DNA from: a virus
IMG/VR virus record: IMGVR_UViG_3300045988_089680
Coordinates: 1-64,000 of that record
Length of the DNA: 64,000 nt
Strand: one strand, 5' to 3'
A program made the position numbers and the translations under genes. Each line of letters starts with the position of its first letter. Positions within the stretch are counted from its first letter, which is position 1. The notes below the pieces were generated by a model. The model was not told where the DNA came from and did no database searches. It saw only the letters and a list, made by a program, of their open reading frames with translations. Positions 1 through 64,000 of this stretch are shown piece by piece.

Positions 1-12
1 ATAAACGGGTTA

Positions 13-369
13 ATGGCAGAACCTCCGTATTCATTCATGAAGAAAGGTTTTCAAACATATCAACTCTCAAATAATCTTGCCAAAATTAAAGACACAGAGC
101 AGGCTATTAAGCGCCATACAGTTATGGCAACCACAGAAGACAAAGAATATAAGTTTGACGGTGGTAAAGTTGTTATATGTAATTCAGATGAGCGTATACG
201 TATATATTTCGATGAAAAACCTAACAGCGAAACAAGGTCTATGCTAAAGGGAAATGCTTTTAAATGGTCTCCTAAAAACAATGCATGGCAGCGACAGCTT
301 ACATCTAACGCAAGGTTTGCGCTGAAACATCACATCATACTTCCGGGCTTTACATTCGCCAACGACTAA
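13..369 (+). CDS. hypothetical phage protein (may be 5'-truncated at window edge)
   Basis: 118-aa ORF in a co-directional array. It has a C-terminal FDEKP..LKGNAFKWSP..NAWQR module, but I cannot make a confident family call. Confidence 0.4.
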   Translation: MAEPPYSFMKKGFQTYQLSNNLAKIKDTEQAIKRHTVMATTEDKEYKFDGGKVVICNSDERIRIYFDEKPNSETRSMLKGNAFKWSPKNNAWQRQLTSNARFALKHHIILPGFTFAND

Positions 370-453
370 AGTCCCAAACACACCATATAAGGCGATATAA
401 GCGAGTTTCTTCATGTCGCCTTATATCTTACACACCAAAATATTCATACGCTT

Positions 454-831
454 ATGGAATCTACAATTAGTCAAGTACAAGAAATAGTGTCAGTTCTGAC
501 ATCAGACGAACAGCAGCTACTCAAAGACACCATCAACTACGGTTCATGGGGCGATAGCGATTGGGAGTTTCTTGACGAGAATAACAAAGTAGAAACCGTT
601 AGAATGTACGGTTACTGCACCAATGACGCTAAGAGGGCTGGACATTTCAGCGGAAGAAAGGTATCTTCCATGTTCCGTTCTATTTATAAGAAGCTATGCC
701 CTACAAATCACAATAAGATAGGCAGATACATTTCACACTGTAACGATTGGTGGGGTGATGGTAGTGGAGATATGCTGTTCATCAGAACCGGTTATTACCT
801 CACATTTGAAGAGTGGGCTAGATTGAAATAA
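454..831 (+). CDS. hypothetical protein
   Basis: 125-aa ORF, co-directional and tightly packed with its neighbours. Confidence 0.45.
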   Translation: MESTISQVQEIVSVLTSDEQQLLKDTINYGSWGDSDWEFLDENNKVETVRMYGYCTNDAKRAGHFSGRKVSSMFRSIYKKLCPTNHNKIGRYISHCNDWWGDGSGDMLFIRTGYYLTFEEWARLK

Positions 832-838
832 TTTAAAA

Positions 839-1093
839 ATGACCAATATTATGAGAACAGTAGGAACTTTATATCTAACTTATGACACAAAAGTTGAAGA
901 GATAGAAATGAAAAGCAAAACTTTTGGTGGAATGTTTATGGAAGCTAAAGACATAGTCGAAGATAGAAAACATGATAAAAGATTATCCGACGCTCGGTTC
1001 GTATATGCTGTACTTCTTCCACCTGTACCACAATACGCAAAAAAATATGCTTCTATGGATTTTGTTTTGTTTGATAGTACAAAAGAAAAGTAA
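839..1093 (+). CDS. hypothetical protein
   Basis: 84-aa ORF starting 8 nt after the previous stop. Confidence 0.4.
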   Translation: MTNIMRTVGTLYLTYDTKVEEIEMKSKTFGGMFMEAKDIVEDRKHDKRLSDARFVYAVLLPPVPQYAKKYASMDFVLFDSTKEK

Positions 1094-1116
1094 GAATAAA
1101 GATATAACATACGATT

Positions 1117-1332
1117 ATGGAAAAGTACACACAGAAGTTCATCAAAAACCTTGTAAAGCAAGGCGATGCGATAGACGTTACTAACAGTCTCAGTCGTGAA
1201 GCAATACCCGAGGGATATTTCAAGGTTGGATATTCCAAAGGTGCCAACGGTATTAACGGACTTATCCTCAAAGGTATAAGCGGAAAGCTATACGTAGTGA
1301 CAAAGAGTAATACAGCTATTAATATATTCTAA
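1117..1332 (+). CDS. hypothetical protein
   Basis: 71-aa ORF in the same array. Confidence 0.4.
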   Translation: MEKYTQKFIKNLVKQGDAIDVTNSLSREAIPEGYFKVGYSKGANGINGLILKGISGKLYVVTKSNTAINIF

Positions 1333-1343
1333 ATATAACAGCT

Positions 1344-1553
1344 ATGAAGAAGTACATAATAGTATATTACAAAAGTGATGCGCCTCACGGGTATGAGGAA
1401 TGCATGAGGTCATTACCAATGACAAAGGAAGATTGCGAACGCCATCTTATCAAGAATGGACTCTTCGAAAACCCAGTACTCCCTCGTGTGTGGTATCCGA
1501 AAGACAAGACTAATGCTTTTGTTCAATGTGAGTTCGCACAAGTAGAGGATTAA
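1344..1553 (+). CDS. hypothetical protein
   Basis: 69-aa ORF in the same array. Confidence 0.4.
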   Translation: MKKYIIVYYKSDAPHGYEECMRSLPMTKEDCERHLIKNGLFENPVLPRVWYPKDKTNAFVQCEFAQVED

Positions 1554-1567
1554 ATAATACTGACGAT

Positions 1568-2230
1568 ATGAAACAGTACATCAAGTTTAGCTACACAGAG
1601 GAGTATTTGCCGACTCCTCGGTGTAAGAAGCTTAGAGAGCGTGAGGTAAAGAGTTCTACATCTATAAACATCAAGGAATGTAGCAAGGAAGACGCACCTC
1701 TTGTTATGGTGGTCAAAAGCTATGACTGTGAGGAATGTGAGATAAGAGTGTTTAAAGGGAAACTATATCGCAATGTGCAATGGCGGAACATGAATCGTGC
1801 AGACGGTGAGCCAATAGAACAAAACGAGACTATAAACACAATTAACTGGCAGTATATAATATGGGGTAATGATTATTACAATGATAGCCGTTGGACAGGT
1901 GAGAGAGGTGACGCTACTTCTAAAGCCAAAATTAAGAAAAGAGCAAGTAAATATCTTATAATTGGTGATATGGTTTTTATGAGAACAACAGAGCCTATCT
2001 ATAATATAACTTGTTTCGGTTGCAATGATAGTGCAGGAATGTTTGTTGATTATGCAGATAAGGATTCCAAGTATTGCTATAATTATTCAGCCTTGCAGCG
2101 TGAAGAGTGCCACGAGGAATTGAAAAGAATACTTTCTTATTGCCGTAACAAACATGATAATTCTGATAGTTATAATATTAAGGTTTTGGATCCCGAATAT
2201 GTGAAATTCAAGAGGGCAAAACATAAATAG
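1568..2230 (+). CDS. hypothetical protein
   Basis: 220-aa ORF with no recognisable motif. Confidence 0.5.
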   Translation: MKQYIKFSYTEEYLPTPRCKKLREREVKSSTSINIKECSKEDAPLVMVVKSYDCEECEIRVFKGKLYRNVQWRNMNRADGEPIEQNETINTINWQYIIWGNDYYNDSRWTGERGDATSKAKIKKRASKYLIIGDMVFMRTTEPIYNITCFGCNDSAGMFVDYADKDSKYCYNYSALQREECHEELKRILSYCRNKHDNSDSYNIKVLDPEYVKFKRAKHK

Positions 2231-2270
2231 CAATGATTACGGATTTACAAGATAAGGTATATAATCTATC

Positions 2271-2318
2271 ATCCGTGAGCGATAAGGCGCACATCGGGTT
2301 CGAGACCCGACACGGAAC
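2271..2318 (+). ncRNA. tRNA-like acceptor/T-arm minihelix (tRNA remnant?)
   Basis: tccgtg(2272-2277) pairs with cacgga(2311-2316). The T arm is tcggg-TTCGAGA-cccga (2294-2310) with a canonical T loop. There is no D or anticodon arm. The element also overlaps a possible 30-aa ORF (2233-2325). Confidence 0.25.
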
Positions 2319-2370
2319 AATATAGTAAATGCTCGTAATAAACAATTTGAAAGTATTTGTTAGCTAAAAA

Positions 2371-2410
2371 TATTTGTTATTCAAATACTTTTAGTATATT
2401 TGCAAAAAAG
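2371..2410 (+). promoter_or_regulatory. conserved 40-bp promoter module, copy 1 (upstream of portal)
   Basis: Sequence tatTTGttattcaaatacttttagTAtaTTTGcaaaaaag has a TTTG -33 box and a TAnnTTTG -7 box. Near-identical copies lie at 8621, 18241 and 63891. Confidence 0.6.
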
Positions 2411-2418
2411 CCGCAAAT

Positions 2419-3849
2419 ATGGATATAAAAGAAATACTTGGTAATGCAAATAGTATAGACCAAAAAATCAACGAGTTAAAGAAGAGGACAGTATGTGTTC
2501 CCTTATGGAGTACATTGCTTACGTACTATGAAACCTCCAATCATAAAGTACTTACAGATACGCTAAGTCTGAAAGACAAAGAGAATGGAGAGAAATCTTC
2601 ACGTATTGCTATTGGATTGGAGAAACTGCTGGCCAACCGTGTAAACCAATTTACATTTGCGATACCTGTAAAACGAGAATACAACACACCTTCTAATGCA
2701 CTGCAATCGGAGATTATTAATGCCATAGAAAGAATCTACGATAATGCACATATTGACAGCATGAATTATAAGCGTGGATTAGCCTATTATGCTTCATGCG
2801 AAATCTTCACTATATGGTATACTGTTAAGAGAGAAAACACAATATACGGATTTCCATGTAGATATAAGCTAAAATGTAAAACCTTCTCTCCTATGGATGG
2901 GGTAAAATTATACCCCATTATTGACGAACTCGATGATATGATAGCTATGTCATTCGAGTACGAAAAGAAGATTTCAGACGTAAAAACAATCACTTTTTTT
3001 GAGACCTTTACAGCAGACCGCCATTACGTATGGAAAAAAGACGACCAAGGTAACACATGGGAAGAAACAACTGCACAAATTATGGATGATGGAACAATCG
3101 AAAGCGGTGAGGAGATTATAATCGATAAGATTCCTGGTGTATATCTATGGCGCCCAACCCCTGTCTACCAAGGGTTGAGTAATATCCGTCATGAGTTGGA
3201 GTATAACCTTTCTCGCAATGGTAATGTAATAGCTTACAATGCCGCACCAATAGTGAAAGTAAAGGGAGGAATCAAAGGAAAAGAAAAGAAAGGAGAAAGC
3301 AATCGTATTTGGCGTGTCGAAAGTGATGGTGACATATCCTATGTATCTTGGAATCAGTCCCAAGAGGCAGTGAATAACCAAACTAATACACTTTTGAAAT
3401 TGTTTTGGATGCTTTCGCAGATGCCGGATATCTCTTTTGACAATATGAAAGGACTTGGCAACATAGGCTATGATGCAAGACAAACAATGCTTACAGACGC
3501 AAGGCTTAAGATTAATGAAGAGTCCGGTCCTTGGAAAGAGTTCTTTGAACGAGAATTCAATGTTATAAAGGCATTCTTGAAAAAGATGAATAATCCTTGG
3601 GAAAAAGAGATAGATAATATAACCTGCAAGCATATAATCACCCCATACGTGCCACAAGATGAAAATAATGATATTAATATAAGGATGAAAGCTAATGGTG
3701 GAATGCCAGTAGAAAGTCAACTTGAATCAATTGTTAAGCTCGGTTGCTCAAAAGACCCTAAAGCAACATTAAAGGAGATAAGAGAGCAGCAGGCTGCATC
3801 TGCATTAGCGCAACAAGTGGCATTTAATTTGGGAGAACAAACCTTATAA
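2419..3849 (+). CDS. portal protein
   Basis: 476 aa. It is the first gene after the promoter module and sits immediately upstream of the MuF-type head morphogenesis gene. Size and position are typical of an SPP1-type portal. Confidence 0.7.
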   Translation: MDIKEILGNANSIDQKINELKKRTVCVPLWSTLLTYYETSNHKVLTDTLSLKDKENGEKSSRIAIGLEKLLANRVNQFTFAIPVKREYNTPSNALQSEIINAIERIYDNAHIDSMNYKRGLAYYASCEIFTIWYTVKRENTIYGFPCRYKLKCKTFSPMDGVKLYPIIDELDDMIAMSFEYEKKISDVKTITFFETFTADRHYVWKKDDQGNTWEETTAQIMDDGTIESGEEIIIDKIPGVYLWRPTPVYQGLSNIRHELEYNLSRNGNVIAYNAAPIVKVKGGIKGKEKKGESNRIWRVESDGDISYVSWNQSQEAVNNQTNTLLKLFWMLSQMPDISFDNMKGLGNIGYDARQTMLTDARLKINEESGPWKEFFEREFNVIKAFLKKMNNPWEKEIDNITCKHIITPYVPQDENNDINIRMKANGGMPVESQLESIVKLGCSKDPKATLKEIREQQAASALAQQVAFNLGEQTL

Positions 3850-3860
3850 CAACAGCTATT

Positions 3861-4043
3861 ATGTCTATTAATAAGAGAAAAATTCTCCTAAAAACAGAAA
3901 GCTTTTGTTATAGATGTGCCCATGTCTCCAATCCACGTAATAAAAGCGTAACGGGACAACCCACACTTGCTACATGTCCTTTTGAGAAATACGCCATACT
4001 ATACCAAAGGGTATGTGTAAACGACCATTTTAAACCGAAATAG
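3861..4043 (+). CDS. hypothetical small Cys-containing protein
   Basis: 60-aa ORF whose stop abuts the ATG of the next gene. Confidence 0.35.
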   Translation: MSINKRKILLKTESFCYRCAHVSNPRNKSVTGQPTLATCPFEKYAILYQRVCVNDHFKPK

Positions 4044-5603
4044 ATGAAGCCCAAGACACCAAATCAGAAGAAAGCATACGATGCCCTGAACCTACGACTA
4101 ATTAAGTATATGTCGCAGGTTCAGGGCATTTATGATAGAATAGCAAACCAAATAGCTATTGCTGTTGATAGTACTAATTATGACGGCTCAGTTGAATTTA
4201 ATTTTAGAGATTATCCAGAATTAAATCAAACAGTCAAAAATTTAATGTCTGATTATGCAGGACAGATGAATAACCTCATCTATTCTGGAACTTCAAACGA
4301 GTGGAAGGAAAGTAATATAATGCAAGACCTTTTAGCTCGTAAGGTTCTTCGTGCTTATGATTTTGAGAAGGGTGGAGATAAGTATCAGAGATATTTTCAG
4401 CCTAATACAGATGCGCTTAAAGCATTCCAACAAAGAGTAGATAGAGGGATGAATCTCTCTCAAAAGCTCTGGTTACAGTCACAGGCATTGAAGAAAGAAA
4501 TGGAGCAAACCATTTCAGCTGCAATTGAAAGAGGACAATCTGCGGTAGTTCTTAGTAAGAGAATAAGCAAATATCTCTCGGACTTTCCCTCAATGAAAGC
4601 AGACTATGCAGAGAAATATGGAAAAGCGGTAAGCTGTCTTGACTGCCAATATGCTTCTATACGTTTGGCACGAACGGAGATAAACATGGCTTACAGAAAG
4701 GCAGAGCAGATAAGATGGAAACAATTTGACTTCATCTTGGGGTATGAGATTAAATTGAGTAAGCGCCATCCTGCACCAGACATCTGCGATGATCTGATTG
4801 GAATATACCCTAAAGACTTTGTTTTCTTAGGATGGCATCCTAACTGCATGTGTTATGTTGTGCCTATTGTGATGAGTGATGAAGAGTATTATAACCCCAA
4901 ACAAAGTTTAAATAGTTACAAGCCACTGCCAAGTGGTCTTGGTTCTTGGATAGATAAAAACTGTTTACGAATACTATCCTCAAACATAAGGGAAACTTTG
5001 CCATACTGGTTACGTGACAACAAAAGTGTTAGAGATTGTGCCATATTGATAGGAAAAGCGAGGGAAATAGGTAATGATTTTAAGAAAATAGGAGAAACTA
5101 TAGCAGAAAAGGTAGGAGGAATCGTAACACCTGTTAATTATAAATCGTTTTCCTCTATGTATAGAAAGCTTATTACAGAGAATATCGACATCACAGACAT
5201 CAAAGATGCATTGAGAAGTACAATTATTGTCGATAAAGACAAGTTAGAGGAAGTGGTTTTCAATTTAAAACATTTAGATACATTCCTCAGACACAAGGAA
5301 CAAAAGCCTGAAATGTTCAATGGGTATAGTGGAAATATCATTAATCTATCTATGCCCAACAATATTGTGGCAGAGATTCAAGTAAATACAGCCAAAATGA
5401 TTTATGCAAAAGAAACAGAATCAAATGCAAAAAGAATACTCGGAGAAGAGTTATGGAATAAGATACGTTCGGAAACTAATTTGCAAGGAGGATTAGGACA
5501 TAAATATTATGAAGAAATACGGATGTTAAACAAAGTTACAGACCTACCAAAGATAGAAAGACTAAAAAGATTCTCTGAAGAATATTATTCACATTTCAGA
5601 TAA
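4044..5603 (+). CDS. MuF/SPP1-gp7-like minor head protein fused to a C-terminal RelA/SpoT-like (small alarmone synthetase-type) toxin domain
   Basis: MuF motifs are LARTEINMAY and WHPNCMCY. The C-terminal ~170 aa carry RSH-synthetase-like motifs: YKSFSSMYRKL, DIKDALRSTIIV, NGYSGNIINL and AEIQVNTAKMIYAKE. Confidence 0.7.
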   Translation: MKPKTPNQKKAYDALNLRLIKYMSQVQGIYDRIANQIAIAVDSTNYDGSVEFNFRDYPELNQTVKNLMSDYAGQMNNLIYSGTSNEWKESNIMQDLLARKVLRAYDFEKGGDKYQRYFQPNTDALKAFQQRVDRGMNLSQKLWLQSQALKKEMEQTISAAIERGQSAVVLSKRISKYLSDFPSMKADYAEKYGKAVSCLDCQYASIRLARTEINMAYRKAEQIRWKQFDFILGYEIKLSKRHPAPDICDDLIGIYPKDFVFLGWHPNCMCYVVPIVMSDEEYYNPKQSLNSYKPLPSGLGSWIDKNCLRILSSNIRETLPYWLRDNKSVRDCAILIGKAREIGNDFKKIGETIAEKVGGIVTPVNYKSFSSMYRKLITENIDITDIKDALRSTIIVDKDKLEEVVFNLKHLDTFLRHKEQKPEMFNGYSGNIINLSMPNNIVAEIQVNTAKMIYAKETESNAKRILGEELWNKIRSETNLQGGLGHKYYEEIRMLNKVTDLPKIERLKRFSEEYYSHFR

Positions 5604-5668
5604 ACAAAGTTAAATACTTGTATAATTGAATATAAATTCATAACTTTACAACCGATAAAATATTAAAT

Positions 5669-5896
5669 ATGAATGAGTTAGAAATTTGGAAGAAATTGCC
5701 AACAAAAGGTCAGATGTATATATACGACGATTTTGAAAAATTGGCAATAAGACTGCATGTAACCAAAGAGGTTATAATGTGTAACTTCAAGAGAAAAGGC
5801 AAAAGAGAAAAATTGGGGGATTTCACTTCTGCCTTTATAAGAGAAAGCATTTGTTACGGAAAAGAAATAACAAAAGAAGAATATGATAAACTTTGA
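5669..5896 (+). CDS. hypothetical protein (candidate immunity/adaptor)
   Basis: 75-aa ORF between the toxin-domain gene and the HD hydrolase. It overlaps the next gene by 14 nt. Confidence 0.4.
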   Translation: MNELEIWKKLPTKGQMYIYDDFEKLAIRLHVTKEVIMCNFKRKGKREKLGDFTSAFIRESICYGKEITKEEYDKL

Positions 5897-6329
5897 GGAA
5901 GCAGTAGAAATAGCATATAGATACCATAAGGGACAGAAAGACTTAGATGGTAAACCAGTTTTACTTCATCCTTTAGCGGTTGCACTTATGGGTAACAATG
6001 ATACGGAAAGAATAGTGGGGGTATTACATGATGTTATAGAAGATACAGATTGCTCCTTCACAGACTTAGAAAATTTGGGCGTAAGCAAAAATGTCATCAA
6101 TACCTTAGAATTGCTGACTCATACAGAAGACGAATCGTACGGCAAATATCTTTCACGAATAATTACATCAGGCAACATTATAGCCTTAAAGGTAAAGATA
6201 AATGACTTGCGCCATAACATAAGTCGGAATAATGAAGATACCGAACAAAAGAAAAGGATTAAAGCTAAACACCAAAAGGCGTTAAAAAAGATTGAAAACT
6301 TTCTAACGGCATATAATCTTAAAAAATAG
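5883..6329 (+). CDS. HD-domain (p)ppGpp/alarmone hydrolase-like protein (small alarmone hydrolase type)
   Basis: 148 aa. Motifs YHKGQKDLDGKP..LHP and LHDVIEDT match the HDxxED signature of RSH hydrolase domains. Confidence 0.65.
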   Translation: MINFEEAVEIAYRYHKGQKDLDGKPVLLHPLAVALMGNNDTERIVGVLHDVIEDTDCSFTDLENLGVSKNVINTLELLTHTEDESYGKYLSRIITSGNIIALKVKINDLRHNISRNNEDTEQKKRIKAKHQKALKKIENFLTAYNLKK

Positions 6330-6346
6330 GTTATATGCCGTTTTCT
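6305..6346 (+). terminator. intrinsic terminator
   Basis: Perfect 12-bp stem, aacggcatataa / ttatatgccgtt, followed by TTTT. Confidence 0.6.
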
Positions 6347-6353
6347 ATACCTT

Positions 6354-6577
6354 CTAAGCTTGTCAAATATTCTCTCCATATACTTACACGTATTTTCATA
6401 ATCAGCGTGTCACAGCGAAAAACATACACTTACATTACTCCTTAGTCTAAAAGTTAGCTAAAGTTAAATTATTGATAATCAGTAAATTACGAGTTTATAA
6501 ATTTGGTCAATTCACAAAAAATGACTACCTTTGCAATAGATAATTAAAACAATAACAACTTAAAGATAAGAGCAATG
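6354..6577 (+). repeat. 224-bp regulatory/leader repeat, copy A (includes a promoter: TTTG at 6502-6505, TAccTTTG at 6526-6533)
   Basis: About 88% identical by eye to 16508-16732. It ends at the ATG of the downstream gene. Confidence 0.75.
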
Positions 6578-7726
6578 AATACGATTAAAACATTTATCCC
6601 ATCAGAATCAGTAGACGCATTCAAGAGGTTTGCTGATAAGACACGTAAGAACGTAAAAGACTTCGCTTACTCACTAGGTAAGCCTTATGAGAAGTTGTTT
6701 TATCATCCTGTAATCAATAAAGATGGAATTGGTGGACATAAAATCAAGGCATTCCATGAAGTATGTGACCTCACAATCAACATACCAGAGCAGAGCGGTT
6801 GGAAACTCCTTGCTACATACAAGGATGATGCTTTTACTCCTGCCGACCCGACCAAGGAACTTATCTTCAAGAACCATCAACACGGAGCAGACTACGGAAA
6901 ATGTGACTTTTGCGGTCATTGGTGCAAGAATGCCTATGTCGTTGAAAATGTGAAGACGGGCGAGGAATTACAAGTAGGTTGCGAATGTATCAAGAAGTTT
7001 GGTATCAATGATATGTACTACATATCCGACTTCACCAAAAAGCTCTATGAACTCTATGATTACAGGGGCAGTAATGCTACCGATGATGAGTTTGGTGACA
7101 TCGAGAAATGGGGCGGCAGAAAGGATTCAAGCTACAAGAATGCTATCCTTAAAACGAACCTCATCATGGCTGCCAAGGCTCAGTACGATATTTGCCCAGT
7201 CTATAAGAAAGGAACGAAAGTTGAACATGTCAGTTACCGCTCGGCAACTTTGGAGGGTATCGACACCATCTTGAATAGCGGTAAGTTAAAGGTGGATGAA
7301 GCTTACGTGAAGGCGGTTTGCGAGTTCGGTGCAAAGATTCAACCTAAGACCGAGTTTGAAGAAGATATGCTTGCCGTAGCAAAGAACTTCTATTGTTATC
7401 AAGCTCAAGAGGTCTATGCCTTCTTCCTAGTCAAAGCTTATGAAGATAGCTTGAAGCCAGAGTTGAACCTTCCGAAAGGATGCCAAGTTAAGGTGTGTGG
7501 CAAGGTCATTCAGAAGCGTTTCGAGGAGTCTTACTACGGAATGATGGAAATCAACACCATTCTTACTGACAAGGGTGTTACCTGTGAACGCTACGGAAAG
7601 GTACCTACCACCGAAGATAAGCGCACTTCATTCTACGCACTTGTAAAAGGGGTATTCAATGGAAAGGTTAGCCTAGACAGAGCTACCAAGAATCCTAAGA
7701 AAGGAATAGAAGTAATAAACATATAA
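6575..7726 (+). CDS. hypothetical protein with a Cys cluster (CDFCGHWC...GCEC)
   Basis: 383-aa ORF. Its start lies in the AAGAGCAATG context. Confidence 0.55.
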   Translation: MNTIKTFIPSESVDAFKRFADKTRKNVKDFAYSLGKPYEKLFYHPVINKDGIGGHKIKAFHEVCDLTINIPEQSGWKLLATYKDDAFTPADPTKELIFKNHQHGADYGKCDFCGHWCKNAYVVENVKTGEELQVGCECIKKFGINDMYYISDFTKKLYELYDYRGSNATDDEFGDIEKWGGRKDSSYKNAILKTNLIMAAKAQYDICPVYKKGTKVEHVSYRSATLEGIDTILNSGKLKVDEAYVKAVCEFGAKIQPKTEFEEDMLAVAKNFYCYQAQEVYAFFLVKAYEDSLKPELNLPKGCQVKVCGKVIQKRFEESYYGMMEINTILTDKGVTCERYGKVPTTEDKRTSFYALVKGVFNGKVSLDRATKNPKKGIEVINI

Positions 7727-7732
7727 ACATTC

Positions 7733-7753
7733 AGCCCTCGCTATCACGGATAA
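7733..7753 (+). repeat. 21-nt intergenic motif agccctcgctatcacggataa, copy 1
   Basis: An identical 21-mer is at 8078-8098. Both lie in the short gap after a stop codon. Confidence 0.7.
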
Positions 7754-7763
7754 AGCATTTCGT

Positions 7764-8078
7764 ATGAAAAACATCTATGGAGAGACAGTTAAGCCTAAAT
7801 ATGAGATTGCTCTCAAACAACACGTAAAAGGTAGTGTTGAAAACGATTACGAAAGTATAGAGTTCTATAATGCTGAAAATTATTGGGATGCCGTTAAAAA
7901 GGCTAAGAAATATTCGTTAGGCATTGGCTCTGAAAACATCCGCTTTAAGGAGTCAAATCATTTAGACGCTGGTCTTGCGCAGGTAACTATAGTTTGTTAT
8001 TATTCAGATGATACGTCTGACTATAATGAAGTATGGCAAGAAGAATATATTAACGGAAAGAAAACAAGGAGATATTAA
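7764..8078 (+). CDS. hypothetical protein
   Basis: 104-aa ORF. Confidence 0.45.
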   Translation: MKNIYGETVKPKYEIALKQHVKGSVENDYESIEFYNAENYWDAVKKAKKYSLGIGSENIRFKESNHLDAGLAQVTIVCYYSDDTSDYNEVWQEEYINGKKTRRY

Positions 8079-8107
8079 GCCCTCGCTATCACGGATAAGT
8101 CAATATT

Positions 8108-8332
8108 ATGGGAAAATGGTATTTAAACGAAAGGTGGAGTTCAAATGTATGTCCTAATAATCCAAGATATGCAGAATATAGTTCATTGCACGAAGCCCAA
8201 GAAGCACTCGTAAAAGAAAAGAAATCTCTAACAGAAGGATTTATCTCTGGTGAGTTAATAAAAGACGAACCCTCCCTTATAAGAGTAATGATGACTGTAA
8301 ATTGGGTTGAGCATTATATAACATATGAATAA
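8108..8332 (+). CDS. hypothetical protein
   Basis: 74-aa ORF. Confidence 0.4.
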   Translation: MGKWYLNERWSSNVCPNNPRYAEYSSLHEAQEALVKEKKSLTEGFISGELIKDEPSLIRVMMTVNWVEHYITYE

Positions 8333-8427
8333 TATGAAAACTCTCTCAGAATTAGTAGAAAACAAAGGCCACGTATTAGAGGACGGACAAGGCCTTCATT
8401 ATAACGACATTTAAAAGACAAAGAGCA

Positions 8428-8604
8428 ATGGTAAAGAGAATCTATAAAATAGAAGTCCAAGAGATTCTGTCACGTACGATAGAAATTGAATCATCTACAG
8501 CTAAATCTGCAAGAGAAAAGGTTGAAGAAATGTATCGTAATCAAGAAATAATTCTTGGCGGAGACGATTTCAAGGAGAAAAGTATAAAAATAGTATTAGG
8601 GTAG
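8428..8604 (+). CDS. small DpnD/PcfM-like protein (below the ORF-track cutoff)
   Basis: 58-aa ORF that I translated by hand: MVKRIYKIEVQEILSRTIEIESSTAKSAREKVEEMYRNQEIILGGDDFKEKSIKIVLG. Its start lies in the AAGAGCAATG context. Confidence 0.45.
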   Translation: MVKRIYKIEVQEILSRTIEIESSTAKSAREKVEEMYRNQEIILGGDDFKEKSIKIVLG

Positions 8605-8620
8605 AAATTTCTACGCTTTC

Positions 8621-8660
8621 TATTTGTTATTCAAATAATTTTAAGTATATTTGCAAAAAG
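8621..8660 (+). promoter_or_regulatory. conserved 40-bp promoter module, copy 2
   Basis: Sequence tatTTGttattcaaataattttaagTAtaTTTGcaaaaag. Confidence 0.6.
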
Positions 8661-8669
8661 TTACAAGAT

Positions 8670-9068
8670 ATGAAAATTTACACATCATACTTCGCAAACA
8701 GCAAGAAGTTACACAAGGATAATATTGTAGTTATAGGAATAGCTTTGTACCCTCCTAAGTGGTTTGCCGGACCTTCGTTGAAAATGGTATCACCATCATA
8801 CGACATCCTGCACAATTCACAAGACCATGAGGATTACAAAAAGCGTTTCTTCTCTGAAATATTAGCTCATAGAGACCCAAAAGTATTCCTCTCCAACATA
8901 GAGAGATTGGCAAATGGTAAAGATGTAGCTCTTTGCTGCTACGAAAAGCCTGACGATTTTTGCCATCGTCATTTGGTTGCAAAATGGATGAACGAGAAAT
9001 TAGGTCTTCAAATCCAAGAGTATGGGGTTTCTAGGAATCCAACATACATAGAACAGAGTTTGTTTTAG
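8670..9068 (+). CDS. DUF488-family protein
   Basis: 132 aa. The LCCYEKPDDFCHRHLVAKWM motif is typical of DUF488. Confidence 0.55.
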   Translation: MKIYTSYFANSKKLHKDNIVVIGIALYPPKWFAGPSLKMVSPSYDILHNSQDHEDYKKRFFSEILAHRDPKVFLSNIERLANGKDVALCCYEKPDDFCHRHLVAKWMNEKLGLQIQEYGVSRNPTYIEQSLF

Positions 9069-9147
9069 TAAAGTATATTAATATACCGTATGGTTGACAG
9101 CTCGGAAAGACGAGCATTTTTGCGTGTAAAGTAATTTGTTATATTAA

Positions 9148-9220
9148 GCGGAGATAGCTCAGTTAGCAGAGCGCAATGTGTCCATCATTGAGGTCGTTGG
9201 TGCAGTTCCAACTCTCCGCT
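9148..9220 (+). tRNA. atypical tRNA-Gly(UCC)-like gene
   Basis: Cloverleaf folded by hand. The acceptor stem is gcggaga/tctccgc, the anticodon stem caatg/cattg with loop tgTCCat, and the T stem gttgg/ccaac. Discriminator is T. Non-canonical features are G at position 33, a D loop lacking GG, and a T loop TGCAGTT instead of TTCRANT. Confidence 0.55.
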
Positions 9221-9235
9221 CTAAATACTAAGAGC

Positions 9236-10303
9236 ATGAAAGTTACAATAATTGGAGCAGGAAACATAGGAGTAGCTTTCGCAGCTGACCTTTCTATTAA
9301 GGGACATGAAGTTACACTCCTAAAAACATCTTCATACAAATCAGATGCCTTTGATAGACTTATCAAGAACGGCAACAGGGTTTTTCTTAAAGAAAAATCA
9401 ATTTATACAGAAACTGCAATCAAAGAGGTTTCTAAAGACCTCAGCAAGGTTGCAGACGCAGAAGTTATATTTTGTACTATTCAGAGTAACTTCTATGAAG
9501 GTATAGTAGAACGTATACATCAATACCTTCACAAGGATCAGATTGTAGTCTGTGTCTGTAGTTACGCATCTTCCTTCTATTTTGATAAACATTGCAGAAT
9601 ACTACCAATGTTAGTTGAAGCAACTGGTCCATATTTGGAAGGACGAGTAGAGTTGGATGATAAACCAAACGAAGTTGTTTTTCGTGTTGGTTATAGGCAT
9701 GAAGTCATTCCTGTTTCATGCTTTTCTAATCATGATACATGTATAGAGAAACTGCATAGAATTAGCAAAGGTTTTATAGGAAAATATTGCGTGCTTGAAT
9801 CTGCATTACTCAATCCAAATATGGTGTTGCATACGATAGGTTCAATTATGAGTATTCCGAGAATAGAATATTCAAAGGGAAATTTCTGTATGTATCGTGA
9901 AGCATACGCAAGAGGAAATGACTCCACCATCAATCTATTGATGAGACTTGACGAAGAAAAGATGAAAGTCTTAAAAAACTTGGGCTTTTTCAAAACAAGC
10001 GTATTTGAAGCAGGAGGTTTTAATATGTCAGACCCAATAGAGAGTTTGTATCGTTACTCAGAATCTAATGATAGAGCAATCAGCCCTACGTCTGTTCACT
10101 CACGTTACATCACAGAAGATGTTTCAGAGGGATTGGTACTGATGGAAAGTATTGCCAATCATATAGGCTTAGAGCTTCCGGTTACATCATCCCTCATTAC
10201 GCTTGCAAGTGTAGCTTTAGGGATTGACTTCCGAAAGACAGGAAGAACTATTCAGAGATTAGGTATTGTTAACGAAATAGATATGCTTCATGAATGTAGA
10301 TAG
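9236..10303 (+). CDS. NAD(P)-dependent opine (octopine/nopaline) dehydrogenase-family protein
   Basis: Rossmann motif MKVTIIGAGNIGVAFA, plus C-terminal RYITEDVSEGLVLMESIA typical of the octopine_DH helical domain. I moved the start off the tRNA-overlapping track ORF (9176). Confidence 0.6.
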   Translation: MKVTIIGAGNIGVAFAADLSIKGHEVTLLKTSSYKSDAFDRLIKNGNRVFLKEKSIYTETAIKEVSKDLSKVADAEVIFCTIQSNFYEGIVERIHQYLHKDQIVVCVCSYASSFYFDKHCRILPMLVEATGPYLEGRVELDDKPNEVVFRVGYRHEVIPVSCFSNHDTCIEKLHRISKGFIGKYCVLESALLNPNMVLHTIGSIMSIPRIEYSKGNFCMYREAYARGNDSTINLLMRLDEEKMKVLKNLGFFKTSVFEAGGFNMSDPIESLYRYSESNDRAISPTSVHSRYITEDVSEGLVLMESIANHIGLELPVTSSLITLASVALGIDFRKTGRTIQRLGIVNEIDMLHECR

Positions 10304-12368
10304 CGACATAAAAAACAGAACTTTCGGTATTGAAATCGAAATGTGCAATCTTGAAAGGGCGAAGGTAAATTTGCCCGAAGGTTACTCCTGGAGCAAGGAA
10401 GAGAGCATTGATAATACCGATTGTTCAAGCAATAAGCAGTTTGGTGGAGAGGTGAATACCCCTCCACTACATCTTTGCTGCCTAAAAGAGCTGCATGACC
10501 TCCGTTCTGTATACGAATCGATGGTTGTTGCAGGTGGCAAGATTAAGTGGAGTATAGATACTCATGTCCATATATATGTAGGCGATTTGACAGTCGATCA
10601 GCTAAAGAAAGTATATCTATTCTTTTATGTCTGCTATCCATATTTTAAAAGATATGCGAAAATTTCAGATTGGGATGAAAACATATTCAATGCAAAACCT
10701 ATTCCTACAGAAAAATATTTCGAAGGAGTAAAAAATGCACAGACGTTTGATGATTTACAAACTCTCTTCACTAATCAGTCTAAGAAGGGGTTCATACGTC
10801 ATGCAGTGAATATCTCGGCATATTTTAAGACAAAGACGATAGAATTCAGAACGTTTCATGCAACTGATGATTTCTATCGAGCTATGAATTGTGTGTATTC
10901 TGCATATCGCATATTCTATTACGCCATAAGCCACGAATTGGAAGATTATCAATCCATAACATCTTACAAGCAATTTTGTGAGGTTACGGGGCTTAAATAT
11001 GATACTCCAGAAGAGTTATGTCCACTCCTATACCAAGGGAATCCATATAGCGCAATAGAAGCTTTTATGACTATGCCTTTGCCCTACAATTCTAAAATGG
11101 TTTCAGTTCTGTATGATGCCATAAAAGCTAACGGACACAAGGAAATCTGCATAGTAAATGGCTTCATGTATTACTATGAGTTATTCTTCCTTGATAAGGT
11201 GGAAGTATCTATATACTGCCAAGATGCCTACTGCTATCTGCTCTATATGTTGGCAAATGGCAAAACATCACTTACATATAAGGATAAGCTTGCATGGTTA
11301 GAAGATTACAATAACCCGACACCATCAAGACAGCTTGCTTTGGCTCTTTATGCGGTGAAACTGCAAAAGTATTTCATGAGCGAATCGGCAAGAAATAGTG
11401 CCATCTTCGAAGCGTTGAAAATTAAGGCAAGGGAATCTATCGAGAAAACCGAGCAGGTAAATGAGCGATTGATGAGATTACTCACAACATGTGATTTCCA
11501 TGTCGGAACACTAGAAGAAGCCATTAAGAATAAGAAGGTAATCTTCTTTAATTACGGAAGAAAAGAGAAGAATCAGAAGAGAGCATTCAAACTCATTTCT
11601 GAGAACAGTGACTTAAAATCGGACTTTTCAGTCGCAAGAAACGACTATTACAATCTTGTGGAAAGTATTCCTAGCGATAGCTATTTCTACTATTTTAGCA
11701 ATAGTCCTTACCTGAGAAACTTGCATAAAATTGCTTTAATGGACAGTTCAACTGGTGAAAGGTGGGCGGCTGGAAGATACTTATACTGCAATAAGCCAAT
11801 TGTAAAAAAAAGTGTAAACACATCGTATACTTCGTTCAGAGATGAGTGCAACGAGATTGTCCCACCAGACAACTTAGAGATCAGCAACCCAAACTTGTTG
11901 AAAATAGAGGTAGTTTCACCACCGCTGCTGAAGAATCTTCAAAGAAAGTATATCAAAAAGATAGATCAAGTTTCCAGTGCGGTATTCCCATTTGTGGTTA
12001 AGTACGATAAATATACTCTTGGGGGATTTGGATTTACGTTATCTAAGTATGACAAATACGACTTGTTCCAAATTTCGGATTTTTGCACCAACAACGCAAT
12101 TCCAAGGTTGAGTAAGCTAATTCTTTACTGCGTTTTATCCGTAGGAGTACAGAAATATCTTAATAGGAGAATGCACAAGTTTATCAACAAGGTTCTATCT
12201 CTTGCTTACACACATAAGCCAGTGAGTATGAAATATCGTGGTGTGTACAAAAAAGTTAAAGAGCACTGCACATCATCTTATCTTGCTTACGAAGGAATAC
12301 TTGGTCTATACCCTACGAGTAAGGAAATCATCGAGAAATATCAAAAATCGTTGAAGAATGGAAAATGA
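10290..12368 (+). CDS. amidoligase (COOH-NH2 ligase, glutamine-synthetase-like fold) domain protein with a ~475-aa unknown C-terminal region
   Basis: N-terminal motifs FGIEIEM, GGEVNTPPL, THVHIY, RHAVNISAY and TIEFRTFHAT match Amidoligase_2. It overlaps the upstream gene by 14 nt. Confidence 0.6.
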   Translation: MNVDSDIKNRTFGIEIEMCNLERAKVNLPEGYSWSKEESIDNTDCSSNKQFGGEVNTPPLHLCCLKELHDLRSVYESMVVAGGKIKWSIDTHVHIYVGDLTVDQLKKVYLFFYVCYPYFKRYAKISDWDENIFNAKPIPTEKYFEGVKNAQTFDDLQTLFTNQSKKGFIRHAVNISAYFKTKTIEFRTFHATDDFYRAMNCVYSAYRIFYYAISHELEDYQSITSYKQFCEVTGLKYDTPEELCPLLYQGNPYSAIEAFMTMPLPYNSKMVSVLYDAIKANGHKEICIVNGFMYYYELFFLDKVEVSIYCQDAYCYLLYMLANGKTSLTYKDKLAWLEDYNNPTPSRQLALALYAVKLQKYFMSESARNSAIFEALKIKARESIEKTEQVNERLMRLLTTCDFHVGTLEEAIKNKKVIFFNYGRKEKNQKRAFKLISENSDLKSDFSVARNDYYNLVESIPSDSYFYYFSNSPYLRNLHKIALMDSSTGERWAAGRYLYCNKPIVKKSVNTSYTSFRDECNEIVPPDNLEISNPNLLKIEVVSPPLLKNLQRKYIKKIDQVSSAVFPFVVKYDKYTLGGFGFTLSKYDKYDLFQISDFCTNNAIPRLSKLILYCVLSVGVQKYLNRRMHKFINKVLSLAYTHKPVSMKYRGVYKKVKEHCTSSYLAYEGILGLYPTSKEIIEKYQKSLKNGK

Positions 12369-13086
12369 AGATAGATGGAAATACGCAAAAGTTGATATAA
12401 ACCTCATAGATGAGGTAGAAATCAATGCAAACGAAATGTCGGGTGAAGACTTCGCCCAACTAACAGACAACATTGCTAAGTCTGGATTGAGTAGTGTGCC
12501 TACCTGTATCAAGAAGGATAATGGTAGATACATCATGATCAGCGGTAATCATCGTTTGAGGGCTTGCAAGAAACTGCACTATAAAATGCTTGGCATCTTA
12601 TATGTAGAAGAGAGCGAGATTACAAATGATGAAGCTATTGCTATTGAATTATCTCACAACTCCCTTCATGGTGAAGCTAATGTTAGCATTTTGAAGAAGT
12701 TGTTTGCATCAATTCAATCTATCGACTTTAAGAAGTTTGCCCATGTGAACATCGACGAGATTAAGCCAATAAGCACAGAGGGTATAGATGTATATGCCAT
12801 GCAGGAGAATTTCGTATTCACCATCATCCTCTACCCTAGTTCATTTGCTAGTCTGGACACATTGTATGGAGACATTCGTGAGCAAGCTCGCAAAAGTGAT
12901 GCTCTAGTTCTAGCTTCCGAAGAAGATAACGAGAAGACCCTGCTTAAGATTCAACAGGACATAGGTAAGGAGTTTGGCATAAAATCTCCAAGTATCTCAT
13001 TTGCCAAATTGCTAGAGTTAGCGAGTGAACGTTTAATCGAAATAAAGGAAGGAGAAAAAGAAAATGATTTGGAGCATAACAAGTAA
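12358..13086 (+). CDS. ParB/Srx-fold (ParB N-terminal domain-like) protein
   Basis: Motifs YIMISGNHRLRACKKL and IELSHNSLHGE. It overlaps the upstream gene by 11 nt. Confidence 0.6.
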   Translation: MENEDRWKYAKVDINLIDEVEINANEMSGEDFAQLTDNIAKSGLSSVPTCIKKDNGRYIMISGNHRLRACKKLHYKMLGILYVEESEITNDEAIAIELSHNSLHGEANVSILKKLFASIQSIDFKKFAHVNIDEIKPISTEGIDVYAMQENFVFTIILYPSSFASLDTLYGDIREQARKSDALVLASEEDNEKTLLKIQQDIGKEFGIKSPSISFAKLLELASERLIEIKEGEKENDLEHNK

Positions 13087-13927
13087 AGAAGAGATGGAGA
13101 GCTATGGAATTTCTTCCGTCTTCAAATATTATCGAGAAGCCTTAGGAAAAGAAAATGTCAAACTAGCTGTTGTAGATGAAAACGATAAGCTAGACTTCTT
13201 ACAAAAGGAAGATGTGGCATTACTTAGAACCGCAAGTGAATCTCTCATCAAGACTATCCGAGCAAAAGGTGTAAAAACAACTGCAGAGGATTTCTCTAAA
13301 TACGAATTGGTTAAGGATAAGGAAAAGGTCTTCCGTTTCCTTTGTTTTTGCGGTATTAGGGCACCGAAGCAATATCAAAACCATTTATCATCATTACAAG
13401 AAGGTAAGACATATTTTGTTAAACCTAGATATGGCAGTGATAGCTTTGGTATATCAGAGAAAAGCATCTGTCGTACCCCCAAAAAGGTAATAGAACAGAT
13501 GAGATACATTAAAGAAGAGCTTGGAATGGAAAGTATAGTTGAGGAGTATATTGCTGGCTCTGATTGCACAGTAACGTGCATTAATAACTGCACAACAAAC
13601 GAGCTACTTCTGTGTTCAATCTCGATTGATTGCGACGAAACCAATGGCATCCAAACACGAGACTGTAAGGTTGGTTTTAAAGAATGCTGTTCAGCAATAA
13701 ATGATGTTGAGTTAAATCGTTTGGCAAGCGAAATATTCCATTACTTAGAATTAAAGTCTCACGCAAGAATTGATTTTCGCAAGGGAATAGATGGTAGATA
13801 TTATCCTATAGATATCAATCTGCTTCCTGGGCTTGGTCCATTAGACCATCTTTCGAAATCACTTTTGTTGTGCAAGAATATGTCGTATATAGATGCTTTG
13901 AAAGCAGTCATAGCATCTGCAAGTTAG
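13064..13927 (+). CDS. ATP-grasp ligase (D-Ala-D-Ala ligase-like)
   Basis: Motifs YFVKPRYGSDSFGI, VEEYIAGSDCTV and ARIDFRKG..YPIDINLLPGLGP. It overlaps the upstream gene by 23 nt. Confidence 0.6.
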   Translation: MIWSITSKEEMESYGISSVFKYYREALGKENVKLAVVDENDKLDFLQKEDVALLRTASESLIKTIRAKGVKTTAEDFSKYELVKDKEKVFRFLCFCGIRAPKQYQNHLSSLQEGKTYFVKPRYGSDSFGISEKSICRTPKKVIEQMRYIKEELGMESIVEEYIAGSDCTVTCINNCTTNELLLCSISIDCDETNGIQTRDCKVGFKECCSAINDVELNRLASEIFHYLELKSHARIDFRKGIDGRYYPIDINLLPGLGPLDHLSKSLLLCKNMSYIDALKAVIASAS

Positions 13928-13938
13928 AAAGGTTGATT

Positions 13939-14286
13939 ATGGCAAAGGTAAGAAGAACAGAATTAAAAAAGATTGCCGCTGCTTACGAAAAGAAGGGCGG
14001 CAATATGGCTGCTACGGCAGTAGCTTTGGGCATTACACGCCAAGCCTTATATAACTGGAGAAAAGAGGATGAGAAGTTAGCCAAGATGTTGGACGATATA
14101 GATGAAGGCATTCTTGACTTTACTGAAAGCAAGTTGGTTGAAAAGGTGAACGAAGGCAACCTAACTGCAATAATCTTCCTTCTGAAAACCAAGGGCAAGA
14201 AGCGTGGCTATGTCGAGCAAGTAGATAACAGATTAGTAGAAAATCCATTCGAGAAGTTAATGAAGGAGCTTCCCGATGATGATTAG
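13939..14286 (+). CDS. terS: terminase small subunit
   Basis: HTH segment AATAVALGITRQALYNWRKE plus IIFLLKTKGKKRGY. It lies just upstream of terL. I chose the ATG at 13939 rather than the track start at 13870. Confidence 0.65.
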   Translation: MAKVRRTELKKIAAAYEKKGGNMAATAVALGITRQALYNWRKEDEKLAKMLDDIDEGILDFTESKLVEKVNEGNLTAIIFLLKTKGKKRGYVEQVDNRLVENPFEKLMKELPDDD

Positions 14287-14398
14287 AAAGTAGGGAAAAT
14301 GGGGATATAAGCAATGATACGAGAGTAATGAGAACTGGGAGTTTCTTATGCAAGACGTATTATAAATAAAAGATAGTAATATTTCACAATAAATAGGA

Positions 14399-14803
14399 AT
14401 GAGTAAACGAGGATATTACGAATACAACCCTGTTATTTATCCACGGATATTATGCGTCGCGATTGGAATGAACCAAGAAGATGCAAATAAATGCTTTGAA
14501 GGTAGAAATGATGAAATACTGATGGTTGACTTCAGAAACTCTGATGCACTTACTTTCGATAGCGTAATTCAGAAAAAAGATGGAAAATATGCCGTGTTTG
14601 TAAACTTTGCAAATAAGTCTGCAATGACTATGGGTATTTGCTGCCATGAGGCAAGTCATGTTTGTGATGCGATAGAAGAAGATATTGGCATGAAACACGG
14701 GGGTGAGCCATCTGCCTATCTTATTGGTTGGATATCCTCATGTATCAACAAGGCTCGTTTGGGCATTGGTGATTTCGTAGAGATTAAGGATAGAGAAAAA
14801 TAA
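14399..14803 (+). CDS. small HExxH metallopeptidase-like protein
   Basis: 134 aa with CCHEASHVCDAIEEDIG...GEPSAYLIGW. A paralog is at 46911-47327. Confidence 0.5.
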   Translation: MSKRGYYEYNPVIYPRILCVAIGMNQEDANKCFEGRNDEILMVDFRNSDALTFDSVIQKKDGKYAVFVNFANKSAMTMGICCHEASHVCDAIEEDIGMKHGGEPSAYLIGWISSCINKARLGIGDFVEIKDREK

Positions 14804-14816
14804 TATTATAAAGAAG

Positions 14817-16331
14817 ATGTTTGAACAGAAGGCTAAAAAGAAAATGATTGCATGGCGCAATGATTGGTGTCTCTTCGCCAAAGAAGTCTTGAAGGCTCAC
14901 CTTGACGAAGAGCAAAAGGCTATATTGCGTTCTGTTCAAAAGAATAAAATGACAACGGTAGCCAGTGGAACTGCAAGGGGTAAGGATTACATCGCTGCCG
15001 TAGCTGCTTTATGTTTCCTCTACCTCACTCCTCGCTTTGGTAAGGATGGCAGTTTGGAAAAGAATACCAAGATTGCCCTTACGGCGCCGACAGGAAGACA
15101 GGTAACAAACATCATGATTCCAGAGGTAGCACGTTTATACAAGAAGGCCGGCTTTCTTCCCGGTCGTTTGTTGGCGGATGGTATCAGAACCAATTATGAG
15201 GAATGGTATTTGACTGGTTTCAAGTCTTCCGACGACAACATAGAGGCATGGTCGGGATTTCACGCAGTAAACACCATGTTCATCGTAACCGAAGCTTCGG
15301 GTATCTCAGATACCATCTATAATGCAATCGAAGGTAACCTACAGGGAAACTCTCGATTGCTATTGGTATTCAACCCTAACGTTACAACGGGATATGCAGC
15401 CAATTCCATGAAGTCTCCTCGTTTCAAGAAGTTCAGACTATCATCCCTTAACGCAGAGAATGTAGTCAGAAAAAAAATTATTATTCCTGGTCAAGTTGAC
15501 TATGAATGGGTAGCTGACAAGGTCTCAGCATGGGCACAGAAAATCAGAAAGTCTGAGTTTGATGAAGGTCGTGGCGACTTTATTTGGGAAGGAGGCTATT
15601 ATACTCCCAACGACCTCTTCCGCGTTAAGGTTCTCGGTATATTCCCGAAGGTTTCAGAAGATACTCTCATCCCTTACGAATGGTGTGAGATTGCACATAA
15701 ACGATGGGAAGAGCTCAAAGAAAGTGGATTCATCACCCATAAACCAGTACGCTTAGGTGTCGATGTAGCGGGTATGGGTCGCGATAGGTCTTGCTTCATT
15801 CCAAGACAAGGGAATTATGTATCAGAAATAAGATGTCATAACTCAGGAGGAAGGGCAGATCACATGGCAGTCGCAGGTCAAGTAGCTAACTATCTTAAAA
15901 CGGATCACCGTAACAAGGCATTCATTGATACAATAGGTGAGGGAGCGGGTGTTTACTCACGATTGATAGAACAGAATATACTAACAGCATTCTCCTGTAA
16001 GTTTTCTGAAGGAGTGAGAAACAAACATGATGTCACTGGTTGTTACACATTCGCTAATATGAGAGCCTATTTATTTTGGTGTATCCGTGATTGGCTTAAT
16101 CCAAAGAATGGCTTTTTTGCAGCTCTTCCACCAGATGAAGAGTTAGACCAAGAATTGTGCGAGCCACATTGGTTCTTTCAGTCTGATGGCTCCATCATCA
16201 TAGAGCCGAAAGAAGAAATCAAAAAACGCCTCAAACGCTCTCCCGATAAGATGGACGCACTTGCTAATACATTCTATCCATATGACTATGATAAGGATAA
16301 TGATATTCAACTATTAAATAGTGTTGTATAG
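14817..16331 (+). CDS. terL: terminase large subunit
   Basis: 504 aa. Features are a Walker A-like SGTARGKD, ALTAPTGRQ, a Walker B-like FIVTEASG, and the nuclease-domain motif GVDVAGMGRDRS. Confidence 0.85.
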   Translation: MFEQKAKKKMIAWRNDWCLFAKEVLKAHLDEEQKAILRSVQKNKMTTVASGTARGKDYIAAVAALCFLYLTPRFGKDGSLEKNTKIALTAPTGRQVTNIMIPEVARLYKKAGFLPGRLLADGIRTNYEEWYLTGFKSSDDNIEAWSGFHAVNTMFIVTEASGISDTIYNAIEGNLQGNSRLLLVFNPNVTTGYAANSMKSPRFKKFRLSSLNAENVVRKKIIIPGQVDYEWVADKVSAWAQKIRKSEFDEGRGDFIWEGGYYTPNDLFRVKVLGIFPKVSEDTLIPYEWCEIAHKRWEELKESGFITHKPVRLGVDVAGMGRDRSCFIPRQGNYVSEIRCHNSGGRADHMAVAGQVANYLKTDHRNKAFIDTIGEGAGVYSRLIEQNILTAFSCKFSEGVRNKHDVTGCYTFANMRAYLFWCIRDWLNPKNGFFAALPPDEELDQELCEPHWFFQSDGSIIIEPKEEIKKRLKRSPDKMDALANTFYPYDYDKDNDIQLLNSVV

Positions 16332-16333
16332 AT

Positions 16334-16364
16334 TTTGAAAATCGGTAATAAATTTGTAACTTTG
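16334..16364 (+). promoter_or_regulatory. Bacteroidota-type promoter (TTTG-19 nt-TAacTTTG) in the terL-downstream intergenic region
   Basis: TTTG at 16334-16337 and TAACTTTG at 16357-16364, with 19-nt spacing. Confidence 0.5.
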
Positions 16365-16369
16365 CAGTC

Positions 16370-16447
16370 GAATCGTTGTTTTAATTATCTATTAAACGAT
16401 TCATTGCTCTTAGTGCATCTTGACCGTGAGGTTAGGATGCCTTTTTT
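16370..16447 (+). ncRNA. candidate ~78-nt trans-acting antisense sRNA
   Basis: Hairpin 1 is gaatcgtt(16370-77)/aacgattc(16395-402). Then comes a linker, then a terminator hairpin at 16415-16440 plus T6. Positions 16402-16420 are the exact reverse complement of agatgcactaagagcaatg (50526-50544 and 53393-53411). The loop at 16377-16394 is the exact reverse complement of 6535-6552. Confidence 0.45.
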
Positions 16448-16448
16448 A
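16415..16448 (+). terminator. intrinsic terminator
   Basis: 11-bp stem gcatcttgacc/ggttaggatgc (two G-U pairs) with a GTGA loop, followed by cTTTTTT. Confidence 0.7.
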
Positions 16449-16475
16449 TTTCCCATCATTCCCCAATTCATTACT

Positions 16476-16521
16476 CTAAAGCTTATCTAAAGCTTATCTA
16501 AGCCTATCTAAGCTTGTCTAA
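16476..16521 (+). repeat. tandem 10-11-nt repeat (ctaaagcttat x4, degenerate)
   Basis: Four head-to-tail units lie at the 5' edge of leader copy B. Copy A has a single unit. Confidence 0.7.
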
Positions 16522-16732
16522 TAAATTCTCCATATACTTACACATATTTTCATAATCGGTGTGTCACAGCGAAAAATACACACCTACATTACTCCTTGGT
16601 TTAAAAGTTAGCTAAAGTTAAACTATTGGTTATCAGTAAATTACAAGTTTTGAAATTTGGTCAATAGCAAAAAAATGACTACCTTTGCAACAGATAATTA
16701 AAACAATAACAACTTAAAGTTAAAGAGCAATG
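16508..16732 (+). repeat. 224-bp regulatory/leader repeat, copy B (includes promoter TAccTTTG)
   Basis: Aligns with 6354-6577 and ends at the ATG at 16730. Confidence 0.75.
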
Positions 16733-16993
16733 AAAAGATATTATTTGATTTCGTCGGAATATGACATTAAAAAACGTGAAGCAATCCTTAGTACTATTAA
16801 GGATAAAGCAATTGCTTCTTACGCAGACCTCTCAAATGACGAATACAATAGTTTTGCTTTCACAGAGGATGAAGGTAGAGAGGTGTATAAAAAGTTGATG
16901 CAAAAGTATCATTCAAGTGCGGCTTTCTTTGGAGATTCATACGAGGAGGAAGAAATTAAGGAAATGGGGCTTGATGAGTATATAACATTTTAA
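16730..16993 (+). CDS. hypothetical protein
   Basis: 87-aa ORF. Its start lies in the AAGAGCAATG context. Confidence 0.45.
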   Translation: MKRYYLISSEYDIKKREAILSTIKDKAIASYADLSNDEYNSFAFTEDEGREVYKKLMQKYHSSAAFFGDSYEEEEIKEMGLDEYITF

Positions 16994-17235
16994 TGTATAG
17001 AACAATGGAAAATAAAAACAACGTTTCAAAAAAGACTAAATATACAGTTTTAGCTCATACCTTCCATTCTTTTGATGAAGCTTGTGAATATGTGAACCGT
17101 ATTGTTTCCAAGGGTGCGTCTCGTATTATTCCTCCAGTTAAAGCCTGGAGGGAAGGTAAGGTAGTCGCACAATGGGAGCCAACAGTAACTAAAGATGGTA
17201 TTAGTTACAAGTCAAATGGTAATGTTAGTATTTAA
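16993..17235 (+). CDS. hypothetical protein
   Basis: 80-aa ORF. Its start overlaps the previous stop. Confidence 0.4.
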   Translation: MYRTMENKNNVSKKTKYTVLAHTFHSFDEACEYVNRIVSKGASRIIPPVKAWREGKVVAQWEPTVTKDGISYKSNGNVSI

Positions 17236-17253
17236 TTATAAAAAATAAGAGCA

Positions 17254-17523
17254 ATGAAGCAGACAATAAACGTATCAAGCAAAGCAGAGATTAAAGCAGC
17301 AGTAACAAGCCAATTCTGTAAAGGTTGTTATAATTACTTTGAAGGTGAAATTAGAAACGGAAATCGTTATGCGAGAGTATCATATTATCATACAAACAAT
17401 AAGCTTCAGATACAAGTAACATATTGGGAAGATGGAAAGGATAAAGCTGTAGACTGTGCTTCTCATTGTTCCTCACCCAGTGGATTGACCCAAAAAGTAT
17501 CTAAATTCTTGAATGTAAAATAA
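17254..17523 (+). CDS. hypothetical protein
   Basis: 89-aa ORF preceded by aaaaataagagcaatg. Confidence 0.45.
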   Translation: MKQTINVSSKAEIKAAVTSQFCKGCYNYFEGEIRNGNRYARVSYYHTNNKLQIQVTYWEDGKDKAVDCASHCSSPSGLTQKVSKFLNVK

Positions 17524-17536
17524 AAAAATAAGAGCA

Positions 17537-18211
17537 ATGGATATGATAAGTAATTTGGTTGCAGAGGAAAAACCAGAATATAAGATAAAGGAAAGTGGAG
17601 ATTTTTCATCACTTACATCAGTTGAATTATTAGCAATATTGTTTGGCAAGAGTTCGACATCAACTCTTCAAAAGGCAAGGGGTATTCTTAATCTAACAGA
17701 TGGTAGTATAAGAGGTATCTCTAAACTTACTACGAAACAGATAAGAGAAGTAACGAATTTCACAGAACAAAAGGCTAATGCTGTCCTTGCAGCATGCGAA
17801 CTTGGACGAAGAGCGCAAATAGAAGAATCCAATAATATCAACCTCGGTAGTGCATATGGCATATACAACTTCATGAAGCCACGAATAGGTAGATTAGACC
17901 ATGAAGAAGTTTGGGTAATGCTAATGGATAACGCCTTTAATCTAAAGAAGGTAAAAAAGATAAGCAGCGGAGGACTTACAGAAACTGCATTTGATGTGCG
18001 TGTTATTTTAAAAGAAGCACTTCTCAATAATTCTACAGTGATAGCCGTTGCACATAATCATCCAAGTGGTAATAAAAGACCAAGCAAAGATGATGATGGA
18101 GTAACACGGAAGCTACAACAAGCATGTGACACCATGAGAATAAAACTGATAGACCATGTAATCGTAACAGATTTAGGTTATTATAGTTTCTCAGAAGAAG
18201 GTAAACTATAA
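17537..18211 (+). CDS. radC: RadC-like JAB/MPN-domain protein
   Basis: JAMM motif AVAHNHPSGNKRPSKDD, plus an N-terminal helix-hairpin-helix-like region. Confidence 0.75.
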   Translation: MDMISNLVAEEKPEYKIKESGDFSSLTSVELLAILFGKSSTSTLQKARGILNLTDGSIRGISKLTTKQIREVTNFTEQKANAVLAACELGRRAQIEESNNINLGSAYGIYNFMKPRIGRLDHEEVWVMLMDNAFNLKKVKKISSGGLTETAFDVRVILKEALLNNSTVIAVAHNHPSGNKRPSKDDDGVTRKLQQACDTMRIKLIDHVIVTDLGYYSFSEEGKL

Positions 18212-18240
18212 TTCTCTAGAACAGCAAATTTTCTTCAAAA

Positions 18241-18280
18241 AATGTTTGCTATTCAAATATTTTTAAGTATATTTGCAAAC
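18241..18280 (+). promoter_or_regulatory. conserved 40-bp promoter module, copy 3 (head operon)
   Basis: Sequence aatgTTTGctattcaaatatttttaagTAtaTTTGcaaac. Confidence 0.6.
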
Positions 18281-18294
18281 AAAAGCGTGTGAAG

Positions 18295-19125
18295 ATGCAC
18301 GTGACAGAACCGTTCGTAATCATTGCTCAATTTATATCGGGTTCTAATAACGATGGTCTGCCTGCATTAACGCTCGCAGACCATTTTTATTTAATCACAA
18401 AAGCAATGAATAAGTATTTAAGAAAGGTTCTTGAAATGCTGAAAACCAACAAGGACATTAAGGCATTGGGGTTCAGCCGTAGAGAGTTAAAGGGTATCGC
18501 TGCCAATGTTGCCGATAAACTGAAACTCGAAGAAGATGCTACTGACGAAGATGTTAGTGAAGCAATCAGTAATGCAATTGATGATGTCTTGCCATTACTG
18601 AAACTCACTCAATCGGCAGTAGACCGCCAAGTCCAAGATTACAAACGCTCTACAGATGACGACCCAGATGACGACCCAGATGACGACCCAGAGCCAAATC
18701 GTACTAGTCCATCAAAGAAGAATCCCAAGAGCAAAAAGGATAGCGATGATGCAGATTCCGCTACCCTAGCTGCACTCAAAGAACTGAAGGAGGTAGTCAC
18801 AGCTTTACAAGGTGAGGTTAGCACACTTAAAGCTGGTAATACAACTAACAGCAGACGCACTAAAGTTGAGAAATTACTATCCGATACAGGTAAGTTCGGA
18901 GAAAGACAGCTGAAAGCCTTCTCTCGTATGAGTTTCAAGGATGAAGAGGAATTTGAAGAGTATCTCGAAGACCTAAAAGAGGACATTGAGGCAGAGAACC
19001 AAGAAAGAGCCGATCGTGGTCTTGGAAAGCTCGGAAATATTCCTGCTCCAGACAAGAATCAAAACAACAACAAGGAGGAAGAATTAATGTCAGATGAGGA
19101 CGTCAAAAAGTTGGCTCAGATGTAA
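18295..19125 (+). CDS. putative scaffolding protein (start uncertain; M at 18406 is an alternative)
   Basis: Acidic, helical protein with a (DDDP)3 repeat. It sits just upstream of the decoration-like and capsid genes. Confidence 0.4.
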   Translation: MHVTEPFVIIAQFISGSNNDGLPALTLADHFYLITKAMNKYLRKVLEMLKTNKDIKALGFSRRELKGIAANVADKLKLEEDATDEDVSEAISNAIDDVLPLLKLTQSAVDRQVQDYKRSTDDDPDDDPDDDPEPNRTSPSKKNPKSKKDSDDADSATLAALKELKEVVTALQGEVSTLKAGNTTNSRRTKVEKLLSDTGKFGERQLKAFSRMSFKDEEEFEEYLEDLKEDIEAENQERADRGLGKLGNIPAPDKNQNNNKEEELMSDEDVKKLAQM

Positions 19126-19156
19126 TCATCTATTGTTTAACTTTAAAAAAGCAAAC

Positions 19157-19570
19157 ATGTCAGTTTACGAAAATTACGAACCAGATCGAAAGAAGTTTGA
19201 CTCGGGTATGGATGCAGTCGTAATCCGTCAGTATAACGGAGGAATCACTGGCGGCCGTGCCCTTGATTACACTGGCTTCATTGACGAGGTTATTAAGGCT
19301 GGCCACCTAGTAGTAAAAAAGGAAGTCGATGGTGTCTACGAATACAAGCCACTCGCAATCGAAGCAAGTACGGGTAAGTATCAAGCCATTCCTGCCGATG
19401 GTACACTGCCTGCAGGTGTTGTTGTGCGTTCTCGCCTAAAGGGTGAGGCTGTAGCAATCATGGACGATGGTCGTGTTAATGATGCTGCAATGCCTTATCA
19501 GTTTAAGGACGAAGACCAGAGAACTGCTTTCAAGACAGCTCTACCAAATCTTATTTTCGAGCACGATTAA
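19157..19570 (+). CDS. putative head decoration/cement-like protein
   Basis: 137 aa, located between the scaffold and major capsid genes (lambda D-like position). I used the ATG at 19157. Confidence 0.35.
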   Translation: MSVYENYEPDRKKFDSGMDAVVIRQYNGGITGGRALDYTGFIDEVIKAGHLVVKKEVDGVYEYKPLAIEASTGKYQAIPADGTLPAGVVVRSRLKGEAVAIMDDGRVNDAAMPYQFKDEDQRTAFKTALPNLIFEHD

Positions 19571-19608
19571 ATAGTGCTCTAGTGTTAAATTAATAATTGC
19601 ACAAAAGT

Positions 19609-20967
19609 ATGCATGAATCTCTTTTTATTCAGTTTATAAGGGCAATCTTTCCTAAGCTCAGTCTGTACGTAAAGGAGAAGGAGACCCCAAAAAACCGTAC
19701 ATATCTATTCAAGAAGATGTTGCGTGAGGTCTACTCTGCAGACCAGAAGTGGGAAGGAACATCAGCAAACACCACTTATGTTGCTGCTGACATTGTGGAG
19801 ATGGATTCTCCTTTGCCATTGAAGAAACGTGGTTCTATAGCCACATCAAATGGCAAGCTACCGAAGATTGCCATGAAAAAAACTCTTTTGGAGTCAGACA
19901 TCAACAATGTCAACATTATGAAAGCGCAGTATGAGAATTTGGTAACGAAAGCCAATACCCTCCAAGCGCAAGGTCTTGTAGAGCAAGCAGCGGCAGCAAA
20001 ACAAGCAGCAGACAATGCAAAAGCTCGTATCATCAACAAACTCATGAATGATGGCGTAGCTTGTTCTGTGGGTATCGAAGAACGTAACGAATTGAACTTT
20101 TTGGCAGGTCTCTCCAATGGTATCATAGCTGTTGAGGACGAGGACAATTCGGGAAAGGCAATACGTGTCAATTATGGTTATTTGCCAGCTAACAGCTTCC
20201 GTACAGCAACAAATGGAGTAACCACAAGAGACGACTTCGAGAAGATATTCGAGAAAGCAAATGCTGATGGCAACACCATCATAAAGGTATTGCTTGCAAA
20301 GAATCAGTTGAAGAAAATCCGTAAGGAACAGTGGGCGAAGGAACTCGTTGCTGACTATGAAGGCAAGACATACACAGAGGAGTCCAAGTTGAAAACCCCA
20401 TCAGAAAGCTCTTTCTCAGAAGCCTTTGAGGACGAGTTCGGTGCTTCAATTGAGACAGTTAACCGAACGGTTGTCATTGAAAAGAATGGCAAACAGCATT
20501 CAGTAAAGCCTTGGAATGAGAACAATATTATCTTTATATGTAACGAAGAGGTAGGTTCACTTGTATGGGGTACACTCGCAGAATCCACAAACCCTGTAGA
20601 AGGTGTAAAGTACAGCACCGTAGATTCGTACAAGCTTATCTCTAAGTACTCAAAGAATGAGCCTTCTTTGCAGGAGGTAACATCAGGGCAGGCTCTCATA
20701 CTTCCTGTTATCGAAGACGTAGACCAGATATATATGCTATCTACAAAGTCAGAAGAGGTAGATGAGGAAGCAGAGAAAACCGACACTTCCGACGAGTACA
20801 CCACCTATAAAGGTAAAAAGTACAAGAAAACCGACCTTATCTCAGCTTTAAAAGCTGTAGGTGCAAATGTCAAGTCAAATTCTACGGACGAGACTTTGGT
20901 AAAGGCACTGAACGCACTTAGTGATGAAGACGAGGAGGCTCTTCTTTCACAGTTAACTGAACAGTAA
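19609..20967 (+). CDS. major capsid protein with an acidic linker and C-terminal HeH/Rho_N-like motif
   Basis: About 452 aa in the canonical capsid position. The C-terminus reads KKTDLISALKAVGANV...TLVKALNALSDED. Confidence 0.6.
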   Translation: MHESLFIQFIRAIFPKLSLYVKEKETPKNRTYLFKKMLREVYSADQKWEGTSANTTYVAADIVEMDSPLPLKKRGSIATSNGKLPKIAMKKTLLESDINNVNIMKAQYENLVTKANTLQAQGLVEQAAAAKQAADNAKARIINKLMNDGVACSVGIEERNELNFLAGLSNGIIAVEDEDNSGKAIRVNYGYLPANSFRTATNGVTTRDDFEKIFEKANADGNTIIKVLLAKNQLKKIRKEQWAKELVADYEGKTYTEESKLKTPSESSFSEAFEDEFGASIETVNRTVVIEKNGKQHSVKPWNENNIIFICNEEVGSLVWGTLAESTNPVEGVKYSTVDSYKLISKYSKNEPSLQEVTSGQALILPVIEDVDQIYMLSTKSEEVDEEAEKTDTSDEYTTYKGKKYKKTDLISALKAVGANVKSNSTDETLVKALNALSDEDEEALLSQLTEQ

Positions 20968-20979
20968 ATTTGAATTACA

Positions 20980-21303
20980 ATGAAGACAATAAAGCAAGCA
21001 TTGATTGATGAAATCCACTACCCTATCCCTTTAGGATTCGTGGAGAATAAGCTGATTGAGCGTCAGCTTGATGGTGACGATGATTATACATTCGAGGTCG
21101 CCCAGTCCAAGGAATGGAAAGGTGCGCTTGCTGATTGTCTGTACTCTCTCATACAAGCTGTAAGCTTATCCGAGTCAGACAAGAGCATTGGAACACTGTC
21201 TGACAAGGATAAGGAAAGGCTGTTAGTACGAATAAATGCTTTATACAGAACCATCGGTGAATCCCCTGCACTGGGTCAACCGATGGTTTATATAGGAGGT
21301 TAA
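20980..21303 (+). CDS. putative head-tail adaptor
   Basis: 107 aa. Called by position after the capsid gene. Confidence 0.35.
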   Translation: MKTIKQALIDEIHYPIPLGFVENKLIERQLDGDDDYTFEVAQSKEWKGALADCLYSLIQAVSLSESDKSIGTLSDKDKERLLVRINALYRTIGESPALGQPMVYIGG

Positions 21304-21306
21304 GAT

Positions 21307-21639
21307 ATGGCTGTATTGGATTTCGCTGCTCATACCCTAGATTACCTACACGTAACTGACGGGTATGAAGACAATAACGGAGACTATGTTCAAGGCTCAG
21401 AAGAATGGGTGGAGAACTATTGTAAATGTGATATTGTTCCTGCTGGCAAGGCAAACGTTATCACTATCCCCGATGGTTCTGCTAAGAACTATTCCTACAC
21501 CATCTACAACCTTCCTAGAGCATGCCGCGATTTCGAGTATGGAGACAAAATCCGTGTAAAGCTCTTCGGAAACGAAGTGAAGGAATTTGTCGTACTCGGC
21601 TTTCATCGTTATCAACTGCAATGTAAAATATGGGTATAA
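21307..21639 (+). CDS. putative head closure protein
   Basis: 110 aa. Called by position. Confidence 0.3.
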   Translation: MAVLDFAAHTLDYLHVTDGYEDNNGDYVQGSEEWVENYCKCDIVPAGKANVITIPDGSAKNYSYTIYNLPRACRDFEYGDKIRVKLFGNEVKEFVVLGFHRYQLQCKIWV

Positions 21640-22112
21640 AACTCTCAACCTCTCAGTCTGCGCTCAATAACTTTTTTCAGTCCGCTATGGCGATAATAAA
21701 GCAAGAAATCCTCACTGCTTATGCCAAGTTAGGAGAAGAATGTAATGCAAGGATAAGAGACCGCTCGGCAGAGGAAAGTTGGATAGACCATACAGGAAAC
21801 CTACGAAGCTCCATCGGTTACGCCATCTTTGACTACGGAAGGAAACAAATAGAATCAGCCTTTGCTTCCATAGGAAATGGTTCTAATGGTTCACAAGAAG
21901 GAAGACAAATGATAGCTGACCTAGCAAAGGAATACTCACAGGTTTACGCATTGGTAGTAGTCGCGGCTATGAACTATGCAGACTTTGTAGAAGCTAAAGA
22001 AAATAAAGATGTGCTTGCATCCACTGAGTTATGGGCTCGTTCTGTCGTTGATGGTAAACTAAAGCTCGCTGTGGATAAAGCTGTAAGTAGAATCAATCAG
22101 ATAAGGCTATGA
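21630..22112 (+). CDS. HK97 gp10-family tail-completion-type protein
   Basis: The HTGNLRSSIGY motif is typical of the HK97 gp10 family. Confidence 0.5.
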   Translation: MGIKLSTSQSALNNFFQSAMAIIKQEILTAYAKLGEECNARIRDRSAEESWIDHTGNLRSSIGYAIFDYGRKQIESAFASIGNGSNGSQEGRQMIADLAKEYSQVYALVVVAAMNYADFVEAKENKDVLASTELWARSVVDGKLKLAVDKAVSRINQIRL

Positions 22113-22528
22113 AATCGGATATTGACATCAAGGATGATGTGTACAACATTATCTCTTCTTCGAAATTAAAGACTGCAGTAACAGGTAGTCTTTGTAAGCG
22201 AGGAAGACCATACAATGGCACAGGTAAGACTGGCAAGGAAGATATTTGTATCTCCATCTTAGCTAACAGAACTTCGCAGATACAAGAAGCTTTCGTGAAT
22301 GTAAACATCTACGTTCAAGACCAGACCACCACCAAGAAAGGCAATATCCAAAAGGAAGAGAACACGGCAAGGCTTCGTGAGTTATGTCAACTCTCTTTCT
22401 CTATCTTCGAAGCGGTTCATGGATCAGATTTCCGCTTATCCATGAACGAACAAAGGGTAATAGCTTGCGAGGGCACAAGTGAGCACATCATTAATAACAA
22501 ATTATTGTACCAAACCATAAACGATTAA
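22109..22528 (+). CDS. putative tail terminator
   Basis: 139 aa. Called by position. It overlaps the upstream stop. Confidence 0.3.
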   Translation: MKSDIDIKDDVYNIISSSKLKTAVTGSLCKRGRPYNGTGKTGKEDICISILANRTSQIQEAFVNVNIYVQDQTTTKKGNIQKEENTARLRELCQLSFSIFEAVHGSDFRLSMNEQRVIACEGTSEHIINNKLLYQTIND

Positions 22529-22532
22529 GATT

Positions 22533-23135
22533 ATGTCAGTAATTACATGGGGAAAGCCATCCATCTATGTTCGTGACCTTAGTGCTTCAACCAACAACTG
22601 GAAGAAGCTTGATACTCCAAAGGAGGACACTACTCAGTTGAACCCTACCAAGGGTGATACAACAGAAGCTAAGGAGGAAGGTGGCGGTATTGTCGATTCC
22701 AAGACAGCTAAGTCTACCTACGAACTCGTTTATCAAGAGTTCATCAAGAAGGGCTTATCTCAGCCTTTCCCTACCATTGATGGACTTATCGAAGGAAACT
22801 ACGCTATCGCTGTTCAGCCGGAAGATGCAGAGAACCCTGGTTGCTATATCGGAAAGTCAACAGTAAGCGTGGAGGAGTCATATTCTTCAGCGGATGGTGC
22901 TTTGATGCAGTACACCCACAAGGCTCTTGTGCCAGAGGGTGACGAAGTAGCAAAGACCACCAACAATAAGGGTGAGACCGTATATTGCCAGTTCCGTTGG
23001 CGCATCATCACAGCCAAGAAGGCTAAGGGAAAGACAGACGAATACGTTCTCACATTCAAGCATCCTGCAGGTGCTACAGACACATCAACGGAAATAACCG
23101 TTCCAACAAACGGACAAATCGAAGGTGACGTTTAA
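22533..23135 (+). CDS. putative major tail protein
   Basis: 200 aa. It is the last gene before the chaperone/tape-measure block. Confidence 0.45.
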   Translation: MSVITWGKPSIYVRDLSASTNNWKKLDTPKEDTTQLNPTKGDTTEAKEEGGGIVDSKTAKSTYELVYQEFIKKGLSQPFPTIDGLIEGNYAIAVQPEDAENPGCYIGKSTVSVEESYSSADGALMQYTHKALVPEGDEVAKTTNNKGETVYCQFRWRIITAKKAKGKTDEYVLTFKHPAGATDTSTEITVPTNGQIEGDV

Positions 23136-23194
23136 GGCAATATGTTGATTTCTTCTCTCCCTTCTGCCGATTGAGGGTTATCAGTCGGCAATCT

Positions 23195-23304
23195 ACCCAA
23201 GTAGCTCAGTTGGTTAGATTGCGAGACCAAATCCTGTCCTGTAAAATCCAGTTGGTCTTTAAAAAGATGGTTGAGAGACGCAGGTTCGAGTCCTGCCTTG
23301 GGTG
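23195..23304 (+). ncRNA. 110-nt aberrant tRNA-like element
   Basis: Perfect acceptor stem acccaag/cttgggt, a canonical 5' D region tagctcagttggtta, and a canonical T arm gcagg-TTCGAGT-cctgc. The middle 60 nt contain no 5-bp/7-nt anticodon arm (I checked every register). Instead there is a 7-bp stem agaccaa/ttggtct with a 21-nt loop. Confidence 0.4.
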
Positions 23305-23324
23305 CTAACAAATTTTATTGGCTT

Positions 23325-24047
23325 ATGAAGAATGACATCGAAATTGGCACAAAGATAGCCATGGTGTTAACAGATACACCTATAGGCATACAGGTAGGTA
23401 GAAGACACATGTTTATCTACCCTCAGACTTTAGGCAAAATGTATTTGACTGCTCCATTGATTAAGCAGATGGGAATCAAAGATGATAACCTAAAACTGAA
23501 TCCACTCATAGAAGCACTCCGTGTAGTAAGTGAGAACCGAAGTATCTGCTGTAAGCTAATAGCCTATCATACCCTTCAGAAGAAATCCGATATGCTAAGT
23601 TCACGCATACTGAAGGCAAGGGAAAACATCATCTTCAAGTTCTGTGATAACGATGATATAGCTACCCTTCTCATCACCATACTCTCAGACAACAAACTTC
23701 ATGACATTATCACAGAATGTGGTATAGACAAGCAAGCACAACGCATGGAGAAAATAAACAGAGCCAAAGACTCCAGTAATCAGTATATATTTGGTGGAAG
23801 AACCATTTGGGGCTCTCTCATTGATGCAGCTTGCGAGAGATACAAGTGGACCCTTGACTATGTTCTGTGGGAAATATCATATAACAACCTCACACTCATG
23901 ATGAAGGACAAGATAACTTCCGTCTATCTATCTGACGAGGAGAGAAAGAAGGCTCACATTCCATCGGCAACAGAGAAGGTCTTTAGCGGAGATAACAAAG
24001 AGGACATCATGGAGCTGATCAGACAGAGCGAAGAGAATCCAATTTAA
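23325..24047 (+). CDS. putative tail assembly chaperone
   Basis: 240 aa immediately upstream of the tape measure. I moved the start off the tRNA-like overlap. Confidence 0.3.
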   Translation: MKNDIEIGTKIAMVLTDTPIGIQVGRRHMFIYPQTLGKMYLTAPLIKQMGIKDDNLKLNPLIEALRVVSENRSICCKLIAYHTLQKKSDMLSSRILKARENIIFKFCDNDDIATLLITILSDNKLHDIITECGIDKQAQRMEKINRAKDSSNQYIFGGRTIWGSLIDAACERYKWTLDYVLWEISYNNLTLMMKDKITSVYLSDEERKKAHIPSATEKVFSGDNKEDIMELIRQSEENPI

Positions 24048-24128
24048 CCTCCAACACTAACAAGAAAAAAGTAAAGAATAAAGGTTTGAAATAGGAGGTG
24101 CACCTTTACGTAATTGACAGAATAAAAA

Positions 24129-27100
24129 ATGCCAGGTTTAAAGTTTGACATAACAGGAGATAATTCAGCTGTACTGAGAGCCTTTAAGGGTGTGCAAGAT
24201 GGTGTGGCACAGACAGCAAGAGTAGTCGAGCAGCAGGGTCAGAGCATTGAGAATGTTTTCAATCGCATCAAGTCTGTTGCATCGGTAGCTGTTGCTGGCT
24301 TTACGGCAAAGGAAATCATCAGCACACTGGGTACTGTCCGAGGAGAGTTTCAGCAGTTTGAGATTGCCTTTGAAACCATGCTCGGTAGCGGGCAGAAGGC
24401 AAAGGGAATGATTTCGGACCTCGCCAACCTTGCTGCTTCTACACCTTTTGACATGAAGGGTGTGGTAGATGGAGCAAAGCAGCTCCTTGCATACGGATTT
24501 GCAGCCAACGAGATTACCGATACCATGAGAAGACTCGGTGATGTATCTGCAGGATTGGGATTGAACCTTCAAGACCTCACATGGCTCTATGGTACCACGA
24601 TGGTGCAAGGTCGATTGTTCACAAGAGACTTGATGCAATTTACAGGTCGCGGTATTCCTTTGACAGAGGAACTTGCCAAGCAGTTCGGAGTTACCAAGGA
24701 TAAGGTTTCGGAATTGGTGACCGCAGGTAAGGTTGGTTTCCCCGAAGTCAAGAAGGCTATCGAAAGCCTTACCAATGAGGGTGGTAAGTTCGGTGGATTG
24801 ATGGAAAAGCAATCTCACTCTATTACTGGTCAGGTAAGCAATATTAAAGATACTATCGAAATGGCTATCAATGACCTTGGCACTCAGACAGAAGGCTTGA
24901 TGAATGATGCTTTGGACATCACATCTACGGTTATTGACCATTGGAAGGAGATAGGTGAGGTTATCCTTGCAGCCGCATCTGCCATCGGTCTTTATAAGGC
25001 AATGGCGGTAAGTGTAGCAGCCTTTGATACAGCTACAGCAAATGTAGGCTATGCGGCTGAGTTGTCAGCCCTTGACGCATTACTTCCAAAGAAGGAAGAA
25101 GTAAAGAAGACAGACCTTGAAGAAGCAGTAGCCAAAGGTCAGTTATCAGCAGCACAGGCGGAATTGGTAGCATCCAAGCGTGAAGAGGTTGCAGCTTACG
25201 TTGCCGAATTGCAAACCAAGGCAAAGGTTATGCAAGACGAGGTTCACGTATTGGAGAATAAGCTTGCGCTACAAGATAACGAAGTACAATCACTCCAAGA
25301 TGCTTATGATGCCCTTGACGATTATGTATCAGCAGAAGTCAGAGATACGGCAGCAACAAACCTCAATACGGCAGCAAACGAAAGAAACAATATAGCAAAC
25401 CAACTTAAAGCAGCAAGAGAGAAAGCTGCAACGGCTGCAACCAATGCCAATACAGCATCCCAAGGATTGAATACCGCAGCGACAGCTCGCGATACAGCAA
25501 CCAAAGGAATATGGGCACAGGTTACTCTCTTATGCGAGAAAGCACAGAGGGCATGGAATGCTTCTATGTTCTCTAGTCCATTATTTTTGATAGCAGCTGC
25601 CATAGTAGCTACTACATATGCTGTGTATAAGCTTGCTACTGCAGAATCGGCTCACGAAGCAGCCGTAAGAAAATCCAATGAAGCATGGGATGAGTTCGAT
25701 AACAAGGTTAAAGAACGTCAGCAGAATATAGAAAGCCTTATCAGAACCATACAATCTGAAACGGCAACGGAATTCGAGAAAGCAGAAGCCTACCAAAAGC
25801 TCTCTAATCTCGCTCCTCAACTTACAGATCAGTATGACCAAGCTGCCATAGCTTCTCTTGACTTTTCTAAGGCCCAAAAGGAAGTGGCAGAAAGCATGGA
25901 TGAGTCAAAATACGACAAAGCCGTAGAAGATGTAAAAAAATACAAAGATGAAGTAAGCAAACTCCAGCAATTATTATCAAGTGATGCAAAGTACAACGGA
26001 GGAGGTCAAGGAATACTACTCAGTCGTCAATTAGAGACAGCAGAAGCAGCATTAGATCGTGCAGAGGACAGACTCAATAATATCATTTCCCTACGTAATC
26101 AAGCTGCCGAAAACGCAAAGCCTATAGAGGTTCGCTTGCAAGAAGCGCAGGAGAACGAGAGTGTTCGTCAAGAAATCTTTGACTTCTACGATGAAGCTAT
26201 GACGCTAGCTAACGACTGGCAATCAGCCAACGAAACCATCAACTACGCCACTGGCGAGAGTAGATTGGACGCATTCATCAATAAAGCTCAGATGGAAATA
26301 GCAGATCTTCGTGAAGACATTAAGAAGAATCCAGCTGATCTGAATCTCCGCATGCAGGAGTCTGAGAAAACAAAGGTTCTGGACAACCTCTTAGCGATGA
26401 AGCGTAATTGGGCGGTTACTGGCGCAACAACCATTCCTTTGATTTTTAGGGCTCAATGGAACACCGCCAAACAATCCCTCAATCAAGCCAAAACAAAGGC
26501 ACAAGCGTTGGTTAATGCGGGTTCTACGGAAACCTACCAGCAATCTTACAACAAGGCGCAGCGAAAATACTACGCAGCCCAAAAGAAGGTTGCTGCTATG
26601 GAGAAAAATAAGAGCAAATACACCACTGCTCAGTACGAAACCGCCATCCAAGACTTGAAAGCAGCCAAGGATGCCTACTCTAAGCTAGGTGGTGATGTAA
26701 GTGGGAATGCAGCGAAGGCAGCAGCAACGGCACGTAAGACTCGCATCAAGGAGGTAAACCAAGCTATCAAGGTCCGGGAGGAGTTGAACAACCGCTTGAA
26801 GGCTTTGCAGCAGAAAAATACTGACGAGACTATCTCCCTTATGCAGGAAGGCACGGAGAAGAAGCTTGCTCAAATCAAGAATGACTATGCCAAGCGCAAA
26901 GCCGAGATTGACAAGCAGGAAGCCGAGTTCAAGAAGAAGAACAAGGAAGCTGGCAAGAAAGAAGCCCTTACTTCTGCTCAGTCTAATGCTCTCAGTAAGG
27001 CAAGAGACCTCGCTACCCAAGAATACAACAAGAAGCTTGATGAGGTCAACAGGGAAGCCCTCACCTCTATGCGCGACTACTTGAAGGAGTATGGTTCTCT

Positions 27101-29240
27101 CTATCAGCAGAAACAAGCCATTGCCGAGGAATATGAAGAGAAGATTGCCAAGGCTCAGACGGAAGGCGAAAAGCTCTCCCTTCAGCAACAGAGGAAAAAG
27201 GACCTCCAAGCCATCGAGTTAAACACTATCAGACAGAACATTGACTGGGGAAGCATCTTCGGAGACTTCGGTGCTATGTTCAAGGATCAACTGGAGCCAA
27301 CCATCAAGAAGCTGCAGGAGCTCTCCAAGAGCACAACAGATGTCAACGAACAGAAGACCATACAGGAGCTTATATCCAAGCTACAAGGCTCTGCCACCGT
27401 CTGGGATAGCGATATTTTCAAGAAGGTCTCTGACGACATCAACACCTATCAGTCAGCCATGCAAGGCTATATTGATGCCCAGGAACGAGAAATAAAAGCA
27501 GCAGAAGCAGTCACCAAGGCTCAAGAAGACCTCGCAAAGGCAAAGAAGGGTGGAGACCAAACAAAGATAGACAAGTCAGAGGTAAATCTTGCATTAGCAC
27601 AAAAGAATCTTACTACAGCATCGAACGATGTTAAAACGTTCGGTTCTACAGTACAGAAGGCAACCTCAGACTTACAGACATCTGCTCAGAAGGCAGCCTC
27701 TCAGTTCCAACAGCTTGAAGATGGCTTGCAGGGTCTTACCTCTGGCTCACTCAAAGGCATAGGAAACTCCATTCTTGGCCTTGACAAGCTTTTTGGTGGT
27801 AGTATGCAGAAGGATACAGCCAATACCATTGCTAAGGGTATTCAAGATTTGCTCGGCAAGGACAGCAATGCTGCAAAGGTTCTGACGCAAGCTTTAGGGG
27901 ATAGCGGTTTGGCAGGAGAGATAATATCAGCAATACTTGGAATCCTCGATATTCTCAAAGATGGCTTTGGAACACTCATAAGCAACCTCATGGACACGGT
28001 CTTTGGCACAGTAACTGGCATCCTAGATGATGCTTTATCGGGTGACATCGTTATGAAGCCTTTGAAGAGCATAGGAGACAATGTCTCTCATATCCTCAAC
28101 ACGCTATCATTCGGTGGTTTCAATAGTCTGTTCGGTGGAGACGGTAATGCCAAGAAGGTAAATGACACCATCGAAAGACTCACAGACCGAAATGAACTCC
28201 TGCAACAATCCATCGAGGATTTAACTGACGCAATGGAAAACTCCTATGGCTCCAAGGCAACCTCATACTACGAGCAAGCCTATAAGAATCAGCAGGAGAC
28301 CAATCAAAACTACCTCGACATTGCAAAGGCGCAAGCAAGCTATCACGGTTCTCACCATTCATGGAACGCTTATTGGAGTGGCTTCAGTAGTGAAGAGATG
28401 GAGTGGATCAAGAAGAACGTCAAGTCTGACTTCAATGGCGACCTCTTCTCCCTCAGTCCAGAAGAGATGAAACTTCTCCGTGGAAACGTCGCCATTTGGG
28501 AACACATAGAGAATACTGGTAAGGGTAATTATGGCGGTCGTTTGACAGATAAGCTGAATGACTATATAGACCAAGCTGGTAAGTTAGAGGAGCTGTCAGA
28601 TAAGATGAAGGAGAATCTTACTCAGATTACCTTTGACAGTATGAAGGAAAGCTTTATCTCTGACCTCATGGATATGAATAAGTCAGCACAAGACTTCGCA
28701 GACGATTTCGCAGAAATGATGCAGAAGGCTCTTCTCTCCTACTCCATGGAAGACCTCATCAATGGTGACTTGAAGAAGCTATATGATGATTGGGCAGCTC
28801 TCATGAAGGCTAAAAACGGTCAGCTTACCGACGCAGACATAGAAGATTTCAACAAACGATATGAAGACATCGTTTCGGAGGGAATTAAGCGCAGGGATGA
28901 ATGGTCTAAGGTAACAGGCTTCACTGGAACATCATCCCAGTCTGCTACAAGCGGAGGATGGCAGTCAATGGGACAAGAAACGGCTGATGAACTAAACGGT
29001 CGTTTCACAGCTCTACAGATTGCAGGAGAGAACATTTCCGCTAACATGGTAACCACCGTAGCACAGATGGAAACAATAGTGGCAACTGGAATATCAACAA
29101 ATGGGGCGGTCGTAGAAATCCGTAACATGATGATAATGACCAACAGCTACCTTGAAGACATCGTTAAATACGCTAAGCTCACATACAACGAGTTCGGTAC
29201 TAAGATAGATGATATGAATAAACGATTAAAGGAAATTTGA
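24129..29240 (+). CDS. tail tape measure protein
   Basis: 1703 aa, alpha-helical with low-complexity coiled coil. It has the N-terminal conserved TMP core (STPFDMKGVVDGAKQLLAYGF, GRGIPLTEELAKQFG) and a TM-like segment. Confidence 0.9.
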   Translation: MPGLKFDITGDNSAVLRAFKGVQDGVAQTARVVEQQGQSIENVFNRIKSVASVAVAGFTAKEIISTLGTVRGEFQQFEIAFETMLGSGQKAKGMISDLANLAASTPFDMKGVVDGAKQLLAYGFAANEITDTMRRLGDVSAGLGLNLQDLTWLYGTTMVQGRLFTRDLMQFTGRGIPLTEELAKQFGVTKDKVSELVTAGKVGFPEVKKAIESLTNEGGKFGGLMEKQSHSITGQVSNIKDTIEMAINDLGTQTEGLMNDALDITSTVIDHWKEIGEVILAAASAIGLYKAMAVSVAAFDTATANVGYAAELSALDALLPKKEEVKKTDLEEAVAKGQLSAAQAELVASKREEVAAYVAELQTKAKVMQDEVHVLENKLALQDNEVQSLQDAYDALDDYVSAEVRDTAATNLNTAANERNNIANQLKAAREKAATAATNANTASQGLNTAATARDTATKGIWAQVTLLCEKAQRAWNASMFSSPLFLIAAAIVATTYAVYKLATAESAHEAAVRKSNEAWDEFDNKVKERQQNIESLIRTIQSETATEFEKAEAYQKLSNLAPQLTDQYDQAAIASLDFSKAQKEVAESMDESKYDKAVEDVKKYKDEVSKLQQLLSSDAKYNGGGQGILLSRQLETAEAALDRAEDRLNNIISLRNQAAENAKPIEVRLQEAQENESVRQEIFDFYDEAMTLANDWQSANETINYATGESRLDAFINKAQMEIADLREDIKKNPADLNLRMQESEKTKVLDNLLAMKRNWAVTGATTIPLIFRAQWNTAKQSLNQAKTKAQALVNAGSTETYQQSYNKAQRKYYAAQKKVAAMEKNKSKYTTAQYETAIQDLKAAKDAYSKLGGDVSGNAAKAAATARKTRIKEVNQAIKVREELNNRLKALQQKNTDETISLMQEGTEKKLAQIKNDYAKRKAEIDKQEAEFKKKNKEAGKKEALTSAQSNALSKARDLATQEYNKKLDEVNREALTSMRDYLKEYGSLYQQKQAIAEEYEEKIAKAQTEGEKLSLQQQRKKDLQAIELNTIRQNIDWGSIFGDFGAMFKDQLEPTIKKLQELSKSTTDVNEQKTIQELISKLQGSATVWDSDIFKKVSDDINTYQSAMQGYIDAQEREIKAAEAVTKAQEDLAKAKKGGDQTKIDKSEVNLALAQKNLTTASNDVKTFGSTVQKATSDLQTSAQKAASQFQQLEDGLQGLTSGSLKGIGNSILGLDKLFGGSMQKDTANTIAKGIQDLLGKDSNAAKVLTQALGDSGLAGEIISAILGILDILKDGFGTLISNLMDTVFGTVTGILDDALSGDIVMKPLKSIGDNVSHILNTLSFGGFNSLFGGDGNAKKVNDTIERLTDRNELLQQSIEDLTDAMENSYGSKATSYYEQAYKNQQETNQNYLDIAKAQASYHGSHHSWNAYWSGFSSEEMEWIKKNVKSDFNGDLFSLSPEEMKLLRGNVAIWEHIENTGKGNYGGRLTDKLNDYIDQAGKLEELSDKMKENLTQITFDSMKESFISDLMDMNKSAQDFADDFAEMMQKALLSYSMEDLINGDLKKLYDDWAALMKAKNGQLTDADIEDFNKRYEDIVSEGIKRRDEWSKVTGFTGTSSQSATSGGWQSMGQETADELNGRFTALQIAGENISANMVTTVAQMETIVATGISTNGAVVEIRNMMIMTNSYLEDIVKYAKLTYNEFGTKIDDMNKRLKEI

Positions 29241-29342
29241 CCTACAACGGTTTTTCGCTGCCCAACCCTTATTACTATACTCACAAATAGGAAAAGAGGT
29301 TCACAGCGAAAACCAAGTGGGTCTAAGCTAAAATAATAAGAT

Positions 29343-29804
29343 ATGCCTAAAGGACAACTCATAATAAACGGTAAGGATGCGTTCAGAGAGTATGGAATCT
29401 TCATGGATGATACCGCACTCAGCACACTTATGACACCTGCTCCTAACAAGGAGTTTATAAGTAACAAGTATCGCTCCAAGAATGGAAAGCGTGTTATCAA
29501 GCATAACCCATGCTTGGATGAGCGAGAGATAACGGTAGGATTCCATTTGTCAGCCAAAGACGTTGATTCCTTCTTGTCGAAATATGAGAAGTTCTGCAAC
29601 GAAGTCCTTGCTACTGGAGAAATGGTTATCCATTCTTCCTTTCAGCCTAAAGTATGGTATAGATGCATTTACATATCATGTTCGCAGTTTAGTCAGTTCA
29701 TGAGGGAAATGGCATCATTCAGCCTAAAGCTCAATGAACCAGACCCAAGTGACAGAGGAGAAAAAAGCAAATACGTAACAGATGATACAGATATACAGAA
29801 ATAA
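29343..29804 (+). CDS. putative distal tail protein (Dit-like)
   Basis: 153 aa, the first gene after the TMP. The N-terminus reads LIINGKDAFREYGIFMDD. Confidence 0.45.
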   Translation: MPKGQLIINGKDAFREYGIFMDDTALSTLMTPAPNKEFISNKYRSKNGKRVIKHNPCLDEREITVGFHLSAKDVDSFLSKYEKFCNEVLATGEMVIHSSFQPKVWYRCIYISCSQFSQFMREMASFSLKLNEPDPSDRGEKSKYVTDDTDIQK

Positions 29805-32631
29805 TCAGCCGTTCTTCGCTCTCGAAGATGTTTGTGATGGTTCTAAGATGTCACGGCAGCTTATGGACCATCACTACATCGTCTTGAAGTTTTCTACAGA
29901 AGAGCCAGTCTATTTTGAGATTGGTGACTCTGTGGAGATAGCTGATTTCGGTCTTTTCGTCCTTACATCTGCATACTTCCCGAAGTATAACGAAACCACT
30001 GACGGTTACGACTATGAGCTGCAGATGGATGCCTATTACATGAGCTGGAAGAACAAGATATGTAAGTATCGTCCTCAGTATGGTGCTAACGAGACATCAT
30101 TCAAGCTCACAACATCTGTTTCTGTACACTTAAACGTTGTTCTAAGCAACTTAAAGGCCTTAAACTATAAATACCACAACAAGGATTTCTCAGTCGATTA
30201 CACGACATATAATAAGGAAGTGTTCGACACGGAAAAGAGATTCCTTGTAGAGTATAGTTCAATAAGCATAATAGAAGCTCTCAATACGATATGTGAGACT
30301 CTTGATTGTGAGTGGTGGGTGGATGGTTCTATCATATACCTTGGTTACTGTGAAATGAATGGACAGATAACCTTTGAACAAGGGGTTAATATGCTGTCTA
30401 TGTCACAATCAGAATCAAAATCATCTTTCATCACTCGACTGTACGCTTTCGGATCAGACAAGAACATACCTTCGGGATATTTCTCAGGAGCTGACGCAGA
30501 TGTGACTACAGACGGTATAGCTACTGATTACCTCATGCTTCCAAACAAGGACGTTGACGAAGAAGGCTATTACAGTAAAGATGGGTATATCGAGAATGTA
30601 AATGTGGTCAAGAGTGATTCACAAGCCATCGAAGGAGTAGTAAAGTTTGAAGATGAATACCCTAAAGTGAGTTGTGTTGTAAGTGCCATAAAAACGTATG
30701 AAAGTACGGTAGATAATGAAGATGGAACTAAAAATACAGCTACATTCTGGCAAGTAACATCAAATGACTCTTTTGCAACGAATTTCGAAACGAGTTGGAT
30801 AAAGAAGGGACTCAACCTTATGATTAGGTTTGAGAGCGGTGCGCTAACAGGGATGGAATTTGAGGTAAGCTTCAAGATAATAGACAATGTTAACTATTTC
30901 GAGATTGTTGCCAACGATACATACGGTCGCACACTACCAGATTCTGTAATGTGTCCGAAGATAAGTGATAAGTTCCATCTCTACAACTGGGACGCAAGTA
31001 AGATAACAGATACACCTCTAATCTCAGATGCGCAAGAAGCCTTGTATGCCAGAGCGAAGAACTACTACAAGAAATCAATGGTGGATAACTCCAACTTCAC
31101 CTGTGTTCTTGATAGTGAGAAGTTCTTCAACAACGGAACATACAACTATCACCCTCTTGGCGAGCAAGTGAAGCTCATCAATCCGTTGTTTTCGGAGACA
31201 GATAAGGATGGTAAGCATTATCGTAACTCTCGTATCATAGGTATCGAAATCAAATTGGACATACCTTATGACAGTCCAACCTACATAGTGGGCGAGAAAG
31301 CAGCCTATAGTCGTCTTGGTCAACTTGAAGACAAGGTTAACTCTATAACAGTCAATGGACAACAAATCGGAGGTGCATCAGGTGGTGGAGGAGTCTATAT
31401 TATCGGAATGAATGACACTACACCAGAGACCGATAGTAATGTCTACTCTGCACGACGTACACGTAATAGTTTCCTTTCCAAGGTTCGAGCGGACACGGCA
31501 ATGGGTCTTATCAACTTCGCTAAAGGCCTTGTCTCAAAGGAGACTGCAAGCCTACATGAAGGCGCACAGTTCGGAGAATCCTTTGCCGATGGTCAAGCAG
31601 GTTTCGGTGGAAAGATAGACGGTCGAGGTGTGGGCTATCTTGAATCCCTCACACTGCGTTCATTTATGGAAGCTCCTGAGTATCGCTTCAACCGCATATC
31701 AATACGAGTTGGTAACGACTGGAGAGCGGCAGGAGGTGGTATTATAGAGAGTGTAGAGATAGACCATGATGAGGGAGGAAACGAGCTGCAGAGAGGCACA
31801 GTATACTTGCATCTTGAAGAAGGTGAGATTGGAAAGATAGCAGTTGACGACATCTGTCAAGGAATATGGCACGACCACATTACGCTGGCCAACAATTCCA
31901 CAGGCGACTACGACGATGGTATAGGCAACTTCCGCTTCGGTGGCTTCTTCACCGCCTACTTCCGTATAGTAGAGGTTATGAGCGTGAATGGAGGTATCAA
32001 CAACGCATTCCGTTACGTCCTCAGAAGTGACAAACACTGGAAAGCCTTACATCACCCTGCAAGCATGATGCACTTCGTTGCTTACGGTAACTTCTCGGAT
32101 AAGACAAGACAAAGCTCTCGCTACTCTACCCTTACCTACGAGCGTTATCTGAAGGACGTGAACGACTGGGAGTTTACAGAGAACATGATAGCCGCACAAT
32201 TTGGAGACCTGTCTAATCTTAGCATTTTCGGTCTCAACATGAAGGGCTATTCTGCTTACCTCAACAACATCTACATGTCGGGAACAATTCAGCAGTTTGT
32301 AAAGCTCGGCAGGAAGATGCACATCGACCAAAGCCTCGGTGGTTACATGGCACCAGGCGAGGTTGAAACAGTTACGGTGAGCGTCCTTGACGGTTATATG
32401 CAAGACCACACAGAAGAATATACATTCATGGTGGAGCGAAACACAGGCGACACGGCAGCTGATGATGTTTGGAACGCGATGCCGGAACATATAAACTGCG
32501 GTTCTACGTTTGAAATCTCGTTTGAGGACTTGCACATCAACCCAAATCACGGAGGTATAAGCACCTTATTTTATGTGACAGCCGACAACGGCAAAGAAGG
32601 AGAGAGGGTGTCTACAGCAATAGAATATTAA
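29782..32631 (+). CDS. putative tail-associated/baseplate hub protein (Tal-like)
   Basis: 949 aa, following Dit with a 23-nt overlap. Confidence 0.45.
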   Translation: MIQIYRNNQPFFALEDVCDGSKMSRQLMDHHYIVLKFSTEEPVYFEIGDSVEIADFGLFVLTSAYFPKYNETTDGYDYELQMDAYYMSWKNKICKYRPQYGANETSFKLTTSVSVHLNVVLSNLKALNYKYHNKDFSVDYTTYNKEVFDTEKRFLVEYSSISIIEALNTICETLDCEWWVDGSIIYLGYCEMNGQITFEQGVNMLSMSQSESKSSFITRLYAFGSDKNIPSGYFSGADADVTTDGIATDYLMLPNKDVDEEGYYSKDGYIENVNVVKSDSQAIEGVVKFEDEYPKVSCVVSAIKTYESTVDNEDGTKNTATFWQVTSNDSFATNFETSWIKKGLNLMIRFESGALTGMEFEVSFKIIDNVNYFEIVANDTYGRTLPDSVMCPKISDKFHLYNWDASKITDTPLISDAQEALYARAKNYYKKSMVDNSNFTCVLDSEKFFNNGTYNYHPLGEQVKLINPLFSETDKDGKHYRNSRIIGIEIKLDIPYDSPTYIVGEKAAYSRLGQLEDKVNSITVNGQQIGGASGGGGVYIIGMNDTTPETDSNVYSARRTRNSFLSKVRADTAMGLINFAKGLVSKETASLHEGAQFGESFADGQAGFGGKIDGRGVGYLESLTLRSFMEAPEYRFNRISIRVGNDWRAAGGGIIESVEIDHDEGGNELQRGTVYLHLEEGEIGKIAVDDICQGIWHDHITLANNSTGDYDDGIGNFRFGGFFTAYFRIVEVMSVNGGINNAFRYVLRSDKHWKALHHPASMMHFVAYGNFSDKTRQSSRYSTLTYERYLKDVNDWEFTENMIAAQFGDLSNLSIFGLNMKGYSAYLNNIYMSGTIQQFVKLGRKMHIDQSLGGYMAPGEVETVTVSVLDGYMQDHTEEYTFMVERNTGDTAADDVWNAMPEHINCGSTFEISFEDLHINPNHGGISTLFYVTADNGKEGERVSTAIEY

Positions 32632-32650
32632 TTTATAAACATTATACAGA

Positions 32651-33922
32651 ATGGCTAATAAAAAAAGAACATTTCAGTCGCAACGCAAGCACACACGACT
32701 TGACTTCTCGCCATTGGTAATAAGTTGCTCGTTGGTGTGTATCACGCCTGATTCGCCTACGGCACAAGCTGCAAACACGGCACTTGGGCAGTATGAGCCA
32801 GACCGCAAGATTACCCCAACTATAATCCGACCAGAAGTAAGAGTGAATGACCCCGATGGTATATACACATCGGGAATTAACAACATCAATCTTGCAAGCG
32901 ACCAGCATGAGTGGTTTATTAACTCTAAACCTATCGCAACCGTATGGAAAGTTGGCATTGACTACGACATTATCAAGGACAACACAGACGACAACGGCAG
33001 TCTGAAGGTTAAGAAAAACCTTGTGCCTGGAGAAGTGGCAGAGCTACGCTATAGAGGTAAATTCTACGATTTCCGAACAGGTACTAACAACAATGTCAGC
33101 GGAAGCGGAATAGTGTTGACAACAACAGACAAGGGCAGTAACAAAATTGATTGCTCTGTTGATTGTGAGTTGCTGACATACGACCCCCTCAAAGACGAGT
33201 TGTTGTTTTACGAGTTCCTTGTAGCTGAGGGTATCGAGCAAGAAGGACAACGTGACAAATTTGTTAACGGTAAAAGCTATGAGCGTACCGTGACAGTTAT
33301 ACTCACATCGGGAACATCAACGCTGACTGAACTGCCTAAAGGTTGGACAATGCGCCTTGTTGAGCGAGGAAAGACAACAGCACTTACCGCAAACACGCTT
33401 GACAGACCTGAAATCACGGCTATCAACTTCCCAACAATCAAGTTTGACCTTCGTTTTGTTTGGAGTGAGCAATATGAAGTGCAAATACTTGACGCTAATG
33501 GCAATGTTCAAGCAAGTACGGGTATCAGTATTATACGCAATATGAGTATTCTGACACAGCATGAGGTGGCGAGAGGAAATGACATTGTGCCTGGACAGCA
33601 GCGTTACTTTAACAAGGGTATATTTTCAGCAGGAAGTCAGCTTATACAATACCCTCAGCTCTACTATGAGATACAATGGTGGACGCAAGCAAGAGTGTAC
33701 GACACGGTAACAAGCTCATACAAGTACGCGGACCGCATAAACCGTCAGATTGGCGAAAGTATGGAATGTAGCGTTGAATCATTGGGAATAGGTAATGAGA
33801 AGAACCTTTGTTGGTTTGACGTGGCAATGGACATTGAAGAGCGTGAACCTGCAACAATACTCACAACGGAAGATGCAAACACAGTACTCACAGATGAGAA
33901 TGGCAATGTGCTTTTTTTCTAA
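32651..33922 (+). CDS. putative baseplate/tail fibre component
   Basis: 423 aa, in the tail-tip cluster. Confidence 0.35.
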   Translation: MANKKRTFQSQRKHTRLDFSPLVISCSLVCITPDSPTAQAANTALGQYEPDRKITPTIIRPEVRVNDPDGIYTSGINNINLASDQHEWFINSKPIATVWKVGIDYDIIKDNTDDNGSLKVKKNLVPGEVAELRYRGKFYDFRTGTNNNVSGSGIVLTTTDKGSNKIDCSVDCELLTYDPLKDELLFYEFLVAEGIEQEGQRDKFVNGKSYERTVTVILTSGTSTLTELPKGWTMRLVERGKTTALTANTLDRPEITAINFPTIKFDLRFVWSEQYEVQILDANGNVQASTGISIIRNMSILTQHEVARGNDIVPGQQRYFNKGIFSAGSQLIQYPQLYYEIQWWTQARVYDTVTSSYKYADRINRQIGESMECSVESLGIGNEKNLCWFDVAMDIEEREPATILTTEDANTVLTDENGNVLFF

Positions 33923-33936
33923 GAATAAAGTTAAAT

Positions 33937-34149
33937 ATGAGATACGCAATAGTAGATACAGAGAAGGCAGAAGCCAAAGGGCTTAAAGCAAAATACCATA
34001 TTACGAACAACACACGTTCGAAAATGGCAGTGAATGAAAACGAATTGCTCAAGATTGAAAGTGACCCTGCCACAGCTGCACGTCAGCTGGGTGGTGAGCT
34101 TTTAGAATATGAGCAGTTCAAGTCAAAACTTAACAAATGGGACGAGTAA
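33937..34149 (+). CDS. hypothetical protein
   Basis: 70-aa ORF. Confidence 0.35.
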   Translation: MRYAIVDTEKAEAKGLKAKYHITNNTRSKMAVNENELLKIESDPATAARQLGGELLEYEQFKSKLNKWDE

Positions 34150-34152
34150 CAT

Positions 34153-35259
34153 ATGGGTAACACAGTTAAAGGAGCGTTCACGGTGCGCTTTCTCCGAACA
34201 GGAGACCAAATCTTTATAGTTAAGAACGTCGTAAAATTCGACCAGAAAGGAACTGAGAGTGGAGCTGCTTTGTTTCAGGCGATAGATCCTACGAACGGCA
34301 CTTTGTCAGCAGATTGGAAAACAGACATCTACAATCAGCCTGCGCTCAAAGTAGGTCTTAGCAGTGCTGTAGGCAATCCTGTAACGATAACTAACATCAA
34401 GTGGACCTACAGAGGTGTGGAGCTTGCATTTAACGCAAGTGCGGCAACAAGTGGCAACTATGTAGGATGGCAGCTTTCAACGGACGGTAAATTTGCTAAA
34501 AAGGAGACAGACGGTTACTGCTATCTCCGTTTTATCGACAATGCTGCAAGTCCTTCGGTGGTGTCTAACCAAATCATCGGCTTTGAAATTAGCTATATAT
34601 GCAACAATGTGCGTGACACATACAAAGGCTCAGAAGATGTACTTATACAGGAAGCAGGTGCTGACAGCTACTCAGTGATTATAAGCACGAACATTGTATC
34701 ACTCGAAGCAACCCAAAACACAGAAACAACTCTAACAGCTCGATGTATGTACGGTGTAAAGGACATAGCAGACGATGAGTTTACTGCAAATTGGAAACTG
34801 GAATGGTACAAGGACTTTGTTCTTATTGAAGGTCAGAATGAAAAAACGCTCACGGTGACACGTGACGATGTTGACGGTAGCTCTGTATATAGCGTTAAGC
34901 TCCTGCATAAGGAAGGAGACGCATGGGTAGTGAAAGCTGTTGATGCACAGAGAATAACAGATGAGTCGGACGAGTGGCAGATTAAAGCGACACCAGACGG
35001 TACAAATCCCGATGCCATCTCAAAGACGAGCAATGCAAAATATTTGCTCACCCTAACCCAGAATGGTTCTCCGTACACTAACAGTACAATCACGTGGAGT
35101 TGGGAGGTATGGAATGCTATCAATGTTAAGACATACACAGGCTCAGGCTCAAGCGTGACTCTTACAGCGGATATGGCAAAATGTATACCCGACACGAGTA
35201 ATACCGACAAATACTATCACTCAGATGTAGCAGTTGAAGTGGAAGCAACAATATCGTAA
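34153..35259 (+). CDS. putative tail fibre/structural protein
   Basis: 368 aa, beta-rich, in the tail-tip cluster. Confidence 0.35.
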   Translation: MGNTVKGAFTVRFLRTGDQIFIVKNVVKFDQKGTESGAALFQAIDPTNGTLSADWKTDIYNQPALKVGLSSAVGNPVTITNIKWTYRGVELAFNASAATSGNYVGWQLSTDGKFAKKETDGYCYLRFIDNAASPSVVSNQIIGFEISYICNNVRDTYKGSEDVLIQEAGADSYSVIISTNIVSLEATQNTETTLTARCMYGVKDIADDEFTANWKLEWYKDFVLIEGQNEKTLTVTRDDVDGSSVYSVKLLHKEGDAWVVKAVDAQRITDESDEWQIKATPDGTNPDAISKTSNAKYLLTLTQNGSPYTNSTITWSWEVWNAINVKTYTGSGSSVTLTADMAKCIPDTSNTDKYYHSDVAVEVEATIS

Positions 35260-35280
35260 TTATTTAAAAAAACAACAAAT

Positions 35281-36663
35281 ATGACAGCATTCAGCAAAAT
35301 TACAGAACGAGGACTATCATCAAGTCTTAACGAAACGGATTACATAATGGTTGTGGCAGGTGGCTCGCTCAAGCGAATCACTCTCGCCAATCTCAGAGCG
35401 ATGATGGAGGAAAACCAGCAGCAGTTCTTGGACGAGAACGCATTTTATATCGAAGAAAACACGGCATCGAGCAAAGGAAGTACAAGCTGCGACACTGGCG
35501 GCAGCAGCCTTATGCGTCAGATATGGCTATCTAAGATTACTGGCATCCTAATGTCTCCCGATGGTCACTATACACGTCTGAATCCCAAGGACCACCGATA
35601 TACAGCAGATGGCGACCAAGTCGTGAGCAACGGAGTGGTTGTGGCTGCATATCAAAAAGCAGACTGGTTCGGCATGTTGGACGGTGGTTATTGGAACTTT
35701 ATACAAGAGGTGGTTATCAGCGGTGTTAAGCACCTTCGTCACCACATATCGCTCACTCCATTGCCCGGTGGATGGTACACTAAGAACGTACCTGTAGGCA
35801 TGTTTAAATGCTTTATGCAGAATAACCAGTTGCGAAGCATTCCATTTGTAGTACCTACTGGAAGTCAGAAGATAAACAATTTCTTCAACCTTGCGCAAGC
35901 ACGAAACAAAAATTATGGTTTGGCTGGCGAGCCTTTCCGCAATTTCCTGCTACAGTACATGATGGCTAAGTATGGATATCGTGATATACAGAACCTAACA
36001 GCTAAGGATGGTACTAAGATTTTCGGTCCAGGTCTGGATGGAACAGAAAAAAGCGCAACATCAACATTAGCAGACGGATTCGAACGACAGAAGAATATCA
36101 AGACAGGCGCGTGTCTCGCTCTTGGTTACAATGATGGCAAAGTTGAAGTCAAGGATGCAGATAATTACGCATGTCACAGTGTAAACGTAGGAGTATGGGA
36201 AAATCCATACGGTCAGTATTGGGAAACAGACGGACACTTATGCTCAGTAGGTACAACAGTGTATCAGTGGGACAGTAACTTTATGCCGAGTATTGATAAA
36301 CCTACGGTAGACACATTTGCAACGGTTGATTGCCGTAAGCTTACAATACTGTCATCAAAAGAATGGGTTTCTAATCATGAGATAACGCTTGTCACAACGG
36401 CAGGAGCACAGTACATGAGCTATGTGCCAATTGTTGAAAAGAATGGCATTAGCTATAATGATGGCTATTCATACTCTGCTAATGGTCAGCTGTGGCTGTG
36501 TGGCGGTTTCTCGGACGCCGCTTCGGATTGCGGTCTCGAGCGTGCGCACTCGGGTAGCGCTTGGGCGGCCGCGAGCTCGTACGTCTCGGCTCGGCTTGAT
36601 TATCATGGCGAGATTAAAGAGGTTACCTCAGCAGAACTCAAAAAGATACTCGCAAGTGCATAG
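35281..36663 (+). CDS. DGR target protein (putative receptor-binding tail fibre protein with a C-type-lectin/FGE-like variable C-terminus)
   Basis: 460 aa. The C-terminal GQLWLCGGFSDAASDCGLERAHSGSAWAAASSYVSARL is encoded by the VR. Confidence 0.75.
   Translation: MTAFSKITERGLSSSLNETDYIMVVAGGSLKRITLANLRAMMEENQQQFLDENAFYIEENTASSKGSTSCDTGGSSLMRQIWLSKITGILMSPDGHYTRLNPKDHRYTADGDQVVSNGVVVAAYQKADWFGMLDGGYWNFIQEVVISGVKHLRHHISLTPLPGGWYTKNVPVGMFKCFMQNNQLRSIPFVVPTGSQKINNFFNLAQARNKNYGLAGEPFRNFLLQYMMAKYGYRDIQNLTAKDGTKIFGPGLDGTEKSATSTLADGFERQKNIKTGACLALGYNDGKVEVKDADNYACHSVNVGVWENPYGQYWETDGHLCSVGTTVYQWDSNFMPSIDKPTVDTFATVDCRKLTILSSKEWVSNHEITLVTTAGAQYMSYVPIVEKNGISYNDGYSYSANGQLWLCGGFSDAASDCGLERAHSGSAWAAASSYVSARLDYHGEIKEVTSAELKKILASA
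36488..36597 (+). repeat. DGR variable repeat (VR)
   Basis: Aligns without gaps to 36774-36883 at an offset of 286. Of the differences, 11 fall at TR adenines and 1 at a TR thymine. Confidence 0.85.
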
Positions 36664-36690
36664 AAATTATTAAAATCTCCCCAAGGGGGT

Positions 36691-36710
36691 GTGGGGGATA
36701 AATCCCCCAC
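36691..36710 (+). other. GC hairpin downstream of the VR/target stop
   Basis: gtggggg-ataaat-cccccac, a 7-bp stem flanked by further G5/C5 runs. Confidence 0.5.
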
Positions 36711-36773
36711 TCAAATCATACCCCCAAAAACTCCTTGCCCAAGCTCGTGGCAAGGTAGGCAAAGGATAAGGAT

Positions 36774-36883
36774 AGCTGTGGCTGTGTGGCGGTTACTCGG
36801 ACGCCGCTTCGGATTGCGGTCTCGAGCGTGCGAACTCGAATAACGCTTGGGCGTACACGAGCTCGTACATCTCGGCTCGAATT
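36774..36883 (+). repeat. DGR template repeat (TR)
   Basis: Non-coding copy of the VR. It carries AAC/AAT/TAC codon equivalents where the VR differs. Confidence 0.85.
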
Positions 36884-37142
36884 ACTTCAACGTCTTTCGG
36901 AAACGGAGGACGAAATATAAGGACATTAGTACTGCGTCATGGGAAAATGTCCGCCTTATCTGAGCCTCGGCAGCTGGTGCATAAGTATAGCCAGTGATTA
37001 GCCGGAACAAATCGAACTTGCGCAGGCAACGTCAGCGACCTGCCAGTGGTGTTAGTAAATCCAAATTGGAAGTTGAAAGCTCTGCACAGAGAGAAGCAAG
37101 CTACCGATAAAAAATACGAGTTACTTGAAAACACGAAAGACA

Positions 37143-38662
37143 TGCCGAAAAGACAAGGTTACATATACGACCAGATGTGGCAATGGGACACATTAAAGGA
37201 AGCGGATAGAGTATCTACAAGACGTAAAAAGAACTACGGTGTAAAGAAGCACAAGAAGCAATGGATTAAAGACCTTGTGGAAGTTCAGAATATTATCCAC
37301 GACCGCAAGATGCGAACCGACGAATATAAGCATATGGAGGTGAACAATGGCAAGAAGAGGAGAAAAATCAGCAAACTTAACTTTCATCCAAATCACCTTG
37401 AACATCAAGCCTTGGTCTTAGTAAGTCACGACAGAATAGAACGCACATTGATTTCGCACACTTATGCGTCGAGAATCGGCTATGGACAGATAGCAGGTGC
37501 GTTGCAAGTAAAGAAATGGTTGCGAGAAAAAAGTGAGGAATGCTTGTGGTATGCACAAGGCGACATTTGCAAATACTATGCAAACATAGCACATGCCGTG
37601 TTGAAGAATAACTTGGAATACCTCTTTAAGGATAAAGAGTTTATCGATGCCTACATGGAACCGTTCGAGAGGTTTACTATAAGCGGTAAGGGCATACCTC
37701 TTGGAATCCGACCAAGCCAAGACAGCGGAAATATAGCTCTTATGCGATTTGACAGACATATGAAGGAGGTTGCAAAAGCTCACCTTTACCTGCGATACCT
37801 TGATGATTTCGTGATATTCGGAAGAACCAAGGGCGAGGTTAAGAGAAAAATGAAAATGGCGGAAGCTTTCCTTAAAGAATTAGGTTTTAAGATACACGAA
37901 CCTAAAATACGCCCTATCAGCGAAGGTTTAGACTTCCTTGGTTACGTATTCTACGAAGGTGGTGATATGTACTGGAGGAAGAGCAACAAGGTAAGTTGGC
38001 TGAAAAGAAGAACTAAGGTAACCAACAAACGCCGACTTCATGAGATAGACGCAGCAGCATGGGGAATGATAAAATGGGGAAATAAACATTGTAAAAGGTT
38101 ATATAAAATGGAAACAGGAATAGATATGAGCGAACTCGGCATAGAACTGCCGAAGAAAACGGACAGTATGGGTATGCGCATTATCGACGCTCCTAAGATT
38201 ACTGCATCAGTTGTGCTTAACAGTGAGCTTGAAGTGGTAGATTGGGTAAGAAACGTTGAGACAAGCTACGGCACGGGGCGTTATGCTTTGGAGGTTGTCT
38301 TCTATGGAAAGCACCATAAGCTCATTGTTAACACGTCAAAAATCAAGCAGATTATCGATGGTTTCGCCCTTGCCAACGTGACAAGCTTTACTGGCAAGTT
38401 CAAAGATGAAGGTGGTAATCATTTTTACTTTGACAATGTTAGAATCACAGGTATTGACAAACGACCTATAGGCAGGAACGAGGAAGGTAAACTCATTTTT
38501 ACCGACAAGAATGAACCAGTTGACATGGATGCCATGAAAGCCAAGGGTGCGGAAAATGTCAAAAAGGAAGCTGAAATAATGAAGAATGTGGAAGCTGCAC
38601 GCAAGGCAGAACTTGAGAAAAAGGCTGCTGAACAAGAAGAAAAGAATCAAAACAAAAAATAG
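37143..38662 (+). CDS. DGR-type reverse transcriptase with a ~200-aa C-terminal extension
   Basis: RT motifs are GIPLGIRPSQDSGNI (DGR-type LGxxxSQ) and YLRYLDDFVIFG (YxDD). It lies immediately downstream of the TR. I chose the ATG at 37143 over the track start at 37046. Confidence 0.85.
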
Positions 38663-38673
38663 GAGGAAATAAA

Positions 38674-39108
38674 ATGAAAAATCAGTATGGAAATATCAGA
38701 CGAGTGTTTATGACAGAGAAGCCTATGGTATACGACCGAGAGACGCGTATAGCATACATGGACTTTCAAACTGACACACAGACGAAAACTAACACCGACA
38801 ATGTTAGTAATACAACAAAGGGCAAGAAAGAGTCTAACACTATTGAGGGATACAGCGGTTTTGTTGTACAGACAGACGGTATCATCGATTACGGACACCT
38901 CAAGAGCTTGCTCATTGAAGCAGGTTATCCTCAGAAGGAAGAACATGCTATTTCTATCAACACAATCAGCGCACTCATGGCAAAGATTAATGGCAAGGAG
39001 CTGAGTGATGATGCTAAGAATGACATCGCTACTTTTGAGGAGTTTGACGAGTATCGCGGTCTGTGCGCAAACTGTGCAAGAGCGATAGTTGACATATTCA
39101 AGGTATAA
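38674..39108 (+). CDS. hypothetical acidic protein
   Basis: 144-aa ORF between the RT and the fibre gene. It is not Avd-like. Confidence 0.4.
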   Translation: MKNQYGNIRRVFMTEKPMVYDRETRIAYMDFQTDTQTKTNTDNVSNTTKGKKESNTIEGYSGFVVQTDGIIDYGHLKSLLIEAGYPQKEEHAISINTISALMAKINGKELSDDAKNDIATFEEFDEYRGLCANCARAIVDIFKV

Positions 39109-39128
39109 ACAATTAAAAAGGAGAGCAC

Positions 39129-41423
39129 ATGCCAAAACCAAAACTAAGAACATTCAAGGGTTCGTTCACTTGCAGGTGGGCTCCTTCGGATGGCGAGGAT
39201 GGAGCATACACGGCCTATAGCTACAACATCAGTAAAAACAAGACAAGTAAAAATTCATCCACTGCACCTACAGACTGCTATTACTCCACATGGCAGGACG
39301 CGCCGATAGCAACCACCGAAACATATCCGTTTTTGTGGATGAAGATGGAACGCAAGAACGACGCGAGCGACAAGAGTGTGAGCTATGTCTGTGTAACAGG
39401 TGATAAAGGCGACAAGGGTAACCCTGGAGATAACGGTACGGATGGCAACGGCATAGCGTCGCAGGTGTCGCTTTTCGTAGCTACGGACAAGAAAGCGGTG
39501 GCCTCGTATGGCAGCGTGTCTGGCTGGAGCAACCTCTTTCCGCAGCCTATAGAACAAAAGCCTTATGTGTGGAAATGTGTAAAGACTACCTACACAAAAA
39601 AACCAAACTCCTACTCTACTCCAGAGCTTGTGACTATCTATCAGAGCGGAACTAACGGCAATATACTTCGCAATGCGTCATTTACCGATTCGGGCAACAT
39701 GGAAGCGTGGGTAACACAAAGCAAGTATAGCATGTTGAGTCATAGCGCACCGATTGGCGACGGTGAGGGTATAGATACAAGCAACAAGCTGCATGGACAT
39801 AACTCCTACTTCGACAGATGTAGCGGTGTGAGTGGAGCTGCTAATTACAAGGACGTGCTTGTACAGACGATACATCATCCTAACGGAGGACTAAACAATA
39901 TTGTTAACGGTCAGTGGTACACACTGAGCTTTTGGGCAAAACGAGCTACCAATGTTATTACCCTTAACAAGACTGTATCCGCGACCTCCTATGCTATTGC
40001 AAACGTCTATCTTAAAGCAGGAATAGAGTATGCTATTAGTGTACAAAGCACTGTATCAAGTGCATCATACCCTATTGTCACAGCTGTGACACTTAACGGC
40101 ACATCGGCTGCAAGCTTAATTATTATGCAAACAGACAGTGGCAGAAAGACCGACTATCTTACACCGTCTACAAGCGGTATATATGTAATACGCAGCATTG
40201 TGGGCGGTAGCACGGGCAAGGGCACGGTTACTTCCTATGCTGTTGACGATAGCCGCGACCTATCCACTTATCTTGCTCCCAGTCTTATTGACACAAGCAG
40301 TAAGATATATGTTGATGGCGAGGAACGCACACCGTCGGCAGACTTGGGTGTTGTATGGTCGTTAGCAAGCGAATGGAGCTTTCACACGCTGACATTCAAG
40401 GCGGCATCGAGCCTAACTGCATCGGTTAAGCAGCAGTTGTCCTTTAGACTGGACTCTGTGCCTCATGTAGACCTTTGGCGTAAGGTGTGGATATGCGAAC
40501 CTAAACTCGAAAGCGGCATGATGTACACGGGATATGTAGACAGTTCAGAAGATTTGAAGGGTATTCCTGGCCTTATAGAACGCACAAGCGAATGGGTAGC
40601 AGGAGTTGAGTATCACAACGACTCAAATCTGACTGGAGGTATAAGATACCGTGACATAGTGACCGTAACGGACACGAAAGGCAACTTTGAGATATACGTA
40701 TGTCAGAAGACTCATCTATCCACGACCTCAAATGCACCTAAAACAGGCGAAGACAGCGCAGAATGGCTACACATTAATAATATGCAAAGACCTATCTACA
40801 CGCCACTTATCATAGCAGATAATGCGGTGCTGCGATTTGGGCAAACGAACAGAATGCTCATCACGAACAGCTCTCAGAAGGTGCAAGGTTGCTTTGGTGG
40901 TGTTGAAGACGAAGTAAACGGCTATCCACTGTGGATCGGTGGAGAGACAGCAGAGAAGGCGAACTTCAGACTGAGGTATGATGGACACATGGAAGCATTT
41001 GATGGTTTGTTCTCTGGCTTTGTTTTTAAGAAGGAGGTAGTTATTACTGATGATAACTTATCTTATTACTTGGAAAAATCCCCTTGGGGTTATGATGCCA
41101 TAAATCTAAAAAAAACAGGTTCAAGAATAAGACTTAAAATTAAAGATGCTTGTGACATATATATTCCTTGTATCTATCCTGAAGTGACAACTTATACCGA
41201 AGAACACAAAGACTTGTGTCGTTCGTATATTGGTACTACATTATTGATTTACGTAGAAAGTGGCACTGCGGTATTTACGGGAAACTTCAAGATAAAAGAA
41301 ACTGACAGCCCTTCGAGCTATGCTGTGACAGCAGGACGTTTTGCCGCTTTAACATGTAGCATAACAGGCACGAATGACAAAGAGGATATATATTGGTTGA
41401 TAAGGGTGGGAAAACAGAATTAA
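39129..41423 (+). CDS. tail fibre protein with a short collagen-like G-X-Y stretch
   Basis: 764 aa, containing GDKGDKGNPGDNGTDGNG. Confidence 0.55.
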   Translation: MPKPKLRTFKGSFTCRWAPSDGEDGAYTAYSYNISKNKTSKNSSTAPTDCYYSTWQDAPIATTETYPFLWMKMERKNDASDKSVSYVCVTGDKGDKGNPGDNGTDGNGIASQVSLFVATDKKAVASYGSVSGWSNLFPQPIEQKPYVWKCVKTTYTKKPNSYSTPELVTIYQSGTNGNILRNASFTDSGNMEAWVTQSKYSMLSHSAPIGDGEGIDTSNKLHGHNSYFDRCSGVSGAANYKDVLVQTIHHPNGGLNNIVNGQWYTLSFWAKRATNVITLNKTVSATSYAIANVYLKAGIEYAISVQSTVSSASYPIVTAVTLNGTSAASLIIMQTDSGRKTDYLTPSTSGIYVIRSIVGGSTGKGTVTSYAVDDSRDLSTYLAPSLIDTSSKIYVDGEERTPSADLGVVWSLASEWSFHTLTFKAASSLTASVKQQLSFRLDSVPHVDLWRKVWICEPKLESGMMYTGYVDSSEDLKGIPGLIERTSEWVAGVEYHNDSNLTGGIRYRDIVTVTDTKGNFEIYVCQKTHLSTTSNAPKTGEDSAEWLHINNMQRPIYTPLIIADNAVLRFGQTNRMLITNSSQKVQGCFGGVEDEVNGYPLWIGGETAEKANFRLRYDGHMEAFDGLFSGFVFKKEVVITDDNLSYYLEKSPWGYDAINLKKTGSRIRLKIKDACDIYIPCIYPEVTTYTEEHKDLCRSYIGTTLLIYVESGTAVFTGNFKIKETDSPSSYAVTAGRFAALTCSITGTNDKEDIYWLIRVGKQN

Positions 41424-41439
41424 ATAAAACTAAGACATC

Positions 41440-41868
41440 ATGAAAGTAAGTAACGAATTAATTGACAAGATTAAACAGTTTGAGGGCTACCGCTCTAAAG
41501 CTTATAGATGTTCGGCAGGAGTGCTGACGTGTGGCTACGGTCACACTGAGGGAGTGACTGCAAGGACTACGTGCAACAAGACTAAGGCTCTTGCATGGTT
41601 AAAATCCGACCTTGAGCCGATAGAGAACTTCCTCTCGGCTGTGCCTGAGGTGGCAAAGACACAAGGGAGGTTTGACGCTTGTGCGGACTTCTGTTTCAAT
41701 CTTGGCATGGGGGCGTTTAAGGTGTCTACGCTCTTCAAGCTGATACAGAAGAAGGCTTCGGTGACTGCTATTCAGGCAGAGTTCTTAAAGTGGATTTACG
41801 CAGGTGGCAAACCTTTGGAAGGATTGAAAAACCGCAGACGATGGGAAGCTCAGAGATGGGTCGAATAA
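41440..41868 (+). CDS. endolysin, GH24 lysozyme family
   Basis: The motif FEGYRSKAYRCSAGVLTCGYGHT is typical of GH24 lysozymes. Confidence 0.8.
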   Translation: MKVSNELIDKIKQFEGYRSKAYRCSAGVLTCGYGHTEGVTARTTCNKTKALAWLKSDLEPIENFLSAVPEVAKTQGRFDACADFCFNLGMGAFKVSTLFKLIQKKASVTAIQAEFLKWIYAGGKPLEGLKNRRRWEAQRWVE

Positions 41869-41890
41869 TTAATACATTAAGATAAAGAAA

Positions 41891-42379
41891 ATGGTGAATA
41901 ATATAACTGCAAGTACAGGACGTGCTGTTGTGGTCGGCACGATGGGCGTTGAAGCAATGACAGCACTCTACGATTTACGATGGATGCTTGTGTTGATAGT
42001 GGTGTTGATAGTTGCGGACTTTTGGTTCGGGGTGAGCGAGAGCCTTCATAAACACGAGCACTTCCGCTTCTCGAGAGCAGGACGGAGAACGTGCAACAAG
42101 GCGGTGGACTATGTGACGTACCTTATACTTGGCTCGGTGATAGGTCTTGCTATCTTTGAGCCGCTTGGTTGGGCGACACACACCACTACGGCTGCTATAG
42201 GATTGGGGTTTGGATGCGTGTGGGAGATTGATTCGATTGTGGGTCATGTGTGCGAGCTGCACGGTGTAAAAAACAGGTTTTCTATTAAGCGTCTCATTAT
42301 CGCGCTGATAAAAAAGAAGGATGCTGACATGGGAGAAGCGGTTGAAGAGGCGTGGAGTGAAGAAGGAGAAAAGAAATAG
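41891..42379 (+). CDS. holin-like membrane protein
   Basis: 162 aa with about 3 TM segments, adjacent to the lysozyme. Confidence 0.5.
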   Translation: MVNNITASTGRAVVVGTMGVEAMTALYDLRWMLVLIVVLIVADFWFGVSESLHKHEHFRFSRAGRRTCNKAVDYVTYLILGSVIGLAIFEPLGWATHTTTAAIGLGFGCVWEIDSIVGHVCELHGVKNRFSIKRLIIALIKKKDADMGEAVEEAWSEEGEKK

Positions 42380-42397
42380 ACAAAAAAGAGTAAAAAT

Positions 42398-42910
42398 ATG
42401 ACGAAAAAATTGTGGATAGTTTATGGGGGTGTGTTTGTGGTGCTGTTTCTGCTGTTTATGAATGTGGCGTTGATGAGACACTACTTCAAGGGACAGACGG
42501 AAGAGTGGAAGGACACCGTGAGGGTGACGGTGGTGGATACTGTGACGTATGACAAGCCAGTGGCGAGGGACAGCTTGGTGGTGAGGTATGTGAGGATGAT
42601 GGTGCCTGTGGTACGTGATACATTACACTCTATCTACACTGATACTATACAGGTAGATATGCCTATTACACAGAAAAGGTACGAGGACAGCACGTATACT
42701 GCCTGGGTGAGCGGATATGAGCCTTCATTGGACAGTATAAGGGTGTATGCGAGAAAGGACGTGGTGACTATAAACAAGATAATAAAAGAACCTCCTAATA
42801 GGTTTGTAGTTAGCTTTAACGTCGGCTACGGGCTTACTCAAAATGGCTTACAGCCATATATAGGTATTGGTGTTGGGTGTAAACTATTCTCATTTGGTAA
42901 ACAAAAATAA
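42398..42910 (+). CDS. membrane-anchored lysis-accessory (spanin-like?) protein
   Basis: 170 aa with an N-terminal TM anchor, in the lysis cassette. Confidence 0.3.
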   Translation: MTKKLWIVYGGVFVVLFLLFMNVALMRHYFKGQTEEWKDTVRVTVVDTVTYDKPVARDSLVVRYVRMMVPVVRDTLHSIYTDTIQVDMPITQKRYEDSTYTAWVSGYEPSLDSIRVYARKDVVTINKIIKEPPNRFVVSFNVGYGLTQNGLQPYIGIGVGCKLFSFGKQK

Positions 42911-42915
42911 GCAAT

Positions 42916-42993
42916 ATGGAATACGTACTATTGATAATTGTTGGTATCTTTGCTGCTGTATCAGCATTTATGCCAAAGTGTAAAAATAAATAA
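42916..42993 (+). CDS. possible 25-aa membrane peptide
   Basis: Hand translation gives MEYVLLIIVGIFAAVSAFMPKCKNK. It lies upstream of a strong terminator. Confidence 0.25.
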   Translation: MEYVLLIIVGIFAAVSAFMPKCKNK

Positions 42994-43031
42994 TTAAGTA
43001 TGTTTTAGGTAATTAGATTGTTTTAGGATGT

Positions 43032-43070
43032 GCCTTGCTTGTCTGTGATAGATAGGCAAGGCTTTTATTT
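43032..43070 (+). terminator. intrinsic terminator ending the late operon
   Basis: gccttgc...gcaaggc stem followed by TTTTATTT. Confidence 0.6.
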
Positions 43071-43218
43071 CCAAATTGTAATAACACGCATCTTTTATGT
43101 AGCACTTTGTCACAAAAATCAAATGTATGCTATTTATTTGAAGAATTAACAGTTAAATTAACTACATTCTGATAATTTTTGCTATATTTGCACAATATCA
43201 GATTTTAGACTAAAGATT

Positions 43219-43725
43219 ATGACAGAAGAAAAGAAAAAGACACTCCTTTCTGTCTTAGACGGAATGGACGTGAGCGAGGTTATCTCGCTGCTAATTATGA
43301 GCGGCAACAGTTATTCAAGAAGATTGTTGAAATTCATCAAGTGGATAACTAAATGGCTACCTATATGTATAATGGTGTGGCATAGTTTTGCTATGTTGGA
43401 TTTTTCTCAGAATCCGAGAGAAATGTTTATCGTGCATTCCGAACACTGGCCAAGCTACACATTTATATATGTGTTACTGTATGTATTACCACTTGTGCTC
43501 ATACTGTTCAGTAGATTCTTCTGGCTGTGTTGGGTATACAGGATTCCATTCTTTTACTACTTCGGTGTAAATGCTATACATCTCACTTTTTGGTCGTGGT
43601 ATACTACAAAAGAAATGGTAATGTCATGTATGTCTGTAATTGTAATGACAGGAGTATTTTACTTATACTGGGTAATAGATTGGTTCTTAACAAGAACAAG
43701 GATAGGTAAAAGGTTTTTCTTCTAA
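43219..43725 (+). CDS. multi-pass membrane protein (moron?)
   Basis: 168 aa with 4-5 hydrophobic segments. It has its own TAtaTTTG box at 43183-43190. Confidence 0.5.
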   Translation: MTEEKKKTLLSVLDGMDVSEVISLLIMSGNSYSRRLLKFIKWITKWLPICIMVWHSFAMLDFSQNPREMFIVHSEHWPSYTFIYVLLYVLPLVLILFSRFFWLCWVYRIPFFYYFGVNAIHLTFWSWYTTKEMVMSCMSVIVMTGVFYLYWVIDWFLTRTRIGKRFFF

Positions 43726-43736
43726 AGGCTAAGAAT

Positions 43737-44084
43737 ATGAAAAGGAAGGTTTTTAATTACTACACCTTGGCTCTCGTCCTAAAATCTCTGTATGATAGCT
43801 GTATGAAGGCATGGGAACAACAGAAGAATGGAGAAAAGGTAACAGCTTGTGGAATGTCAGATGAAGATATAGAAGAATTATGCGAAGACTATCTTCCGAA
43901 TCTGATGAATCCTATGATGTCTAAAGAAGAAGTACAACGTAAGCTTGGTGTCAGTGAAGCTACACTCAACAGAATGGTAAAAAGAGGAGATATTCCTAAC
44001 GGACAGCAAGACGTAGGAGGACACGTAAGATGGTGGAAGAAATGGGATATACTACCTTTTATAAGAAATAAGCATAAGAAATGA
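43737..44084 (+). CDS. HTH DNA-binding protein (excisionase/AlpA-like)
   Basis: Motif KLGVSEATLNRMVKRGDIPNG. Confidence 0.45.
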   Translation: MKRKVFNYYTLALVLKSLYDSCMKAWEQQKNGEKVTACGMSDEDIEELCEDYLPNLMNPMMSKEEVQRKLGVSEATLNRMVKRGDIPNGQQDVGGHVRWWKKWDILPFIRNKHKK

Positions 44085-44242
44085 TAGCATATGCTATCAA
44101 CGTAAATAGCTGAATTTCAGAGGATAATAAAAAGTGTGAGCGTGTTATGGCTTTTTTGGTCGTAACACGCTAATTTTGTGTCTGTAACGTTACATAGTGT
44201 TAGTAAATCTATTAAGGTAAAAACTGAAAAAAGATTGTTATT

Positions 44243-45244
44243 ATGGAGAGTAAAACTTACGTATTCGGAGAGAATGGGCCTACTACTGGTGGCGGTCTTA
44301 ATAGCATTCTGGCTATGCTCCCAGCACTCATGCAGAAGCAGGGCGTAGACCCAAGCCTTTTTGCCCTTTGCAATGGCAAGAGCAATGGCAATGGTTGGGG
44401 CGAAAATCTATTCGCCATCTTGCTTCTCTTCATCCTCATGGGTAGAGGCAACCTCTTTGGAGGTGGCTTTGGTGGCGGTATGATGCCTAACGGACAAGGT
44501 GGCGTTGTTCCTATGCTCAACAACGATGCGAACACAGCAGTTATCATGCAAGCTGTTCAGCGCAATGGTTATGATGTTCAGAGCTTGGCAACAGCCCTCA
44601 ACACTTCGAGCGACGCTGTAATGGCTGCTATCAACAGTTTAGGTCAGCAGATATGCAACATCGGCAGTCAGATGGGCTTGAATACCAATCAGATAATCAC
44701 CGCTCTCATGCAAGGTAACAACGCTATTGCTACACAGTTGGCAGAGTGTTGCTGCAAGACAAACAACGCTATCACCGCAATGGACGGTAATGTGAAGTTA
44801 GCAATGTGTCAGCAGACAGGTGCTTTGACAAATGCTATCAACAACGTGGCTGTTAGTCAGGAGCGTGGCTTCTCTAATCTTGCTTACGAAACTCAGCGTC
44901 AGACTTGCGACTTGCAAAACGCTATCAAGGACAGTACCCAGACTATCATTGACGGGCAGAAGCAAGCCGAAATGCGCGAGCTTCAGAACAAGATTGACTC
45001 GCTTCGCGAAGAGAACAGCACCTTCAAGTCTTCTGCTATGACTTCGCAGATTGTCGGTCAAGCTATAGCACCTATCAATGCTGTACTGACAGGTTTGCAG
45101 CAAGAAGTAGCAGGAATCAAGTGCAAATTGCCCGAGACAGCGACTGTAGCTTACAGCCCCTTTACTGCCGTTCCTAACTGTGTAGCAGCTCAGATGGGAC
45201 TGTACGGTTTTAATGCCGTGAATGGTGCAAGCTTCTGGACTTAA
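44243..45244 (+). CDS. hypothetical protein (Gly-rich N-terminus, TM-like segment, Cys cluster, coiled coil)
   Basis: 333-aa ORF. Confidence 0.5.
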   Translation: MESKTYVFGENGPTTGGGLNSILAMLPALMQKQGVDPSLFALCNGKSNGNGWGENLFAILLLFILMGRGNLFGGGFGGGMMPNGQGGVVPMLNNDANTAVIMQAVQRNGYDVQSLATALNTSSDAVMAAINSLGQQICNIGSQMGLNTNQIITALMQGNNAIATQLAECCCKTNNAITAMDGNVKLAMCQQTGALTNAINNVAVSQERGFSNLAYETQRQTCDLQNAIKDSTQTIIDGQKQAEMRELQNKIDSLREENSTFKSSAMTSQIVGQAIAPINAVLTGLQQEVAGIKCKLPETATVAYSPFTAVPNCVAAQMGLYGFNAVNGASFWT

Positions 45245-45262
45245 AGAAAGGAGGACAAGACT

Positions 45263-45607
45263 ATGATATGGGGCTATCCTTTTTCATGGGTCAATAGAAG
45301 AGGTTCGGCAGCGATAGGCTCTACTGGTGTAAAGGTAAATGCTGAGAACGTGGTGTTTACCTTTAAGAACCACGCTTTCGTTAATGCAAACTACAGAGGA
45401 ACAATTTTCGTTAATCTGCTACAGGCTATACCGACAGGTACAACGACTACGCTGCCAATCCTCTTTGAGACCAACGGCACTACACAGGCTGTTACCAAGT
45501 TCAATGGAGCAGCACTGACGGTTGCCGACGTAGCCGGAACTGGTGTATATCAGTTGTGGTTCGAGAGAGACACTAACACCCTTCAACTCATGACGGGTAT
45601 TGTATAA
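45263..45607 (+). CDS. hypothetical beta-rich protein
   Basis: 114-aa ORF preceded by aaggagg. Confidence 0.45.
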   Translation: MIWGYPFSWVNRRGSAAIGSTGVKVNAENVVFTFKNHAFVNANYRGTIFVNLLQAIPTGTTTTLPILFETNGTTQAVTKFNGAALTVADVAGTGVYQLWFERDTNTLQLMTGIV

Positions 45608-45627
45608 CAAGTTAAAATTCGACTTCT

Positions 45628-46149
45628 ATGTTTCAAGGACTTCGACAAAACAGCATATTTTATGTGCTTGACAAATCGGGAGAACCGACACTGAAAATAG
45701 GACAAGTGGTAAATGTGAGCAATCCGCAACCCAAGTTTCCTTCATATCAGCCTGGGCAATTTAATCCGCAGCCAATGGAAACAACGGTAGATGTAAAGGT
45801 TAAAATGCCAGATGGTGAGGCAGAATTTAAGCAATTGCCATCGAACGGACAGATTGCTAACTCGGGAGACCTCGTTGTATCTGAGAGCCGTGAGGCTATG
45901 AGCGCAGAGATTGAAGCTATGCTCAGGCACTCTAAAGAGGTGCTTGAGAGCAAGGAATATCATGAGAAAGTGGTAAAGAACTGTGAGCAGATGTTGGGTG
46001 TCCTCAATCCGCAGATAGCCAAAGAAAAGGCGCAAGAACAAAGGATAGGTAACCTTGAAGCCGATGTGAGCGGCATGAAAGGCACGCTGTCGAACATTGA
46101 GACTATGCTGCAAAGAGCCTTGAACAAGAAGTCGAACGGAAACACTTAA
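45628..46149 (+). CDS. hypothetical protein
   Basis: 173-aa ORF. Confidence 0.45.
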   Translation: MFQGLRQNSIFYVLDKSGEPTLKIGQVVNVSNPQPKFPSYQPGQFNPQPMETTVDVKVKMPDGEAEFKQLPSNGQIANSGDLVVSESREAMSAEIEAMLRHSKEVLESKEYHEKVVKNCEQMLGVLNPQIAKEKAQEQRIGNLEADVSGMKGTLSNIETMLQRALNKKSNGNT

Positions 46150-46160
46150 TACTGAACATT

Positions 46161-46430
46161 ATGTATATGGTTGAGATTACAGAAAACAAGTTAGATGAGC
46201 TTGTTGAGAATGCCGAGAAAATGCTTAAATACGGTTCTAAGGTAATGTCCTGCATCGAAAGCATAAGACAAGGCGAAGGTCGTATGGGTGAGCGTTCTCC
46301 AATGTCAGATTATCGTGACATGGGACGTGACGAGCGCAGACGCTATGAGCGTGGCATGGACTACGACGATGAAGGACGTTACGGAGAACGTTATGGTGGC
46401 GGCTACTATGGTGGTGGCAGACGCTACTAA
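46161..46430 (+). CDS. hypothetical protein with an R/G/Y-rich disordered tail
   Basis: 89 aa ending GERYGGGYYGGGRRY. A 10-bp hairpin follows at 46439-46469. Confidence 0.45.
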   Translation: MYMVEITENKLDELVENAEKMLKYGSKVMSCIESIRQGEGRMGERSPMSDYRDMGRDERRRYERGMDYDDEGRYGERYGGGYYGGGRRY

Positions 46431-46485
46431 GTAAAACCGACAGGTAGGGAATACTGTTTCCTACCTGTCTTAACAAGGAAAGACT

Positions 46486-46914
46486 ATGGAAAAATGTAGA
46501 ATGCCTTTAGATGTCTATGATTTGAAGCCTGATGCAATGATAGCCTATCTCAGATATAACGGCTACCACTTCAACAAGAAGATGTGCGATTGGGCTGTCA
46601 GTCATATGCGCAAGGTCAACAAAGCGAGCGGTAAAGAAGAACCGATTGAGCCTATTAACAAGGACAAGGTAGAGGAAATGATGCAGACCAATGGGCTGAC
46701 CCTTGAAAACCTTGTCGGCTACGACCATGTCTATGTGGCGAATATGTGTAAGGCTGACTTTTGGGGCAAGTCCATTAAAGACGAAGCGAGCTTGGCGCAT
46801 TATGTAAAGGACACAATAGACGATGTAGACCAGAAGGACGGTTTTGTGTTCAATCGTTTCTATGCAGACTGCTGCCACAATGGTATGCCTATACCTTGGG
46901 AAGATTTGCTATGA
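46486..46914 (+). CDS. hypothetical protein
   Basis: 142-aa ORF with an ATGA overlap onto the next gene. Confidence 0.45.
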   Translation: MEKCRMPLDVYDLKPDAMIAYLRYNGYHFNKKMCDWAVSHMRKVNKASGKEEPIEPINKDKVEEMMQTNGLTLENLVGYDHVYVANMCKADFWGKSIKDEASLAHYVKDTIDDVDQKDGFVFNRFYADCCHNGMPIPWEDLL

Positions 46915-47327
46915 TAAGGCGTGAGATTCATTTGGATCAGTATAGGTGGAGTATTACGTGTTTTATCGGGTACACTGCTGATGATACGGATGAGATATGT
47001 CATGCGTTAGAAAATATAGGCTGTAATGGCCACTCCCTTGAATCTGCATACAGGCATCTATCATTGTCGAGTGACGAGCGAGGACTAACCTACTCTAACG
47101 TGGGTAAAAGAGAAAGCGTTGTCGCAGTTGGCGCATCGGATAACAGAGGAAGCGTTGTGAACACTATAGGACATGAACTCTTTCATGTAGTTGCGCACAT
47201 CTGCGATAATGACGGTATAGAAATGCAGAGCGAACATCCGTGCTATATCATGGGCGAGCTTTGTGAAAAAATATATGACAATCTAAATCTTATAAAGTGG
47301 AACTATGGATATAAATGTAATGATTGA
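46911..47327 (+). CDS. small HExxH metallopeptidase-like protein (paralog of 14399-14803)
   Basis: TIGHELFHVVAHICDNDGIEMQSEHPCYIMGEL aligns with CCHEASHVCDAIEEDIGMKHGGEPSAYLIGWI. Confidence 0.5.
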   Translation: MIRREIHLDQYRWSITCFIGYTADDTDEICHALENIGCNGHSLESAYRHLSLSSDERGLTYSNVGKRESVVAVGASDNRGSVVNTIGHELFHVVAHICDNDGIEMQSEHPCYIMGELCEKIYDNLNLIKWNYGYKCND

Positions 47328-47553
47328 AGCAACAACAAAGCTTAACAATACTTGGAACAAATGTACGAACGGAATAGACAAAGAAGACCTTTCCGCTGAT
47401 GTATACAACTGTGCTTGCGAAATCGACGAAGCAATAATAGCACTTGTTGAAAAAATAGGTAATTGCACCAAGGCGATTACTATCAGTAAAATGTATGGAA
47501 AATCACCTCTTGCAGAAAGTCATAAAACAATCATAGCAAGAGATAATATATAG
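47305..47553 (+). CDS. hypothetical protein
   Basis: 82-aa ORF. Confidence 0.4.
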   Translation: MDINVMIEATTKLNNTWNKCTNGIDKEDLSADVYNCACEIDEAIIALVEKIGNCTKAITISKMYGKSPLAESHKTIIARDNI

Positions 47554-47557
47554 TTAA

Positions 47558-47596
47558 AGGAGACAAGTTGTTTAGTACAATTTGTCTCCTTTTTTA
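47558..47596. terminator. bidirectional hairpin terminator between convergent genes
   Basis: aggagacaa/ttgtctcct stem followed by TTTTT. Confidence 0.6.
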
Positions 47597-47737
47597 TATA
47601 TTAATATTGAGTTAATGAATAGTTAAATCCTTTGTCTTAGCTGTTCTAAGCTTGTATAAAATCCCCATCATATACATATACACATTTTAGAAAATATACG
47701 TTTACATAGAAAAACTACATTTAGACCAAACGCTATC

Positions 47738-48991
47738 CTATTTATCCTCGTTTATATCAAGTATATAATCTATTACCTTACGATTTGCATCGTCTATTTT
47801 TTTTCGATTAAAATTGATATACACTTGTGTAACAGCAGCTCCTGTCGAATAAGAATGTCCAAGAGCACGACTTATAACATCTTCTGGTATATCAAGTTCG
47901 CTTGCCAATGTAGCCCATGTATGCCTTGCCCAGTATGATGATAGACGAGGGAACAAAGGTGTGTACTCCTTGATGAATTTATGGCGATGCGTTTTTGAAA
48001 ATTTCGGGTTTTGAATTATAACGCATTTCCCTACTCTTTTAAGCTGATAGTCAAAACTACCTATAAAAGATTGTGTAGTCTTATATCTTTCTAAGATGTC
48101 TAGTAAGTACTCGTTGCCTTTGTATCGATTTATTATCTCAAGTGCTTCTGGTTCTACTTTTATAGAATACAACTTTTTGGTCTTCCGGCGTCTGTAGTTA
48201 ATTCTACCTTGACTATCTATTTCTCTCAATTCGCACAAATCAGCAATGTTAATGCCAATTAGATATATACATAACTTAAATAAGTCTATAGTTCGCTGTA
48301 GATGAGGATCGGCTACTGCAAACAATGACCTAACCTCATCTAAAGTTAAAGAGCGTTTTACTGTCTGTTCCGTTTTAATCTTAAACACACGAAAAGGATA
48401 ATTCTGAGTAATCTCGTTATCTAAAGCATCATTGAAAACAGCTCTAATACTACGAAAATGCATGTTACGTCCATTTATAGTAGGAGAATACCTCCGTAGG
48501 AAAATGTCAAATCCGGTAAGCCAGTCTTTTGTTATGTTTTCAAATGTTTTTGACTTAATATGATTGTCATACTCTAACATCTTCTTTGCTGTTAATAAAT
48601 ATATCTTTTTTGTTCGCATTGCAGAACGAGAGTTCGCAAAAGAAAGAAAACGATTATAGAAACTGTTAGACGCAGCAACAGCAGGATCCAGCATTTCTTG
48701 CACTTTATTTTTTATTTGTGTTGCTGTCAGTTTTGTTAATTTTCCATCCTTGGTTAAATCCATGATTATATTAGACACTTTATTGCGTAGAGTGTCTATA
48801 TAACTTTGAAGAGCTTTCTTATTAGGATGGTCTTTAATACGTTCTTTTTCTGCATCCCATTGAGTGGGATATATTCTCACATTCAAAGATATATAAGCAG
48901 AAGACCCCTTCTTATTTATGCCGATTTTAAGAGGAGCTTCTTCACCACGCTTTACTGAACGCTTATCTAAATATAAATGTACTGTTGCCAT
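47738..48991 (-). CDS. int: tyrosine recombinase/integrase (Bacteroidota Arm-domain type)
   Basis: 417 aa. The N-terminal Arm-type beta domain reads VHLYLDKRS...PLKIGINKKG. The C-terminal catalytic motifs are ARHTWAT, LGHS and VYI. Confidence 0.85.
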   Translation of the reverse strand: MATVHLYLDKRSVKRGEEAPLKIGINKKGSSAYISLNVRIYPTQWDAEKERIKDHPNKKALQSYIDTLRNKVSNIIMDLTKDGKLTKLTATQIKNKVQEMLDPAVAASNSFYNRFLSFANSRSAMRTKKIYLLTAKKMLEYDNHIKSKTFENITKDWLTGFDIFLRRYSPTINGRNMHFRSIRAVFNDALDNEITQNYPFRVFKIKTEQTVKRSLTLDEVRSLFAVADPHLQRTIDLFKLCIYLIGINIADLCELREIDSQGRINYRRRKTKKLYSIKVEPEALEIINRYKGNEYLLDILERYKTTQSFIGSFDYQLKRVGKCVIIQNPKFSKTHRHKFIKEYTPLFPRLSSYWARHTWATLASELDIPEDVISRALGHSYSTGAAVTQVYINFNRKKIDDANRKVIDYILDINEDK

Positions 48992-49009
48992 AGTTTATCG
49001 TGTAGAAAT

Positions 49010-49070
49010 ATTTGCGGTTTATTTGCGGTTTATTTGCGGTTTATTTGTGGTTTATTTGCGGTTTATTTTA
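49010..49070. repeat. 11-bp tandem repeat (tatttgcggtt x5 plus a partial unit)
   Basis: Located directly upstream of the int start codon. Further atttgcggt-like copies lie at 49283-49307. Confidence 0.85.
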
Positions 49071-49323
49071 CCCACATTTACTCAAAAATAATTAAGAATA
49101 ATGTCTTTATATGCCTGTGGCGGCCAAGCCTATCTGTCTGACTTTCAAGCTATAACTCTTGCCTCTATCCGATTCTATCTTCAACGTGCTATGTGCCTCT
49201 ATAATAGGTTTTATGCATTGTATGGGAGTATAAATTTTTGAACCAAGTAACTGATATTCACCACTTTACAAAAGATTACCATTGCAATTGCGGTGTATTT
49301 GCGGTTTTTTCGTGTTTGGCACC

Positions 49324-50319
49324 TTATAATGATGCTGCCATTTTGAAAGCTGATATAATACGAGCCCTCATATTGTATAGAGAATCTATATTGTCAATCT
49401 GTATCCATTCGTTGGTCTTGTAGGAATCAACAGGGAAGCAAATCTTAATAGAAGAACTACGCTTCGACTTTACTCGAATAATCCATCTCCAGACAGAACC
49501 ACCTTGGTTGACAGTAAAATATGACTTGAACTTCTTGTATTGTATTTCTGAGCATTTATCTTTCAGAACATCTTTTACAATCTCGTATGCTCTTAACTCA
49601 ATTCTGTTTATTATAGGAGTCTCGTCAGTTTGAGGAGGTGTAGGTATAAAATCATTCATTAATGACTTTATTGTACTTTTGTAAACAGAATGTAAAGATT
49701 TATCATATCCTTCTCCGAGGGCAGACTTGGTCGCATATTCTACGAAATCATCACTCGGACACATTATGTTGTTATTGATAAAATCAGAAAGCATATGTCT
49801 TAGTCTTATCTCTGTGAACCTTTCTATTATTTTTAGCTCGTCTAAGCTGTTTTTAGAGAACAACCCTAATAATTCTATACCTACAGAATCACAATTGTTC
49901 ATATCGAAAATAAAGAACGGTTTAGCATCCATTAAGTTTGTCTTATCAAAATCAGCAAAGAACCAATACTCAATACCGTTAGTTAAAACTGCAAAACGTG
50001 CGTTAGTAGCTACATAATATTTAGATAGTTGTGGGACAAACGGGGCAAGTTCTTTTGAGCATTGCTTACATTCGACTATCATCACTGGCTCTTCGTCCTT
50101 GAAAATAGCATAATCCACCCTATCACCTTTGTTGGATATGTCGCATGGCATTTCTGGTACAACCTCCAAGGGATTGTACACATCATAGCCCAAAGACAGC
50201 AATAACGGCAACACAAAAGCGTTCTTTGTGGCTTCCTCCGTGCCGATATGGTCTTTCATCTTTTCTATCTTTGTTGATAGATTATCTAAATTTTCTGTTA
50301 AGTTCATTGCCCTATACAT
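49324..50319 (-). CDS. HsdR_N-like PD-(D/E)xK nuclease-domain protein with an unknown C-terminal half
   Basis: EEATKNAFVLPLLLSLGY...DRVDYAIF...IVECK...FAVLTNGIEYWFF matches the type I restriction R-subunit N-terminal (HSDR_N) module. Confidence 0.55.
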   Translation of the reverse strand: MYRAMNLTENLDNLSTKIEKMKDHIGTEEATKNAFVLPLLLSLGYDVYNPLEVVPEMPCDISNKGDRVDYAIFKDEEPVMIVECKQCSKELAPFVPQLSKYYVATNARFAVLTNGIEYWFFADFDKTNLMDAKPFFIFDMNNCDSVGIELLGLFSKNSLDELKIIERFTEIRLRHMLSDFINNNIMCPSDDFVEYATKSALGEGYDKSLHSVYKSTIKSLMNDFIPTPPQTDETPIINRIELRAYEIVKDVLKDKCSEIQYKKFKSYFTVNQGGSVWRWIIRVKSKRSSSIKICFPVDSYKTNEWIQIDNIDSLYNMRARIISAFKMAASL

Positions 50320-50405
50320 TATATATAATACAAGCGTAAAAGTTAAACAAAGTAAAAGATAAGAAATTTCTATCTATTCTATATAGATATTTAAGAAATT
50401 ATTAT

Positions 50406-50442
50406 TACCTTTGCAACGTAAAACTTAATATAACAATACAAA
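50406..50442 (+). promoter_or_regulatory. early promoter/operator, copy 1
   Basis: TAccTTTGcaacgtaaaacttaatataacaatacaaa is near-identical to 56351-56388. Confidence 0.5.
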
Positions 50443-50522
50443 GATATGCAAATATATTGTAATGTCGGTATTGTTTTTAGTTAAATGTACTAAGAGCAAT
50501 TAAAAACATAAAGAAAACGGAT

Positions 50523-50780
50523 ATGAGATGCACTAAGAGCAATGGGTCGTCTACTTCTATATTGAAGAGAACCGCAATTTATGGACTTTTAAACTTGTGG
50601 AAACAAGACATAGGTTGGAATAGAAAAACAAGAAAGGAGAAGAAAATCATCGTGTGGTTCATCCTTTCGTTTATAGTTATGGCTATAACGTTTGCAAGCA
50701 TTCTGACCCTTCCTGCTGTAGTCAACTTTCTTATGGCAAACAATGCAATGAATAGAAATAAAATAGAAGTGGAGGAATAG
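50523..50780 (+). CDS. hypothetical membrane protein
   Basis: 85 aa with one TM segment. Codons 2-7 are covered by the 20-mer gagatgcactaagagcaatg. Confidence 0.4.
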   Translation: MRCTKSNGSSTSILKRTAIYGLLNLWKQDIGWNRKTRKEKKIIVWFILSFIVMAITFASILTLPAVVNFLMANNAMNRNKIEVEE

Positions 50781-50782
50781 TC

Positions 50783-51058
50783 ATGGCAACATACATTAGT
50801 ACAAGCGGTTTTGAATTAGATGTATTTCCGAGCAATGGAGAGAAGTTTACTTTGGAAGAACTACAGAAACTCGTCAATGGATATATTGAAAGAATAGCAA
50901 TGCCGAACGGACAAGCTATGTATATCAATGAAGAAGGCAAACTAAATGATCTGCCATGGAACAGTAGAGCTACCACTATACTGAAATTACACGGACTCAT
51001 CCCAAATGACTATATAGTTGGTGACGTAGTAATACTATCTAACGAAGAGGAGGATTAA
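50783..51058 (+). CDS. DUF3846-like protein
   Basis: Motif YINEEGKLNDLPWNSRAT...IVGDVVIL. Confidence 0.35.
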   Translation: MATYISTSGFELDVFPSNGEKFTLEELQKLVNGYIERIAMPNGQAMYINEEGKLNDLPWNSRATTILKLHGLIPNDYIVGDVVILSNEEED

Positions 51059-51060
51059 GT

Positions 51061-51255
51061 ATGGCAAAATTCATAGAGTTAATCGACTATAGGGATGTTA
51101 AGCACTTTGTCAATATAGATAAGATAGAACAAGTGCTGAATGTTAAAGGTAATGAAACTCTAATATGTTTGCCGAATGACAGATTTATAGTCAGAAATTC
51201 ATTCGAAGACATCGTTAAGAACATAAACAAGAAAGGAGGTTTCCCATGGCTGTAA
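51061..51255 (+). CDS. hypothetical protein
   Basis: 64-aa ORF. Confidence 0.35.
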   Translation: MAKFIELIDYRDVKHFVNIDKIEQVLNVKGNETLICLPNDRFIVRNSFEDIVKNINKKGGFPWL

Positions 51256-51449
51256 CAAGCAACAAGCCAGAGGTTGTCGCAACTAGTAGATATAGCATCA
51301 ATGAAACTTGTGCTATCCTCGGCATAACACGTAAGACACTTGCCAAGTACACAACTGCAGGACAGATAGAGTGCGGTTTTAGGAAAGCCACCTTAAGAAA
51401 ATTTTATACTGGACTATCCATCTTGAAATTTTGGATGGCTGCTGTTTAG
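51246..51449 (+). CDS. HTH (excisionase/HTH_17-like) protein
   Basis: Motif YSINETCAILGITRKTLAKYTTAGQI. Confidence 0.45.
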   Translation: MAVTSNKPEVVATSRYSINETCAILGITRKTLAKYTTAGQIECGFRKATLRKFYTGLSILKFWMAAV

Positions 51450-51689
51450 ACACTGAACCACATTAATATGATAAATTCATAAAGAGTTTTATTTGATTTT
51501 GACACTCGGTGTCTGTGAAGACGGTACGAGTGTTCTATTGCTCCCAGGTAATCTTAGCGAAGAAACCTTGGGAGCAATTTTGATTTAAAGACGTTCTAAG
51601 CGAGTTTTAGATAATCCACTAATAACTACCACATCTGAAACTTTCAGATGAATAAAGATTGAAACAGTAATGTATAAGCATTATAACGC

Positions 51690-51986
51690 TTACTCAATAT
51701 TATCTGTTTCTTTTTGCGGTATAGCCGTGCAGACTAATTGGTTTGCTTTAATCAAATCTGAATGAAGTTCAAAAAGACCATCATCCATTCTACAATATAG
51801 AGAAGCTGCTACAACCTTGTTTTTCTTGTTTCGTCCTTGAATAGCATAAGCAATACCCATATTGTTTGTTCTTCCAAATGTCTCTGGAAGAAACACCCAA
51901 TCGGCTTCTACTCCATATTCTTTACATAGCTCAAGTACTCTTTTTCGAATGTCAATCAACGTTCGGCAGATAATTTTTGTTTTCAT
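51690..51986 (-). CDS. hypothetical protein co-transcribed with the XRE repressor
   Basis: 98-aa ORF, 41 nt downstream of the repressor gene on the minus strand. Confidence 0.45.
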   Translation of the reverse strand: MKTKIICRTLIDIRKRVLELCKEYGVEADWVFLPETFGRTNNMGIAYAIQGRNKKNKVVAASLYCRMDDGLFELHSDLIKANQLVCTAIPQKETDNIE

Positions 51987-52027
51987 ACACTAATATTTGA
52001 ATGTTCAACTATTCGATAAAACTGCAA

Positions 52028-52327
52028 TTATTTCAGCTTCGGTATAAGAGCTTCGAGGTCTTCTATAGAAGATGCGGAATACAGATTGTTACCTTTCTTT
52101 ATTAAAGCGGTGAAGTCAGAAGAACTGGATAGTAAGGGTTGAGCAATCTCGTCTTCAAAGAACTCGTTAATATTAGCACCAATTATATCGGCTATTTTCC
52201 GCAAGTAGCTAACTTGCGGATTTCCCTTGCATATTTGGTTCGCAAGAGACCCACGCAATATCCCCATTTCTTTAGCGACCGTAGCTAAATCATACCCATG
52301 TTTGCGTATAATCTTTGATATTTCCAT
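52028..52327 (-). CDS. XRE-family HTH repressor (CI-like)
   Basis: Motif DLATVAKEMGILRGSLANQICKGNPQVSYLRKIADIIGANINEFF. I chose the internal M (MEISK) as the start. Confidence 0.6.
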   Translation of the reverse strand: MEISKIIRKHGYDLATVAKEMGILRGSLANQICKGNPQVSYLRKIADIIGANINEFFEDEIAQPLLSSSSDFTALIKKGNNLYSASSIEDLEALIPKLK

Positions 52328-52571
52328 ATATAATCTATTTAAATGATGTTCTAACAATGCAAAGTTAACTATAAAACCCGAACAACCAAAACAATACACA
52401 AAAAATAACTTATACACGTTATAGGTTAGCAAAAGTTAATCTACGTAGATTATATATAAGGTAAAGTTAAATATCATTTATATAGAGTATATATATGACA
52501 AAATCTTTGCTCATATCATTTATTTAGATTATCTTTGCAATATCAAATAAAACAAATAAACAATATAAGAT

Positions 52572-52799
52572 ATGAAGAAGAATTTATCATACATCAAGAA
52601 GAACCTCAGCCAAACATTCGGCATCAAGTTCGACATTATTCCACAAGGAACAGTAGCAGCAATGGTTTACTTCAATGGTAACATTGATGAAGAACACCTC
52701 AATAGCGACATGCAAATCTACTGCGCTAAATTCGGCTATACTTGGACTGGTATTAAAAATGACGGTCACGATAAGTACTTCGCAATATTCACTTTTTAA
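52572..52799 (+). CDS. hypothetical protein
   Basis: 75-aa ORF downstream of a TAtcTTTG box (52530-52537). Confidence 0.4.
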   Translation: MKKNLSYIKKNLSQTFGIKFDIIPQGTVAAMVYFNGNIDEEHLNSDMQIYCAKFGYTWTGIKNDGHDKYFAIFTF

Positions 52800-52811
52800 A
52801 AGTTAGCAGAT

Positions 52812-53063
52812 ATGGGAACTATATTCACGCAAGTAAACAACGGAACGCTCAAAACCTACATACAAGGTAAATCAAGAGAGATATTCCGTAATTCAAGAGA
52901 CTTGATTGAAAGAGCCCAAGCAAAAGGTTTCAAGCTTACCCAAAGGAAAGCTGGTAATAGTGGTGTTGGTCTTACCTACGCTGGCAATGGCTACAAAGTT
53001 CTCATTCAAATCTGTTATACCGAACTTGAAGTAATGATGTTTAAGGCAAATCATAAAATCTAA
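52812..53063 (+). CDS. hypothetical protein
   Basis: 83-aa ORF. Confidence 0.4.
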   Translation: MGTIFTQVNNGTLKTYIQGKSREIFRNSRDLIERAQAKGFKLTQRKAGNSGVGLTYAGNGYKVLIQICYTELEVMMFKANHKI

Positions 53064-53067
53064 AGAT

Positions 53068-53403
53068 ATGAGTACTACAAGAAAGAATCAGTTGAAGAAG
53101 GTCATGCAACTCGCCTGGCAGTTCGTCAAGAAAAACGGCTACACTCTCTCGGTAGCCTTGAAGATAGCTTGGGCAAATATAAAACTCCACACTGCAATGC
53201 AGACACGAATCGTTAAGTTCTACTTTCAGAAGGTGGACGGAACAATCAGAGAAGCGTTCGGTACGCTTAAATCATCCATCCTCCCTCCAACCAAGGAGAG
53301 CGGACGAACACCGAACCCAACCTGCCAAGTCTACTACGACACAGAAAAAGAAGCATACAGAAGTTTTAAGAAAGCAAATCTCGTAAGAGTAGAGATGCAC
53401 TAA
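53068..53403 (+). CDS. DUF2693-like (SH3-like barrel) protein
   Basis: Motif VKFYFQKVDGTIREAFGTL...YYDTEKEAYRSF. Confidence 0.4.
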   Translation: MSTTRKNQLKKVMQLAWQFVKKNGYTLSVALKIAWANIKLHTAMQTRIVKFYFQKVDGTIREAFGTLKSSILPPTKESGRTPNPTCQVYYDTEKEAYRSFKKANLVRVEMH

Positions 53404-53535
53404 GAGCAATGAAATAAGAATAGAAAAAGAAAGTAAGAGGGTGCGAGCGAGCACACACTAAGAGCAATGAATTATAGATAGATAGTTAAGCAACGGTTCA
53501 CAAAAATAGAAGTTAAACCATAAATAGTAACAAAA

Positions 53536-53697
53536 ATGGAAAGAAAAGACAAAGAAAGCAAGATGAAGGATATTCATGCTGCAATCTGCATAGTGAACCA
53601 AATGTTAGAGTTTCTGCCGGACGATTACAAGAAGGACAGTGAAACCACACTCCCAATCTCAGTATTGGAAGATTACAAGAATATGTTGAACAAATAA
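53536..53697 (+). CDS. possible 53-aa protein (below the ORF-track cutoff)
   Basis: Hand translation begins MERKDKESKMKDIHAAICIVNQMLEFLPDDYKKDS... It ends 11 nt before the next ATG. Confidence 0.35.
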   Translation: MERKDKESKMKDIHAAICIVNQMLEFLPDDYKKDSETTLPISVLEDYKNMLNK

Positions 53698-53708
53698 AAT
53701 CAAGAACT

Positions 53709-54197
53709 ATGGAAGAAAAAGAAATCATGCTCACACCCTCAGTAAACAAGGACGGAATGACCTCACTCGAAATTGCAGAGGTCACGGGTAAAGAACACTA
53801 TCACGTTATGAGAGACATTCGCAGCCTTTTGGAACAAGGCGTATCACAATCCAACTTTGGTTTCTCATCGTATCAGCAACCGCAACCGAATGGTGGTTAC
53901 AAGGAAGTACCCATGTACAACCTCACTCCAAAAGGCTGCTTGATACTTGCAAGCGGTTATAACGCTGTTCTTCGAGAGAAGATGATCGACCGCTTGTTTG
54001 AGTTGGAAGCCAAGGAGCGACAGTTCAAGCCACTTTCGGCATACCCCATGCTCACCACAGAGCGCAAGAAAGCCGAGGAGTTAATGAGCAACACCTCTAT
54101 GGAAGTGTTGGAGGACGCATCACTACTCATAGAGAATCATATCTTGAGAAGGAAACTCCAAGAAGCTGGTATTGAGTATAAAGAACGTGTCTTTTAA
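53709..54197 (+). CDS. Rha-family phage regulatory protein
   Basis: MTSLEIAEVTGKEHYHVMRDIRSLL...VPMYNLTPKGCLILASGYN matches the Phage_pRha pattern. Confidence 0.65.
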   Translation: MEEKEIMLTPSVNKDGMTSLEIAEVTGKEHYHVMRDIRSLLEQGVSQSNFGFSSYQQPQPNGGYKEVPMYNLTPKGCLILASGYNAVLREKMIDRLFELEAKERQFKPLSAYPMLTTERKKAEELMSNTSMEVLEDASLLIENHILRRKLQEAGIEYKERVF

Positions 54198-54223
54198 GTC
54201 TAACCGCCTATAAATCAATATAT

Positions 54224-54535
54224 ATGAAAGGATTAATCCAGTCAATAGCGGATAACGCAAGACACAGATACGATTGTCTTGACGATAGCGAAATCATCGC
54301 TAATACACTTATCGACCTCAATGATGTCCTACAAGCCACACAAGGCTCATATAAGACGCAAACGCTGTCAAACCTACTATCATACTACCTCATTAGTTCA
54401 AGCGGTTCTAAGCGAGAAAAACAGGCTTTAGCGGAAGAAGTAGGCAAGATTATCTCCACCCTTGACGTTCTAAACAGCCGATCAGATGCACTCACATTAC
54501 TACAATGTGCGATAGACCAAGAGTTGAATAAGTAA
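54224..54535 (+). CDS. hypothetical protein
   Basis: 103-aa ORF. Confidence 0.4.
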   Translation: MKGLIQSIADNARHRYDCLDDSEIIANTLIDLNDVLQATQGSYKTQTLSNLLSYYLISSSGSKREKQALAEEVGKIISTLDVLNSRSDALTLLQCAIDQELNK

Positions 54536-54540
54536 GTAAA

Positions 54541-54575
54541 ATCCCTCTCCAACTTGTTATGGAGAGGGATTTTTG
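54541..54575 (+). terminator. intrinsic terminator
   Basis: Perfect 10-bp stem atccctctcc/ggagagggat followed by TTTT. Confidence 0.7.
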
Positions 54576-54610
54576 CGTTTAAACGAGCGCAAAACTGCGC
54601 TTATTGTCGG

Positions 54611-54915
54611 ATTTCCAAATGGGCACACAAAAGGCACACGCAAACAACTAAATATCAACGACTTACGTAAGGTCTGATTTTAAAATGGGCACACAAAGGG
54701 CACACGGTGGGCACGCCAAGGGCAAACCTAACACCTTAAATATCAATAACTTATAGAATATCAGATTTTAGAATGGGCACACCAACTTTAAAAAGTGGCA
54801 AGATTTTTAAGTCTCCCAAATTTCCAAATGGGCACACAAAGGGCACACGCAAACAACTAAATATCAACGACTTACGTAAGGTCTGATTTTAAAATGGGCA
54901 CACAAAGGGCACACG
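54611..54915. repeat. iteron array (putative replication origin): a 96-bp direct repeat (54611-54706 and 54820-54915) containing five AATGGGCACAC iterons
   Basis: The two 96-bp copies differ at one position. ATGGGCACAC occurs at about 54619, 54685, 54773, 54828 and 54894. Confidence 0.6.
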
Positions 54916-54926
54916 CCTTTCGCAGA

Positions 54927-55005
54927 CAATAATAATATAGAATATATATAGTTAATTATATATATTATTATATTATTTATTATTAGCTATTACGCGTGCG
55001 CGCGA
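54927..55005. other. AT-rich palindromic tract followed by a CG clamp (candidate DNA unwinding element)
   Basis: About 65 bp that are almost pure A/T and contain inverted aatatatata/tatatatatt, followed by acgcgtgcgcgcga. Confidence 0.5.
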
Positions 55006-55032
55006 GGTTTTGCCGACTTTTGATGCGACCTT

Positions 55033-55539
55033 TTACTTTGTCAAGTTGGTTGAAAGCGAAATAGAACAAAGACGACCATCATCATCTATAGAAGGGACTG
55101 TGACTATAGTTATAGAATTACCTGCATTAGTAACCTTCTCTATTGTTATGTAGGCCGAGTAAGGAGACTCTTTCCCATCATCAATAGGTTTGACTAAAAA
55201 GCGGTGAATTTCAGAAAAGCCTTTATCGGAAAAAACCTTGTCTTTGGTGTATGTGCAAGAAACAATCTTGTACTTCTCCTCGAACTCTCCACCTTTGTCT
55301 TTGTAAAAAAAGCCATTGGCAACGGTAAAAACATTATCCAACCATAACGTATTAGCGTCGCAGTCCATTCTGTCTTCGTGTTTAGACACAAAATCACATG
55401 CACCATATAGCCAATGAATTTGTTCGGTTGTGGTCTTAACAACCATGCTTAGGTTAGAAACAGCGATTTCCTTGCGTTCTAAGCCCTTACAAGTGATACT
55501 TACTAACAATACCACTATTAACGAAATAAAATGTCTCAT
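55033..55539 (-). CDS. putative lipoprotein (moron)
   Basis: The signal peptide MRHFISLIVVLLVSITC has a lipobox-like Cys17. Confidence 0.5.
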   Translation of the reverse strand: MRHFISLIVVLLVSITCKGLERKEIAVSNLSMVVKTTTEQIHWLYGACDFVSKHEDRMDCDANTLWLDNVFTVANGFFYKDKGGEFEEKYKIVSCTYTKDKVFSDKGFSEIHRFLVKPIDDGKESPYSAYITIEKVTNAGNSITIVTVPSIDDDGRLCSISLSTNLTK

Positions 55540-55826
55540 AGCTCAATACTTTTTGAATTAGTAAACATATTACCTACTCCTATCAATAACCAATTTGCAT
55601 TAACACCGTAATCTTGTACTAAATGAGATAGCCATTCGGGCTTTAAGAACCTTCGTTCAGGTTCTTTTTTTAGGGTACTAAGATTCCAGTAGTTAATGTT
55701 GTATCGGTCTGTAAAAGTCTTCATTCCTCTCAGCTCTCTTCTCATCTGCAACGTGTCGAGTGCAAGAAAAAAGCGTTTTGTGATAGCAATCCCTTCTGGG
55801 GTTATATTTATTCTCATACGAAACAA
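55536..55826 (-). CDS. HTH DNA-binding protein
   Basis: The C-terminal NANWLLIGVGNMF is a Bacteroidota phage-repressor-type ending. Confidence 0.45.
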   Translation of the reverse strand: MFRMRINITPEGIAITKRFFLALDTLQMRRELRGMKTFTDRYNINYWNLSTLKKEPERRFLKPEWLSHLVQDYGVNANWLLIGVGNMFTNSKSIEL

Positions 55827-55845
55827 TACTTGCCTTTAATGTAGA

Positions 55846-56283
55846 TTATATAGATTTCTTGATCTCGTTTTCAGAAAATATATGTCCATTCGCCAACTTC
55901 TCGAAAGCACTTGCAAGGTGCTCGTATGCTTTGCGTAGCTCTCGTATCTCTTCATCCTTTTGAGCGTTAATATTGATGAGATGATTGATAATAGTTAGCG
56001 AGTCAACCTGCTCTGCTTGCTTATCACGCAGAACTGTAGCTGACGAGCCTATTGACTCATCAAGCATATCTCCATCCCCAGTTAACAACCATTCCAGCCG
56101 ATACATAGGCTTGGCGGCACGAATAAGATTAGCTATTCGTGGACTTACCTTTTGTGTCTTACCTCGCAATGTGTCATACAAGGCTTGTGTCTTACTACCT
56201 ACCAGTCCTATCTGTTGACAGAGCTGTGCAGCATTGATACATTCGTGCGCTAAAATAGCGTTAATAACGTCTTTTCCTTCCAT
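55846..56283 (-). CDS. HTH repressor-like protein
   Basis: Motifs NAAQLCQQIGLVGSKTQALYDTLRG and LEWLLTGDGDML. I used the start at M9 of the track ORF. Confidence 0.5.
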   Translation of the reverse strand: MEGKDVINAILAHECINAAQLCQQIGLVGSKTQALYDTLRGKTQKVSPRIANLIRAAKPMYRLEWLLTGDGDMLDESIGSSATVLRDKQAEQVDSLTIINHLININAQKDEEIRELRKAYEHLASAFEKLANGHIFSENEIKKSI

Positions 56284-56350
56284 AATGTTAAATAATGCGA
56301 AAGACAAAGATATTTCTACGTTTTCTATGTTGGTAATATAGAAATAATCA

Positions 56351-56388
56351 CTATCTTTGCAACGTAAAACTTACAATAACGATACAAA
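56351..56388 (+). promoter_or_regulatory. early promoter/operator, copy 2
   Basis: Sequence cTAtcTTTGcaacgtaaaacttacaataacgatacaaa. Confidence 0.5.
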
Positions 56389-56407
56389 TTTAATAAAAAG
56401 TATTTAT

Positions 56408-56644
56408 ATGGCAAACAACAATGACACAAAATGTGTAGATATGACCCTAAAGGGTTATTACGAAAATCTACCAAAGGCGACTTATCCTAAAAAGGATTTT
56501 CTCGCACGTGTGATGATTGAGTGCGATGTCTCTTTCACCACCGCCAACAACTGGGTAAAAGGTCATACAAAACCTGTGAAGCAAAGTCAGATTTCGGCAC
56601 TTAGTAAAATAACTGGCATACCAGAAGAGAATCTATGGCAATAG
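56408..56644 (+). CDS. Cro-like small HTH protein
   Basis: 78 aa, divergent from the repressor-like gene. Motif FLARVMIECDVSFTTANNWVKG. Confidence 0.45.
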   Translation: MANNNDTKCVDMTLKGYYENLPKATYPKKDFLARVMIECDVSFTTANNWVKGHTKPVKQSQISALSKITGIPEENLWQ

Positions 56645-57195
56645 AGTTTTATCAATATAACGATGAACTTTGGTTCAAAACCAACGATGGAAGAAATCAG
56701 GTTTTTACAGAACATGATTCTGAAATCATTCAGAAGTTAATAGATGCAATCCGTGAACGTTATCCCTCTGCATATAAGGCCCTTGAACTTGAATATCAGA
56801 AGAGTTCACTAAATGCACCATATTACCAGTATTTGATAGTGAGAAGGTTCTGTAAATGCAATTTCGGAAAACTCGAAACAACATCTTACGATATAGAATC
56901 TTCTGGAAAATTCAACTTCGAGAAAGTAGAATGTCCGTTACGCGGTGAATGTAAGAATGAAGGTGTAATATGTTGCCCACGCTTTAATTCTAAGCTCTCA
57001 GAGGCAGAGCTAAGAGTTATGAGACTCGTTTACGAAGGTGTTAGTAAGGACGAAATATCAACACGTTTGTTCATAGCACCGAACACTATTAAGAATCACA
57101 TCAAATCAGTATATCTGAAATTAGGCATCCATGACCAAATTGAGTTTGTGAGATATGCAAACGATAATAATTTGTTTAACGATTTAAAGCACTAA
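56635..57195 (+). CDS. LuxR/GerE-type HTH transcriptional regulator with an N-terminal Cys-rich region
   Basis: Motif SEAELRVMRLVYEGVSKDEISTRLFIAPNTIKNHIKSVYLKLG. Confidence 0.6.
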   Translation: MAIEFYQYNDELWFKTNDGRNQVFTEHDSEIIQKLIDAIRERYPSAYKALELEYQKSSLNAPYYQYLIVRRFCKCNFGKLETTSYDIESSGKFNFEKVECPLRGECKNEGVICCPRFNSKLSEAELRVMRLVYEGVSKDEISTRLFIAPNTIKNHIKSVYLKLGIHDQIEFVRYANDNNLFNDLKH

Positions 57196-57200
57196 GAGCA

Positions 57201-58154
57201 ATGAGTATGATTAAAAGAAGCAATGAGATTACTATTTCGAAGAATGTTAAAATGATGGTTTACGGACAGGCTGGTATGGGTAAGACAACTTTCGCCCTCT
57301 CTGCACCTAAGCCTTTGTTGCTTGACTTTGATAATGGTGTCAAGCGTGTTAATACAGCACATTTGGATGATAGCGTAGGTATCGTTCAGATTGATAGTTG
57401 GCAAGACGTGATGAATTTGCTGAACTACAACAAGAATGACTTGGCAGAGTTCGATACCATCGTAGTAGACACCATCGGAAAGATGATAGACTACATCATT
57501 CAATATCGCTGCAACGGTCGCAACCCGCAGATTCAAGACTGGGGAACTATTAACAATGACTTCAAGTGGTTTACTTCGTCCCTCTCATCACTTAACAAGA
57601 ATATTGTATTTGTTGCACATCGTGACACTCGCAAGGAAGGGGAAAGCACAGTATTCATTCCTGCGCTCCGTGAGAAGAACTACAATAGTATCGTAACTGA
57701 CTTGGACCTTCTTGGCTATCTCGAAATGAGAAGTGAGAATGGTCGTCAGATGAGAACTATCACTTTTGACCCGACAAGCCGAAACGACGGAAAGAATACA
57801 TGTCAGCTTCCTGGTTGTATGCAGATACCAGTAATCCTTGATGCAAACGGACAGCCAACAGCCCCGAACAACTTCATCGCCACTCAGATTCTCTCACGTT
57901 ATCAGTCTATGATAGCACAGAAGGAGAAAAAGGTTAAGGAGTACAATAAGGCTCTTGACGAAATAAAAGAAAGCGTACAATTGATTACAGATGCACAAGG
58001 AGCTAACCATTTCATCGGGCACATCAAAGATTATGCAAACTTGGGCAACTCAGTAATTCTTCATGCAAGAAGTCTGTTCACCGAGAAGGCCAGTGCACTG
58101 AAGTTGGTTTACAATAAGGAGACCAAGCAATACGAGGACCCACAAGAAGCATAA
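57201..58154 (+). CDS. Sak4-like/AAA_24 RecA-fold ATPase
   Basis: Motif MMVYGQAGMGKTTFAL..PLLLDFDNG. Its start lies in the CACTAAGAGCAATG context. Confidence 0.6.
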   Translation: MSMIKRSNEITISKNVKMMVYGQAGMGKTTFALSAPKPLLLDFDNGVKRVNTAHLDDSVGIVQIDSWQDVMNLLNYNKNDLAEFDTIVVDTIGKMIDYIIQYRCNGRNPQIQDWGTINNDFKWFTSSLSSLNKNIVFVAHRDTRKEGESTVFIPALREKNYNSIVTDLDLLGYLEMRSENGRQMRTITFDPTSRNDGKNTCQLPGCMQIPVILDANGQPTAPNNFIATQILSRYQSMIAQKEKKVKEYNKALDEIKESVQLITDAQGANHFIGHIKDYANLGNSVILHARSLFTEKASALKLVYNKETKQYEDPQEA

Positions 58155-58158
58155 CGTT

Positions 58159-58941
58159 ATGGAAGTAGTCAAGTTTAGGTTCTATGCGACGCTTTTGGAT
58201 GCGTATCAGAACTACCTTGATAGTGACATCATTTGGAGTAAGTATTGGGGATGGTCTGAAAATCCACCCCATACTCCAGAAGAGTTCAAGAAGATACAAT
58301 TCCAGTCGTTAATAGATAGAATAAATCGAGTACCATTCGATAGTGAAGCTGCTGACAAAGGCACAGCATTCAATGAGGTTATTGATTGTATGGTCCTTCA
58401 TCGTAACTCGGAGAATATGGATATTCACACCATTTATCAAGAAGTAGAAGAATATCCGTATAGCAAAAGGGTTCCTGTCGGTGTAGAAGCAAAGCTGAAC
58501 GGCAGAAGTTTCTGCTTCCCTATTCAGCTAGTCCGACATTATGCAACCTACTATAAAGGAGCATTGCCACAGGTTTATATACAAGCTGTCTTGCCTACCA
58601 TGTATGGCAAAGTAATGCTGTATGGGTATATTGATTACCTTATGCCGTTCTGTACTCATGATCTGAAAACAACACGTCAGTATGCAGTTGGCAATTACAA
58701 AAGACACTGGCAACATAAGGTCTATCCTTATGCTCTCATGAAGAATGGTTGTGATGTTTACGACTTCGAATACAATATCTCGGAAATCGGAAAGACGTAT
58801 TACAGAAACTATACGGAAAGTTATACGTTTAACCCTAAAAGGGATATTCCTCTACTCACTCAACACTGCGAAGGATTGATTAGTTTCATTCAAGAAAACA
58901 GAGATTTGATAACAGACAAGAAAATATTCAATTTAGTTTAA
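58159..58941 (+). CDS. PD-(D/E)xK (RecB/Cas4-like) exonuclease
   Basis: Motifs GYIDYL...HDLKTT...WQHKVY (D, DxK, QxxxY). Confidence 0.5.
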   Translation: MEVVKFRFYATLLDAYQNYLDSDIIWSKYWGWSENPPHTPEEFKKIQFQSLIDRINRVPFDSEAADKGTAFNEVIDCMVLHRNSENMDIHTIYQEVEEYPYSKRVPVGVEAKLNGRSFCFPIQLVRHYATYYKGALPQVYIQAVLPTMYGKVMLYGYIDYLMPFCTHDLKTTRQYAVGNYKRHWQHKVYPYALMKNGCDVYDFEYNISEIGKTYYRNYTESYTFNPKRDIPLLTQHCEGLISFIQENRDLITDKKIFNLV

Positions 58942-58942
58942 T

Positions 58943-59146
58943 ATGGCAGAAAAAAAGAAAAAGAGCGCAAAGATGTCTTCAAACGAAGACGATGCAGCAG
59001 ATGCTTTTGCAGCTGCTATGGGACAATCAGTAGCTCCTCCAGTTCCAACTGAAATACGTAATTACGTTTGTTCTGGCACAAATGACTCATTGGAATGTTT
59101 GGAACGCTTCATGCGTGACAATGGTATCACTTTTAATGTTCAGTAA
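58943..59146 (+). CDS. hypothetical protein
   Basis: 67-aa ORF. Confidence 0.35.
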   Translation: MAEKKKKSAKMSSNEDDAADAFAAAMGQSVAPPVPTEIRNYVCSGTNDSLECLERFMRDNGITFNVQ

Positions 59147-59148
59147 AA

Positions 59149-59667
59149 ATGGCATTTCAGATTAGTGGAATTATTCAGCATATAGGGAATACGGAGAGTA
59201 TTCCCTATCAAGACAAAGTCTTCAAAAAAAGAGAGCTTGTCTTGGATTGCTCCTATCGTAACCAGTTCACAGGGCAGATAGAGAGAGCAAACTATCCAAA
59301 GTTCGAGTTTACAGGCAATCACGTTGACGATCTGAACGGCTTCAATATTGGTGATATTGTGACGGTATCATTCTCCTTGAATGGTTCACGCTCAGAGAAA
59401 GATGGGCAAGTCAGATACTTCACTAACGTTCAAGGTTATAAAATCGATAAATATCAATCTCGTTATAATCAGCAACAGGGTGGAAATCAACCTACGCAAG
59501 CCGTTAATGGTAGTCAGCCTACCAACTCACAAGGTGCAGGGCAAATGAGCGCACAACAATCAGCTATGGAGTCTGCAAGAAACGCAGCATCAGCTTCTAA
59601 TTTCCCTCCAGCTGTAGATGAAAACGGTATCCCGATTCAAGGTAATAGCGATGATTTACCATTTTAA
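59149..59667 (+). CDS. ssb: single-stranded DNA-binding protein (DUF3127-type OB fold with an acidic DDLPF tip)
   Basis: The N-terminal OB-like region is followed by a Q/G-rich linker and a C-terminal NSDDLPF. Confidence 0.6.
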   Translation: MAFQISGIIQHIGNTESIPYQDKVFKKRELVLDCSYRNQFTGQIERANYPKFEFTGNHVDDLNGFNIGDIVTVSFSLNGSRSEKDGQVRYFTNVQGYKIDKYQSRYNQQQGGNQPTQAVNGSQPTNSQGAGQMSAQQSAMESARNAASASNFPPAVDENGIPIQGNSDDLPF

Positions 59668-59677
59668 GAAATAGAAT

Positions 59678-60118
59678 ATGGCACTCTATAATTTGAAAAA
59701 CCCATACGAAAGAGAAAGGTTCAAAGAGAAATGCAGAGAGTTGTATATTAATCAGTCTTATGTAGAGCTGAAAAAAAAGGCGACTCAACGGTCTTTGGCT
59801 CAGAACAGCTATCTCCATCTACTGTTAGGCTACTTCGCGTCAGAATTTGGCTACACACTCGAAGAAGTCAAGTTTGACATATTCAAGAAGATATGCAACA
59901 GAGATATATTCGAAAAAAAACGAATAAACAAAAGAGGACAAGAAGTTACCTACATCAGAAGTAGTACAGAGCTTGATAAGGCCGAAATGACAACTGCAAT
60001 AGAAAGGTTTAGGAATTATAGCAGTGCCCAATGTGGGTTATATCTTCCAGAAGCAAACGAGGGTGAAGCTTTATTTTTCGCCCAACAGCAGATGGATCAG
60101 TACAAAGAATATCAATAA
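59678..60118 (+). CDS. possible NinB/Orf-like recombination mediator
   Basis: Weak resemblance only: RSLAQNSYLHLLLGYFA. Confidence 0.3.
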   Translation: MALYNLKNPYERERFKEKCRELYINQSYVELKKKATQRSLAQNSYLHLLLGYFASEFGYTLEEVKFDIFKKICNRDIFEKKRINKRGQEVTYIRSSTELDKAEMTTAIERFRNYSSAQCGLYLPEANEGEALFFAQQQMDQYKEYQ

Positions 60119-60133
60119 TAAAAAAATACAACT

Positions 60134-60829
60134 ATGTTATCAGATTTGAAAAATTACTGTCCGAAGGAAATAGAGTTCAACCTTTCAGACAAAGACAAAG
60201 AAATGTTCGGTGAAGTGTTGGTACTTTGCCCAGAGTGTAAGTCTGCAAAAGAAGTATTCAAGAAGATAAAAGACAAATTCAATGCGACCTTCCCTAACGG
60301 CGAAAACGCAGAGCGTAAGTATGACAGTTTCGAGGTTACTGCCATCCGTGAGGAATATTGCGTAAAGCAGGAAAATGAAGCTCCTAAGCGCAAGACGGAA
60401 CTTGAATGCACCCTTGCGCAAATCAAGCAAATGAAAAAGGACGCAGAAGAAGCCTACAATTCGGTACTGCTTGAAATCGCAGACTTGGCTGCAAAAGTAA
60501 AGAACGGACTTACCGATTACCGTCTGTCAGCTAATGACACAATGCGTATAGCTCTGAATGGTCACTACCTCACCTACTCGTGGGTTGATGAAAAGTTTCA
60601 GCTCTGTAAAGTAGAACCTATATCTCCATTCGAGAAGGGCAGTCTATGGGCCCAAGAGGACACAAACCGTAAAGTCATGTTAGAAGAGTTCGGCATAGAG
60701 TTCCCAGAAGTGGACAAACCTGTAGAGGAAGACAAAAACGACAGCACGGACAACAATGGTAACGATTTGCCGTTTGGCGACGAAGACCCTTCATTGGGCG
60801 ATGATGACGAACCAAATTTAGATGAATAA
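60134..60829 (+). CDS. hypothetical protein with an acidic tail containing an SSB-tip-like DLPF
   Basis: 231 aa, ending NGNDLPFGDEDPSLGDDDEPNLDE. Confidence 0.45.
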   Translation: MLSDLKNYCPKEIEFNLSDKDKEMFGEVLVLCPECKSAKEVFKKIKDKFNATFPNGENAERKYDSFEVTAIREEYCVKQENEAPKRKTELECTLAQIKQMKKDAEEAYNSVLLEIADLAAKVKNGLTDYRLSANDTMRIALNGHYLTYSWVDEKFQLCKVEPISPFEKGSLWAQEDTNRKVMLEEFGIEFPEVDKPVEEDKNDSTDNNGNDLPFGDEDPSLGDDDEPNLDE

Positions 60830-62007
60830 TGATTTATCAGTTACGAGACTACCAACAGAGAGCAAGTGATGCTGCTGTTAGAGCGTTTCAAAGTAAATCT
60901 AAAAGTAACGGACTCCTTATCCTGCCCACTGGAGCAGGAAAGAGTCTTGTTATTGCTGATATTGCTTCACGTCTTGATGGACCTTTACTTGTATTTCAGC
61001 CGAGCAAAGAAATCCTTGAACAGAACTTTGCTAAACTGCAAAGCTATGGTGTGGTAGACTGTGGTGTTTATTCAGCATCAGTAGGATGCAAAGACATTAA
61101 TCGTATTACCTTCGCTACAATAGGCAGTGTCATGAACCACATGCGCGACTTCGCACATTTCAAGAATGTAATGATAGATGAATGCCATTATGTGAACAGC
61201 AAGGGCGGTCAGTACAAAGATTTTATAGAAGCAGAGAATCGTAGAGTCGTAGGATTAACTGCAACACCTTATAGGTTAGGAAAGGGATTAAATGGGCTAT
61301 CAATGTTGAAGTTTCTTACTCGTACACGTCCAAGAATCTTCGATACAGTCTTATACTATTGTCAAATAAGCGATTTGTTGGCTAAAGGTTATCTTGCTGA
61401 CCTTCGATATTTTGACTGTACGCAGCTTGATATGAGCCAAGTAAAAACCAATTCGACTGGTGCTGATTACGATGAAGAAAGTCTAAAGCTTGAATATGAA
61501 CGAAGCGGTTTTTACGACCAACTTACATCTACAACAATCAGGGTCTTAAAACCAAAGAACAAGATACCAAGAAAGGGAGTTCTTGTCTTCACTCGATTTA
61601 TAGATGAAGCAGAAAAACTTACAAATAAGCTCAGTTCACTTGGAATCAAATCAGCCATAGTAACCGGAACAACCCCGAAGGTAGAACGTGAAAGTATACT
61701 CAAGGAGTTCACGTCAGGTAAGATTAAAGTTGTTTCAAACGTGGGGACACTCACAACTGGTTTTGATTACCCTGCCCTTGATACAGTAATACTTGCAAGG
61801 CCTACTAAGTCTCTGTCACTCTATTATCAAATGGTAGGACGAGCAATACGCCCATTTCAAGGTAAAGACGGATGGATTATAGACCTTGGAGGAAACTATA
61901 AAAGGTTTGGTGATGTAAGTCACCTAAAAATAGACCTCGAACTACCTGGAAGTACAAGATGGTGTATAAGGTCTCAAGGAAAACAATTAACGAACGTAAC
62001 ATTTTAG
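60829..62007 (+). CDS. SF2 DEAD/DEAH-box helicase
   Basis: Motifs LILPTGAGKS, MIDECH, GLTATPYR and the motif VI-like YYQMVGRAIR. Confidence 0.8.
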   Translation: MIYQLRDYQQRASDAAVRAFQSKSKSNGLLILPTGAGKSLVIADIASRLDGPLLVFQPSKEILEQNFAKLQSYGVVDCGVYSASVGCKDINRITFATIGSVMNHMRDFAHFKNVMIDECHYVNSKGGQYKDFIEAENRRVVGLTATPYRLGKGLNGLSMLKFLTRTRPRIFDTVLYYCQISDLLAKGYLADLRYFDCTQLDMSQVKTNSTGADYDEESLKLEYERSGFYDQLTSTTIRVLKPKNKIPRKGVLVFTRFIDEAEKLTNKLSSLGIKSAIVTGTTPKVERESILKEFTSGKIKVVSNVGTLTTGFDYPALDTVILARPTKSLSLYYQMVGRAIRPFQGKDGWIIDLGGNYKRFGDVSHLKIDLELPGSTRWCIRSQGKQLTNVTF

Positions 62008-62011
62008 CATT

Positions 62012-62746
62012 ATGGAGATAAAAGGCAAAGTACATTGTTTCTTTGAACAATCTGGAACATTCAAGAATGAGTTTATAAAGCTTGGTATTCCAGCGGAAGA
62101 TTATGACATACAGAATGACTTCGGACAAACTGAAAACATTGTTGATCTGTTTAAGGAAATAGAAGCAGCTTATGAAGACAAGCCATCTATCTTTGACAAG
62201 ATAGAAAAAGACGACTTAATCTTAGCCTTTTTTCCTTGTATATATTTCTCTGCAATGAGTCAGATGGCGATGTACTACGGATGTACTAATTATCGCAAGA
62301 AGACAACAAAAGAAGCTACTGATATGATATTAGAACGTTCAGTAAACAGAGAGAAATTCTTTCGGCTTGCAGTAAAAATGGTCTCAGTTGTAAAAATCAG
62401 GGGGGGCAGACTTATTATGGAGAACCCATGGAGTGAACAAACATTCTTGAAAAGCAATTTCGTCTTACCACCTACCATCATTGACAACAACAGATTGTTG
62501 CGTGGTGATTATTACAAAAAGCCAACAGCATATTGGTTTATTGGTTGTGAACCTACAAATGGGAAGAGTTTGCAAAAGAACAAAATACAGAAAACAATCA
62601 TTAAAGCAAGGGGAAGTAAACAATCTGGCATTTGTTCAACAGAGCGAAGCCTTATTTCTGCAGATTATGCAAGAAACTTTATATGCGATTTTATCTTAGG
62701 TAAACAACAAAAGGGATTGTCTATTCCTCAACTTTTTAAAATATAA
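62012..62746 (+). CDS. C5-cytosine DNA methyltransferase-like protein (short)
   Basis: Motif I-like FFEQSGTF, motif IV-like FFPCIYFS and motif VI-like IMENPW. No clear TRD or motifs IX-X are visible. Confidence 0.4.
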   Translation: MEIKGKVHCFFEQSGTFKNEFIKLGIPAEDYDIQNDFGQTENIVDLFKEIEAAYEDKPSIFDKIEKDDLILAFFPCIYFSAMSQMAMYYGCTNYRKKTTKEATDMILERSVNREKFFRLAVKMVSVVKIRGGRLIMENPWSEQTFLKSNFVLPPTIIDNNRLLRGDYYKKPTAYWFIGCEPTNGKSLQKNKIQKTIIKARGSKQSGICSTERSLISADYARNFICDFILGKQQKGLSIPQLFKI

Positions 62747-63357
62747 TGGATATGATAATTGAATCAAGACAAATTAAAGAGTGGGTCAAAAGAGCCTACG
62801 ATAATGCTGTCAAACATGGATGGCATGAAGAAGAAAAGTCAAATGCGCATTGGTTGATGATGGTTTGCACAGAAGTAGCAGAAGCCGTACAAGCTGACCG
62901 CAAAGGAAACTATATGGACGACCTTGACAAAGAAGGTCTTAAAACTGTACTTGCCAACGACCAAGGTAGCGGTTTGTTCAACAAATACTACTCTGATACC
63001 ATCGAGGGAAAAGTAGAAAGCGAGTTGGCAGATATTTGTATTCGTGTCTTTGATTTAATGGGTGTTTGTGATGTTGTGCCAAATGCCGGATTTTCCACAT
63101 TTGACTCTGAGGTTAAGTATGTTAAACAGCATAGCTTTACTGAGAACGCTATGACTGTTACTAGAACTATTGTTTCGTGCAACCTTAACCCATCTATAAG
63201 TGTAAAGGCAGAAATGTTCTATGTCTTATATAAAAGTATTCTTTCCTCCGTATTTGAATGGGCAGAAGCACTTGGAATCGACCTCGTTCAGCACATCAAC
63301 TTGAAGATGCGTTATAACGAAAGCAGAGAGTACCATCACGGAAATAAGCTGTATTAA
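62746..63357 (+). CDS. MazG-like nucleotide pyrophosphohydrolase
   Basis: Motifs CTEVAEAVQADRKG and SELADICIRVFDLMG. Confidence 0.5.
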   Translation: MDMIIESRQIKEWVKRAYDNAVKHGWHEEEKSNAHWLMMVCTEVAEAVQADRKGNYMDDLDKEGLKTVLANDQGSGLFNKYYSDTIEGKVESELADICIRVFDLMGVCDVVPNAGFSTFDSEVKYVKQHSFTENAMTVTRTIVSCNLNPSISVKAEMFYVLYKSILSSVFEWAEALGIDLVQHINLKMRYNESREYHHGNKLY

Positions 63358-63371
63358 AGAGTCCTAGGGTT

Positions 63372-63860
63372 ATGAATAAATACTATTTCAATCGCAAACC
63401 AAAAGTTGCTCAAACAGCAGAAAAAGTGGTTAAAAAGAGAAATTACAAGAGCAAACCAAACTTGGTAAAAAAACTCGATAGATTGTTCTCCCTTTACATA
63501 CGTCTTCGTGATGCTATGCCGAATGGATACGTTCGGTGTATCTCATGTGGAAAGATTAAAACCTTTGACGATGTAGATTGTGGCCACTTCTACAGTCGTA
63601 CTCATATGTCAACAAGGTTTGACGAAGACAATTGTAATGCAGAATGTAAATTCTGTAACAGGTTCAGCGCAGATCATCTTATAGCTTACCAAACAAACCT
63701 CATACGTAAGATAGGCATAAGTCGGTTTGAAAAACTTGGCTTAAAGGCAAAATCCACTTGTCATTGGCTTGACAGTGAACTGGAAGATAGAATAAAGTAT
63801 TACTCTCAGAAAGTAAACGAACTAAGCCGTGAAAAGGCAATAAGAGTAAAAGTTAAATAA
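63372..63860 (+). CDS. ninG: NinG/Rap-like recombination endonuclease
   Basis: Motif LFSLYIRLRDA..GYVRCISCGK...DCGHFYSR...RFDEDNCNAECKFCN. Confidence 0.6.
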   Translation: MNKYYFNRKPKVAQTAEKVVKKRNYKSKPNLVKKLDRLFSLYIRLRDAMPNGYVRCISCGKIKTFDDVDCGHFYSRTHMSTRFDEDNCNAECKFCNRFSADHLIAYQTNLIRKIGISRFEKLGLKAKSTCHWLDSELEDRIKYYSQKVNELSREKAIRVKVK

Positions 63861-63890
63861 TGATAGTCTAAGATTTTTTATCCTTGGAAA

Positions 63891-63930
63891 TATTGGTCAT
63901 TCAAATACTTTTAACTATCTTTGCAAACAA
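63891..63930 (+). promoter_or_regulatory. conserved 40-bp promoter module, copy 4
   Basis: Sequence tattggtcattcaaatacttttaacTAtcTTTGcaaacaa. Confidence 0.55.
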
Positions 63931-64000
63931 GAATAACATCAGGAACGTGGAACTTTCTGATAAAACATATTGAATCCTCGACAAGTATTGCTTCTGTTCC

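Follow-up and report, generated by a model that had tools for sequence, protein, structure and literature searches.

How Bacteroidota and their phages control gene expression after transcription is poorly understood. Small RNAs (sRNAs) of enterobacterial prophages mainly target host mRNAs, pair through short and imperfect seeds and depend on Hfq, and sRNAs of Bacteroides such as GibS use single-stranded seeds to target initiation regions without Shine-Dalgarno (SD) pairing. To our knowledge, Bacteroidota possess neither Hfq nor ProQ, and initiation in this phylum is not led by the SD sequence. Phage and prophage sRNAs that pair with mRNAs near start codons include DicF of Qin and PreS of lambda (bioRxiv 10.1101/2024.10.31.621285). 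The c4 RNA of P1 and P7, a structured and trans-acting RNA of about 77 nt, covers an initiation region and controls antirepressor synthesis, as described in PMC8546580 (which cites Citron and Schuster, 1992). In T4, about 30 early mRNAs have initiation regions for which RegA competes with ribosomes, and the RegA operators overlap the AUG and often an upstream UAA (PMC3014915). Cluster A mycobacteriophages carry stoperators, which are asymmetric motifs of 13–14 bp that occur in many copies, in one orientation and typically at gene boundaries (PMC9283540).

Here we analyzed a 64,000-nt stretch of viral DNA (positions 1–64,000 of the IMG/VR virus record IMGVR_UViG_3300045988_089680; hereafter the window), in which a first-pass annotation had proposed an sRNA gene downstream of terL that is directed against the starts of many phage genes. 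In function, the putative sRNA most resembles the c4 RNA of P1/P7. The c4 RNA (immI) represses icd/ant; the putative sRNA has two strong complementary sites upstream of a Rha/Ant-like gene, and in the window's clade it is predicted to use two pairing segments, a loop and a linker, comparable to the exposed segments of c4. Unlike c4, which is processed from the operon of its own target, sets immunity specificity and differs between P1 and P7, it has its own promoter and terminator, is located 34–41 kb from its strongest sites, and combines many candidate targets with an invariant seed. The two RNAs share neither a sequence nor an Rfam relationship. Since the element is encoded outside the targeted operon and its seed is constant between phages, it does not belong to the immunity-RNA class of c4, P22 sar and P4 CI.

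Functionally, the nearest parallel to the shut-off that we propose below for a set of genes defined by a shared box is T4 RegA. Unlike RegA, a protein with degenerate A/U-rich operators, the repressor proposed here is an RNA and its operator a nearly invariant 10–15-mer. The element is small, ends in a terminator and is phage-borne like the enterobacterial prophage sRNAs, but its recognizable targets are the phage's own genes, which it matches exactly over 10–21 nt. It likewise has the phylum, the promoter type and the intrinsic terminator in common with chromosomal Bacteroides sRNAs (the BTnc families of Rfam 15); however, there is no homology to these families, and the window's sRNA is phage-borne, linked to terL and predicted to target its own genome. 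A self-targeting regulon is plausible for this widespread element, in keeping with phage antisense RNA regulators.

Sequences analyzed

A terL-based search of IMG/VR yielded 80 loci, and 14 further copies of the element were added by means of a covariance model and a seed scan. Structure statistics were computed on 27 distinct sRNA variants, the early region was compared in 69 loci fetched with the Sak4-like protein, and eight more distant relatives at 48–61% terL identity were included in the comparison. The phage is temperate, with an integrase gene at 47741–48991 and an HTH repressor-like gene at 52031–52432. Two Prevotella metagenome-assembled genomes carry the sRNA element, which indicates that the host genus is Prevotella. 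This agrees with the first-pass annotation, which had assumed a host without SD-based initiation: the gene starts in the window have an A-rich context, and no SD signal was seen when it was looked for at these starts.

An INPHARED search with 14800–17600 returned one unannotated fecal contig, which matched the cassette region and not the sRNA. Neither the terL-linked element nor any sRNA of a Bacteroidota phage was found described in the literature searched, Rfam likewise contained no such sRNA, and a 14-mer scan of viral contigs was dominated by chance matches among those listed.

The RNA element downstream of terL

The features of the locus and its complementary sites are listed in Table 1. 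A promoter, an 8-bp hairpin, a linker and an 11-bp GTGA-loop terminator with six Ts had been described for this gap, and both the coordinates and the sequences of these parts proved correct. The TTTG of the promoter begins 3 nt past the terL stop codon. The strict pattern TTTG-N19-21-TAnnTTTG occurs nine times in the window, where 1.6 are expected, mostly in front of plus-strand genes.

Table 1. Coordinates of the RNA element, the cassette leaders and the complementary sites in the window.
Feature	Position	Strand	Details
terL	14817–16331	+	Stop codon 16329–16331
Bacteroidota-type promoter	16334–16364	+	−33 TTTG at 16334–37, 19-nt spacer, −7 TAACTTTG at 16357–64
Predicted sRNA transcript, ~78–83 nt	16365–16447	+	5′ end inferred, 3′ end at the T-run
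Hairpin 1 (8-bp stem, 17-nt loop)	16370–77/16395–402	+	Fold and covariation
Loop segment antisense to the 5′ end of the cassette leader	16376–16393	+	18 nt, 100%, against 6535–6552
Invariant single-stranded seed CATTGCTCTTAGTG	16402–16415	+	Unpaired in MFE and centroid folds
Intrinsic terminator (11-bp stem, GTGA loop, T6)	16415–16447 (hairpin 16415–16440)	+	Fold
Cassette leader A	6535–6580	+	6535–6552 complementary to the loop; box TAAGAGCAATGAAT at 6567–6580 complementary to the seed; gene 6575–7726
Box at the start of ORF 8428–8604	8421–8430	+	Exact box scan
Cassette leader B, right downstream of the sRNA	16692–16734	+	Box AAGAGCAATGAA at the start of gene 16730–16993
Box at the start of gene 17254–17523	17246–17258	+	Exact box scan
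Box at the start of the RadC-like JAB gene 17537–18211	17529–17539	+	Exact box scan
Degenerate second box, leader of ORF 50523–50780	50483–50501	+	−23.5 kcal/mol
Strong site 1	50526–50544	+	Exact 19-nt complement, −33.8 kcal/mol
Strong site 2	53393–53413	+	21-nt perfect complement, −35.3 kcal/mol
Site 3	53456–53472	+	17-nt complement, −25.2 kcal/mol; same intergenic region as 53393–53413, no gene start
Site 4	57189–57204	+	16-nt complement, −28.7 kcal/mol

The covariance model of the sRNA matches 16365–16447 with 86 bits. Folding of 16366–16450 gave −26 kcal/mol (z = −4.6), a value that none of 200 shuffled sequences equaled. The single-stranded linker between the two hairpins reads CAUUGCUCUUAGUG, and the part of the seed that is always unpaired, CAUUGCUCUU, is the antisense of AAGAGCAAUG. 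The first six nucleotides of the terminator (GCATCT) lengthen the pairing to the sites at 50526 and 53393. Its own promoter and a Rho-independent terminator bound a non-coding unit whose length falls within the 50–300 nt of stand-alone sRNAs. The terL operon probably shares this terminator, and the terL 3′ UTR may therefore contain the seed as well.

A coding reading of the element was rejected, as neither a 51-aa ORF starting with TTG (16335–16490) nor a seven-codon ORF on the minus strand is conserved; moreover, an 11-nt indel in the loop shifts the frame between clades, so that the element holds no conserved ORF. The sRNA reached the gathering threshold of no family in Rfam 15. A scan of the whole window at gathering thresholds returned only a tRNA (23195–23304), and a permissive scan of 16200–16800 gave only SNORD89 with 15.7 bits (threshold 41) and BTnc201 with 14.9 bits (threshold 105), at E = 3.5–8.8. 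We also searched for sRNA paralogs with other seeds; the weaker matches to the covariance model were ordinary terminators with loops in the style of GTGA(G/A)G.

Conservation and covariation

All 80 relatives whose terL is at least 73% identical have the sRNA right behind this gene, and 14 more contigs at 63–72% terL identity, some of them from human-microbiome samples, bear it beside terL. Directly after terL, it was found in every relative with a terL identity of at least about 63%, in a total of 27 distinct variants. Both promoter boxes are kept in place in all relatives, as TTTG and TA(A/G)(C/T)TTTG, and the spacer sequence between them differs between the two main clades.

Among the 27 distinct variants, 96.7% of the cells in the two helices are paired. 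Twelve of the 17 stem pairs change on both sides, and none of 500 shuffles matched the observed covariation. When the partners were slid by 1–3 columns as a control, pairing collapsed to 26–52%. Changes on both sides were observed for four of the seven stem pairs of hairpin 1 and for eight of the ten pairs of the terminator, in which one G·U pair is invariant. Read from the opposite strand, this invariant G·U pair and the common U·G pairs would become A·C, which assigns the structure to the plus-strand RNA.

The linker ATTGCTCTTAGTG is identical in all 27 variants with the exception of a C>T change in L011 and a CC>TT change in L070, and both changes keep G·U pairing with the box. Down to a terL identity of 63%, no part of the element is better conserved than the seed, and the stems on either side of it turn over freely. 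A conserved, covarying structure is thus combined with a conserved unpaired seed, as in the sRNA class.

Based on these data, we consider it highly probable that the element at 16365–16447 is a conserved structured RNA gene. Promoter, terminator, covarying stems, invariant seed and co-occurrence with the box, together with the lack of an Rfam match, make it very likely that this is a real and hitherto undescribed family of phage sRNAs, and the element is a candidate for a new Rfam family.

Complementary sites in the window

Exact copies of AAGAGCAATG occur 12 times in the window, 11 times on the plus strand and once on the minus strand, and the minus-strand copy is the sRNA gene itself. When up to one mismatch was allowed, 20 matches were found against 7.6 expected, a number reached by none of 100 shuffles. 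The first-pass annotation had described 16402–16420 as the exact complement of 50526–50544 and 53393–53411, with pairing extended to 21 nt at 53393–53413. We confirmed this 19-nt reverse complementarity, and the 21 nt are the longest perfect pairing. With up to three mismatches, 16402–16420 has five matches compared to 0.02 expected. The pairings reported over 17 nt at 53456–53472, over 16 nt at 57189–57204 including the ATG of the Sak4-like gene, and over 10–14 nt at the ATGs at 6575, 8428, 16730, 17254 and 17537 were correct as well. The pairing with 50526–50553 comprises 28 nt at 89%.

In a sliding scan, the duplex energies were −35.3 kcal/mol at 53386, −33.8 at 50521, −28.7 at 57181, −25.2 at 53446 and −23.5 at 50476. 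Only these five early-region sites exceed the genome background far, with the strongest non-self duplex of the control strand at about −21.5 kcal/mol. At the plain 10-nt sites, the energies do not rise above the genomic background. In a crude census of gene starts, the exact 10-mer was present at 6 of 89 starts and a one-mismatch version at 0 of 89, and the starts bearing the 10-mer are a discrete class despite their background-level energies. The proposal of an sRNA directed against many gene starts thus stands as far as a discrete, conserved RNA gene and its co-occurrence with the box are concerned, but not as regards the energies of the 10-nt sites, which fall within the background.

Three of the five strong sites are located off start codons (50483, 53393 and 53456). 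The supposed start ATGs at 50542, 53409 and 53467 open ORFs of only 7, 2 and 4 codons, respectively, and are therefore not gene starts.

The box at 50526 corresponds to codons 2–7 of an 85-aa membrane-protein ORF (50523–50780), which is the first gene after the early rightward promoter and opens the early operon. This ORF, its box and its 'M-x-CTKSN' start are kept in the main clade (MGCTKSN... in L260). In the window's clade, the degenerate second box in its leader (50483–50501) pairs in cis with an upstream seed-like ATTGTTTTTAGT (50470–50481). A cis switch in the early leader was nevertheless rejected, as the anti-box hairpin at 50470–50501 is confined to this clade. The site at 53393–53413 covers the stop codon of the WYL_2 gene (53068–53403) and lies upstream of the Rha/Ant-like gene (53709–54197), and the site at 57189–57204 spans the stop codon of a gene for a LuxR/GerE-type regulator and the ATG of the Sak4-like gene (57201). 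At 53401 and 57193, the TAA within the box serves as the stop codon of the preceding gene. At the Sak4 start, the box is kept in relatives down to 63–72% protein identity while the flanks change, and some relatives at 71% identity of the Sak4-like protein lack the box at that start. Complementarity to the start of the early operon (50526) and to the region upstream of the Rha/Ant-like gene (53393) is of the kind seen for the targets of immunity RNAs.

The arrangement of the sites is also reminiscent of protein-binding sites. The box is an asymmetric 10–15-mer present in many copies that share an orientation with respect to transcription. These copies overlap stop and start codons, and tandem pairs of them follow the early promoter. 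It shares these hallmarks with stoperators (PMC9283540), and the operators of T4 RegA overlap AUG and UAA, too (PMC3014915). Accordingly, the box could be the operator of a phage protein, either as a DNA roadblock of the stoperator type or as an RegA-like RNA operator, and the inverted copy could be incidental or another binding site. The pattern of the sites, with 11 plus-strand copies and one minus-strand copy overlapping stop and start codons, does match that of stoperators; however, stoperators are DNA sites for an immunity repressor and have no antisense RNA, whereas an inverted copy of the box is found here inside a structured RNA gene. An operator would leave unexplained why this copy is found in every case in the unpaired linker between the two covarying hairpins of an RNA that has a conserved promoter and terminator, and an RNA-binding protein would not recognize the complement of the box. 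In addition, neither a regulator common to all box-bearing clades nor a candidate binding protein conserved across them was found (WYL_2 is present only in the window's clade and in L070), and the box is invariant across clades with different early regions, whereas immunity operators normally diverge. We therefore regard a protein operator as unlikely and treat the box as a candidate target of the sRNA.

Co-occurrence of the sRNA and the box in relatives

Boxes on the plus strand were found within 10 kb in 79 of the 80 terL loci with the sRNA (median four), and all eight distant terL relatives (48–61% identity) lack both the sRNA and the box. In the 69 early-region loci, every match to the 12-mer CTAAGAGCAATG, with one mismatch allowed, was on the plus strand. 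Co-variation of locus and motif in related phages had been suggested as a check of the first-pass annotation: the two nearly always co-occur or are absent together, but there are no compensatory changes, because seed and box never vary. Divergent sRNA/box pairs were sought in the distant terL relatives, where neither element was found; in the five loci that could be read clearly, terL abuts portal.

The extension of the pairing to 19–21 nt is limited to the window's clade, and L070 alone also has a matching extension. Leaders of the main clade read GATGCACTAAGAGCAATA and the corresponding sRNAs GCACTC (AGATGC and GCATCT in the window), so that the pairing ends at 15 nt. Covariation of the extension was addressed by searching for main-clade GAGTGCAC... 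targets with an exact pattern, which returned only sRNA copies. In the leaders of the main clade, the copies finish with CAATAA, which makes (TGCAC)TAAGAGCAAT, and not the ATG itself, the core of the box. A test for wobble bias in the target substitutions comprised about four independent changes, mostly wobble-compatible, which are too few to be informative. The seed is identical in phages with different early leaders, and the invariance of the box across differing early regions argues against a classical role in immunity specificity.

The cassette array after terL

Box-bearing ORFs located after the sRNA encode unrelated small proteins of 58–118 aa, and each of them is preceded by a separate conserved promoter (TTTGG...gACTACCTTTgCA) and a leader rich in A. 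With a constant promoter, leader and box in front of non-homologous ORFs, the post-terL locus is therefore a hypervariable array of cassettes with a constant 5′ UTR ending in the box. Since the box is located at mosaic junctions between constant leaders and variable ORFs, translation efficiency or recombination could help to conserve it.

Two other roles of the neighboring ORFs were rejected. A conserved partner protein is not apparent, as the downstream ORFs are non-homologous and the WYL_2 gene has the restricted distribution given above. A type I toxin-antitoxin system was discarded because the ORFs adjoining the sRNA are non-homologous among relatives and no conserved small hydrophobic toxin is found among them.

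The element begins 3 nt after terL, and the first ORF downstream of the sRNA bears a box in 17 of 21 representative relatives. Such a position would also suit an action in cis, in which an anti-box in the terL terminator or 3′ UTR masks the start of the next cassette (110–350 nt downstream) in read-through transcripts, so that the cassette is translated only from its own promoter. However, every variant retains a dedicated consensus promoter in the interval from terL to the hairpins, and a strong terminator and a separate cassette promoter separate the anti-box from the box. An action in cis would further leave the stronger complementarity to sites 34–41 kb away unexplained, and L214 keeps the RNA even though no box-bearing cassette follows. 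Taken together, we consider it very unlikely that the element acts in cis, and antisense pairing in trans is preferred in the following.

Proposed mode of action

The sequence data show the gene-like architecture of the locus, the structural covariation, the invariance of the seed, a complementarity far above chance and the co-occurrence of RNA and box. From these features we infer transcription of the sRNA, its pairing in trans, repression and the timing of its action. Antisense occlusion of initiation regions in trans is the best-supported mechanism and, in our judgment, a reasonably probable one.

According to this proposal, the host RNA polymerase would transcribe a stand-alone sRNA of about 80 nt from the consensus Bacteroidota promoter after terL, and the transcript would end at its own intrinsic terminator. 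Two covarying hairpins would hold the seed CAUUGCUCUU(AGUG) single-stranded and so leave it free to pair in trans with (CACU)AAGAGCAAUG, the box overlapping or adjoining the initiation codons of a defined subset of the phage mRNAs. The putative regulon would comprise the first ORF of the early operon, the gene for the Sak4-like recombinase and the hypervariable cassettes near the sRNA that share promoter and leader. In this host, which initiates translation without SD pairing, an sRNA bound within the ribosome footprint would prevent initiation. Longer duplexes of 15–21 bp, as predicted for the first early ORF, the region upstream of the Rha/Ant-like gene and the Sak4-like gene, could also trigger cleavage, and the sites of 19–21 bp could form substrates of double-strand RNases. 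That Bacteroidota are not known to have Hfq or ProQ as an RNA chaperone speaks against the proposal.

Given its strong host-type promoter and its position where the terL operon ends, the sRNA could accumulate late or be constitutive in lysogens. It would likely serve either to switch off early and accessory genes when late (terL) transcription has become strong, or to silence their leaky expression in lysogens.

More tentatively, the sRNA could be an RNA-based counterpart of T4 RegA in temperate Prevotella phages, which is a possibility that we rate below the mechanism itself. Its invariant seed and the invariant box would then define a phage-wide translational regulon in a host without SD recognition, cassettes placed behind the common promoter, leader and box would automatically come under the control of the sRNA, and tandem boxes off start codons in early leaders might serve as sponge or processing sites that set the timing. 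Such a regulon would provide a plug-and-play post-transcriptional module for accessory or anti-defence cassettes at a hypervariable locus.

If antisense occlusion is true, a phage would time or silence its own early and accessory genes by means of an RNA in a major genus of the human gut, and the repeated motif at gene starts would be explained. Box and sRNA would also constitute a compact and portable translational off-switch for the engineering of Prevotella and Bacteroides. An RNA of about 80 nt with an invariant seed of 10–15 nt, exact candidate targets and about 100 natural variants that map the tolerated changes makes this a testable case.

The cassette leader and the long loop

Repeats A and B comprise 217 nt and are 89% identical, and ORFs without homology to one another follow a constant promoter, leader and box. 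This could alternatively mean that box and leader form a portable expression unit and recombination boundary for cassette swapping; the antisense copies in the sRNA would then be relics of an inverted duplication that play no part in pairing, and the RNA would do something else or nothing. The long loop of hairpin 1 indeed resembles an inserted, inverted piece of a leader that, judging from L339, predates it. A relic, however, would be expected to decay; the seed has instead stayed better conserved than anything else in the element while the stems vary. Moreover, boxes are also found without a cassette boundary, namely within the opening codons of the early ORF and, across distant relatives, where the Sak4-like gene begins. 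An origin of the antisense copies as mere relics hence appears improbable, and antisense pairing in trans is retained as the preferred reading.

Besides the seed, the first-pass annotation had assigned a pairing function to the hairpin loop, as a perfect complement of 6535–6552 with 15 nt in repeat B. This complementarity is real: the loop (16376–16393) matches leader A over 18 nt, and 15 contiguous nucleotides match leader B (16692–16706). It is, however, confined to the window's clade, which gained the 18-nt loop segment complementary to the cassette leader. In most relatives the loop of hairpin 1 measures 4–7 nt, and a long loop was found only in the window and in L001, L002, L003, L061 and L075, all of which have the cassette leader. 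As L339 has the leader together with a short loop, the leader is older than the long loop.

Cassette locus and promoter-like repeats

A hypervariable cassette locus lies 3' of terL and the predicted sRNA gene in the window, where its unit is present as two 217-nt copies with 89% identity, and in the relatives L237, L239, L257 and L335-L339. The cassette ORFs of the window and its relatives are small (58-118 aa) and mutually non-homologous, and every one of them is joined to one common promoter (TTTGG...gACTACCTTTgCA), one A-rich leader and an AAGAGCAATG start. This arrangement resembles a plug-in module through which accessory genes are expressed. The short tandem repeat that separates the sRNA terminator from the second cassette leader (repeat B) is limited to the window's clade, and related sequence was also found at 6340-6396 and 47632-47688.

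The four 43-nt promoter-like repeats differ from the cassette promoter and constitute a second class. This difference suggests that the transcription units behind the 43-nt repeats form a temporal class of their own.

Features of the window discussed in this section
Feature	Position	Strand	Description
43-nt promoter-like repeats	2368-2410, 8618-8660, 18240-18282, 63888-63930		TTTG..TATTCAAATA..TATATTTGCAAA
Cassette unit copies	6353-6569, 16507-16723		
Tandem repeat	16475-16521		4.5 copies, 10-11-nt unit (TCTAAAGCTTA); between sRNA terminator and repeat B
Integrase gene	47741-48991	-	
Tandem repeat	49009-49068		5.5 copies of TATTTGCGGTT; directly beside integrase gene
331-aa protein gene	49327-50319	-	Type I restriction HSDR_N (PD-(D/E)XK-like) domain
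Early leader hairpin	50470-50501		12 bp, two G·U pairs
WYL_2 protein gene	53068-53403		PF10902, Sm-like SH3 barrel
Direct repeats	54611-54915		Three, ~96 nt, two 99% identical; rich in GGGCACAC(A/G)AA iterons
AT-rich tandem repeats	54929-54983		

Early region, strongest predicted target site and candidate origin

In the early leader, the sequence ATTGTTTTTAGT, which resembles the sRNA seed (its unpaired linker), and the first copy of the box, the start-codon motif antisense to that seed, form a hairpin in cis. The hairpin may act as a local switch; it was found in the window and in the related locus L259 and is absent from the main clade of sRNA-bearing relatives. The HSDR_N-domain protein, and not a classical repressor, is the product of the gene that diverges from the early promoter. 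Main-clade relatives have a long palindrome (TATCTTTGCA...TGCAAAGATA, L260 1318-1358) that the promoter at this position overlaps.

The strongest predicted sRNA target site contains the final codons and the stop of the WYL_2 gene, which is limited to the window's clade and L070. That the WYL_2 protein could be an RNA-binding partner is pure speculation.

One more degenerate copy of the integrase-side repeat occurs near 49271-49317, and these copies may represent arm-type or regulator binding sites. With the Rha/Ant module on one side and a leftward gene block on the other, the iteron-rich direct repeats, which are followed by the AT-rich tandem repeats, are a candidate origin of replication.

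Related loci, terminators and tRNAs

The 53.7-kb contig IMGVR_UViG_3300045988_113792 accounts for both L004 and L070 and carries two different terL-sRNA units, whose terL genes show 93% and 82% identity to that of the window; the contig may hold two phages in tandem or be an assembly chimera. Its second unit has a CC>TT seed variant and is without start-codon boxes within 10 kb.

Ordinary terminators of this phage group share one stereotyped form, as noted in the early regions of L262, L302, L308-L313, L316, L319 and L320: the stem is rich in G+C, the loop region reads GTGA(G/A)G, and the 3' arm has an A/TAG bulge. This common form explains the weak matches of the sRNA covariance model to ordinary terminators.

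ARAGORN identified a tRNA-Gly(TCC) at 9148-9221, which is missing from the Rfam gathering scan. A 110-nt Rfam tRNA match at 23195-23304 (36 bits), not called by ARAGORN, is possibly an intron-containing or aberrant tRNA.

Follow-up and report, generated by a model that had tools for sequence, protein, structure and literature searches.

Architecture of the locus

The window (the whole 64,000-nt stretch of viral DNA analysed here) comes from a temperate siphovirus-like gut phage of Prevotella/Bacteroidales, with an integrase, an SPP1-type portal and a very long putative tape-measure ORF. Inside its tail module lies a diversity-generating retroelement (DGR), whose target gene sits between the tail genes and the lysis cassette. 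The following features were located:

35281..36663, + strand: target gene, an ORF for a tail-fibre-like protein of 460 aa, with the variable repeat in the C-terminal ~58 residues
36488..36593, + strand: variable repeat (VR), codons 403-438 of 460, a gapless repeat of the template repeat
36584..36608, + strand: IMH-like 3' end of the VR (TCTCGGCTCGGCTTGATTATCATGG), conserved, with fixed differences from the template end
36691..36710, + strand: GC-rich hairpin GTGGGGG-ATAAAT-CCCCCAC, 7 bp, predicted by folding, just past the target stop codon
36733..36765, + strand: 5' flank of the template RNA, a hairpin CCTTGCC-CAAGCTCGT-GGCAAGG and then the conserved TAGGCAAAGG
36774..36879, + strand: template repeat (TR), non-coding, 16 adenines
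36870..36892, + strand: IMH*-like 3' end of the TR (TCTCGGCTCGAATTACTTCAACG)
36920..37101, + strand: conserved structured non-coding RNA (Sp-like), ~180 nt, ~10 helices in an alignment of 23 loci
37142..38107, + strand: reverse transcriptase (RT) proper, aa 1-322, DGR type (PF00078; phrog_1423; match to the Bordetella RT, bRT)
38123..38527, + strand: C-terminal beta-rich domain fused to the RT, aa 328-462, strand-strand-strand-helix-strand-strand-strand, a candidate accessory module
38528..38662, + strand: Lys/Glu-rich helical tail of the RT, aa 463-506 and the stop codon, predicted as a single long helix, pI 9.0
38674..39108, + strand: acidic 144-aa ORF directly after the RT, pI 5.2, conserved in position throughout the phage family
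41440-41868: endolysin, part of the lysis cassette
41891-42379: holin, a weak match below the cut-off

Variable and template repeats

The repeat pair had been proposed in a first-pass annotation of the sequence and was recovered in full: positions 36488-36598, within the CDS 35281-36663 (+), align gaplessly to 36774-36884 at an offset of 286. The copies differ at 12 positions, 11 of them at adenines of the TR, which has 19 adenines in 111 nt (hypergeometric p=1.8e-9). All the codon changes quoted in that annotation (TAC>TTC, AAC>CAC, AAT>GGT, AAC>AGC, ACG>GCG and ATC>GTC) were correct, as was the sole mismatch outside adenines, T36854 vs G36568. One such non-adenine T to G mismatch occurs in the window pair and one in L068, a related contig from an independent ENA assembly. 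The count of 11 adenine mismatches held, but their reading as diversification did not hold for three of them (36594, 36595 and 36598), which are fixed differences at the repeat ends. When only the mutagenised core (36488-36593) was considered, 8 of 9 mismatches fell at TR adenines (p=3.6e-7); the proposed bias is therefore significant when computed, for the window pair as well as for the core.

The 16 adenines of the TR core are distributed over codon positions 1, 2 and 3 of the VR frame as 6, 10 and 0, respectively. As had been noted, the initial ~60 bp of the VR carry a single change, at 36509, and the sites that really vary span 36509-36583 (codons 410-435). In close homologues of the target, protein entropy was 1.27 bits per site in the VR vs 0.28 elsewhere.

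Repeat ends and flanking hairpins

Judged from the sequences, the mismatches at 36594, 36595 and 36598 represent IMH versus IMH*, not diversification. There the VR ends in GGCTTGAT and the TR in GAATTACT, and the same three differences are present in every relative except L013, the VR of which has an A at the first site. The related VRs all terminate in GGCTCGGCTTGAT (in one case GACTTGAT) and the related TRs all in GGCTCGAATTACT or GCCTAACT, with no variable site 3' of these conserved ends in any relative. The VR end is a putative IMH by analogy with Bordetella (PMC5758913).

A strong GC hairpin was predicted in most of the relatives examined at the place corresponding to 36691..36710, with a different sequence in each. 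It may serve as a terminator or correspond to the GC-rich inverted repeat downstream of the IMH. In canonical DGRs this repeat lies immediately downstream of the IMH, whereas the 7-bp hairpin of the window is ~80 nt away from the IMH-like end and past the stop codon, further than in Bordetella.

The hairpin upstream of the TR is kept in relatives through differing stems (CCTCGCC/GGCGAGG, CCTCCG/CGGAGG, CCACC/GGTGG, CCCCGG/CCGGGG and others), and it is always followed by YRGGYRWA.

Structured RNA between TR and RT

The spacer RNA contains seven near-invariant motifs: TGCGTCAT (36933), GAGCCTCGGCAGC (36962), GGAACAA (37004), CTTGCGC (37017), GTGTTAGTAA (37049), TTGAAAGCT (37073) and GCAAG (37096). 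RNAalifold gave compensatory changes in 19 of 31 pairs. After the addition of one helix (35 pairs), 96.3% of the cells were paired, compared with 31-44% when the partners were slid; double changes occurred in 22 pairs, and none of 500 shuffles attained the observed values. No Rfam family matched this putative Sp-like RNA.

Target gene

The target, which the first-pass annotation had described as a tail-fibre-cluster protein with a C-type-lectin-type variable region, gave no match in a Pfam search, and matched the tail protein family phrog_5302 with E=1.5e-7. Its AF2 model had a pLDDT of 86.8, with values below 50 in the VR loop. By Foldseek, the model matched crAss-like tail fibre and tail collar fibre proteins (E down to 1.6e-23), and the only significant fold match in the PDB was TaqVP (5vf4), a DGR variable protein of Thermus aquaticus (E=7e-6, probability 1.0). 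The likeness to TaqVP is modest (TM 0.36-0.43, identity 11-12%), with the VR loop modelled at low confidence. TaqVP has its VR at the C-terminus like the window target, and is a bacterial rather than a phage protein. Together, the phrog_5302 match and the fold matches to crAss-like tail fibres and TaqVP support a tail-fibre target with a putative C-type-lectin-like domain.

The motif W.CGG...CG..R...W..A, to which the variable residues had been mapped, stood only in part. C407 and R421 vary across the family, and the conserved scaffold consists of W405, G408, G409, S411, C417, G418, L419, S424, W428, S436, A437, R438 and L439.

Reverse transcriptase

The RT ORF, with its end at 38662, most probably begins with ATG 37142 and codes for 506 aa. 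An upstream GTG at 37046 was rejected as the start, since the extension would overlap the conserved structured RNA and the homologues align from the ATG. The motifs expected from the first reading are present, LGIRPSQ at aa 187-193 (nt 37700-37720) and YLDD at aa 219-222 (nt 37796-37807), and together with R74 they occupy invariant and near-invariant columns among homologues.

The assignment to the DGR class was supported by sequence and fold searches. The Bordetella DGR RT (8ub7) was the best match among solved structures by sequence, with E=2.8e-20 and the whole 328-aa bRT covered, compared with 5.6e-8 for the best group II maturase and ~7e-4 for retron-type RTs. It was also the top match by fold (Foldseek E=8e-21, TM 0.88 on bRT, ~25% identity). 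The NCBIfam models for group II, retron and DRT enzymes all scored far below their cut-offs with the window RT.

The C-terminal beta-rich domain was modelled by AF2 with a pLDDT of ~80-90 and is connected to the RT by a low-confidence linker. More than 250 homologues, 455-510 aa in length, retain it, and it matches phrog_19665, with no Pfam or PDB sequence match and no recognisable nucleic-acid-binding family. The helical tail that follows it is specific to the closest relatives of the window, and most homologues stop at ~91% of the query.

Absence of Avd and a candidate accessory module

The locus contains no accessory gene of the Avd, HRDC or MutS-like kind; hence, the bRT-Avd mechanism of Bordetella is not directly transferable to it. 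A Pfam search of 38 small window ORFs gave 28 families, and Avd is not one of the 25 that were listed; nor did Pfam give an Avd family for the ORFs neighbouring the DGR, although Avd is poorly conserved and a very divergent one could escape such a search. In the window, the target stop codon is merely 110 nt from the TR. Across the family the VR-to-TR spacing is 245-330 nt, which leaves no room for an Avd gene, and more than 45 related loci, with RT identities of 44-100%, have none.

The C-terminal domain was also found outside the fusion. Its homologue is a stand-alone ORF beside the DGR RT in two loci, overlapping downstream in L080 and second downstream in L083. These loci carry adenine-specific repeats of their own: L080 has a TR and two VRs, with 14/14 and 20/20 mismatches at adenines, and L083 has 14/14. 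The N-terminal half of the domain is fused to the RT in the Hankyphage-type phage jmh72_hp (hhalign probability 94.7%), and in LoVEphage-type phages the domain is probably encoded by the second downstream ORF.

For the 144-aa ORF, which has no family match, tblastn located homologues 10-60 nt past the RT in almost every related locus (30-100% identity). Profile searches also detected it in PV4-TP1/LoVEphage-type loci, and did not find it in L080, L083 or the Hankyphage-type locus. It does not resemble the ORF to which the Hankyphage-type record gives the note 'Avd'.

We tentatively propose that the beta-rich domain (aa 328-462) and the ~180-nt RNA might form a previously unrecognised accessory module that replaces Avd in many Bacteroidales phage DGRs, a proposal we consider somewhat short of an even chance, with the domain standing in for Avd. 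It was weighed against the view that Avd is needed as in Bordetella and is supplied in trans by the phage or its host, the C-terminal domain being unrelated to diversification. That view gains from the domain having no recognisable nucleic-acid-binding family, from the use of Pfam alone to look for proteins as poorly conserved as Avd (PMC5758913) and from the Hankyphage-type record, where the ORF after the RT is named 'Avd' in a note. This last ORF, however, matches DUF4376, with no Avd family reported for it. Moreover, Avd is missing from the 25 Pfam families listed for the small ORFs and from those of the DGR neighbours, the cassette is Avd-less over the whole range of RT identity in the related loci, and the C-terminal domain accompanies DGR RTs in three ways: as a fusion, in a downstream ORF that overlaps, and in the second ORF downstream. 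Wu et al. likewise detected no avd encoded in trans for Avd-less DGRs and suggested that these work by a mechanism independent of Avd (PMC5758913). A supply of Avd in trans is thus considered unlikely.

Activity of the element and loss of template adenines

Activity was assessed by comparison of assemblies. Over 7,617 bp, L068 and the window differ at only 10 positions, all of them inside the VR and 8 of them at TR-adenine positions; L068 carries an identical TR with a different VR. The variation at TR adenines that the first-pass annotation had suggested looking for in populations is thus present, and it indicates that the element is active now or was so recently. In addition, a single TR allele is accompanied by three different VRs in a set of seven other contigs that stem from seven sequencing runs. 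The related loci, from Bacteroidales phages and prophages, have the common layout of target with VR, TR and RT, and in 46 of them the TR adenines, 22% of all TR positions, account for 581 of 628 mismatches (92.5%).

The window TR itself has lost 6 of ~22 ancestral adenines. Comparison with the TR of L001 and with outgroup TRs placed an ancestral A at 36794, 36803, 36804, 36854, 36861 and 36866, and these six losses account for the quiet first 60 bp of the VR. In the relatives L007/L024, L037 and L036 the TRs are nearly without AAC codons, and the VR/TR mismatches are no longer adenine-biased. TR alleles of near-identical phages differ almost solely at ancestral-adenine sites. Since in some lineages 12-17 such sites changed at one time, the alleles suggest that cDNA or a copy of the VR, and not ordinary point mutation, rewrote the TR. 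Rewriting of the TR at adenine sites by stray cDNA or a VR copy, progressively freezing codons, is thus a candidate process. In theory, TR adenines progressively give way to adapted bases in stable environments (bioRxiv 10.64898/2026.02.18.706561), and TR variants within one species have been reported in Treponema denticola (PMC4891356).

The adenine losses, together with the relatives in which the bias is gone, would also fit a dead relic, in which the VR/TR differences record past activity and diversification has ended. The near-complete identity of L068 and the window argues against it, since with 7.6 kb identical except at 10 VR sites the turnover of the VR on this TR allele must be much faster than background divergence. 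The RT ORF is also unbroken and retains every catalytic motif, L001 and L068 have it at 100% identity, and the spacer RNA is intact as well. A relic is therefore very improbable for the window.

An RT from another retroelement or defence system (group II intron, retron or DRT/UG) beside an ordinary duplication deserves almost no weight: PADLOC and NCBIfam gave sub-threshold matches to generic RT, UG/DRT and group II models, but these amount to 61 bits vs a cut-off of 300 for the group II model TIGR04416 and 18-47 bits vs cut-offs of 200-550 for Drt2/3a/4/5 and retron St85, the PADLOC matches being generic RT similarity only, while Rfam found no group II intron RNA around the RT ORF, the RT lies in a tail module with a TR/VR pair and has bRT as its top match by sequence and fold, and ordinary duplication would neither place 92% of 628 mismatches at the adenines of one copy nor restrict variation to one copy, as between the window and L068.

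The DGR reading of the first-pass annotation thus agrees with the class of the RT, the population data and the mismatch bias. From these sequence comparisons, the locus is very probably an active or very recently active Avd-less DGR with the layout target - TR - RT.

Comparison with known systems and proposed mechanism

The DGR of Bordetella phage BPP-1 (mtd-avd-TR-brt) resembles the window locus in its tail-fibre target with the VR at the 3' end, the TR upstream of the RT, adenine-specific mutagenesis with adenines at codon positions 1 and 2, repeat ends differing as IMH/IMH* and RNA elements both upstream and downstream of the template. The RTs are alike in fold (TM 0.88) and in the IGxxxSQ-type motif. 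In contrast, BPP-1 has Avd and the window locus does not, and the window RT is ~180 residues longer at the C-terminus, with only ~25% identity (Foldseek). The avd gene of the canonical architecture B of Wu et al., coding for a small basic four-helix-bundle protein, was likewise not found in the window by the Pfam listing described above.

The layout target - TR - RT without avd is shared with the Avd-less Architecture A (TR-RT) and Lineage 3 (PMC5758913) and with most crAss-like phage DGRs (PMC12386605, PMC7290462). By layout and features these are likened to the window: they are also phage-associated, come from Bacteroidales or the gut and have a tail-fibre target with a C-terminal C-type-lectin-like domain, as predicted for that of the window. 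The window phage differs in being a temperate siphovirus-like phage and not a crAss-like podovirus. About 20% of DGR RTs have a motif-less C-terminal extension of up to ~150 aa according to Wu et al. (PMC5758913), but the Avd-less DGR literature cited here does not describe such an extension as a self-contained domain that can also be encoded by a gene of its own.

Hankyphage-type phages (Bacteroides phage p00, jmh72_hp) and LoVEphage/PV4-TP1 are likewise temperate phages of Bacteroidales with a tail-fibre target, a TR and an RT. Similarity of their RT regions to the window RT extends to residues ~406-410 at just 25-33% identity, the match being divided over three annotated ORFs in LoVEphage-type records. 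Their backbones differ from that of the window phage, with ~43-kb Hankyphage-type genomes and a 71-kb LoVEphage.

In the proposed mechanism, an RNA would be transcribed from about the hairpin at ~36733 through the TR (36774-36892) into the structured spacer, presumably to ~37100, and the DGR-type RT (37142-38662) would bind this TR-spacer RNA. The cDNA, synthesized by way of a presumed priming mechanism, would take the place of the VR (36488-36593) at the 3' end of the tail-fibre-like gene, with the IMH-like end specific to the VR guiding the exchange. As a result, ~10-12 codons (residues 410-435) of the predicted C-type-lectin-like tip would be randomised, while scaffold codons without adenines would remain unchanged. 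The presumed gain is a retargeted recognition of the host surface, with the target as a putative receptor-binding protein.

Significance

To our knowledge, DGRs are the only natural targeted protein hypermutation system of prokaryotes, and we know of a biochemically worked-out mechanism only for the Avd-dependent Bordetella element (bRT-Avd). About a quarter of DGRs lack Avd, many of them in abundant gut phages. A DGR is a well-known type of system and its bare finding in a phage is ordinary; the Avd-less form is less studied. The conserved RNA, the C-terminal domain of the RT and the six lost TR adenines go beyond the first-pass annotation. The missing Avd, the extra RT domain and the IMH/IMH* nature of three adenine mismatches were also absent from it.

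The locus and its more than 45 relatives constitute a compact, sequence-defined Avd-less system. Three components of it can be put to the test: an RT of the DGR type, an additional conserved domain, in some cases encoded by its own gene, and a flanking RNA with covariation support. In addition, the TR alleles from independent samples provide real data on the predicted loss of template adenines, by which a hypermutation system would narrow or shut itself down.

Repeat pair and cassette organization

The first-pass annotation had described a diversity-generating retroelement (DGR) with a variable repeat (VR) at the 3' end of a tail-fiber-cluster gene, a non-coding template repeat (TR) downstream and a reverse transcriptase (RT). 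Both the observation and its interpretation stand, with small corrections. The elements of the cassette are the following:

35281–36663, plus strand, target ORF (460 aa)
36488–36598, VR, within the target ORF
36733–36755, hairpin directly 5' of the TR, kept through different stem sequences and followed by the conserved TAGGCAAAGG
36774–36884, TR
About 36920–37101, conserved structured RNA between TR and RT (covariation in a 23-locus alignment)
37142–38662, RT gene (506 aa) from its likely start
38674–39108, plus strand, 144-aa ORF directly after the RT

The repeats align without gaps at an offset of 286 nt. On re-checking, the 12 mismatches, 11 of them with adenine in the downstream copy, were found again, as was every codon change quoted. 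With 19 adenines in 111 nt, the bias is significant (hypergeometric p = 1.8·10−9). The 11 adenine mismatches had been counted correctly, but three should not be read as diversification. The VR 3' end is GGCTCGGCTTGAT in all relatives, one of which carries GACTTGAT, while the TR 3' end is GGCTCGAATTACT or a variant. Since VR and TR ends differ in a fixed way across relatives, the mismatches at 36594, 36595 and 36598 are the differences expected between IMH and IMH*, the 3' ends of VR and TR assigned by analogy with Bordetella. The mutagenized core (36488–36593) contains 9 mismatches, 8 at adenines (p = 3.6·10−7). TR adenines are confined to codon positions 1 and 2 of the VR reading frame, and the repeat is GC-rich (59% vs. 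40% for the window). No further VR was found in the whole window on either strand when any base was allowed at TR adenines. In promoter and terminator consensus scans, shuffled sequence scored as well.

More than 250 RT homologues were found in the protein database, most of 455–510 aa, and more than 45 loci with 44–100% RT identity to the window were collected from IMG/VR and genomes. They include a prophage of Prevotella sp. 885 and MAGs of Proteiniphilum, Rikenellaceae, Porphyromonadaceae and Bacteroidaceae. In nearly all of them, a target with a 3' VR is followed by the TR 245–330 nt on, and by the RT 190–360 nt after the TR. Adenines account for 22% of the TR, and 581 of the 628 VR/TR mismatches counted over 46 loci (92.5%) are at these positions.

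Structured RNA and the reverse transcriptase

The interval between the TR and the RT start is 257 nt. In the 23-locus alignment it contains the near-invariant blocks TGCGTCAT, GAGCCTCGGCAGC, GGAACAA, CTTGCGC, GTGTTAGTAA, TTGAAAGCT and GCAAG. RNAalifold predicted 31 pairs, with compensatory changes in 19. When an extra hairpin was included (35 pairs), 96.3% of the alignment cells were paired, compared with 31–44% when partners were slid by 1–3 columns. Double changes occur in 22 of the 35 pairs, and none of 500 shuffles reached the observed values. This covariation indicates that the interval holds a conserved structured RNA and is not a loose spacer. No Rfam family matched the TR-flanking RNA at either the gathering threshold or the E-value threshold.

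The mechanical RT ORF begins at GTG 37046 (538 aa), the start used by gene callers here and in public contigs, while RT homologues align from ATG 37142 and do not share the GTG extension. Since the homologues start at the ATG and 37046–37100 is part of the structured RNA, ATG 37142 is the likely start.

The RT matches PF00078 and phrog_1423. Its DGR-type placement was supported: the best match among all PDB sequences is the Bordetella DGR RT (bRT, 8ub7; E = 2.8·10−20, bRT residues 1–289 of 328). Weaker matches are a group II maturase (5.6·10−8), retron-type RTs (about 7·10−4) and Drt3a. The NCBIfam group II, retron and DRT models all scored far below their cut-offs. An AlphaFold model built from 61 homologues (pLDDT 86.8) also retrieved bRT first in a fold search (E = 8·10−21, TM 0.88 on the target). 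The motifs noted earlier, L187-G-x-x-x-S-Q193 and Y219-L-D-D222, are invariant or nearly so across the family, as is R74.

Activity and non-adenine substitutions

Population variation was assessed with L068, a contig from an independent ENA metagenome assembly (ERZ28572406), whose RT is identical to that of the window. Over 7,617 bp the two differ at 10 positions, all in the VR between 36509 and 36581, and 8 of the 10 are at TR adenines. A TR allele other than that of the window is common to seven Logan contigs, each from its own sequencing run, and occurs in them with three different VRs. The runs behind L069–L077 include SRR9161586, SRR34508197 and ERR11457754. In addition, per-site entropy among close protein homologues is 1.27 bits in the VR and 0.28 elsewhere. 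Together these comparisons indicate that the element is active, or was very recently.

The single non-adenine mismatch previously reported, T36854 in the TR against G36568 in the VR, is real, and the site is ancestrally A. G36568 could thus date from an earlier TR allele that had A, but this explanation is weakened because L068, with the same TR, has T there. L068 has its own T-to-G change at 36522, so that both the window and L068 show a single change of this type, in each case against a T in the TR but not at the same site. These changes suggest low-frequency non-adenine substitution, possibly with a T-to-G preference. Given the T in L068 and its own T-to-G change, a low rate of such substitution seems at least as likely as an older TR allele. 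Non-adenine substitutions are present in 23% of catalogued DGRs (PMC5758913).

Template repeat alleles and adenine loss

Contig L001 and the window share 97% identity over 11 kb, and their RTs are 100% identical. The two TRs differ at six sites only (36794, 36803, 36804, 36854, 36861 and 36866), where L001 has A and the window has T, G, C, T, G and T. Since outgroup TRs have AAC or AAT codons at the six sites, A is ancestral, and the window TR has lost six adenines. Of the AAC codons, two have become TAC and GCC, and three further codons read TAC, AGC and TAC. The TAC and GCC replacements lie in the first half of the repeat, which accounts for the nearly silent first 60 bp of the VR, a feature that had been noted earlier and was borne out. 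In this way, adenine loss from the TR freezes codons that were once variable.

An assembly chimera was rejected for the window allele: L068, an independent assembly, has an identical TR with a different VR, so that the allele is real and heritable. A second, L069-type allele has TCC/ATC/TAC at codons 28/30/32. It recurs in seven contigs, and a chimera was rejected for it on this ground. VRs paired with this TR all keep TCC, as faithful copying of non-adenines would predict. L071 has a third allele. Differences among these alleles fall at ancestral adenines in 14 of 15 cases by our count. The TRs compared with that of the window are the following:

L001, 5633–5738
L068, 2729–2834
L069, 2729–2834
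L071, 2729–2834

Other loci have heavily rewritten TRs, with most AAC codons replaced (12–17 sites):

L007 (= L024), 5601–5720
L037, 2601–2720
L036, 2540–2645
L035, 2537–2642

Between L024 and L037, which are 99.1% identical, the TRs show 13 differences, and 12 of these are at canonical-adenine positions. The adenine bias of VR/TR mismatches is gone in L024, L036 and L037. Each rewritten TR, including that of L035, is known from a single contig, and for L007/L024, L036 and L037 a metagenome-assembly chimera is therefore possible. Such rewriting could result from stray homing of mutagenized cDNA into the TR, from VR-to-TR conversion or from selection on point mutations. A theory preprint predicts TR adenine loss in stable environments (10.64898/2026.02.18.706561).

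Avd and candidate accessory functions

Avd, the accessory protein of the Bordetella RT, was not found among the neighboring ORFs, and no Avd family was among the Pfam matches listed for 38 small ORFs in the window. The target stop lies 110 nt from the TR, and across the family the VR-to-TR spacing is too short for an avd gene (about 120 aa). Avd absence is not new in itself. avd is missing from 26% of DGRs, an avd-less Lineage 3 and a TR-RT "Architecture A" have been described, and Avd-independent homing has been proposed (Wu et al., PMC5758913). The RT clade of the window would be expected near Lineage 3. Most DGRs of crAss-like phages also lack Avd (PMC12386605).

In the predicted model, RT residues of about 328–462 form a separate domain (pLDDT about 80–90) after the thumb and a low-confidence linker. 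Its elements are three strands, a helix and three or four strands, and the strand-strand-strand-helix-strand-strand order recalls an OB fold. The domain is conserved across related loci, followed by a Lys/Glu-rich helix (residues 463–506) found in the closest relatives only. It had no match in Pfam, and a search of PDB sequences with its profile returned nothing above noise (best E = 0.31). Foldseek with the full RT model returned a list filled by RT matches and gave no fold class for the domain. It matches phrog_19665 (105 positions, unknown function).

Searching 1.84 billion representative proteins with the domain profile gave 145 matches: C-termini of RTs of about 430–500 aa, and many stand-alone proteins of about 100–150 aa, some of which may be fragments. 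In L080, a clear DGR that has a single TR and a pair of VRs (mismatches at A, 14/14 and 20/20), the stand-alone domain P0272 and a 327-aa RT overlap at the 3' end of the RT. Another, P0292, lies two ORFs downstream of the DGR RT of L083 (mismatches at A, 14/14). A third candidate, P0283, was rejected as part of a frameshifted fused RT. The N-terminal half of the domain is present in the 434-aa RT of the Hankyphage-type locus (hhalign probability 94.7%, E = 5.9·10−8), and similarity to the window RT extends over the RT and the next two ORFs in LoVEphage-type records. Since the domain stays with DGR RTs while shifting between fused and separate forms, it is a good candidate for an accessory factor, and it may replace Avd. 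C-terminal extensions without motifs occur in about 20% of DGR RTs (Wu et al., PMC5758913). In the DGR literature compared, no link of such an extension to a separate gene is described.

The 144-aa ORF is acidic (pI 5.2) and has no family match. It follows the RT in virtually every related locus (30–100% identity) and is also present in PV4-TP1/LoVEphage-type phages. It may just be a syntenic phage gene of the tail module. It could also serve the DGR as an accessory gene, comparable to the acidic CH1 described by Wu et al., but it is missing from the Hankyphage-type locus and from L080 and L083, all of which have the RT C-terminal domain. No similarity links it to the ORF with an "Avd" note in the Hankyphage-type record (Bacteroides phage jmh72_hp, PV107408.1; L088, 4299–4784). 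That ORF matches DUF4376 (E = 1.3·10−5), with no Avd family reported, and its annotation may be a positional guess.

Target protein

The target had been described as a tail-fiber-cluster protein whose variable residues map to a motif typical of C-type-lectin/FGE-fold DGR targets. Sequence searches of Pfam, NCBIfam and PDB gave no match and only fold searches were informative, although the protein matches a PHROG tail-protein family. The model (pLDDT 86.8, pTM 0.85) resembles tail-fiber and "tail collar fiber" proteins from gut phages, crAss-like and others (best E = 1.6·10−23). The sole significant PDB fold match is TaqVP, the variable protein of the Thermus aquaticus DGR (5vf4; E = 7·10−6, TM 0.36–0.43). 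The tail-fiber assignment is thus supported, while the lectin fold of the tip is likely but not proven, since the VR loop (residues 409–426) has pLDDT < 50, as expected for hypervariable columns. The gene is preceded by several tail proteins and by a 1,703-aa ORF, whose length makes it the probable tape measure, and the lysis cassette follows.

Phage context

The window is phage DNA. Beyond the cassette, it has genes for an SPP1-type portal, tail proteins, replication and an endolysin, the very long ORF of the putative tape measure, a weak holin-like match and an integrase:

47738–48991 (−), tyrosine integrase with Arm-DNA-binding domain

A 72%-identical RT lies inside a 197-kb contig of Prevotella sp. 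885 (L060, NZ_NOVE01000003.1). With the integrase, this shows that the phage is temperate, with Prevotella as the likely host genus. Related IMG/VR contigs are about 37–55 kb. A wrapped-around genome was rejected as the explanation for the 64 kb, as the window ends share no sequence. Megablast of 34000–40000 against 50,697 phage records gave no match.

Three further features were recorded. The 692-aa protein at 10290–12368 (+) combines Amidoligase_2, a phage DNA adenine methylase-like domain 2 (E = 1.4·10−89) and a phage GNAT-like domain, and looks like a DNA-modification enzyme fusion. ARAGORN placed a tRNA-Gly(tcc) at 9148–9221 (+), overlapping the start of ORF 9176–10303. Rfam gave a 110-nt tRNA match at 23195–23304 (+; 36.3 bits), where ARAGORN made no call, so that the two programs are at odds over both places.

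As a DGR in a gut Bacteroidales phage, the element belongs to a known kind. On comparative evidence only, what would interest specialists here is the conserved RNA flanking the template, the RT-linked domain that may replace Avd, and the adenine-specific drift of the TR.
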